25,315 nucleotides of DNA, from contig JAWCSL010000011.1 of the NCBI GenBank assembly GCA_039090665.1, positions 1 to 25,315 on the forward strand, given 5' to 3'. The notes beneath the pieces are model-generated. The model had not been told where the DNA came from. It saw only the letters and a list, made by a program, of their open reading frames with translations, and ran no database searches. Below are positions 1 through 25,315 of this stretch, one piece after another (within the stretch, counting starts at the first letter, position 1; each line of letters opens with the position of its first letter). The position numbers were made by a program, and so were the translations under genes. Origin of the DNA: Candidatus Aenigmatarchaeota archaeon. Its GTDB lineage: Archaea > Aenigmatarchaeota > Aenigmatarchaeia > CG10238-14 > SCSR01.

Positions 1-88
1 GCTGAGGCTCAGAATTAGCCGAGGCTTAGGTGCCAAGAAGAAACCTGCTGGGTTAGTGCCTTCGTGGGTTCAAATCCCACCCCCTGCA
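1..88 (+). tRNA. tRNA-Leu, 3' part only (5' end outside window), intron-containing; anticodon most likely TAG
   Basis: T-arm GTGGG-TTCAAAT-CCCAC (64-80), acceptor 3' strand CCCCTGC plus discriminator A (81-88), long variable arm, anticodon-stem 3' strand CCTGC (44-48). Extra sequence in the anticodon arm implies intron(s). Best parse is CT-TAG-G at 25-30 with a 12-nt intron at 31-42. No encoded CCA. Confidence 0.8.
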
Positions 89-102
89 TCCTGTTCTATT
101 GT

Positions 103-164
103 AATGCACCGCAAAATGGGGCTATCTGCAAAGCCAAATTAAGATTAAAAGAAAGCGGTGCATT
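103..164. repeat. Perfect 10-bp inverted repeat AATGCACCGC...GCGGTGCATT, 42-nt spacer
   Basis: Arms at 103-112 and 155-164, GC-rich in an AT-rich background, directly 3' of the tRNA. Confidence 0.6.
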
Positions 165-167
165 GGA

Positions 168-335
168 ATGGATAATGAATTAGACGAAATAAATAGAAAT
201 GACATTCTAAAATTTTCTAAGTATCTTCTTGCAGAAGGTTTATCGGCTGGTAGAATAGGAAAGTATATTTGATTTTGAAATCTTTGGTTAAAATGCTAGA
301 TAAAAAAATTGAAGAACTGTAATAAAGAGGATATT
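168..335 (+). pseudogene. Frameshifted N-terminal remnant of an archaeal tyrosine integrase
   Basis: 168-272 reads MDNELDEINRNDILKFSKYLLAEGLSAGRIGKYI*, continues in another frame as LKSLVKMLDKKIEE (275-316), then CNKEDI (318-335). This resembles the N-terminal core-binding domain of archaeal tRNA-targeting integrases. No catalytic domain follows. Confidence 0.65.
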
Positions 336-459
336 TATTTACAATTTCTTTGCACACCATTCTCCAGAAAGTTCTGGTTTTACTAGTTCTCTACCAGATT
401 CTTGAAAAAACTCTTGATAGTTAAACTTTTAATTTTTTCAGTTGAATGTTTGGTTTCAA

Positions 460-510
460 GTTCTAATCAAAATTAGAACGGTCTTAATTCTTTCTAAGAC
501 TATTTATATT
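460..510 (+). promoter_or_regulatory. Putative promoter (TATA-like TTTATAT at about 503-509) preceded by two palindromes
   Basis: GTTCTAAT-caaa-ATTAGAAC (460-479) and GTCTTA-N8-TAAGAC (481-500) lie immediately upstream of the TATA-like box, about 30 nt before ATG 539. Confidence 0.4.
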
Positions 511-538
511 TACATTCATAATTTTAAGGTGGGGAAAT

Positions 539-688
539 ATGGCTGTAGGTGGTACTTGCCAAGTTTGTAGAAGGTATTCTCCGGGTCTATTTAAATGTCA
601 TGGTTGCGGAGCTTTAGTTTGTCCAAATTGTGTTATAGAAGGCACACCATTTTGTAAATCATGTCAAGGTAGGAGAGTGGTTAAATGA
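539..688 (+). CDS. Small Cys-rich zinc-finger protein, 49 aa, four CxxC (not in ORF track)
   Basis: MAVGGTCQVCRRYSPGLFKCHGCGALVCPNCVIEGTPFCKSCQGRRVVK; SD-like AGGTGGGG upstream; ATGA stop/start overlap with slyD. Confidence 0.85.
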   Translation: MAVGGTCQVCRRYSPGLFKCHGCGALVCPNCVIEGTPFCKSCQGRRVVK

Positions 689-1344
689 ATTCTGGTGATT
701 TTGTTTGTATAGAATATATTGCTAAAGTTAGCGATAGTGGTGAAGTTTTTGACACAACAAAAGAAGATGTGGCAAAAAAAGCAGGAATTTTCAATGAAAG
801 AGTAAAGTATGGGCCTTTGCCGATAATTATAGACGCTGGTTTTATTATAGCTGGATTAAATGAAGCTATAAAAGAAATGAAAGTTGGTGAAAAGAAAAAA
901 ATTCTAATACCACCAGAAAAAGCTTTTGGTGAGAGAAATGAAGATCTCGTAAAGCTTATACCAGAAGCAAAATTTAAAGAACAAGGTATTGATGCCATTC
1001 CTGGTTCTTATGTTATGGTTAACAACTTAAAAGGAAAAATAATAAGCGTTGATGGTGGAAGAGTAAAGATTGATTTTAATCATCCTTTAGCGGGAAAAAG
1101 TCTAGAATATGAAGTCGAAGTTGTTAAAAAAATTGAAGATAAAAAAGAAAAAGTAGGAGCAATTATCAATTATTTCACTGGTATAGAAAATTGTAATGTA
1201 AAAATTGAAAAGGAGGAAGTGGAAATTGAATTAAAAGTTGGAATTGAGAGTAAAGTTAAAGCTGCTATAGCTTCACAAATAATTAAATGGATTGATGGGA
1301 TAGAGATAGTGAAGTTTGTGGAAGTTTTTAAAAAAAGTGAATAA
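685..1344 (+). CDS. slyD: FKBP-type peptidyl-prolyl cis-trans isomerase (SlyD-like, long archaeal type)
   Basis: GEVFDTT, IPPEKAFGER, IDFNHPLAGKSL motifs plus C-terminal extension. Confidence 0.92.
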   Translation: MNSGDFVCIEYIAKVSDSGEVFDTTKEDVAKKAGIFNERVKYGPLPIIIDAGFIIAGLNEAIKEMKVGEKKKILIPPEKAFGERNEDLVKLIPEAKFKEQGIDAIPGSYVMVNNLKGKIISVDGGRVKIDFNHPLAGKSLEYEVEVVKKIEDKKEKVGAIINYFTGIENCNVKIEKEEVEIELKVGIESKVKAAIASQIIKWIDGIEIVKFVEVFKKSE

Positions 1345-1385
1345 GAATTTATTTTTAAACTTTTGAATTATAAAAAGGAAGTTAC

Positions 1386-2474
1386 ATGGGAGTAAAACAA
1401 TTTATAGAAAAACCTTCTGAAAGGACAAAAGAAGTTGATGAAGAACTCAGGGCAATTCTAGAGAGCCGAAAGACTCAAATAAAGGTTGTGGGTGCTGGTG
1501 GTGCTGGAAATAACACAATAACAAGATTAATGCAAGTTGGTATTGTAGGTGCCGAAACAATAGCAATAAACACGGATGCTCAAGACTTGCTTTACACTGA
1601 TGCTGATAAAAAAATTTTGATTGGAAAAGAGCTTACTTCTGGCTTGGGAGCTGGTGGTGATCCAAAAGTTGGAATGGAAGCTGCTAGAGAAAGTAAAGAA
1701 GAAATAAAAAAGGCTTTGCAAGGAGCTGATATGGTTTTCTTGACATGTGGACTTGGTGGTGGTACGGGAACTGGAAGTTTACCAGTTGTTGCAGAAATAG
1801 CAAATAAATTAGGAATATTGACGATTGCTGTAGTGACTTTGCCTTTTAGTATGGAAGGTAAACAAAGGATGGCAAATGCAAGAGAAGGTTTGGAAAATTT
1901 GGAAGATCATGTTGATACCTTGATAGTCATACCGAATGATAGACTTTTGGAAGTTGTTCCAGATGTTTCTTTAGCTACTGCTTTCAAAATTTGTGATGAA
2001 GTTTTAGTTAATGCAGTTAAAGGAATTGCAGAACTTGTAACTAAACCTGGTTTAGTTAATCTTGATTTTGCTGATGTTAGGAGTATAATGAAAAATGGTG
2101 GTTTGGCAATGATTGGAGTAGGTGAAAGTGATAGTGAAAATAGAGCAATAGAAGCTGTTGAAAGAGCTTTGAGCAATCCTTTAATTACAGTAGACGTAAA
2201 TGGTGCTACTGGTGCCTTGATAAATGTTGTGGGTGGCCCAGACATAACTATAAGAGAAGCTCAACAAATAGTTGAAGCAGTTTCTTCAAGACTTTCTCCT
2301 GATGCCAAAATAATTTGGGGTGCACAAATTGCAAAAGAGTTGGGAGAAACTTTAAGAGCAATGCTCGTAATAACTGGTGTGAAATCGCCACAGATTTTTG
2401 GGCCTGGTAAAAAATGGTCGAAAGAAGAGAGAAAAGATATAGAAAGAATATTGGGAATTGATTTTGTTGATTGA
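1386..2474 (+). CDS. ftsZ: Cell division protein FtsZ (FtsZ1-type context)
   Basis: [20 protein letters not shown] signature, NLDFAD T7 loop; conserved archaeal ftsZ-secE-spt5 order. Confidence 0.98.
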
Positions 2475-2487
2475 CTGGTGTTTGAAA

Positions 2488-2661
2488 ATGAAATTGAACA
2501 TAAGAGAAAAACTGAAAGAATATGTGCGTGTTATTAAACTAAATAAAGCTCCGGATAGAGAGAAGTTTTTGGAAACTTTAAGAGTTTGCATCTTAGGTAT
2601 TTCTGTTCTAGGAGCAATTGGTTTCGTTTTTTATTTAATTTCAATGATTCTTGGTTTATAA
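2488..2661 (+). CDS. secE: Protein translocase subunit SecE/Sec61-gamma
   Basis: EYVRVIKLNKAPDREKF amphipathic helix plus one C-terminal TM helix; start moved to ATG 2488 behind a GGTG SD; synteny. Confidence 0.92.
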   Translation: MKLNIREKLKEYVRVIKLNKAPDREKFLETLRVCILGISVLGAIGFVFYLISMILGL

Positions 2662-2674
2662 GGTGGAAGATAAA

Positions 2675-3115
2675 ATGATTTATAGCATTAAAACTGTTGT
2701 TGGGCGAGAAAATGTTGTGATGGAAGCAATAGCTGCTAAAGCTAAAAGTGAAAATTTGAATATTCAAACAATTTTCCATCCTGAGGAAATAAAGGGATAT
2801 ATTTTCATTGAAGGAGACATCAAAGATATTGAAAGATCAATTCAAATGATACCTCATGTTAGAGGCTTGATTAAAAGACCTATTGAACTGAAAGAAGTGC
2901 AGAGATTTCTGCAACCAAAAACTGTTGAAATTGATTTAAATGTTGGAGATTTAGTTGAAATAATAGGTGGGCCTTTCAAAAATGAAAAAGGTAAAGTTAT
3001 AAGATATGATAAGGTAAAAAGAGAAGTTACAATTGAACTAATAGAAGCTGTTGTACCAATTCCAATAACAGTAAGTGTAGAATTTGTAAAACTTCTAGAA
3101 AAGGCTGGGAAGTAA
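2675..3115 (+). CDS. spt5: Transcription elongation factor Spt5 (NusG)
   Basis: NGN domain (GRENVV, KGYIFIE) and KOW motif (GDLVEIIGGPFK); start at ATG 2675 behind an AGGTGG SD. Confidence 0.96.
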   Translation: MIYSIKTVVGRENVVMEAIAAKAKSENLNIQTIFHPEEIKGYIFIEGDIKDIERSIQMIPHVRGLIKRPIELKEVQRFLQPKTVEIDLNVGDLVEIIGGPFKNEKGKVIRYDKVKREVTIELIEAVVPIPITVSVEFVKLLEKAGK

Positions 3116-3116
3116 A

Positions 3117-3629
3117 ATGGCTGAAAAAGAAATTATTGAACTTTTGATAGAAGGTGGGAAAGCTACTCCTGGGCCAACAACTGCCCCTAAGCTTAGTGCT
3201 TACAAGTTAAATATAGGAGAAGTTTTCAAACAAATAAATGAAAAGACAAAAGAATATGAAGGCATACAAGTTCCTGTGAAAGTGATAATTGATAAAGATA
3301 CTAAGAAATATGAAATTGAAGTTGGTGTTCCTCCTGTTTCAAGTTTAATAAAGAAGGAACTTGGTTTTGTGAAAGAGAAGAAAGAATCTGGGAGCAAATC
3401 AGAAAAAGAAAAGAAAGAAGTTACATTAATGGGAAATTTGACTATGGAACAGTGTATAAAAATTGCAAAGATGAAAATGAAAGATATGTTAGCGAAAGAC
3501 TTAAAATCTGCAGTCAAGACAGTAATTGGTACTGCTGTAAGTATGCCAGTAACAATTGAGGGTAAAAAACCGAAAGAAATTTTAAAAGAAATTGAAGAAG
3601 GAAAGTACGATAATCTTTTTAAATCTTAA
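3117..3629 (+). CDS. rpl11: 50S ribosomal protein uL11
   Basis: LIEGGKATPGP, PPVSSLIKKELG, IAKMKMKDMLAKDLKSAVKTVIGTAVSM; synteny. Confidence 0.95.
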   Translation: MAEKEIIELLIEGGKATPGPTTAPKLSAYKLNIGEVFKQINEKTKEYEGIQVPVKVIIDKDTKKYEIEVGVPPVSSLIKKELGFVKEKKESGSKSEKEKKEVTLMGNLTMEQCIKIAKMKMKDMLAKDLKSAVKTVIGTAVSMPVTIEGKKPKEILKEIEEGKYDNLFKS

Positions 3630-3643
3630 AAATAAATGAAAAG

Positions 3644-3679
3644 TTAAATCCCGCTTGACTGCTTAGGCAGGAGGGTTAA
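3644..3679 (+). promoter_or_regulatory. Putative uL1-binding autoregulatory RNA element overlapping the rpl1 Shine-Dalgarno
   Basis: CCC-GCTTGA-CTGC-ttag-GCAG-GA-GGG forms two helices around an asymmetric loop matching the L1-site strands (C-GC-NNN-A-C and G-GA-G). Confidence 0.7.
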
Positions 3680-3680
3680 A

Positions 3681-4298
3681 ATGAAAGAAAAAATTTTAAA
3701 ATCAATCAAAGAGTTAAGAAAAAATTCTAAGAAAAGGAATTTTGTTCAGAGTTTTGATTTAATAATTTCTTTAAAAGATTTCGATGTGAGAAAAGCAGAA
3801 AACAAATTTACAGAAGATATTCTATTGCCACATGGAAGAGGCGAAGATGCAAAAATTGTTGTTTTTTCTGACACAATAAAAGATCTTGATTGTGAAATTT
3901 TAACAAGTAAAGACATTGAAAAATATGCCAAAAGCAAAAGGGAAATAAAAAAGCTTGTGAAAAATACAGATTTCTTTTTTGCTGAACCTAATTTAATGGT
4001 TTTAGTTGGAAAAGTTTTTGGTCAATTCATGGGGCCTAGAGGAAAATTGCCAAAAATAATAACAGGTGATGTTACTAAACTCGTAGAAAATTACAAAAAA
4101 ACAGTTAGAGTAAGAATAAAAGATGCTCCTGTAATTCAATGTATGGTTGGAAAAGAAAATATGAAAGATGAGGATGTAGCTGAAAATGTTGAAGTAGTAT
4201 TAAAAGCAATACTAACCAAGTTGCCAAGAGGTATTCAAAACATTAAAAATGTTTGGTTGAAATTAACAATGAGTAAACCAGTGAAAATTGAGGTGTAA
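3681..4298 (+). CDS. rpl1: 50S ribosomal protein uL1
   Basis: KKRNFVQSFDLIISLK, LPHGRG, MGPRGKLP, KLTMSKPVK. Confidence 0.97.
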   Translation: MKEKILKSIKELRKNSKKRNFVQSFDLIISLKDFDVRKAENKFTEDILLPHGRGEDAKIVVFSDTIKDLDCEILTSKDIEKYAKSKREIKKLVKNTDFFFAEPNLMVLVGKVFGQFMGPRGKLPKIITGDVTKLVENYKKTVRVRIKDAPVIQCMVGKENMKDEDVAENVEVVLKAILTKLPRGIQNIKNVWLKLTMSKPVKIEV

Positions 4299-4300
4299 AA

Positions 4301-5059
4301 ATGGTTAAAGAAGAAAAAATAAAGAAAGCTGAAGAATTGAGTAAAATGATAGATGAATTTCCAGTTATAGGAATAGTTGATTTATATAAGTTTCCGAGCA
4401 GAGAATTGCAAGAAATAAGAAAAATGATAAGAGGTGAAGGAATAATAAAAGCCGTGAAAAAAAGTACCCTTATTTTTGCCATAAGGCAAACAAAAAAAGA
4501 AAGAATAGAAGAAATTGAAAAAATGATTCCAAACCACGTGGCAATAGTTCTTACAAGAGAAAATGTTTTCAAAATTTATATGAAATTAACCGCTTTGAAA
4601 TTTGAAACTTATGTAAAAGAATCTGATATAGCTCCCAACGATATAGTAATTAAACCTGGTCCAACAAAATTGTTAGCAGGTCCTGCAATAAGTGAGATCT
4701 CAAAAGCAGGAATTCCGGTTGGTGTGGAAGATGGAAAAATTGCAATCAAAAAAGAAGTCACTATTGTGAAGAAAGGGGAAAGGATTTCAAAAGAAGTGGC
4801 AAATGCTTTGAGGAAACTTGAAATTAAACCAATAACCATTTCTCTTAACGTTGTATGTTTTTATGATAATGGTGTTATTTACACAAAAGATGTTTTAGAG
4901 CTTGTTAGGATCTTCCCAGAAAAGTTGGTAATCGGGCATCAACATGCTATTAATCTTTCTGTGAATGTTTGTTATCCAACAAAAGAAAATATAAAGCTTT
5001 TGCTCATCAAAGCCTTTAATAATGCAAAAGTAATAGAAAAAATTGGAGGTGTGAATTAA
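4301..5059 (+). CDS. rpl10: 50S ribosomal protein uL10/P0, C-terminally short (252 aa)
   Basis: [37 protein letters not shown]; synteny. Confidence 0.93.
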
Positions 5060-5349
5060 TGGAATATGTTTATTCGGCATTGCTACTTCATCAGGCCAAG
5101 AAACCTATAACTGAAGAAAACATAAAGAAAGTCTTAGAAGCGGTTGGTATTACAGTGGATGAAGCAAAAGTTAAAGCACTAGTAGCTAGTTTAGAAGGTG
5201 TAAATATAGATGAGGTTATACAACAAGCAGCATTAACAGTCTCGGCTCCAAAAGTTGAAGAAGAGAAGAAAGAAGAGAAGAAAGCTAAAGAAGAGAGTCA
5301 AAAAGCAACTGAAGAAGCTGTACTTGGCCTGAGCGCATTGTTCGGATAA
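5059..5349 (+). CDS. rpl12: Ribosomal stalk protein P1 (aL12)
   Basis: [12 protein letters not shown]-terminus, E/K-rich hinge, GLSALFG C-terminus. Confidence 0.97.
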
Positions 5350-5361
5350 AGAAGGGATTGA

Positions 5362-5988
5362 ATGGAAGAGTTGATTCGGCTTGCAGAAAAAATAGAAAAT
5401 AAAGAACTGAAAAGAAAAGTAATAGAAATTTTGAAAGATCCTAAACTATCCCATGAAGAATTTAAAAAATACCCAAGAGAAGATATAAGCAAAGTAAAGA
5501 CTCCTTTCACTCTTGCTGGACGAGGCACTGTGGAAAGAGGAAATTTAATAAAGCATATTGTATCTGTGACCGAGCTTTCTATTAAAACTGCAGAATGTTT
5601 AGAAAAAAATTATGGAATAGCGATAAACATGGATCACTTGATAGCAGGAGCTTTGCTTCATGATATAATGAAGGTGTTTGAATGGAAAATTGAAGGCAAT
5701 GAAGTAAGACACACCGGAATCATGTTGGATCATTCGATGCTCGCTGTAGCTGAACTTTATCATAGAGGATTTCCAGAAGAAGTTATCCACATTGTTGCTT
5801 CGCATTTTGGTGAAGCTGGTCCAACACCACCCAGAAATTTTGAAGCTTTAATATTACATTATGTAGATACTCTCGCTTCAATGGTAGAATTCTATTTCTC
5901 TACACCAAAAGAACAATCTTTCCAACTCCTTCTCCTTGATGAAGAGACCATAAAAAAACTCACGGGTGAAGATACTGAAAAGGCTTGA
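5362..5988 (+). CDS. HD-domain phosphohydrolase resembling the MptB/MJ0837 family
   Basis: H...GALLHDIMK...DH...AVAELYHRGFP...SH...HYVD HD signature. Confidence 0.85.
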   Translation: MEELIRLAEKIENKELKRKVIEILKDPKLSHEEFKKYPREDISKVKTPFTLAGRGTVERGNLIKHIVSVTELSIKTAECLEKNYGIAINMDHLIAGALLHDIMKVFEWKIEGNEVRHTGIMLDHSMLAVAELYHRGFPEEVIHIVASHFGEAGPTPPRNFEALILHYVDTLASMVEFYFSTPKEQSFQLLLLDEETIKKLTGEDTEKA

Positions 5989-6985
5989 AGAACTTTTTAA
6001 GAAAGGGATTGAATTTTTAAATAGTATAGATGATGAAAAAGCTGTTTTAATTTATGATGATGATGTTGATGGAATTTCTTCTGCTGCTTTGGTAATTTTT
6101 GCCCTGAAAAAAATGGGAAAAAAAGTAAAAACAATTCCAATGACCTTTGGTAATTTAGAAAAAATTTTAATAAAACTAAAAGGATTTAAAAAAATAATAA
6201 CAGTTGATGTGCCTGTTGATTTAATTGAAAAAAATTTTCTCAGTTTGGATAAAGAAATGCTAATAATAGATCATCATCCAGGAAAAGATCTCAATTCTGA
6301 AAAAATTGTCTTGATTAATCCAAGATTAGAGAATCCCGAAATTTATCAACCAACAAGTTATGTTGTTTATAAGATGCTCAAGAACTTGGTCAAAGAAAAG
6401 AAGTGGATCTCGATTGTGGGAACTGTTGGAGATTTAGGAATTGAAGATTGTGGAGATTTGGTTAGAATTAAAAACAAGAAAAATGTTTGGAAGACTAAAT
6501 TTGGTAAAGCGGCCATGCTTCTAACAGCTTCTATAGCTGTCTATGGGCCAGAGAAGAGCCTAAATTTTTTAATCATATCAAAAAGCTTGAAGGAAATAAT
6601 GAAAAATAAAGAAATACTTTCGGCTTTCAAAAAATTTGAAGAAGAATTTGAAAGATGTAAAAGAGAATTTGAAAGAAAATTAGAAATTCATGGTAATATA
6701 TTGATTTCAACTATCAAGCCAAAATATAAGGCAATATGCTCTGCTTTGATAACAAAACTTGGGACTGAAAACCCAGAAAAAATAATTTTTGTTTTTGAAG
6801 ATAAGGGAAAAATTATGAGAATTCATGGTAGGAATAGTGTTGGTAAAACAGATATTGGTAGAATTTTTAGAGAACTAGGAATTGGTGGTGGACATAAAGA
6901 GGCTGGAGCCGGAACAATAGAGAAAAAAGACAAAGAGAAGTTCAAAAGAGAAATTTTAGATAAATTAAAGTTTCTTACAAGCTAA
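5966..6985 (+). CDS. DHH/DHHA1 family phosphoesterase (RecJ-like)
   Basis: DDDVDG, ITVD, IIDHH, GDLG and C-terminal GGGHKEAGAG; GTG start. Confidence 0.9.
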   Translation: MKILKRLEELFKKGIEFLNSIDDEKAVLIYDDDVDGISSAALVIFALKKMGKKVKTIPMTFGNLEKILIKLKGFKKIITVDVPVDLIEKNFLSLDKEMLIIDHHPGKDLNSEKIVLINPRLENPEIYQPTSYVVYKMLKNLVKEKKWISIVGTVGDLGIEDCGDLVRIKNKKNVWKTKFGKAAMLLTASIAVYGPEKSLNFLIISKSLKEIMKNKEILSAFKKFEEEFERCKREFERKLEIHGNILISTIKPKYKAICSALITKLGTENPEKIIFVFEDKGKIMRIHGRNSVGKTDIGRIFRELGIGGGHKEAGAGTIEKKDKEKFKREILDKLKFLTS

Positions 6986-7119
6986 AAAGATTATCTTAAG
7001 TCTTTAAAAGCAAAAAATAAAGCATTAAATTAATTTTTAGATAAGTTCATCGGAAATTTCGGAAATCTGGCCTAAAAACCGAGTTATAGTATTTTCGACA
7101 ATTTATTCAAAGAGGAGCT

Positions 7120-7305
7120 ATGAGATGTTTGAGGTGTAAATCACTAAGAACTTTTGGGTTCATCGATGGATTTGGCCAAAAAAGGATATTTTGTAAAGAT
7201 TGTTTTGGAAGTTTCCTTGAAAGTAAAGCAAAAGAAATTGTGTCTCAGAAGAGTTTACATGAATTTAATCTCGAGCTCTACCACAAACTTGAATTTCATA
7301 ACTAG
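7120..7305 (+). CDS. Small Zn-ribbon protein (61 aa) with PIP-box-like motif
   Basis: CLRC...CKDC; GAGGAG SD; QKSLHEF near the C-terminus. Confidence 0.75.
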   Translation: MRCLRCKSLRTFGFIDGFGQKRIFCKDCFGSFLESKAKEIVSQKSLHEFNLELYHKLEFHN

Positions 7306-7313
7306 GTGAGAAA

Positions 7314-7427
7314 ATGAATGAAATCGCAAGAATTCAAATCTCGTTTTTGATGGATAGAGGAATTAAAAAAGTTAGAACAAACATAGTTGCTGGGAGTAGA
7401 ATTTGGGGGTCTCTCAAAGTTTTATGA
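7314..7427 (+). CDS. Putative 37-aa microprotein (not in ORF track)
   Basis: MNEIARIQISFLMDRGIKKVRTNIVAGSRIWGSLKVL; strong SD AGGTGA overlapping the upstream stop; followed by a T-run. Confidence 0.5.
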   Translation: MNEIARIQISFLMDRGIKKVRTNIVAGSRIWGSLKVL

Positions 7428-7464
7428 ATTTCTTTTTTTAAAAAAAAAATTCAAATTGATTTGT

Positions 7465-7992
7465 ATGAAGATGTTTTTAGATATAGAGTGCACCAACATA
7501 AATGCAGATATTGGACAAATAACAGCAGTTGGTATAATTAAGGAGGATAAGAGAGAAGTAAAGTTTGTTGGAAGTTTGGAAGAAGAAAAAGAAGTTTTGA
7601 ATTGGCTTAAAAAGGAACTGGAAAATTGTGATTTAATAATAACTTGGTATGGGTCCAAATTTGATATACCTTTTATTCTCACACGAGCTTTAATCAATAA
7701 TATAGACATGAGCAAACTGCTTAAAATTCCTTCTTTGGATCTTTGTGAATTTTGTAAAAGAAATTTTTTGTTCAGTAAAAACAATTTATCAGAAATTTCT
7801 AAATCTCTTAACATACAAAAAAACAAAGAAATAAGTGGAAAAGATGTTCTTCGATTATACATAAAAGCTCTTAAAGGTGATAAAAAAGCTAGGGAAGAAA
7901 TTATCAAACATTGTTTGGATGATCTTGAAACTCTAGAAAAAATTTTCAAAAAACTTGAGCCTTATTTAAGTCTAACTACAAAAAACCCATGA
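7465..7992 (+). CDS. RNase H-like DEDD 3'-5' exonuclease (YprB/RNase_H_2-like)
   Basis: FLDIECT, TWYGSKFDIPFI, HCLDDL motifs; start moved to ATG 7465. Confidence 0.85.
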   Translation: MKMFLDIECTNINADIGQITAVGIIKEDKREVKFVGSLEEEKEVLNWLKKELENCDLIITWYGSKFDIPFILTRALINNIDMSKLLKIPSLDLCEFCKRNFLFSKNNLSEISKSLNIQKNKEISGKDVLRLYIKALKGDKKAREEIIKHCLDDLETLEKIFKKLEPYLSLTTKNP

Positions 7993-8633
7993 TCTTTGTC
8001 ATAAGGATCAAGTTTAACAAAATCCAAAATTTCAAAAGTTTCTTCCAACTTTTTTCTAGCTTCTTCATAAATCTCTTCTGGTTCTTTTAAGACATCAATA
8101 CTTCTAGATTTTATAGCAATCATGCCGTAGCCTTTTGATTTGAGAAATTCCATTGAATTTCTAAGAAAAAGTTCAATTTCATCAGGACTAGCAACATCAC
8201 AATAAACTAAATCGACTTTTTCTAAAATCATTTCACGATAGTCTTCTGGTTTTCTTGCATCTGCAAGAATAGGAACAATATTGCCTCTTTTTTCAGCATG
8301 TAAAATTAATTCTCTTAAAACTCTTTCTGAAAATTCAACACCGTAGATTATTCCTTCTCTTCTAATAATGTCACTGAAATGACTAGCTGTAGTGCCGCTT
8401 GCTATTCCAAGATACAGAATTTTTGATCCTTTTTTAATCGGGAATTCTCTTATTCCTTTTTTTATAGCAGCAGCTGGTTTGCTTCTCCAAAAATCCCATA
8501 TTCTATATTCTTCTTTACCTATTCTTATCAATTCTTCTCCATAAACTCTCTCTCCTGGTAAGAGGTTTAGAGTAGCTAGTTTTTTATCTATTAAAAAAAT
8601 CCCCTCAAACTTTTCATGTTTTTTTATTTTCAT
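7962..8633 (-). CDS. flpA: Fibrillarin-like rRNA/tRNA 2'-O-methyltransferase
   Basis: VYGE, YRIWDFWRSKPAAAI, LYLGIASGTTASH, IKSRSID, LDPYDKDH; start moved to ATG 8633. Confidence 0.97.
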   Translation of the reverse strand: MKIKKHEKFEGIFLIDKKLATLNLLPGERVYGEELIRIGKEEYRIWDFWRSKPAAAIKKGIREFPIKKGSKILYLGIASGTTASHFSDIIRREGIIYGVEFSERVLRELILHAEKRGNIVPILADARKPEDYREMILEKVDLVYCDVASPDEIELFLRNSMEFLKSKGYGMIAIKSRSIDVLKEPEEIYEEARKKLEETFEILDFVKLDPYDKDHGFFVVRLK

Positions 8634-8676
8634 TTTAACCACATCTATTTTATAATTCAAATGAAAAATATATTTT

Positions 8677-8898
8677 ATGTCTGATATTGAATATTTGATA
8701 AATTTAGGGTTTGTTGTATTACAAATTTATGGTATAATAAGTTTGATAGCTTTCATGCCCGTTATGATAGATATTTTAAGATCGAAAAAAAGCACAAGAT
8801 ACAAATTAGTTTGGGTCGTAATTTGTTTAATTCTTGGAATTGTAGGAGCTTTCATTTATTTGTTAACTGAAAAGAAAATTTTAAGATTTAGAAGATAG
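8677..8898 (+). CDS. Small membrane protein, PLDc_N-like
   Basis: Hydrophobic helices with the pattern DILRS...KLVWVVICLILGIVGAFIYLL. Confidence 0.75.
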   Translation: MSDIEYLINLGFVVLQIYGIISLIAFMPVMIDILRSKKSTRYKLVWVVICLILGIVGAFIYLLTEKKILRFRR

Positions 8899-9957
8899 AG
8901 CTTTTTTAACTTTTTCTTCCATTTCTTTTTTAAGTTTTTCTCCATAATATTGTTTTGAATAAAAATCGAGTTTGGCTGCAATTGAAAGTTTAGAAGCAAT
9001 TATCCTTGCAACTTTACCTTTCAACTTTTCTGGTGTTTTTAAAATTAGTGGATGATTATAAAGCATTCCAAATCTTGGTGATTTGCCTTTACCGTGTAGA
9101 AACCTGAAAAGACTTTTTTCTGCACCCATAAGTTGAATGGCACTCGAAGGCATCTTAGCCAGTTTTTCAAGACCACCTGCTTTAGCTATCATTTTTGCAG
9201 CAAGTGTTGGGCCAGCAAGCTTGCTGAAATTTGGAGCCACTTCTTTCAAAAATTTCTCTAATTGTTTCGAAAGTTTGTCTTTCAATTCATAAAGATTTAG
9301 AATTTCGCGTGCTAGTATTTGAACCATTTTTATTTCTTCTTCAGTAAAATCTGCTCCCATACTTTTCCTAGCGATTTTGTTCAGTTCTTGGTCTTCAATT
9401 CTCTCTCTCAACCCATATTTTTCAACTATCTTAGCATATTTCCTATGATCTTGTATTATTCTATCCATTTCAGGAAAGTGCAAGCTATAAAATTCTCTCA
9501 ATCTTCCGCTCAGAGCATTCACCGTCTTCTCTATATCTTCAATTATTCTAATTAAGTTAATAACAAGGCTGTCCTTTTCTATTGATTTTTTAATCTTGTT
9601 TTTTGTGAGCTCAATAGTGATCTTGGTTAAAAGTTGGTTGAATTCCACTTGGTCTTTTACAAACCCGTACTCTAGAGCCAAATTTCTCAAGTTTTCAGTA
9701 ACATAGTTTTTTGCTTTACTATCTTTTTGATAACTTCTTACACCAGGCTTTTCAATTGAAAAAACAATTTCTTTAAAACCTTTTTTCTTTAATTCTTCCT
9801 GAACTTTTTCTTCTTCATCTAAAACTTCTTTTTTTGAAACTTCTAATTTTTCAGCTATTTTTTCAGGATCTTTCGGGAAGGGCTCAAAACATATTATTTC
9901 ATTCTCTTCACTAACACCAAACACTCCTATTAAAGTTGTAACTATATAACCACGCAT
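8881..9957 (-). CDS. nop5: C/D box sRNP core protein Nop5 (Nop56/58)
   Basis: RLREFYSLHFPE, SMGAD, APN, AGGLEKLAKMPSSAIQLMGAEKSLF, KLSIAAKLD. Confidence 0.96.
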   Translation of the reverse strand: MRGYIVTTLIGVFGVSEENEIICFEPFPKDPEKIAEKLEVSKKEVLDEEEKVQEELKKKGFKEIVFSIEKPGVRSYQKDSKAKNYVTENLRNLALEYGFVKDQVEFNQLLTKITIELTKNKIKKSIEKDSLVINLIRIIEDIEKTVNALSGRLREFYSLHFPEMDRIIQDHRKYAKIVEKYGLRERIEDQELNKIARKSMGADFTEEEIKMVQILAREILNLYELKDKLSKQLEKFLKEVAPNFSKLAGPTLAAKMIAKAGGLEKLAKMPSSAIQLMGAEKSLFRFLHGKGKSPRFGMLYNHPLILKTPEKLKGKVARIIASKLSIAAKLDFYSKQYYGEKLKKEMEEKVKKALSSKS

Positions 9958-9993
9958 ACTTTTTTATTTGTCAACAAAGATTAAAATAAATAG

Positions 9994-10230
9994 ATGAATG
10001 AAAATTTGGTCCTTATTGGAAGTTTATTGATTTTCTTTGGGATTTTGTTAATTTTTTTAGGTGCTATATCGGATCAAAAAAATTCAAAAGTTGAATGGGG
10101 GTTCTTTGGCTTAATAGGTCCAATACCCTTTGGTTTTTGGAGTAGCAAAAAAATTTTTATTTTAAGTATAGTATTTATGATAATTATACTCATGATCTTG
10201 GTTTTGATGAGAGTGATAGAATGGCTCTAA
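9994..10230 (+). CDS. Small membrane protein, DUF131/TIGR00304-like
   Basis: Two TM helices around KVEWGFFGLIGPIPFGF. Confidence 0.75.
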   Translation: MNENLVLIGSLLIFFGILLIFLGAISDQKNSKVEWGFFGLIGPIPFGFWSSKKIFILSIVFMIIILMILVLMRVIEWL

Positions 10231-11180
10231 AACTTTGGTTGATAATGAATTTAACCCTCTTTTTGTTATTTGGATTTCTGTTTGGTTTGCTTGCAACTAT
10301 AGGATACTACTTTGACATTTCTGGATACATAATAGTAGCTTTGGCGGTGTTTTTTGTCTTTATACAATGGTTAATTGGTCCAAAAATAATTTGGTGGACA
10401 ACAAATATGAAGCTCTTGGAAAAAAATGAATACCCTTGGTTGTGGAAAACAGTAAAAGAACTTTGTAAGAAAAACAAAATCCCTGTACCAAAAATTGCTT
10501 TAGCAAGGGTTGGATCGCCTAATGCATTTGTTTTCGGAAGAACTCCAGGCTCTGCTGTATTAACAGTTACAGAAGGTTTGCTTAAAACTTTAACTCAAGA
10601 AGAAGTGAAAGCAGTTATTGCACATGAAATTGGTCATATTAAACACAAAGATATGATTGTCATGACAATAGTTTCAGTGATACCAATACTCGCATATTTT
10701 GTTGCCAGATTTATAATTTTTACTCCTTCAAGAGATAGAAGAAGAGATGTTGGAGCAGCTATATTGATTGGTTTTTTAGCTTACATTGTTTACTTTATTT
10801 CAAACTTGTTAGTTTTGGCCTTATCAAGGTTGAGAGAATATTATGCGGATAGGTTTTCTGGAATAAACACTAAACCTAATTTACTAGCAAGTGCTTTAGC
10901 AAAAATAACATATGGTTTAAGCATATCTTCAGAAAAAATTGAAAATTCTGCAGTTAGAGCTTTTTATATAGCAGATCCTGTTTCGGCTCCAAGTGAAGTA
11001 AACAAACTTGCTTCTGAATATTCTGACTTGAATTTAGATGAAAAAGAATTAGAAAAGGCGATGGAATGGGAGAGGAAAAATCCGTTAATAAGATTCTTAG
11101 AGATATTCAGAACTCATCCTCTGACTTTTAAGAGAATTTTGGCTCTTAAAGAATTAGAAAAAGAATTAGCTAAATCTTAA
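10221..11180 (+). CDS. htpX: Zinc metalloprotease HtpX (M48)
   Basis: PNAF, AHEIGH, SRLREYYAD, THP motifs; TM helices. Confidence 0.96.
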   Translation: MALKLWLIMNLTLFLLFGFLFGLLATIGYYFDISGYIIVALAVFFVFIQWLIGPKIIWWTTNMKLLEKNEYPWLWKTVKELCKKNKIPVPKIALARVGSPNAFVFGRTPGSAVLTVTEGLLKTLTQEEVKAVIAHEIGHIKHKDMIVMTIVSVIPILAYFVARFIIFTPSRDRRRDVGAAILIGFLAYIVYFISNLLVLALSRLREYYADRFSGINTKPNLLASALAKITYGLSISSEKIENSAVRAFYIADPVSAPSEVNKLASEYSDLNLDEKELEKAMEWERKNPLIRFLEIFRTHPLTFKRILALKELEKELAKS

Positions 11181-11209
11181 GATTGATAATTTAATTATAA
11201 GGGGGTTCC

Positions 11210-11959
11210 TTGAAAGAAGGAGAGCTTGTCTTGCTTTTGTCGAAAGACTCTTCTTACCTGCTAGAAGTCAGAAAAAGGAAGTTTCAAACAAAAGATGGAA
11301 TTTTTGATTTAAGCAAAATTTTAAAAAAGAAATTTGGAGAAAAAATAGCTACCCACTTGAAAAAAGAATTTAGTATAGTTAAACCGAATTTAATAGATAT
11401 TTTTGAAAAAAAGGCTGAAAGAGGTCCACAAATAGTAATGCCGAAGGATGCTGCTTTAATTTTAGCATATACTGGAATTTCTCCTGGAAGTTTTGTTGTG
11501 GATATCGGTACGGGGTCGGGTTTTTTGGCAATTTTCATAGCCAATTACATAAAACCAGGAAAACTTGTTACTTATGAAAAAGACAAGAAAATGTTGAAAA
11601 TAGTGGAAAAAAACATAAAGATTTCTGGTCTCTCTGAAGTGATTAAGATAAAAAATAAGGATGCTTCAAAAGGAATTTCAGAAAGAAATGTTGATCTTGT
11701 GACTATTGATGTTCAAAATCCAGAAAAAATTGTAAAATATGCTTATAAAGCTTTAAAAATTGGTGGATGGCTTGTAGTTTATTCTCCAACTATTGAAGAA
11801 GTGATTGCTGTAACAAGAAAAATAAAAGAGTTAAACTTTTCTTATCCTAAAACAGTTGAAAATATAGTAAGAGAATGGCAAACTGAAAGAACAACAAGAC
11901 CGAAAACTATTGGTATAATGCACACAGGCTTCATAACTTTTGCGAGGAAAATAAAATGA
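11210..11959 (+). CDS. trmI: tRNA (adenine-57/58-N1)-methyltransferase TrmI
   Basis: RGPQIVMPKD, DIGTGSG, VYSPTIEE, HTGFITFARK; TTG start with GGGGG SD. Confidence 0.92.
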   Translation: MKEGELVLLLSKDSSYLLEVRKRKFQTKDGIFDLSKILKKKFGEKIATHLKKEFSIVKPNLIDIFEKKAERGPQIVMPKDAALILAYTGISPGSFVVDIGTGSGFLAIFIANYIKPGKLVTYEKDKKMLKIVEKNIKISGLSEVIKIKNKDASKGISERNVDLVTIDVQNPEKIVKYAYKALKIGGWLVVYSPTIEEVIAVTRKIKELNFSYPKTVENIVREWQTERTTRPKTIGIMHTGFITFARKIK

Positions 11960-12549
11960 AGGAAATAAAGAAAATGCAAGGACCTCCTGAAATTGCTCCA
12001 GAACCTTCTCCATCGATAACACCTGAAATGATAAAAGATGTTCTTGAAATTTTGGAAAGCAAAGGTATGATACACTACAGTGCTGGTGGGGCTTATATAC
12101 CTACAGAAAGTGGGTGGAAACTTTTAATGGAACTTAAACCGGTAAAAGAAGAGATTTTCGGTTACGGACACCCTGAAATCAAAGCTTCTAGTAATTCGGC
12201 AATAAGGATAACAAAAGGCTTAGATATTGATGATGCAACAATTGTTGTTGCTGCAAACAAGGCTTGTAAAGATTTAAGCGGAGATTTCAAAGCAGCGATC
12301 AAAAGCGCAGGGAAAATTGAAATAAAAATTGAAGTTGAAGGGGAAGAAGAAGTTTTTATTGCTTATGGTTCACCTGCTCTAAAACTTACTAGCAAAGAAG
12401 AAATTCTAATAAGAAAAAATTCTATTGTAGATGGTAAAACACTTGCCATTCTTTCAGATAAATCAGCCAGTGAACTAAAACAAACTCTAATTGAAAAATT
12501 GAGAAATCCTCAAACAAAAGTAAAAATAACTTTAGAAATTAAACGATAA
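11956..12549 (+). CDS. DUF371-like protein with an N-terminal partial winged-helix segment
   Basis: GHPEIKA...IT...ANKA...GSPAL...IRK...TLAILSDKSA DUF371 pattern; N-terminal LESKGMIHY...YIPTESG. Confidence 0.75.
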   Translation: MKEIKKMQGPPEIAPEPSPSITPEMIKDVLEILESKGMIHYSAGGAYIPTESGWKLLMELKPVKEEIFGYGHPEIKASSNSAIRITKGLDIDDATIVVAANKACKDLSGDFKAAIKSAGKIEIKIEVEGEEEVFIAYGSPALKLTSKEEILIRKNSIVDGKTLAILSDKSASELKQTLIEKLRNPQTKVKITLEIKR

Positions 12550-12563
12550 CCAAGCTTAATAAA

Positions 12564-12650
12564 GGGGTTGTCGTCTAGCTTGGTCTAGGACACGAAATTT
12601 GGTGGAAGCCTCGGGCGCTCGCAACCTGGGTTCAAATCCCAGCAACCCCA
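12564..12650 (+). tRNA. tRNA-Pro(CGG) with a 12-nt intron at non-canonical position 29/30
   Basis: Acceptor GGGGTTG/CAACCCC+A; D-arm GTCT...GGAC; removing 12596-12607 restores stem CGAGC/GCTCG with loop CT-CGG-GC; T-arm CTGGG-TTCAAAT-CCCAG. Confidence 0.92.
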
Positions 12651-12675
12651 TTCTACTTCAAGTACAGTTCTCTAC

Positions 12676-12872
12676 GATATCTACAACACTTTACAAACAT
12701 ACAAGAAAAACTAGAAAACATTAAGAACTGAAATACTTGATTTTCACTAAAACACTTTGCTAACACAACAAACAAAAACTTCGAAAATATAACAGAAAAA
12801 GATATGGAAACTTTTCTATTGAGGTTGAGTAAATACAAAAAAAACAACAAGTTCTCCATTTTTGGAACATAA
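12676..12872 (+). pseudogene. Possible second integrase N-terminal remnant
   Basis: DIYNTLQTYKKN* from 12676, then in another frame FSLKHFANTTNKNFENITEKDMETFLLRLSKYK (from 12741), resembling an integrase N-terminal domain; lies 3' of tRNA-Pro. Confidence 0.45.
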
Positions 12873-12877
12873 GCAAT

Positions 12878-15055
12878 TTATAAAAGAGTAGTTTGTTTTT
12901 CATCTTTTTTCTTAGTTATTTGACCTAACTGTTCTTTTATTGAATAAGCAGTCTTTTCCCCTATCACTTTAGCTAAATTTTCTATCGGAATTTTTTTCAA
13001 ATCTGAAATTTTTTTAATCCCAAAATTGAAAAGCTTTCTAGCTTTTATCCTTCCTATTCCTTTCAATCTTACTAAAGGTATTAATTCTTCTCTTACACCA
13101 TATTCAACTCTAACTCTCAGCCTTCTTATGTGTTTCAATATTTCTTTATATCCAAGTAATAAAGCAAGTTCCTGTAGAGAATAAATAAGCCAGTCTGCAA
13201 TTTCTTTCATTCCATAAAATTCTCCTGGTGTAACTTTGAATTTTGTCAAAATTTTGTCTTCTGTCGCTTCTTCTATCCAAGCCTCAAACATCAATGCAGT
13301 TTTTAAACTCTTTAAAAAATCATCAAATTCTATATCTATTTCGTCTGGAATTTTTTGTAAAATTTCATCTTCTCGCTTTACTAACACATCTTCAAGCTCT
13401 GAAAATTCTCCAATCTTCAGAGAAAGTGATGGCATTTCAATCGTGTTTGAAATCAATTGCAATAATCCGAAAGGATTGATTTTCTTTTCAGGTGTCTTGG
13501 ATAAAGTTTCTATGAATTGATGAGCTGTCAAAGGATCTATGTAAAGCTCAGAAACTCTCTTCCCTATTCTTGTCGCAGAAATTTTTCCTTTCTTAGAAAC
13601 AACAAATCCCCATTCTACAAGTTTTTCCAAAATATTTACAATCTTCTCTTCCAAAAGAGATATATCACCAAATTGATAAGCATAAAAAGTTTTTGAGAAA
13701 AAACTTTTCAAAGATTTTTCTGAGTTACAAAACTCACTTGCGATTAAGGCTAAAATGTGCATCCTCAAAATTGGTTCTAAGGAAAGCTTAGATTGAATAT
13801 CTTCAAGCTGACCCATGATAAAGTGATCCACTAACTCTTGAGCTTCTTCTTCTGTCTTTGCTATCAAAACTGATTCACCAAACTCATCATAAGCCGGTCT
13901 TCCAGCTCTTCCAATAAATTGTTTGTACTCAAGAACTGGAATGTAAATTGCCCCAAGACCAGGATAGTATCTTTTTACATCTCTTACTATTACTCTGAAA
14001 GCTGGTAAATTAACACCAAAAGCTAAAGTTGGTGTTGCTATTATAATCTTTATAAGCCCTTCTCTAAATTTTTCTTCTATAAGTCTTTTTTGTTTTCCTA
14101 ACAAGCCAGCATGATGAAAAGCCACTCCACTTCTAATACAAGTCGCGAGTCTTTTACACTGTTGTGTAGGTATTTCTAAAACATTTAAAATTTCCTCTGC
14201 TAGATTTTGGAGTTTCTTCTCTTCTTCTCTTTTCAAATACGATCTTGTTATTTTTGTTAGATCTTCAGCCAAACTTTCCGCGGTTCTTCTAGTTGCAACA
14301 AAAAACAAAGCTTGTTTTTTGAGTTGTAAAACATTTTCAGTAATAGCAGCTTCTGGTTCCAAGTCACTTAGTTCATATCCTTTTTTACCGTAAAAGAAAA
14401 TTTTAGAGTCATAGTAAATTCCTTCATAAAGTTTAACTGGTCTGAAATCACTTTCAAGTAAATGTGCATTCAGCCATTCAGCCAACTCTTTAGCATTGTT
14501 GATGGTTGCTGACAAAGCTAATATTTGTGCTTTAGGTACAATTTCACGTAGCATAGTTAATAAAATTTCAAGAGTTGGCCCTCTGTTAGGATCATTTAAA
14601 AGATGAATTTCATCCACAACAATTAATCCAATTTCTCTAATCCATTGTACACCATGTCTTATTAAAGAATCTAGTTTTTCATTCGTGCAAACAATCACAT
14701 CATAATCGGCAAGCCAAGGATCAGCCGAATCTAAATCACCAACAGAAATTGCAACTTTCCATTTTCCTTCAAAAAGTTTTTTAAAATACTCGTATTTTTC
14801 ATTGGCAAGAGCAACTAAAGGAACTGTGTAAATTACTTTTTGTCTTGAAGAAGAAAGTTTATTTATCATAGCCAAAGCTGCAATGAATGTTTTTCCTCCA
14901 GCTGTTGGTAGTGATATCACTAAGTTCTTATCTTGAAACAACTTTTTCTTAACAAATTCTTCCTGTGGTGGAAAAAGCTCTAAGATTTTTTCTTCTTTAA
15001 ATTTTTCTATGAAATATTCAGGTATACCGAAATTTGAAAGTTCTTCAATTTTCAT
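12878..15055 (-). CDS. hel308: Ski2-like DNA helicase Hel308/Hjm
   Basis: PTAGGKT, DEIH, SAT, FHHAGL, GVNLPA, QFIGRAGRP, C-terminal HhH GIGRIKARKL. Confidence 0.95.
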   Translation of the reverse strand: MKIEELSNFGIPEYFIEKFKEEKILELFPPQEEFVKKKLFQDKNLVISLPTAGGKTFIAALAMINKLSSSRQKVIYTVPLVALANEKYEYFKKLFEGKWKVAISVGDLDSADPWLADYDVIVCTNEKLDSLIRHGVQWIREIGLIVVDEIHLLNDPNRGPTLEILLTMLREIVPKAQILALSATINNAKELAEWLNAHLLESDFRPVKLYEGIYYDSKIFFYGKKGYELSDLEPEAAITENVLQLKKQALFFVATRRTAESLAEDLTKITRSYLKREEEKKLQNLAEEILNVLEIPTQQCKRLATCIRSGVAFHHAGLLGKQKRLIEEKFREGLIKIIIATPTLAFGVNLPAFRVIVRDVKRYYPGLGAIYIPVLEYKQFIGRAGRPAYDEFGESVLIAKTEEEAQELVDHFIMGQLEDIQSKLSLEPILRMHILALIASEFCNSEKSLKSFFSKTFYAYQFGDISLLEEKIVNILEKLVEWGFVVSKKGKISATRIGKRVSELYIDPLTAHQFIETLSKTPEKKINPFGLLQLISNTIEMPSLSLKIGEFSELEDVLVKREDEILQKIPDEIDIEFDDFLKSLKTALMFEAWIEEATEDKILTKFKVTPGEFYGMKEIADWLIYSLQELALLLGYKEILKHIRRLRVRVEYGVREELIPLVRLKGIGRIKARKLFNFGIKKISDLKKIPIENLAKVIGEKTAYSIKEQLGQITKKKDEKQTTLL

Positions 15056-15091
15056 ACCATCTTATAAATTAATTTTATAGAAAATTAGATT

Positions 15092-16078
15092 ATGGTAAAT
15101 GAATTAATTTGTTTAGGAATAGAATCAACTGCTCATACTTTTGGAATAGGAATTATCGATGAAAAAGGAAAAATTTTGGCTGATGAAAGAAGTATTTACA
15201 AACCAGAAATCGGAAAAGGCATAGTACCGAGTGAAGCTAGATTACATCATACAGAAGTTGCTGAAAATGTGTTAAAAAAAGCATTAGAAAAAGCTGGCCT
15301 GAAAATTGAAGATATTGACATCATAGCTTATGCTGCCGGTGCAGGTTTGCCACCATGTTTATTAGTTGGTGCTCATCTTGCTAAAAAACTTTCAACAGAA
15401 AATGAAAAACCTTTGATCCCTGTTTGTCATCAAATAGCACATTTAGAAATTGGTCTTTTAACCACAAAAGCAAGAGATCCTATCTTTGTATATTTGTCTG
15501 GTGGAAATACTCAAATAATAGCTTTCGTTGAAAATGTTTATAGAGTATTTGGTGAAACAGAAGATATACCCATTGGCAATTGTTTAGATGTTGTTGCTAG
15601 AGAAATTGGATTACCGATGCCAGGTGGTCCTGAAATAGAAAAAATAGCAAAAAATGGGAAATATGTTGAGTTGCCTTATGTAGTTAAAGGAATGGATGTT
15701 AGCTATAGTGGAATAACCACAGCTGCAATAAATTTATTAAGGAGAGGTGTAAAAAAAGAAGATATAGCTTATTCTCTTCAAGAAACTTGTTTTGCCATGC
15801 TAACAGAAGTGGTAGAAAGGGCTTTAGCTCACACAGAGAAAGATGAAGTTTTGTTGGTTGGAGGGGTTGCAGCAAATGAAAGATTACAAGAAATGATGAA
15901 AAAAATGTGTGAAGCAAGAGGGGCAAATGTTTTTATTGTTCCAAGAGAGTATTCTGGCGATAATGGGGTGATGATAGCTTGGACTGGTTTAATTGCATAT
16001 AAAGCAGGTTGGAAGCCAAAATTTAATGATCTCATTAAACCAAAATGGAGAATAGACGAAATTAAGTGGTTTAAGTGA
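15092..16078 (+). CDS. kae1: tRNA t6A threonylcarbamoyltransferase Kae1 (stand-alone, not fused to Bud32)
   Basis: LGIESTAHT, HQIAH, SGGNTQ, GGVAAN, DNGVMIA. Confidence 0.97.
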   Translation: MVNELICLGIESTAHTFGIGIIDEKGKILADERSIYKPEIGKGIVPSEARLHHTEVAENVLKKALEKAGLKIEDIDIIAYAAGAGLPPCLLVGAHLAKKLSTENEKPLIPVCHQIAHLEIGLLTTKARDPIFVYLSGGNTQIIAFVENVYRVFGETEDIPIGNCLDVVAREIGLPMPGGPEIEKIAKNGKYVELPYVVKGMDVSYSGITTAAINLLRRGVKKEDIAYSLQETCFAMLTEVVERALAHTEKDEVLLVGGVAANERLQEMMKKMCEARGANVFIVPREYSGDNGVMIAWTGLIAYKAGWKPKFNDLIKPKWRIDEIKWFK

Positions 16079-16099
16079 AGAGATTTTTTAGATTTTTAT

Positions 16100-16363
16100 T
16101 TAAAGCATTTCGTTTTCACTTACAACTACAAAATCTCCAACTGACTTTACTGCACTAAAAGGAATGAGCGTTCTTCCTTTCTCATCTGTTTTTGGATTAA
16201 GATCTAAAAGATATCTTGTAGGTTGCTCTACTACTATATTTAATAGCTCTCCACTTTCTGTAACAAAATCTATATTACCGACCACGCCAAATTTTCTGCC
16301 AGTCTCCTCACTTATTATTGTTTTTCCTATAATATCTGCCGCTTTAATTTTAGTTTCTACCAT
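16100..16363 (-). CDS. PRC-barrel domain protein
   Basis: IIGKTIISEETGRKFGVV...IPFSAVKSVGDFVVV. Confidence 0.88.
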   Translation of the reverse strand: MVETKIKAADIIGKTIISEETGRKFGVVGNIDFVTESGELLNIVVEQPTRYLLDLNPKTDEKGRTLIPFSAVKSVGDFVVVSENEML

Positions 16364-16415
16364 AAATCATCACACTCTATACTTTATTATAAATTTAAAC
16401 TTAAAGATAAAGATT

Positions 16416-16949
16416 ATGGTAAGGTGTTTTATTGGTTATATTTTGCCACAGGATATAAAAACCAAAATAGCCGAACTTCAGAAAAAAATTGAGACTTGGC
16501 CATTAAAATGTAAGTTTGTTGAAAAAGAAAATTTACACATTTGTTTTTCATTTTTGGGTGAAATTAAAGAAATGGAAATAGAAAAAATTTCAGAAAAAAT
16601 AAACATAATCTCAAGAAAAAATAGAAAAGTTGAAGCCATAATCAATGGTTTAATTGCTATTCCAAACCCTAATTACATTAGAGTTATTGCACTTAAAATT
16701 GTTGAAAGTAATAGCTTGAAACAAATTTTCTCAGATATAGTAAAAGAAATAGGTGGTGATTCTAAGCCTGCCCATATAACTTTGTGTAGAGTAAAATATG
16801 TGGAAAATAAGAATGAATTAAGAAGGAAGATTGAAGAAGAGAATAAAGAGCATGGTACACTTAAAATTGAAGCAATTCAACTAATAAAAAGTGAGCTAAA
16901 GAGGAGTGGTCCTGTTTATTCAATAATTCATCAAGCTGAGCTTTCTTGA
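16416..16949 (+). CDS. thpR: RNA 2',3'-cyclic phosphodiesterase / 2'-5' RNA ligase (2H family)
   Basis: MVRCFIG, ENLHICFSFLGE, PAHITLCRVK, KSELKRSGPVY; start moved to ATG 16416. Confidence 0.9.
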   Translation: MVRCFIGYILPQDIKTKIAELQKKIETWPLKCKFVEKENLHICFSFLGEIKEMEIEKISEKINIISRKNRKVEAIINGLIAIPNPNYIRVIALKIVESNSLKQIFSDIVKEIGGDSKPAHITLCRVKYVENKNELRRKIEEENKEHGTLKIEAIQLIKSELKRSGPVYSIIHQAELS

Positions 16950-17809
16950 TGAGTTTCTTCAATAAACTCTTTTAAGTCTTTTGCTTTTGTTTCGATTTTA
17001 TATTGTTCTGCTGGAATTTTGTTCCTCAAAGCTTTGAAAATTTCTTTTTTTGTAAGTTCTTCTACTTCTTTTTCAGGTGGTGCTTTTGCTATATAATCTA
17101 TTTCAGAAACTTGGAGCATTTCTTTAATTATTAAATCTCCTCCCCTATCACCGTCTACAAACAATGTAGCTATTTTTTCTTTTGTCAAATCAATTATTGC
17201 TTGAGGTATTTTCACACCTTCAATTGCTATCACATTTTTGATTCCGTTTTTTAGAAGATTTAGAACGTCTGCCCTCCCTTCAACTATTATTATTTCTTCT
17301 GACTTTTCTATATCTGGACCAGCAGGTAATCCACAATAATCTTTTATTTGAGATGTTTTCACTTCTTCTTTTATTATATTTGTAAGAGTAGAAGTTGGAG
17401 GTATTTCTTCTGTCATAAGTTTTCCTAAAATATCTTTTGCTCTGTTTAGCATAAACTCTCTTTTCATGGATCTTACATCTTTAACGGAACTCACTTTAAT
17501 TTTTGCTTCACAAGGACCTATTCTTTCTATTGTTTCTAGCGAAGCTGCAATTAAAGCAGTTTCAGAACTATCTAAACTTGAAGGTAGAAAAATCTTTCCT
17601 TTTGTTTTTCCTTCTTCATTTGAAATTTCCACATCTATTCTACCTATTCTACCTGTCCTTTGCAGCTCCCTCAAATCCATGTCTTGACCTAAGAGCCCTT
17701 CCGTTTGACCAAATATAGCACCTATCACGTCTGGCTTTTCTACTATTCCTTCTACTGAAAATTCTGCTTCTATTAAATATTTTGTGGTAGATTGAGCAAG
17801 TTTTCCCAT
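16931..17809 (-). CDS. dnaG: Archaeal DnaG-like protein (N-terminal domain + TOPRIM), short
   Basis: VEKPDVIGAIFGQTEGLLG, DLRELQRTGRIGRI, VEGRADV, DGDRGG; SD GGAGG upstream of ATG 17809. Confidence 0.95.
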   Translation of the reverse strand: MGKLAQSTTKYLIEAEFSVEGIVEKPDVIGAIFGQTEGLLGQDMDLRELQRTGRIGRIDVEISNEEGKTKGKIFLPSSLDSSETALIAASLETIERIGPCEAKIKVSSVKDVRSMKREFMLNRAKDILGKLMTEEIPPTSTLTNIIKEEVKTSQIKDYCGLPAGPDIEKSEEIIIVEGRADVLNLLKNGIKNVIAIEGVKIPQAIIDLTKEKIATLFVDGDRGGDLIIKEMLQVSEIDYIAKAPPEKEVEELTKKEIFKALRNKIPAEQYKIETKAKDLKEFIEETHQESSA

Positions 17810-18170
17810 TTTGATCATCCTCCATTAATTTCGTGAAAGAGTTTAATTCCTCAATTTTGTTAATTTTTAATGATTTGATTTTCTTCCGGATGAAATAATT
17901 TAATTTAATTTTGTAAAGAGATAAGAGGTTTGAAAGATTGATAGCAATTTTTTTCCCTTCATCATCAAAATCAGTAAGAATCGCAACTTCAGTCGGATTA
18001 AAAGAAATAACTTCTTCAACAACCTTTTCTAGACTTTTTCCTGAGATTCTTACAATATTCTTAAACCCAAAATATCGCAAGGCTTTTTCATCCTTTTTTC
18101 CTTCAACTATAAGTAAAGCTTCTTCCTTTTTCAATTCTTCTAATACTTCAAAAGCTTTTGGAGAAAGCAT
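17649..18170 (-). CDS. Small TOPRIM-domain protein with a read-through tail overlapping dnaG
   Basis: IVEGKKDEKAL and ILTDFDDEG TOPRIM motifs. Confidence 0.85.
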   Translation of the reverse strand: MLSPKAFEVLEELKKEEALLIVEGKKDEKALRYFGFKNIVRISGKSLEKVVEEVISFNPTEVAILTDFDDEGKKIAINLSNLLSLYKIKLNYFIRKKIKSLKINKIEELNSFTKLMEDDQNGKTCSIYHKIFNRSRIFSRRNSRKARRDRCYIWSNGRALRSRHGFEGAAKDR

Positions 18171-18176
18171 AATTAT

Positions 18177-18971
18177 TTAGACAATTTCTTCTAATATATC
18201 TCTTTCGGTTATTATGCCCTCTAAAATCATGTCATCACTAACTACTGGAAGACCCCCAACATCTCTTTTAATCATTTCTTTTATTGCTTCAGACACATCT
18301 TTATCTTTTTCTATGTAATAAACTTCTTTTGTAAATGTTGGTATTACAGGATCTAAAAGATTAGAAAAATTAAAATCAATTTTTTTTAGGTAAAAGAGAG
18401 CATCTGCTGATGTAAATATTCCAACCAGTTTTTTGTCTTTTACTAATGGTAATCTTCTATAGTGCGTGTTTACCATAGATTTAATAGCATCTAATATTGA
18501 AACTTTTGGATCTAGAAAGAAAGGTTTTTTTGTCATAACTTCTTCAACTTTTATGCCGAAAGAGACTGAAGAAAATCTTCTGATAATATCTCTTTCGGAA
18601 ATCATGCCAACCAGTTTACCATTTTTTGTTACTGGAAATCCTCCTCTTCTAGAAAATTTGAACTTAAGTAAAACATTCCCGAGTGTTTCGTTCACATCAC
18701 AAAAAATAACATCCCTATTCATTATTAGTGAAATTGGATCTTGAAAATCTTGTTTACGTAAAAAAGCTTCCAAAATATCCATTGTTGTTATTATTCCAAC
18801 CAGTTTTTTGTCTTTTGACAAAATTGGTAATCTTCTATGTCCTTTTTCTATGATCTTGTTAATCACTTCTTTTATTTTTTCTTTTTCAAAACAAAATGTT
18901 GGGTTAAGTTCTGAAAGCTGAATAATTTTGTCTTCTTTATTTAAACCTGCAAGACTTAATTCAATACTCAT
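18177..18971 (-). CDS. CBS-domain protein (four CBS repeats)
   Basis: Four repeats of RRLP/GGFP...GIIT/SERD. Confidence 0.9.
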   Translation of the reverse strand: MSIELSLAGLNKEDKIIQLSELNPTFCFEKEKIKEVINKIIEKGHRRLPILSKDKKLVGIITTMDILEAFLRKQDFQDPISLIMNRDVIFCDVNETLGNVLLKFKFSRRGGFPVTKNGKLVGMISERDIIRRFSSVSFGIKVEEVMTKKPFFLDPKVSILDAIKSMVNTHYRRLPLVKDKKLVGIFTSADALFYLKKIDFNFSNLLDPVIPTFTKEVYYIEKDKDVSEAIKEMIKRDVGGLPVVSDDMILEGIITERDILEEIV

Positions 18972-19509
18972 ACTCTAATTCTTCCCTACATCTTTCACAT
19001 AACCATTGACCGTTCACATTTCTGAGATCATCACTATAATTGTCGCAAGAATCACATATTCCTGAAGTAATTTTTTCTTTTATTTCTGGCTCAAAAGATT
19101 TCATTTTTATTCTGTATTCGAGTAAATCAAGCATTTCTGGTGAAGTTTTTGCTATATCTGAAAGTGAAATCAACCCAATAAGCTTACCTTGAGAAACAAC
19201 AGGAAGCCTGTGAATGTTGTTTTTCTTCATTTTCCTAACAGCATTTAAAATGTCATCGTCTGGACCAATTGTAATTAGTGGGGAGCTCATGACTTCTTTA
19301 ACTTTAATTTTGCTCGGTAAAATGTTCTTAGCCACAACCCTTTTTATAATATCACTATCTGAGAGAATTCCAACTGGTTTACCATTTTTCGTAACAATTA
19401 AACATCCTCTTCTTGTTTTCTTCATCAGTTCTCCAGCTTGTTTTATAGTTTTTTCTTGATCTATTGTGATTACTGGTTTAACCATAATATCTTTCACATA
19501 TATTGGCAA
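18961..19509 (-). CDS. CBS-pair protein with C-terminal Zn ribbon
   Basis: Two CBS repeats, then GICDSC...WLCERC; TTG start with AGGTGA SD. Confidence 0.9.
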   Translation of the reverse strand: MPIYVKDIMVKPVITIDQEKTIKQAGELMKKTRRGCLIVTKNGKPVGILSDSDIIKRVVAKNILPSKIKVKEVMSSPLITIGPDDDILNAVRKMKKNNIHRLPVVSQGKLIGLISLSDIAKTSPEMLDLLEYRIKMKSFEPEIKEKITSGICDSCDNYSDDLRNVNGQWLCERCREELEYEY

Positions 19510-19536
19510 AACATCACCTACTTATAATATGTTTCC

Positions 19537-19869
19537 TTAAATTTTATCTTTTTCTAAAAAATCTTTTAAAAGCATCCCACTATCAGGAAATATTTTCTCT
19601 TCAGGCTTAAGGATCCTAATATTGCCATAACCAAAATCTACGACCAGGAAAAAAGGAAACCCTTCTATCTCTTTTACTAAATCACCATAAAAATAGAGAA
19701 CTTTTTTTCTTGTTGATTTCACTTGAAGTAAAATACATTTTTTATTTTTTATACAAATTAAGTCGGCTTCTCCCAGACTTGCTCCTGCTCTTATAACTTT
19801 CCAACCATATTTTTCAAACAATAATCTTACTTTTCTTTCCACCCTATACCCTTTTTTCTTAGAAGACAT
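19537..19869 (-). CDS. Hjc-like Holliday junction resolvase (PD-(D/E)xK fold, QxK variant)
   Basis: KGYRVERKV, VIRAGAS, ADLICIK, LLQVKST; start moved to ATG 19869. Confidence 0.8.
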   Translation of the reverse strand: MSSKKKGYRVERKVRLLFEKYGWKVIRAGASLGEADLICIKNKKCILLQVKSTRKKVLYFYGDLVKEIEGFPFFLVVDFGYGNIRILKPEEKIFPDSGMLLKDFLEKDKI

Positions 19870-19911
19870 CAAAATAGATATATAAAATTTCAAAATAAAA
19901 AATGGTTAAGA

Positions 19912-20586
19912 ATGGAAATATTAATAATAAGTGATATACACAACGATTTGGAAAATTTGATGGAATATATAGACAAACTTGCCCTTCTTAATTTTGATGT
20001 AATTGTATTTCCAGGTGACTTCAGTGATGTACCACCAAAAGGTTTCTCTTCTATTGATATCTCAAAAATAATAATTGAAGAATTGAAAACTTTGAAAAAA
20101 CCAATTTTAGCATTACCTGGAAATTGGGATAAAGATGTGATTGAACTTTTAGAAAAAGAGGGAATAAGTCTACATGGTCATGGAAAAGTTATTGAAAATA
20201 TTGGATTTTATGGTTTTGGGGGTGCGAAAACACCTTTTGGTACTCTTTTTGAACCATCTGAAAAAGAAATTGAAAATGGTTTAAAAAAAGCTTTTAAGGA
20301 AATTGAAAACACAAAAATAAAGGTTCAAGTAACACATGCACCTCCTTTTGGAACAAAGCTTGATATTGTTTATAGTGGAGCACACGTTGGTTCAGAAGCT
20401 GTTAGAAAAGCTATTGAAACTTATAAGCCTGTGTTAGCTATAAGTGCACACATTCATGAGGCTAGAGGTGTTGATGAATTAAATGGAACGAAATTGATAA
20501 ACTCTGGTAGATTTCCAGAAGGATATTGTGGCTTAGCTTCGATAAAGAATGAGAAAGTAGAAACAAAAATAATAAATTTGATATGA
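19912..20586 (+). CDS. Calcineurin-like metallophosphoesterase (Icc-related)
   Basis: SDIH, GD, PGNWD, THAPP, HVGS, HIHE. Confidence 0.92.
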   Translation: MEILIISDIHNDLENLMEYIDKLALLNFDVIVFPGDFSDVPPKGFSSIDISKIIIEELKTLKKPILALPGNWDKDVIELLEKEGISLHGHGKVIENIGFYGFGGAKTPFGTLFEPSEKEIENGLKKAFKEIENTKIKVQVTHAPPFGTKLDIVYSGAHVGSEAVRKAIETYKPVLAISAHIHEARGVDELNGTKLINSGRFPEGYCGLASIKNEKVETKIINLI

Positions 20587-20670
20587 ATTGTTCAAAAGCA
20601 AAAATAATTTTTATATCTTTGATGAAATAAAATAAATACACTGTGTAATTTGAAAACAAAAGTGAGAAAC

Positions 20671-21021
20671 ATGAACAAACAAGAAATTATCCTTCCTTTG
20701 AAAGAAAGTTTGGGGTCAAAAAAAGAATTGGCTTCAATTTTCCTAAATTTCGATATAATAACAATCAGGATCTTACAAAAGTTTTACTTTAACAAAGATT
20801 TTCCAAATGATGTTAATTCTTATTATATTCAACAACTTCTTTCTGAGCTAAAAAGTGAAGGACTAGAAATAAATTTAGAAACTTTGAGAAAAAGATTGGA
20901 AAATTTAGTGAAATTGAATTTGATTGAAAAAGTTGAAACATATCCAAGAATATATATGCCTGTGAGAGATGTAGAAAAAATAAGAAGTTTTTTGATAAAA
21001 GTTAAAGAACTATTTTTATGA
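20671..21021 (+). CDS. Winged-helix DNA-binding protein
   Basis: YIQQLLSELK...INLETLRKRLENLVKLNLIEKVETYPRIY (HTH + wing); ATG 20671. Confidence 0.72.
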   Translation: MNKQEIILPLKESLGSKKELASIFLNFDIITIRILQKFYFNKDFPNDVNSYYIQQLLSELKSEGLEINLETLRKRLENLVKLNLIEKVETYPRIYMPVRDVEKIRSFLIKVKELFL

Positions 21022-21104
21022 AGTTTTTGAAAAATTTTCAACTGAAATATATATAAGGTTTAGATTTTTTTCTCATCAAGTTTATTTAACAGACAAATTA
21101 TTAC

Positions 21105-21306
21105 TGCAAACATTTTCTTTTTTGTAAAAAAATTTAAATTTTTTCTTCTTCTCCCCTTTCAAAATTCCAATTTTTCATTTAATACCCTTTTATTCAATTT
21201 TACAAACATTTGTTTTATCGCATTTATAATAAAATGTTTGCACTTTTAGATAAATGTTTGCACTTTTCAGAGAATGTTTGCAGAAATGAAGAAAAAAATG
21301 CAAACA
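21105..21306. repeat. Array of TGTTTGCA motifs: three direct copies at a 20-bp period plus inverted copies
   Basis: Forward at 21235, 21255, 21275 (first two extend to AAATGTTTGCACTTTT); reverse TGCAAACA at 21105 and 21299; one-mismatch TACAAACA at 21201. Confidence 0.85.
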
Positions 21307-21337
21307 CTTTTAAATTCGTTCCTTCTAAGATAAATTT

Positions 21338-21571
21338 ATGCCTCGAAAACCTTTTGGTAAGTTTTTTGAAGTAGCTCTTTTAAGTTGTTTGGATCCCGAA
21401 ATTCCTAAAACATCTGAAGCTATAAGAAGAGCTTTAGCTGAAAAACTAGATAGACCAGGACTTTCTTGGCATACTGTGAACAAATATCTTTGTTTTCTTC
21501 GTGATGCAAAAAAAGTAGAGGAAATTCGTATAGGTAAAGTCACAACTTACAAGTTAAGAAAACAAATTTAA
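21338..21571 (+). CDS. Small winged-helix protein (77 aa)
   Basis: PKTSEAIRRAL...LSWHTVNKYLCFLRDAKKVEEIRIGKVTTY. Confidence 0.8.
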   Translation: MPRKPFGKFFEVALLSCLDPEIPKTSEAIRRALAEKLDRPGLSWHTVNKYLCFLRDAKKVEEIRIGKVTTYKLRKQI

Positions 21572-21594
21572 ATCATTGTTTATTTCTTAATTAT

Positions 21595-21852
21595 ATGAAA
21601 AGAGGAAGAAAAAGTTTGAGAGATGAAGTTAAATCAAAAATTTTGGAAATCCTTTCAAATACTCAAACCCCACTTACTATTTCTTCAATAAAAATGCTGA
21701 TTTTTGAAAATTTCAATAGGAACTTTAGTTGGAACACAATTCAAAAATATTTAAATGAACTTGTTGAAGAATCTAAAATTATTCCTATTCATCTACCTCA
21801 TTCAAGGTTAAAAGGAAAAACTGGTCTTACTGTTTATATATTAAAAAGATAA
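21595..21852 (+). CDS. Small winged-helix protein (85 aa), probable paralog of the upstream gene
   Basis: KILEILS...PLTISSI...FSWNTIQKYLNELVEESKI...TVY. Confidence 0.82.
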   Translation: MKRGRKSLRDEVKSKILEILSNTQTPLTISSIKMLIFENFNRNFSWNTIQKYLNELVEESKIIPIHLPHSRLKGKTGLTVYILKR

Positions 21853-21870
21853 TAATTTTCTTTGATTTTT

Positions 21871-23013
21871 ATGAATCGAGAAAAAATTTTAGAAATTTTC
21901 ACAAAAAATAATTTGTTACTAGATCCAAAGGCTTTAGAGTTTTTTATTCAAAATTCAAGCCAAGTGGAAAGTTTTTTGGAAAAAGTTAAAAAACTTGAGA
22001 GACAGCCTGTTATAATCACTCTTGATTTTGTCAAATCTTTAGAAAAATCTTATGAAATAGAGGAAATCAAAAAAGATGGAGCAAAGAAAACAACTTTATC
22101 AATTGAAGATCTTTCAAACTTTTTGGTAGAAAGATATGAAAAAATTAAGTCATTTTTTTCCTATAGATTGGATGTTGTTAATTTGATTTCAATAAACAAA
22201 ATAAATGAAAAAACAAAAAAATTTTCCCTTATAGTTATGGTTAGGGAGATTGATAGAGAAAACAAAATTGCTTTTGTTGAAGATCTAACTGGTGAAATAT
22301 CTGTACGTGTTCTGAATGATTTAATTGATTTTTTGGTTCAAGATGAGGTTGTTGGACTTTTTTGTGAGAAAAAAGATGAAGAAATTCAAGTTACAAATGT
22401 TTTCTGGCCGGATATACCTTTGAAAAGAACAATAGGAAAGCTAGAAGAGGATATTCTTTGCTTGTTTGTTTCAGAAGTTGCTTTTGAAGAAAATTATGAA
22501 GAAATTCTCAAAGAGATAAGCAAACTGAATTTTAAATTTTTGTTTATTTTTTTGTTTTTGAACAAAATCCTTGAAGAAAAACTTAAAGTGTTTAAAGAAA
22601 AAATACCACCAAACTCTAAACTTGTTTTGATAAGCAATGCGAAACAAAACTTTGATGATATTTTGTGTTTTTCAAGTCCAGCTTTTTTAGTTTTAGATAA
22701 AAAAATTGTATTTTTGCTAGTTGACGGAAAAATTTTTTCAAACTACAAAAATCTTGGAAAAGATTGTGTAGAGATAATGTTAAATTTACTTAAAAAAAGA
22801 CATTTGAACCCAATCTTTAAAATTGAAAACTTGAGCTTAGAAGACCGCTATTTGGTAGACCCAATTCCAGACATATTTGTTTCAGCAAATTTCGGTAATT
22901 CTTCTTTAATCAATTATAAAGGAACTACAATCATTTCTTGTGGATCTTCAGAAAAGTTGTTTTGGATTGTGAATCTTAAATCACGAGAAAATTTAAAAAT
23001 CAGTTTAACATAA
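21871..23013 (+). CDS. Inactivated homolog of DNA polymerase D small subunit DP1 (B-subunit-like)
   Basis: DP1-like N-terminal helix (EIFTKNNLLLDPKAL), OB fold (ERYEKI, VMVREI, EDLTG, DEVVG, WPDIP), LLKKRHLNP, PDIF, YKGT. Metal ligands are absent: SDIH is replaced by SEVA and GHVH by ANFG. Confidence 0.85.
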   Translation: MNREKILEIFTKNNLLLDPKALEFFIQNSSQVESFLEKVKKLERQPVIITLDFVKSLEKSYEIEEIKKDGAKKTTLSIEDLSNFLVERYEKIKSFFSYRLDVVNLISINKINEKTKKFSLIVMVREIDRENKIAFVEDLTGEISVRVLNDLIDFLVQDEVVGLFCEKKDEEIQVTNVFWPDIPLKRTIGKLEEDILCLFVSEVAFEENYEEILKEISKLNFKFLFIFLFLNKILEEKLKVFKEKIPPNSKLVLISNAKQNFDDILCFSSPAFLVLDKKIVFLLVDGKIFSNYKNLGKDCVEIMLNLLKKRHLNPIFKIENLSLEDRYLVDPIPDIFVSANFGNSSLINYKGTTIISCGSSEKLFWIVNLKSRENLKISLT

Positions 23014-23021
23014 GAATAAAC

Positions 23022-25315
23022 ATGGAAGTAAATTTTCAGCTTTTAGATGTTGATTATATTTTTCTAGAAAATCGTCCTATTATTAGGCTTATTGGAAAAA
23101 CAGAAGAAGGAAAAACTGTTTGTGCATTTTACGATGGTTTTTACCCTTATTTTTATGTTCTTCCAAAAAGGGATATGGAAGATAAAGTAATTGAAGAATT
23201 AAAGAAACATTTTAATGGAGATGTTAAAAACATAGAAAAAGTAGAAAGATTTTTGCCGATTGGTTTTCAAGAAAAAAAGAAAGAAATGTTAAAAATAACA
23301 TTAAAAGATCCATCTAAAACAGCAAATGTAAGAGAACATTTAAGAAAACAAGATTTTGTTGAAGATGTTTTTGAGGCAGATATTCTTTTCAAATACAGAT
23401 TTATGGCAGACTTCTCGCTTTTTGGAATGAATTGGTACAAAGTATATGGTACACCTATCCACACGCAGAATGTGAGAGCCGATCAAATAATCAAAATGGA
23501 AAAAATTGAGCCACTAGAAAAAATAGAAAATGCACCACTTAAGTACTTGGCTTTAGATATTGAAGTTGTTTCGAAAGGTTTGGTAGATCCTCAAGAAAAT
23601 CCAATAGCGATAATAAGTATGGCTTTTTTCCCAGCTTTTAATGGAAAAAATACAATTGTTTTAGTTGCAAAGAATAACATGAGAAGAATTGATAAAGATG
23701 TGTTAACTTTTAGCAGTGAAAAAGAAATGCTTGAAAAATTTTTAGAAATTGTTGAAAGATTTGATCCTGATGTTATTGTTGGTTATAACATTAACGATTT
23801 TGACATACCTTATATAAACGAAAGACTTAAAATCAATAAGTTGAGAAGAACATTAGGAAGATGTAATGAAAAACCACTTTCTTCAAGAAAGTTAGCTGAA
23901 AACAGATATAAGAACTCTATTTTTGGAAGAGTGATAGTAGATCCATATTGGATGATAAAAGACATGGCAAGTAGGGGTTTTTTCACAGGGCTCAAGAGAT
24001 TTGGTTTAGGAGATGTTTCTAAATATCTTTTAGGTGAAGATAAAATAGAATTTTCTCATGCTGATATGCCCCTTGCTTGGAACGGAAGTGAAGAAGATAT
24101 GAAAAGATTTATTGATTATGCGAGGAAAGATTCAGAACTTGTTTTAAGACTGCTTCTAGAAAAACAGTTTTTAGATAAATATATAGGAATTTCAAAAGTT
24201 TCAGGTTTACTTTTACAAGATTCTCTGGATACTGGAGAAGCTGGTAAAGTAGAAAATTTACTCTTAAGGGAATTCAATAAAGATGGGTTTGTTCTTCCTT
24301 GTAAGCCAACTGAAAAAGAAATTGCAAGAAGAAAAGCCGAAAGAGATGTTAAAGGGTTTAAAGGGGCTTTCGTCTTAGATCCGGAAGTTGGTTTACATAC
24401 AAATTGTGTAGTTTATCTAGATTTTGCATCAATGTATCCATCTATTTTTATTTCTTATAACATTTGTCCAACAACTCTTTTGATAGAAAAAAGAGATGAC
24501 ATAGAAGCAATAACAACACCTTTTGGTACTTCTTTTGTACCCCCACATGTAAGAAAAGGAATAATACCAAGAACACTTGAAAGGCTAATAAAAGAAAGGA
24601 ATATAATCAAGGCTCAAATGAAAAATGAAAAAAATGTGGAAAAGAAAAGGGCTTTAGATGCTTATCAAGAGGGTTTGAAAAGAATAGCGAATGCTTCTTA
24701 TGGCTACACAGGATTTCTTTTAGGCAGGATTTATGTTTTGAATATAGCAAATGCAATAACAAGTTGTGGCAGATATTATATTCAAGAAACAAAGAGATTA
24801 GTTGAAACAAACACAAAATATAAGGTGATTTATGGAGATACAGACTCTGTTATGATAAAAACGGATACACAAGATATTGATAAAGCGATAGAAATTGGCA
24901 ATCAAATTGCAAATTTCTTAAATGAAAAATTCGAAGGTAAGCTTAAAATTAAAGTAGAAAATATATTTAAAACACTTTTAATTTTGACCAAAAAAAGATA
25001 TGCTGGTTGGAGTTTTGAAAAAGTCGATTCTGAGTACAAAGATGAAATTGTGATGAAAGGAATAGAAACAGTTCGTAGAGATTGGTGTGATTTGGTTAGT
25101 GAAACACAAGAAGCAGTTTTAAACATTTTACTTAAAGAACAAAATCCGAGAAAAGCTTTCAACTATTTTAAGGAAGTAGTTCAAAAACTACAAGCTGAAC
25201 AAATTCCATTAGAGAAGCTAGTCATAATAAAAGGGATTTCAAAAAGACCAGAAGAATATAAAGGAGTACAACCTCATATTGAGCTTGTGAAAAAAATGAA
25301 GAAAAGAGGAGAAAC
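23022..25315 (+). CDS. polB: Family B DNA polymerase with Pol delta-like motifs; 3' end outside window (not in ORF track)
   Basis: Open frame from ATG 23022: ExoI LDIE (23556), ExoII GYNINDFD, ExoIII YARKD, motif A DFASMYPS (24420), motif B KRIANASYG, motif C YGDTDS (24831), KKRYAG, KGIETVRRDWC. Confidence 0.97.
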   Translation, partial: MEVNFQLLDVDYIFLENRPIIRLIGKTEEGKTVCAFYDGFYPYFYVLPKRDMEDKVIEELKKHFNGDVKNIEKVERFLPIGFQEKKKEMLKITLKDPSKTANVREHLRKQDFVEDVFEADILFKYRFMADFSLFGMNWYKVYGTPIHTQNVRADQIIKMEKIEPLEKIENAPLKYLALDIEVVSKGLVDPQENPIAIISMAFFPAFNGKNTIVLVAKNNMRRIDKDVLTFSSEKEMLEKFLEIVERFDPDVIVGYNINDFDIPYINERLKINKLRRTLGRCNEKPLSSRKLAENRYKNSIFGRVIVDPYWMIKDMASRGFFTGLKRFGLGDVSKYLLGEDKIEFSHADMPLAWNGSEEDMKRFIDYARKDSELVLRLLLEKQFLDKYIGISKVSGLLLQDSLDTGEAGKVENLLLREFNKDGFVLPCKPTEKEIARRKAERDVKGFKGAFVLDPEVGLHTNCVVYLDFASMYPSIFISYNICPTTLLIEKRDDIEAITTPFGTSFVPPHVRKGIIPRTLERLIKERNIIKAQMKNEKNVEKKRALDAYQEGLKRIANASYGYTGFLLGRIYVLNIANAITSCGRYYIQETKRLVETNTKYKVIYGDTDSVMIKTDTQDIDKAIEIGNQIANFLNEKFEGKLKIKVENIFKTLLILTKKRYAGWSFEKVDSEYKDEIVMKGIETVRRDWCDLVSETQEAVLNILLKEQNPRKAFNYFKEVVQKLQAEQIPLEKLVIIKGISKRPEEYKGVQPHIELVKKMKKRGE

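Follow-up and report, generated by a model that had tools for sequence, protein, structure and literature searches.

Phased, conserved non-ORB boxes upstream of the PolB-DP1-like operon of an Aenigmatarchaeota archaeon: a probable autoregulatory operator array

The window (the whole stretch of DNA that was analysed, 25,315 bp) is the complete contig C3 of a 620,606-bp assembly (15 contigs, 90.6% complete) from the Aenigmatarchaeota (DPANN). The contig is chromosomal and carries genes for FtsZ, Spt5, the ribosomal proteins L11, L1, L10 and P1, fibrillarin, Nop5, Kae1, Hel308, Toprim proteins and Hjc. All gene maps were crude ORF maps, on which intergenic DNA makes up approximately 11% of this very compact genome, and promoter elements were picked by eye. 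The gap under study separates two winged-helix genes and is followed by a polymerase operon. The genes are as follows:

20650-21021, + strand: P0001, conserved winged-helix protein (ORF from a TTG at 20650, likely start ATG at 20671, ending at the left edge of the gap)
21338-21571, + strand: P0002, 77-aa winged-helix protein with the recognition helix SWHTVNKY
21595-21852, + strand: P0003, 85 aa, N-terminal MKRGRP followed by a winged helix (alignment of 22 sequences)
21862-23013, + strand: P0004, homologue of the PolD small subunit DP1, B-subunit-like partner of PolB (profile search)
23022-25313, + strand: family-B DNA polymerase, cut by the contig end (Pfam DNA_pol_B, E 4.8e-100; exonuclease domain, E 1.5e-33)

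The four genes downstream of the gap are packed with spacings of 23, 9 and 8 nt, so the promoter of the operon has room only in the gap itself. The polymerase operon named in the preliminary description is real, but it combines a DP1-like protein with PolB and is not the DP1-DP2 pair of PolD. The profile of the P0004 family matched solved DP1 chains with an E-value of 4.8e-32 and the small subunits of Pol delta with an E-value of 0.005, and P0004 matched the NCBIfam DP1 model with an E-value of 1.6e-25, under the equivalog cut-off; the predicted homology with DP1 covers the OB and phosphoesterase domains. No DP2 was found in the genome (90.6% complete). According to passages of two published studies (Kazlauskas et al., 2020, PMC7544198; Nat Ecol Evol 2025, PMC12680538), the replicase of Aenigmatarchaeota consists of a B6-type PolB with a DP2-like C-terminal domain and an inactivated DP1, and the interaction of PolB with DP1 has been seen by yeast two-hybrid. 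On sequence grounds, the last two genes of the operon are this known Aenigmatarchaeota pair of PolB(B6)-CTD and a presumably inactivated DP1, and not a PolD. With respect to P0003 as a polymerase subunit, the predicted complex of P0004 and P0003 scored 0.01 and did not reach the mark, a result that is silent either way.

That the genes on both sides of the gap encode winged-helix proteins, as first described, is borne out by structure prediction. The AlphaFold model of P0001 (pLDDT 77) comprises three helices and a beta hairpin, with extra N- and C-terminal helices, and its PDB neighbours were weak and all transcription-factor-like. For the model of P0002 (pLDDT 87), the nearest solved folds were the DNA-binding domains of the Fur, PerR, ArsR, HxlR and PadR regulators, and no winged-helix chain of Cdt1/WhiP or Orc1 was present among the top 50 fold neighbours. 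Alignment identified P0002 and P0003 as paralogues. P0003 belongs to a family of 453 members of about 85 aa, which are named, where a name is given, only 'hypothetical protein' or by a generic predicted function. Its mean column identity is 63% over 22 sequences; the recognition helix SWNTVQKY is almost invariant, with the SWNT core present in nearly all members, and the N-terminal MKRGRP is what we take to be an AT-hook-like motif. A marginal match of P0003 to the Pfam TBPIP winged helix (E 8.6e-5) was the only Pfam or NCBIfam home obtained for the P0002/P0003 family, and the P0003 profile retrieved nothing under E 1 from the PDB sequences.

The gap contains the following features:

21013-21035, + strand: candidate ancestral-type box TTTTTATGAAGTTTTTGAAAAAT, overlapping the P0001 stop codon (21019-21021); resemblance judged by eye
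21105-21112, - strand: distal inverted box TGTTTGCA (motif search)
21113-21200, no strand: A/T-rich spacer, 80.7% A+T (genome about 66% A+T)
21201-21215, no strand: degenerate copy TACAAACA (7/8 match) within the near-palindrome AAACA-TT-TGTTT (palindrome at 21204-21215)
21235-21282, + strand: three direct boxes (A)AATGTTTGCA(C), starting at 21235, 21255 and 21275
21299-21306, - strand: promoter-proximal inverted box, 2 bp upstream of the TATA-like element
21308-21315, + strand: TATA-like element TTTTAAAT, with its centre roughly 26 nt 5' of the P0002 ATG; picked by eye

The octamer TGTTTGCA therefore occurs five times in the gap, three times on the + strand (21235, 21255, 21275) and twice on the - strand (21105, 21299), the start of P0002 lying 32 nt after the last box. 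The phased repeat was recovered by motif search as originally described, with three copies at an exact 20-bp period and an inverted copy 16 bp after the third. Two further inverted copies had been reported: the one at 21105 is exact, and the one at 21201 matches TGTTTGCA at seven of eight positions only. The latter was rejected as a sixth box; it belongs to the separate near-palindrome.

Within the window, TGTTTGCA was observed seven times (1.40 expected), a count that none of 100 dinucleotide shuffles reached. Genome-wide, 58 copies were found, of which 10 are intergenic on the crude ORF map. Five of these ten sit in this one gap, so the array belongs to this locus and is no part of a regulon; the other five intergenic copies are singles with unrelated flanks, and no second intergenic cluster was found in the 620-kb genome. 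The genome-wide count proposed in the preliminary description thus returned a unique intergenic cluster, without the spread over many promoters that a regulon would give.

The repeat structure of the gap was compared with shuffled sequences and with the other gaps of the genome. At a shift of 20, self-similarity was 35/50 (matched by 0 of 200 shuffles), and for phased self-similarity the gap ranked second of 158 gaps in the genome. Its copy number for a single repeated 8-mer is the highest in the genome apart from a CRISPR-like array, and with six copies of a 12-mer (at most 2 mismatches) it ranked joint first of 155 gaps. The oppositely oriented boxes at 21105 and 21235 show 93% complementarity across 15 nt and are separated by 108 nt of A/T-rich DNA. 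The orthologous gap of one relative ranked first of 129 gaps for phased self-similarity on an 802-kb contig. As an observation that counts against an operator, such ranks (2nd of 158 and 1st of 129) represent much structure for one promoter.

Other properties of the gap are unexceptional. It had been described as unusually long, which did not hold: it is one of four gaps of at least 316 bp in the window and is approximately mid-ranked among the 107 gaps of at least 200 bp in the genome. The very A/T-rich tract between the inverted boxes was found, with the 80.7% A+T given above, but is not exceptional: 142 regions of the genome contain an 80-bp window that melts as easily as, or more easily than, the most meltable window of the gap (starting at 21023). 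Between the inverted boxes lie 108-120 nt with an A+T content of about 81%. The least stable DNA of the genome lies at another box array (C11:45118-45658).

Two elements at the edges of the gap were assigned tentatively. The putative TATA-like element TTTTAAAT, a call that rests on the known layout of archaeal promoters, would give a leaderless or short-leader mRNA; a sigma-70 and terminator scan gave no enrichment, its models being not applicable to archaea. At the opposite edge, TTTTTATGAAGTTTTTGAAAAAT is a possible ancestral-type box, by its resemblance to the phased box TTTTTATGAACTTTCAGAAAAT of a relative (locus L031 of genome G030), or this T-rich element may simply be the terminator of P0001.

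Conservation of the locus was examined in related genomes. A homologue of P0004 was found in 53 of 60, and among 30 loci analysed with tblastn, P0003 was found immediately 5' of the P0004 homologue in 25, and P0001 farther 5' in 23; four additional P0001 genes were recognised as ORFs in related loci. In many of the related loci, about 300 bp of non-coding DNA precede the first winged-helix gene, and where genes have been inserted, as in some loci, the arrays remain with the first gene of the operon. Relatives carry 3-5 phased boxes, about 19-22 bp apart. Phased self-similarity at 18-23 bp exceeded 99% of shuffles (p<=0.01) in 17 of 27 orthologous upstream regions, one of which (L034) owes its signal to a 10-bp microsatellite; this level was not reached in the other 10.

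In near or same-genus loci (L021, L022, L023, L025 and L028), phased T(T/C)GCA boxes at 20 bp were kept and their spacers had diverged. A counterpart of the distal box, GTGC(A/G)AACATTT, was kept in L021, L023 and L025, and the promoter-proximal inverted copy was present in L028 and partial in L021. Distant relatives carry TATGAAC-TTTCA/TTCCAA-type boxes at 21-22 bp and a palindrome, TATAACAATGTTATA, at the centre of the gap, where co-varying inverted arms flank the A/T-rich core that contains it. The repeats, for which conservation in syntenic loci had been proposed as a check, are therefore retained in orthologous loci. In four DNA contig sets, the pieces spanning the gap were identical or differed by one letter, and so provided no natural sequence differences by which the boxes could be footprinted.

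Several distant relatives have their arrays 200-300 bp 5' of the start codon, separated from the core promoter by an A/T-rich core with inverted repeats on its flanks; such a layout resembles an origin more than a simple operator, an observation that speaks against the latter. The GTTCCAA-type half-boxes of relatives were also considered as the TTCC half of an ORB and were dropped, the GAA half being at the wrong distance.

The type of box was found to track the recognition helix of the first winged-helix gene, and not Orc1. In the 300 nt upstream, loci whose first winged-helix gene has an SWHT helix (n=6) contain a mean of 3.8 T(T/C)GCA-type and 0.3 CATA-type boxes, and loci with an SWNT helix (n=18) contain a mean of 0.1 T(T/C)GCA-type and 2.1 CATA-type (T(T/C)CATA) boxes. 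The six SWHT loci form a single clade, so this covariation represents one evolutionary event and not six. Since box sequence and recognition helix change together, the winged-helix protein is indicated as the reader of the boxes, which are most likely functional, conserved, non-ORB protein-binding sites, as predicted from these comparisons. Of the earlier proposal, an origin recognised by the neighbouring winged-helix proteins, the reader is thus supported as most likely by the covariation, and the step from binding sites to an origin is not. A better fit is given by the alternative offered at the time, in which the boxes form a multi-site operator for the polymerase operon.

We consider that the gap is probably an autoregulatory operator array of the polymerase operon (probability approximately 0.6). 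It would serve as the control region of the four-gene operon encoding P0002, P0003, the DP1-like protein and PolB, the replicative polymerase, and the TGTTTGCA boxes would be operators for P0002, which is encoded directly 3' of them and is a paralogue of the phylum-wide P0003. The three direct boxes, two helical turns apart, would lie on one face of the DNA. Together with the inverted box adjacent to the TATA-like element and the distal inverted box (about 130 bp further up), they could support cooperative binding of P0002, perhaps with looping of the DNA by the bound protein, and this binding would set the transcription of P0002 itself and of the polymerase genes. The identity of the binder and the position of the promoter are presumed here, and repression, as the sign of the regulation, would be our guess.

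An operator array is consistent with the arrangement seen in relatives and in a second locus. Among 19 loci in which P0003 is the first gene, 12 carry TCATA[AG]AA at 11-39 nt before the P0003 ATG and downstream of TATA-like runs (background, 1.4% of 45-nt windows); the start-proximal box is absent from the other 7. A start-proximal site downstream of the TATA box is the usual geometry of archaeal autorepression. A second array in the same genome (C11:45196-45516) comprises five co-oriented AACTCT(C/T)ACTTT boxes before a gene for a 217-aa winged-helix-turn-helix (wHTH) protein, the last box lying 28 nt from the start. This arrangement is syntenic in a same-genus relative.

Ss-LrpB of Sulfolobus and MDR1 of Archaeoglobus are examples of archaeal winged-helix factors that regulate their own promoter through several operators at regular spacing. 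The present locus resembles this type in having a small wHTH gene directly behind 3-5 boxes spaced by whole helical turns, and in having a motif that is nearly unique to its own locus. In this type one box abuts or overlaps the BRE/TATA/TSS; here the last box lies, by sequence, 2 bp upstream of the putative TATA-like element. The locus differs in the protein family, which has no Pfam or NCBIfam home beyond the marginal TBPIP match, in the target, a replicative polymerase operon, and in the distal inverted site about 130 bp up; binding is a prediction here.

It is doubtful that the gap is instead a chromosomal origin, or that it combines origin and operator as in iteron plasmids. On this alternative, the boxes would be iterons with P0002/P0003 or Orc1 as their reader, MCM would be loaded at an A/T-rich unwinding tract flanked by the inverted boxes, and the whole module might have been inherited from the mobile element that passages of Kazlauskas et al. 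(PMC7544198) suggest as the source of the B6-type PolB. The fullest form of this proposal, which we regard as rather unlikely, is that the Aenigmatarchaeota origin (or one of several) uses iteron-like boxes and not ORB/Orc1, with a lineage-specific AT-hook/winged-helix family as the reader, in an origin-reader-polymerase module that is possibly derived from a mobile element and in which the boxes also throttle the operon promoter.

The retention of a roughly 300-bp A/T-rich gap in a very compact genome would suit an origin, as would its top rank for phased repeats in two genomes, the oppositely oriented boxes at 21105 and 21235 around A/T-rich DNA and the co-varying inverted arms around the A/T-rich core in distant relatives. 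Against this, the A/T-rich tract is ordinary for the genome, with the least stable DNA located elsewhere, and the genes upstream of the gap, P0001 and those 5' of it, are transcribed towards it. The boxes track a small winged-helix paralogue and not Orc1, relatives place one box beside the core promoter, and the same design occurs before an unrelated winged-helix gene.

The position of orc1/cdc6 and of ORB elements bears on both sides of the question. The preliminary description had named a canonical ORB-cdc6 origin elsewhere as evidence against an origin at this locus. The first part of such an arrangement was present, in the form of a single orc1/cdc6 gene (C8:26315-27379) on a different contig from the polymerase locus (as also in 5 relatives), and the second was not, the assembly containing no canonical ORB cluster. 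In all six genomes examined, orc1/cdc6 lies in a tight operon with no adjacent gap, and neither a gap nor repeats were found at its flanks. Mini-ORB cores (TTCC-N4-GAA) gave 197 scattered matches in the assembly and no 300-bp window with four. Both the missing gap beside orc1/cdc6 and the missing mini-ORB cluster count in favour of an origin at this locus. The gap itself contains neither an ORB or mini-ORB core nor a G-string, in agreement with the earlier description of the motif as non-ORB, and this counts against an origin.

Cumulative skew was used as a further check, as proposed earlier, on two contigs of relatives (800 of the 802 kb of G030:C1, and the 258 kb of G006:C1). Walks of GC skew, AT skew, strand-corrected GC3 skew and gene orientation showed no turn at the locus. 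This result counts for little: no replication skew was detected anywhere in either contig, raw skew following gene orientation, so the test is blind in this lineage.

The locus was then set beside three kinds of known origin. In iteron replicons, such as those of RepA of pPS10, RepE of F and pi of R6K, the Rep protein has two winged-helix domains and about 250-350 aa. The gap contains an iteron-type array (at least three phased direct repeats of about 17-22 bp), with three repeats exact at 20 bp, and, as in these replicons, an inverted copy accompanies the repeats at the presumed promoter of a winged-helix gene, next to an A/T-rich tract. It differs from them in that P0002 (77 aa) and P0003 (85 aa) are single winged-helix domains, without the second winged helix of Rep or of WhiP/Cdt1-type proteins and with transcription-factor-like fold neighbours, and in its chromosomal setting, with ribosomal, FtsZ and Kae1 genes around it.

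At oriC3 of Sulfolobus (PMC3607249), the origin is specified by WhiP, a non-Orc1 winged-helix protein encoded beside it, and the present locus resembles that case in idea, with the gene of a proposed non-Orc1 winged-helix reader beside a candidate origin. Whereas WhiP is Cdt1-like and has two winged helices, P0002 is a single domain and has no Cdt1/WhiP chain among its top 50 fold neighbours. Archaeal ORB and mini-ORB elements share a conserved TTCC...GAA core bound by Orc1/Cdc6, as described in passages of PMC1904270, which also document the oriC-cdc6-dp1-dp2 order of Thermococcales that the location upstream of a DP1 gene parallels. As in the Pyrococcus oriC of that study, the boxes stand in both orientations around A/T-rich DNA upstream of the DP1 gene and are kept within the lineage. 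Unlike in Pyrococcus, the TTCC...GAA core and the G-string are missing, orc1/cdc6 is on another contig, and the box sequence varies between genera and follows the small winged-helix paralogue. The locus fails the tested features of ORB-type origins (the TTCC...GAA core, to which a G-string is often added, and adjacency of orc1/cdc6, a usual though not obligatory trait) and of Rep-iteron origins (two-domain Rep).

A role in chromosome organisation or segregation, in which a winged-helix protein binds the phased sites and spreads to nucleate a chromatin- or centromere-like filament (as do archaeal AspA and bacterial ParR/TubR), is very unlikely. The sites are phased on one helix face, the AT-hook-like N-terminus of P0003 is very conserved, TubR occurs among the weak fold neighbours of P0001, and P0003 gave a faint, non-significant match to models of Sso10a-type chromatin proteins (E 0.046). 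These points are set against the lack of a ParA/SegA-type ATPase in or beside the operon, the single cluster per genome and its strict tie to the polymerase operon; promoter control also explains the start-proximal box better.

That the gap encodes a small structured RNA, or is a recent tandem duplication without function, is hardly credible: the + strand gave a slightly more stable fold than its shuffles (z -2.46, equalled by 1 of 100 shuffles, the inverted boxes driving the fold), but the - strand reached only z -0.61, no Rfam family was found in the gap (best match E 0.74, far under threshold), and both neutral duplication and a conserved RNA sequence are disfavoured because the boxes are kept between relatives while the spacers have diverged. 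A small share of the probability is assigned to none of these readings.

With the operator array retained as the preferred reading, the findings were compared with the literature. Winged-helix genes or phased boxes upstream of the Aenigmatarchaeota PolB-DP1 genes are not mentioned in the passages of PMC7544198 and PMC12680538 that were covered, the word 'winged' occurs 0 times in PMC12680538, and no placed replication origin for Aenigmatarchaeota was found in the literature searched. Relative to the literature listings and passages covered, three features are apparently new: the winged-helix gene that constantly leads the operon, the AT-hook-like N-terminus of its product, and the phased boxes that co-evolve with it.

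In place of the catalytic subunit of PolD, Aenigmatarchaeota use a PolB whose partner is an inactivated DP1, and among prokaryotes this pair is the nearest analogue of the Pol alpha/delta architecture (passages of PMC7544198 and PMC12680538). The present analysis adds that this replicase operon is led by a small conserved AT-hook/winged-helix gene and preceded by conserved phased boxes that co-evolve with the encoded protein. Were the boxes the determinant of an origin, they would represent a non-Orc1-type origin determinant in Aenigmatarchaeota. If they are operators, as we consider probable, they would form a switch devoted to the transcription of the replicative polymerase genes in a host-dependent archaeon, and would provide a handle on how replication is coupled to conditions.

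The DP1-like gene of the polymerase operon was directly preceded by P0003 in 25 of the 30 related loci, and across the orthologous loci L021-L049 the identity to the window's copy was 41-80% for P0003 versus 28-70% for the DP1-like protein, P0003 being the better conserved of the two. P0003 (window 21595-21852) is an 85 aa protein that combines a winged helix with an AT-hook-like N-terminus; it may act purely as a regulator or may in addition belong to the replicase.

For four distant relatives (loci L038, L044, L046 and L047), the gap upstream of P0003 contained a conserved palindrome, TATAACAATGTTATA, which was placed in an A/T-rich core (~130 bp). The core was flanked by inverted arms, the sequence of which varied by genome while their complementarity was kept (e.g. 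GGCAGGTGGCGACG / CGTCGCCGGCTGCC in L046).

The G+C content of the window, which is the whole of contig C3, was 30.9%, versus 32-36% in the other 14 contigs of the source genome; this low-G+C contig nonetheless bears core informational genes. Three further features of the window were recorded, as follows:

Window 7387-7992: RNase_H_2 / PolB-exonuclease-like protein of 201 aa, encoded on its own and not as part of the polymerase gene
Window 12564-12650: tRNA match
Window 16931-18170, minus strand: adjacent ORFs of 295 aa and 173 aa that overlap and both encode a Toprim domain

The tRNA gene probably contains an intron, because the match spanned 87 nt for a 71-position model. The Toprim ORF pair may reflect a frameshift, or else a DnaG-type primase gene that has been split or duplicated.

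Elsewhere in the source genome (G000) and in a same-genus relative (G006), the following features were found:

G000:C1:80817-83132: non-coding stretch of 2.3 kb with ~31 repeat copies, most likely a CRISPR array
G006:C1, about 1-40000, plus strand: giant gene, a single ORF of ~39 kb at the contig start
G000:C14:2636-3023: divergent promoter region between two winged helix-turn-helix (wHTH) genes
G000:C11:45196-45516 (locus L135): second box array, in which five AACTCT(C/T)ACTTT boxes share one orientation

The divergent promoter region of contig C14 holds a perfect 30-bp palindrome, GCTTAGCTATGCATATATGCATAGCTAAGC, and several direct repeats. It is flanked by a 210-aa gene with a nuclease-like N-terminus and a wHTH; in some relatives (L022, L035), paralogues of this gene were inserted in the polymerase operon.

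The second box array adjoins a SAM synthetase gene, and the gene downstream of the boxes encodes a 217-aa protein with a wHTH at its C-terminus. The array sits in the DNA duplex of lowest stability genome-wide, and the same arrangement was syntenic in the same-genus relative (G006:C1:206898-207670). This array is either an alternative candidate for the origin or a further autoregulated promoter.

Follow-up and report, generated by a model that had tools for sequence, protein, structure and literature searches.

Background

Which DNA polymerase is encoded where a gene for a homologue of DP1, the small subunit of archaeal PolD, lies directly before a gene for a family-B polymerase (PolB) in a very small archaeal genome? 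In this study, we analysed a stretch of 25,315 nucleotides (hereafter the window), which is the whole of contig C3 in an Aenigmatarchaeota genome of 620,606 bases, so that polB stops at the contig end (Table 1). A first, sequence-only reading of this DNA had proposed a eukaryote-style polymerase of two subunits, and this proposal is supported by the homology of the DP1-like protein, the loss of its metal-binding motifs, the failure to detect DP2, the linkage of the two genes and the Cys4 C-terminal domain (CTD) of PolB in relatives. We consider it very probable that the two genes encode both subunits of the Aenigmatarchaeota PolB-DP2CTD / DP1 DNA polymerase.

The system itself is already published, and the window holds another member with nothing essential different. 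Kazlauskas et al. (2020, NAR; PMC7544198) described the PolB group B6-aenigma1, an inactive DP1 and the loss of DP2, and placed group B6 in a Delta-like clade, and a 2025 study in Nat Ecol Evol (PMC12680538) reported from AlphaFold3 and yeast two-hybrid assays that DP1 of Aenigmatarchaeota binds the CTD-bearing PolB, under the name PolB-DP2CTD / DP1 of Aenigmatarchaeota. Since the architecture was printed in 2020 and the contact between the subunits tested in 2025, the window adds only one more genome; the biology of the sequence-only reading stands, its novelty was overrated.

Table 1. Features of the dp1-like/polB locus, in window coordinates
Feature	Position	Strand	Basis
Winged-helix gene, 85 aa, ends 18 nt upstream of dp1-like; conserved neighbour within the order	21595..21852	+	context
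dp1-like gene, nuclease-dead DP1/B-subunit homologue, 380 aa, stop included	21871..23013	+	ORF, NCBIfam, PDB match, AF2, Foldseek
N-terminal helical domain, residues 1-60 (helices 3-12, 19-27, 29-40, 51-58)	21871..22050	+	AF2 secondary structure, NCBIfam DP1 profile
OB-fold region, residues 117-178 (family's most conserved columns E137, D138, T140, G141)	22219..22404	+	
Degenerate calcineurin-like phosphoesterase domain, residues 195-378	22453..23004	+	
Motif I equivalent, SEVAF	22471-22485	+	alignment to motif-complete DP1
Motif II equivalent, FLFLNK	22549-22566	+	alignment to motif-complete DP1
Motif III equivalent, ISNAKQNF	22630-22653	+	alignment to motif-complete DP1
Motif IV equivalent, LLVDGK	22714-22731	+	alignment to motif-complete DP1
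Retained scaffold motif LLKKRHLNP (scaffold motif IPDIF likewise kept)	22786-22812	+	
Motif V equivalent, SANFGN	within 22864-22899	+	alignment to motif-complete DP1
Intergenic spacer GAATAAAC, 8 nt, dp1-like stop to polB start	23014..23021	+	
polB, first 764 codons, 3' end cut by contig end	23022..25313	+	ORF, Pfam, motif alignment
polB Exo I, DIE	23547-23567	+	
polB Exo II (NxxxFD)	23784-23804	+	
polB Exo III (YxxxD)	24117-24137	+	
polB motif A (DFASMYPS)	24414-24443	+	
polB motif B (KxxxNASYG)	24678-24707	+	
polB motif C, YGDTDS	24831-24848	+	
polB KKRY	24990-25007	+	

A DP1 homologue without its metal ligands

The ORF scan gave an open frame at 21862-23013 (+) with a TAA stop at 23011-23013, and the start was set to the ATG at 21871 because relatives begin there. 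The predicted protein matched the NCBIfam model of the PolD small subunit (NF003118, E 2.1e-25, profile positions 4-235 on residues 2-204) with 89.6 bits against a curated cut-off of 445 bits, and it matched the DP1 chain 6knb_A of the PDB (E 8.8e-8) in two stretches, which include LLKKRHLNP and PDIF. A Pfam search returned FAM186A-B_C at E 0.099, which is spurious, and nothing meaningful otherwise. Routine annotation is likely to miss the protein, because Pfam assigns it to no family and the scores with the NCBIfam PolD small-subunit model fall below the cut-offs. The AF2 model (pLDDT 89.7, pTM 0.81) found the DP1 chains of P. abyssi as its best Foldseek matches (E 2.8e-20 to 3.7e-19, TM 0.64-0.69), followed by human POLD2, POLE2 and POLA2 (E 1e-17 to 1e-10), and model and matches together revealed an OB fold and, after it, a calcineurin-like phosphoesterase fold, as in the family of DP1 and the eukaryotic B-subunits. 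The sequence-only reading had called this 380-aa frame a DP1 homologue that keeps the N-terminal helical domain, the OB fold and the phosphoesterase scaffold; the NCBIfam, PDB-sequence and Foldseek matches bear out the homology, and the AF2 model, Foldseek and 6knb_A bear out the domains.

Active DP1 carries five metal-binding phosphoesterase motifs, which we take to be DxH, GD, GNH(D/E), H and GHxH. The reference for locating them was a motif-complete DP1 that adjoins a DP2 gene in a relative (locus L050 of genome G031; SDIHVG, GDLVDG, GNHDA, HGH and GHIH). Aligned to it, the window protein reads SEVAF, LNK, NAQNF, VDGK and SANFG at the five positions and retains zero metal ligands, in agreement with the initial observation that DxH, GD, GNH and GHxH are all missing. 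As every metal ligand is lost, the only role open to the protein would be that of a structural or adaptor B-subunit; judged from the alignment, it is no active DP1 and has to be grouped with the B-subunits that have been inactivated.

The decay of the phosphoesterase is graded among relatives: in some, GNH is the only motif gone and SDxH, GD and GHxH persist; others, the genus of the window among them, lack all five motifs; and still others have the middle of the domain deleted, which leaves DP1-like proteins of 314-324 aa. Such deletions, the complete loss of catalytic motifs here and the low conservation of the protein (mean column identity of 39% vs 62% for PolB in the relatives' alignments) might indicate that dp1-like is a decaying, functionless relic of PolD. 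However, the frame is unbroken in all genomes examined and no match has an internal stop, the fold is predicted with confidence, the blocks VEDxTGE, LLKKRxLNP, IPDI and NYKGTTI outside the active site are conserved in the alignment of relatives, and the protein is retained in 196 of the 201 very small genomes of the phylum sample (profile A1). We regard a relic as hardly credible, and a working B-subunit without nuclease activity is the preferred reading of dp1-like.

The polymerase and its probable zinc module

Pfam recognised both domains of the window PolB (PF00136, E 4.8e-100; PF03104, E 1.5e-33), and its exonuclease and polymerase motifs are all in place, just as they had been read from the sequence. 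Comparison with a 901-aa orthologue that is 88% identical indicates that the gene lacks about 137 codons, those of the Cys4 CTD among them. A tblastn search of the own assembly did not find the missing C-terminus elsewhere, the only matches being the thumb region of a second PolB and the end of the window. Because polB is cut by the contig end, the zinc module of the window's enzyme has to be deduced from orthologues, which are 78-88% identical. All 20 full-length PolBs of the window's order (892-914 aa) share C862, C865, C878 and C881, the only four invariant cysteines of the CTD, in one module of ~45 aa, and the Cys4 motif recurs in each of the 14 PolB C-termini present among loci from other families of the class. 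The Cys metal-binding CTD that the sequence-only reading had envisaged is thus found in 20/20 orthologues of the order, the window's own C-terminus being absent from the assembly.

The nearest relative of this module seems to be found in DP2. The C-terminal part of profile A2 matched the DP2 C-terminus in three of the five genomes searched (E 5e-8 to 3e-7) from f12, a family of the same class that keeps PolD, and the pattern CxxCN..YRRxPLxGKCxxC is common to both in the alignment. With a 110-residue model of the PolB C-terminus (pLDDT 70.8), Foldseek gave no match at E <= 0.001, and the best four matches, weak at E 0.01, were P. abyssi DP2 chains. The sequence evidence shows that the Cys4 module of PolB is homologous to the last zinc module of DP2. 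The CTD-bearing PolB also contains an internal PIP-like motif, GxQxxLxxhh, and the zinc module is placed after it.

Gene linkage and the partner of the DP1-like protein

The 8 nt that had been noted between dp1-like and PolB were confirmed, the polB ATG lying at 23022. For the window's order, 20 loci were fetched out of the 53 relatives with a DP1-like match; in all of them dp1-like immediately precedes polB and has the same orientation, with a gap of 7-9 nt in 12 loci and 7-70 nt across the 20, so that the adjacency expected of a conserved pair holds throughout this sample. The two genes are probably co-transcribed and co-translated across the 8-nt gap. Outside the order, we compared 20 loci, one from each of 20 further families in the class: dp1-like and polB are directly adjacent in the same order in 10, adjacent in reverse order in one, on the same strand with ~2 kb between them in one, and convergent at a distance of 2-4 kb in four, and the remaining four have no polB within the range fetched. 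The linkage is not universal in the class.

DP1 within PolD contacts other replisome parts. PolD has been deposited together with the winged-helix domain of Rpa2 (PDB entry 9f29), and in 8 of the 20 loci from other families dp1-like and polB are not co-oriented neighbours, so the DP1-like protein could be proposed to act alone or with some other partner, such as primase, RPA, a DP2 that escaped detection or the canonical PolB, and the place of its gene beside polB would then reflect only inherited gene order. However, the module on PolB is precisely the part of DP2 to which DP1 attaches in PolD, this module is invariant in all the C-termini counted above (20/20 and 14/14), DP2 was not detected in the own genome and occurs in 1/60 relatives, and the two-hybrid assay of PMC12680538, made in another representative of Aenigmatarchaeota, found that DP1 binds the PolB with the CTD but not the canonical ones. 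We therefore hold another partner to be very unlikely and infer that this particular DP1-like protein binds the PolB encoded next to it.

Another gene at this locus, coding for a winged-helix protein of 85 aa, is a conserved neighbour of dp1-like within the window's order. The Pfam TBPIP/Hop2 winged helix was recognised in 10 of 13 members (best E 1.3e-5), no PDB sequence matched (best E 0.21), and its look-alikes in the Atlas are generic winged-helix regulators such as FUR, PadR and BlaI. Given these look-alikes and its absence upstream of dp1-like in all 20 loci from other families, its candidacy as a POLD3-like third subunit was demoted to a low-probability lead.

Probable loss of DP2, and the second PolB

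As to a separate pair of DP1 and DP2, for which the sequence-only reading had left room, the own genome has a single DP1-like gene and no second DP1, and DP2 was not found with PF03833 or PF24846 in this assembly, which is 90.57% complete and so leaves a slight chance of a DP2 on DNA that was not assembled. As a single query, the DP1-like protein matched in 53/60 relatives' genomes. DP2 was found in 9/201 genomes of the phylum sample, and eight of these nine are all the 8 sampled genomes of family f12, which keeps PolD with an active-looking DP1, DP2 and one canonical, PIP-tailed PolB. The sampled families other than f12 appear to have lost DP2 and to possess a second PolB bearing the DP2 zinc module. 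An inactive DP1 co-occurs with a PolB of the B6-aenigma1 type in Aenigmatarchaeota, both in the relatives' genomes and at their loci.

The own genome encodes two PolBs. The second, on contig C11, is canonical, with 824 aa, intact domains, a C-terminal PIP-like box (QKKILSYF) and no Cys4 CTD. The sole PolB found in f12 is 35-38% identical to it vs 28-31% to the CTD-bearing PolBs. An origin of the CTD-bearing enzyme from the resident canonical PolB, by addition of the zinc module through fusion, was rejected, since by identity the f12 PolB is nearer to the second PolB; the CTD-bearing PolB would accordingly be a separate paralogue or an acquisition.

The presence of this second PolB, complete in its domains and PIP-like box and orthologous to the single PolB detected in f12, raises the question of whether it is the main replicase, with the DP1-like/PolB complex serving as a specialised or accessory polymerase (in repair, on the lagging strand, or as the remnant of a mobile element). 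A mobile-element origin was suggested for group B6 by Kazlauskas et al. (PMC7544198), and the G+C content of C3 (0.309) is the lowest of the 15 contigs, the others ranging from 0.321 to 0.357. On the other hand, the window showed no genes of mobile elements, the pair sits amid core housekeeping genes (FtsZ, Spt5, L11/L1/L10, fibrillarin, Nop5, Kae1 and Hjc), and the presence of DP1-like in 196 of 201 genomes, with DP2 missing from 192, is the pattern expected for the replacement of an essential PolD. We consider an accessory role rather unlikely; the DP1-like/PolB complex would presumably serve either as the main replicase or as one of a pair of replicases together with the canonical, PIP-tailed PolB.

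The proposed enzyme and known polymerases

In the proposed enzyme, the catalytic subunit would be a family-B polymerase (B6-aenigma1 in the grouping of Kazlauskas et al.) that itself carries a 3'-5' proofreading domain and ends, as in full-length orthologues, in one Cys4 zinc module that putatively goes back to the last zinc module of DP2. The DP1 homologue, with its N-terminal domain, OB fold and phosphoesterase fold, would serve as a structural or adaptor B-subunit like POLD2, POLE2 and POLA2. DP2 would have been lost in the lineage, and the DP1 scaffold would dock on PolB via the transplanted module.

The window agrees with B6-aenigma1 / PolB-DP2CTD in its phylum, in the single C-terminal Cys4 of the orthologues' PolB, nearest to the DP2 zinc motif, in the inactivated DP1, in the absence of DP2 and in a second, canonical PolB without CTD. 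With archaeal PolD (DP1+DP2 of P. abyssi; PDB 6t8h, 5ihe) it shares a homologous small subunit of the same three-domain layout and a C-terminal module that can be aligned with DP2's last zinc module; unlike PolD, no DP2 catalytic core was detected in the genome, the nuclease site of DP1 is destroyed, polymerase and proofreading activities are predicted to be placed in PolB, and PolB lacks the helical tail and C-terminal PIP that come after the zinc module in DP2. The Baldrarchaeia (Asgard), as reported in PMC12680538, have likewise lost DP2, kept DP1 and fused a PolB to a DP2-type CTD (PolB3-DP2CTD + DP1), with the interaction demonstrated by two-hybrid assay; according to the description there, their CTD is of full length and eukaryote-like, whereas that of Aenigmatarchaeota has a shorter, 'degenerate' form with a different predicted fold.

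Eukaryotic Pol delta (POLD1+POLD2), alpha (POLA1+POLA2) and epsilon (POLE+POLE2) also combine a family-B catalytic subunit that has a Cys-rich CTD with a nuclease-dead B-subunit of DP1 type that has OB and phosphoesterase folds. However, the single Cys4 module of ~45 aa differs from their CysA and CysB with a helical bundle, no subunits of POLD3/POLD4 type were identified here, and the DP1-like protein is, with 380 aa, shorter than eukaryotic B-subunits and finds archaeal DP1 folds ahead of eukaryotic ones. The earlier label 'Pol delta-like' suits the best PDB sequence match of the window PolB, human Pol delta catalytic subunit p125 (POLD1, E 6e-110), and does not extend to the CTD, which in Pol delta comprises two Cys4 modules (CysA with zinc, CysB with Fe-S) and a helical element. 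The Aenigmatarchaeota PolB probably works like Pol delta without being a member of the family of Pol delta catalytic subunits.

Implications

Beyond the published system, our analysis makes minor additions: figures for operon conservation, the graded decay of the phosphoesterase, one family that keeps PolD, and the internal PIP-like motif of PolB. Neither the dp1-like-polB operon with the extent of its conservation, nor the graded motif decay, nor the internal PIP-like motif was found in the main text of PMC7544198 or PMC12680538, whose figures and supplements may cover them.

A further idea, which we put forward as doubtful, is that the replacement of PolD by a eukaryote-style PolB with B-subunit may be preserved in its stages within one class, from PolD in f12 to, elsewhere, the loss of DP2, a PolB with the zinc module and the stepwise decay of DP1. 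If so, the natural series of DP1 deletions would show how small a working B-subunit can be, metal binding or some residual nuclease activity might persist in members that keep four of the five motifs, and the 85-aa winged-helix gene could code for a lineage-specific third subunit rather than a regulator.

The tight operon of dp1-like and polB throughout the window's order makes cognate pairs easy to pick for co-expression, the PolD-keeping family in the same class provides an internal comparison, and the graded phosphoesterase decay could guide the design of a minimal B-subunit. Pol alpha, delta and epsilon are each built as a family-B polymerase with a dead DP1-type subunit, and an archaeal PolB that would have taken over the docking module of DP2 together with a nuclease-dead DP1 bears on the origin of the eukaryotic replicative polymerases.

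The dp1-like/polB gene pair and its genomic setting

The genome assembly comprises 620,606 bases in 15 contigs and is 90.57% complete, and its contig C3 (25,315 bases) makes up the entire window. An ORF search of the window bore out the coordinates and lengths that the sequence-only reading had given for the gene pair (see table): dp1-like occupies an open frame at 21862-23013 (+), its start being placed at the ATG where relatives also begin, and polB stays open up to the final base of the contig. Since the other window genes are core genes (FKBP, FtsZ, Spt5, L11, L1, L10, fibrillarin, Nop5, a Hel308-type helicase, Kae1, Toprim proteins and Hjc), the pair lies in the chromosome and not in an evident mobile element. 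The G+C content of contig C3 (0.309) is the lowest of the 15 contigs (others 0.321-0.357), despite its housekeeping genes. The window also holds a stand-alone RNase_H_2/PolB-exonuclease-like protein, putatively a separate DEDD-type 3'-5' exonuclease gene, and two overlapping Toprim ORFs; they may be separate genes or the parts of a DnaG-type primase gene broken by a frameshift.

Coordinates of the genes discussed and of the spacer within the pair (window positions unless a locus is named)
Feature	Position	Strand	Length	Remarks
RNase_H_2/PolB-exonuclease-like protein	7387-7992	+	201 aa	PF13482 E 3e-25; PF03104 E 8e-7
Toprim ORF	16931-17818	-	295 aa	overlaps the next
Toprim ORF	17649-18170	-	173 aa	
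Metallophosphoesterase	19912-20586	+	224 aa	calcineurin-like; Pfam Metallophos E 4e-18
ORF	20650-21021	+	123 aa	no Pfam family
Small winged-helix gene	21338-21571	+	77 aa	
Small winged-helix gene	21595-21852	+	85 aa	
dp1-like	21871-23013	+	380 aa	TAA stop, last base 23013
Spacer dp1-like/polB	between TAA end 23013 and polB start 23022	+	8 nt	GAATAAAC
polB	23022 to contig end	+	764 codons	
Second PolB gene (contig C11)	331-2805 of locus L004	+	824 aa	

The dp1-like protein is a DP1 homologue that has lost its phosphoesterase site

Pfam returned nothing for the dp1-like protein. The NCBIfam model of the PolD small subunit (NF003118) matched residues 2-204 with an E-value of 2.1e-25, though its score fell well short of the curated full-length cut-off. 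The DP1 chain 6knb_A aligned over two stretches (E 8.8e-8), and in the second of them LLKKRHLNP and IPDIF were paired with the equivalent DP1 segments. An AlphaFold2 model built from 21 family members was confident (mean pLDDT 89.7, pTM 0.81) and predicts that helices make up the N-terminal domain, that residues 117-178 form a beta-barrel and that the chain from residue 195 on folds into an alpha/beta sandwich. Foldseek against the PDB placed Pyrococcus abyssi DP1 chains at the top (E 2.8e-20 to 3.7e-19, TM 0.64-0.69), followed by the human B-subunits POLD2, POLE2 and POLA2 and their yeast counterparts. NF003118, 6knb_A and Foldseek thus agree on the DP1 homology first recognised from the sequence.

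Motif names and roles are those of the calcineurin-like phosphoesterase superfamily. The DP1 taken as the active reference, encoded on a 3-kb contig of one relative (G031) directly upstream of a DP2 gene, carries all five motifs (SDIHVG, GDLVDG, GNHDA, HGH and GHIH). In alignment with it, the five sites of the dp1-like protein are SEVAF, LNK, NAQNF, VDGK and SANFG, so that no metal ligand is left, in line with the earlier claim that the metal-binding motifs are absent. All five motifs are lost throughout the four aligned members of the window's genus (the window, L025, L026 and L028); SDxH, GD and GHxH are retained in loci L029, L031 and L033, some of these are present in L030, L032 and L034, and GNH occurs in none of the 13 DP1-like rows of the motif alignment. 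The proteins of the more distant loci L038-L040 and L042 measure just 314-324 aa and miss the central part of the phosphoesterase domain. Phosphoesterase decay within the family is graded.

PolB orthologues carry a C-terminal cysteine module shared with DP2

The window polB matched Pfam DNA_pol_B (E 4.8e-100) and an exonuclease domain (E 1.5e-33), and DIE, NxxxFD, YxxxD, DFASMYPS, KxxxNASYG, YGDTDS and KKRY were all located in its protein, so that the exonuclease and polymerase motifs are intact, as had been proposed. Compared with PDB sequences, a full-length orthologue matched the human Pol delta catalytic subunit best (E 6e-110), followed by Thermococcales PolBs (E 2e-100). The missing C-terminus is absent from the own assembly, where tblastn with an orthologue tail matched nothing but the end of the window itself and the thumb region of the second PolB. 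Full-length orthologues (892-914 aa, 48-88% identity across 764 residues) were found in all 20 loci fetched from the window's own order, out of 53 relatives with a match, and all 20 terminate in a module whose four cysteines are invariant (C862, C865, C878 and C881 in L025 numbering; consensus CxKCNxxYRRxPLxGKCxxCGGE). The cysteine metal-binding CTD anticipated by the sequence-only reading is hence present in the orthologues of the order, and the window copy itself ends before it. Among loci of other families, all 14 PolB C-termini present have a Cys4 motif, often as CxxC...CxC.

The cysteine-tail part of the PolB profile matched the DP2 C-terminus in three of the five genomes searched of f12, an Aenigmatarchaeota family that keeps PolD (E 5e-8 to 3e-7), and alignment of the two tails gave CxxCN..YRRxPLxGKCxxC in common. 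Past this shared module DP2 runs about 45 residues further and has a PIP box of its own, and PolB is without both. A model of the last 110 PolB residues was of moderate confidence (pLDDT 70.8, and 75-88 across the zinc module). In the PDB it came closest to P. abyssi DP2 chains, which took the first four places with a weak E-value of 0.01. Between thumb and zinc module, G-x-Q-x-x-[LI]-x-x-h-h is nearly invariant and aligns with the C-terminal PIP box of canonical PolBs, which is suggestive of an internal PIP-like motif. At locus L080 (genome G105, contig C4), where about 2 kb separate polB from dp1-like, the PolB frame follows the profile only to position 604, right at YGDTDS, and is unrelated sequence from there to the limit of the region retrieved; motif C may have been interrupted by an intein or some other insertion.

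Gene linkage and upstream neighbours

The adjacency noted in the window held in all 20 order loci, where dp1-like immediately precedes polB, both on one strand, with gaps of 7-70 nt. Among 20 further loci, from 20 other families of the class, the direct dp1-like to polB arrangement was found in 10, polB came first in one, the genes shared a strand with about 2 kb between them in one and were convergent, 2-4 kb apart, in four, and four had no polB in the fetched range, which extended upstream by only about 1.2 kb.

Two small winged-helix genes, distant paralogues of each other, precede dp1-like in the window. The 85-aa type (mean column identity 64%) has MKRGRPS at its N-terminus, SWNTVQKYL in a helix and LPHSK in the wing. 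Either this type or a remoter paralogue is the immediate upstream neighbour of dp1-like in 16 of 20 order loci and in none of the 20 other-family loci. It looks like a generic winged-helix regulator, with a small chance of being an accessory subunit. The 123-aa ORF between these genes and the metallophosphoesterase is kept in 15 of 20 order loci. The metallophosphoesterase itself, encoded 1.3 kb ahead of dp1-like in the same orientation, has intact motifs (DIHND, GDFSD, GNWD, HAPP and HIHE) and is kept in the neighbourhood in 18 of 20.

Distribution of PolD and of the two PolBs

Whether the genome held a separate DP1 and DP2 had been raised at the outset, and neither was found: two Pfam DP2 models gave no match in the 90.57% complete assembly, and the DP1 model matched the window gene alone. 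Among 60 relatives, 53 have a DP1-like protein and one (G031) has DP2; in 201 genomes sampled evenly across the phylum, the DP1-like profile matched 196 and DP2 was found in nine, namely all eight of f12 and G031. The latter is the one DP2-bearing relative in the window's own family, with DP1-DP2 on locus L050 (contig C64, 3,058 bases) and a DP1-like/PolB pair on its contig C11; its DP2 contig may be mis-binned, or may reflect real co-existence of both systems.

PF00136 identified two PolBs in the own genome. The second, on contig C11, keeps its exonuclease and polymerase domains intact, lacks a cysteine tail and has a PIP-like box (QKKILSYFDKR) at its C-terminus. In the five f12 genomes searched, the DP1 frames have the canonical length (460-523 aa), with GHLH retained; PolB frames measure 762-783 aa in the four with a complete gene, the fifth being cut by a contig start, and stop at profile position 833-837 with a QxxLxxF box at the end. 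These PolBs share 35-38% identity (416-488 bits) with the C11 PolB versus 28-31% (208-286 bits) with the cysteine-tailed PolBs. By sequence comparison, the C11 PolB thus appears to be the orthologue of the sole PolB seen in f12, and the cysteine-tailed PolB a separate paralogue, which occurs where DP2 is lacking.

Discussion

The main text of Kazlauskas et al. (2020, PMC7544198) reports that some group B6 PolBs, mostly from Aenigmarchaeota, have C-terminal Cys motifs, that 'B6-aenigma1' has a single one, closest to the DP2 zinc motif, and that most Aenigmarchaeota are without DP2; it proposes that the B6-aenigma1 PolB replaced DP2 and that eukaryotic B-subunits may derive from such a group. 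The main text of PMC12680538 describes a 'degenerate DP2CTD' in the Aenigmatarchaeota PolB and regards 'B6-aenigma2' sequences as Baldrarchaeia contamination. The window thus adds a further member to a system already in print: the literature check on the gene pair, called for by the sequence-only reading, shows that the system is not new. Full-text literature searches found no further papers on the pair. The main texts of both papers, figures and supplements aside, mention neither operon, adjacency, neighbourhood or synteny of the pair nor a PIP motif in the cysteine-tailed PolB. Possible additions are thus the operon statistics, the graded loss of phosphoesterase motifs and the internal PIP-like motif, together with the PolD-retaining f12 as an internal contrast, where PMC7544198 already says 'most'.

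The present analysis establishes homology, motif loss, DP2 absence, linkage and CTD origin, and we consider it very probable that the pair encodes a two-subunit polymerase of a PolB with a DP2-type CTD and a dead DP1. The two genes would be co-translated, and the DP1-like protein would bind the CTD-bearing PolB, by analogy with a published yeast two-hybrid assay on another member (PMC12680538). The complex may serve as a replicase that shares labour in some way with the canonical C11 PolB.
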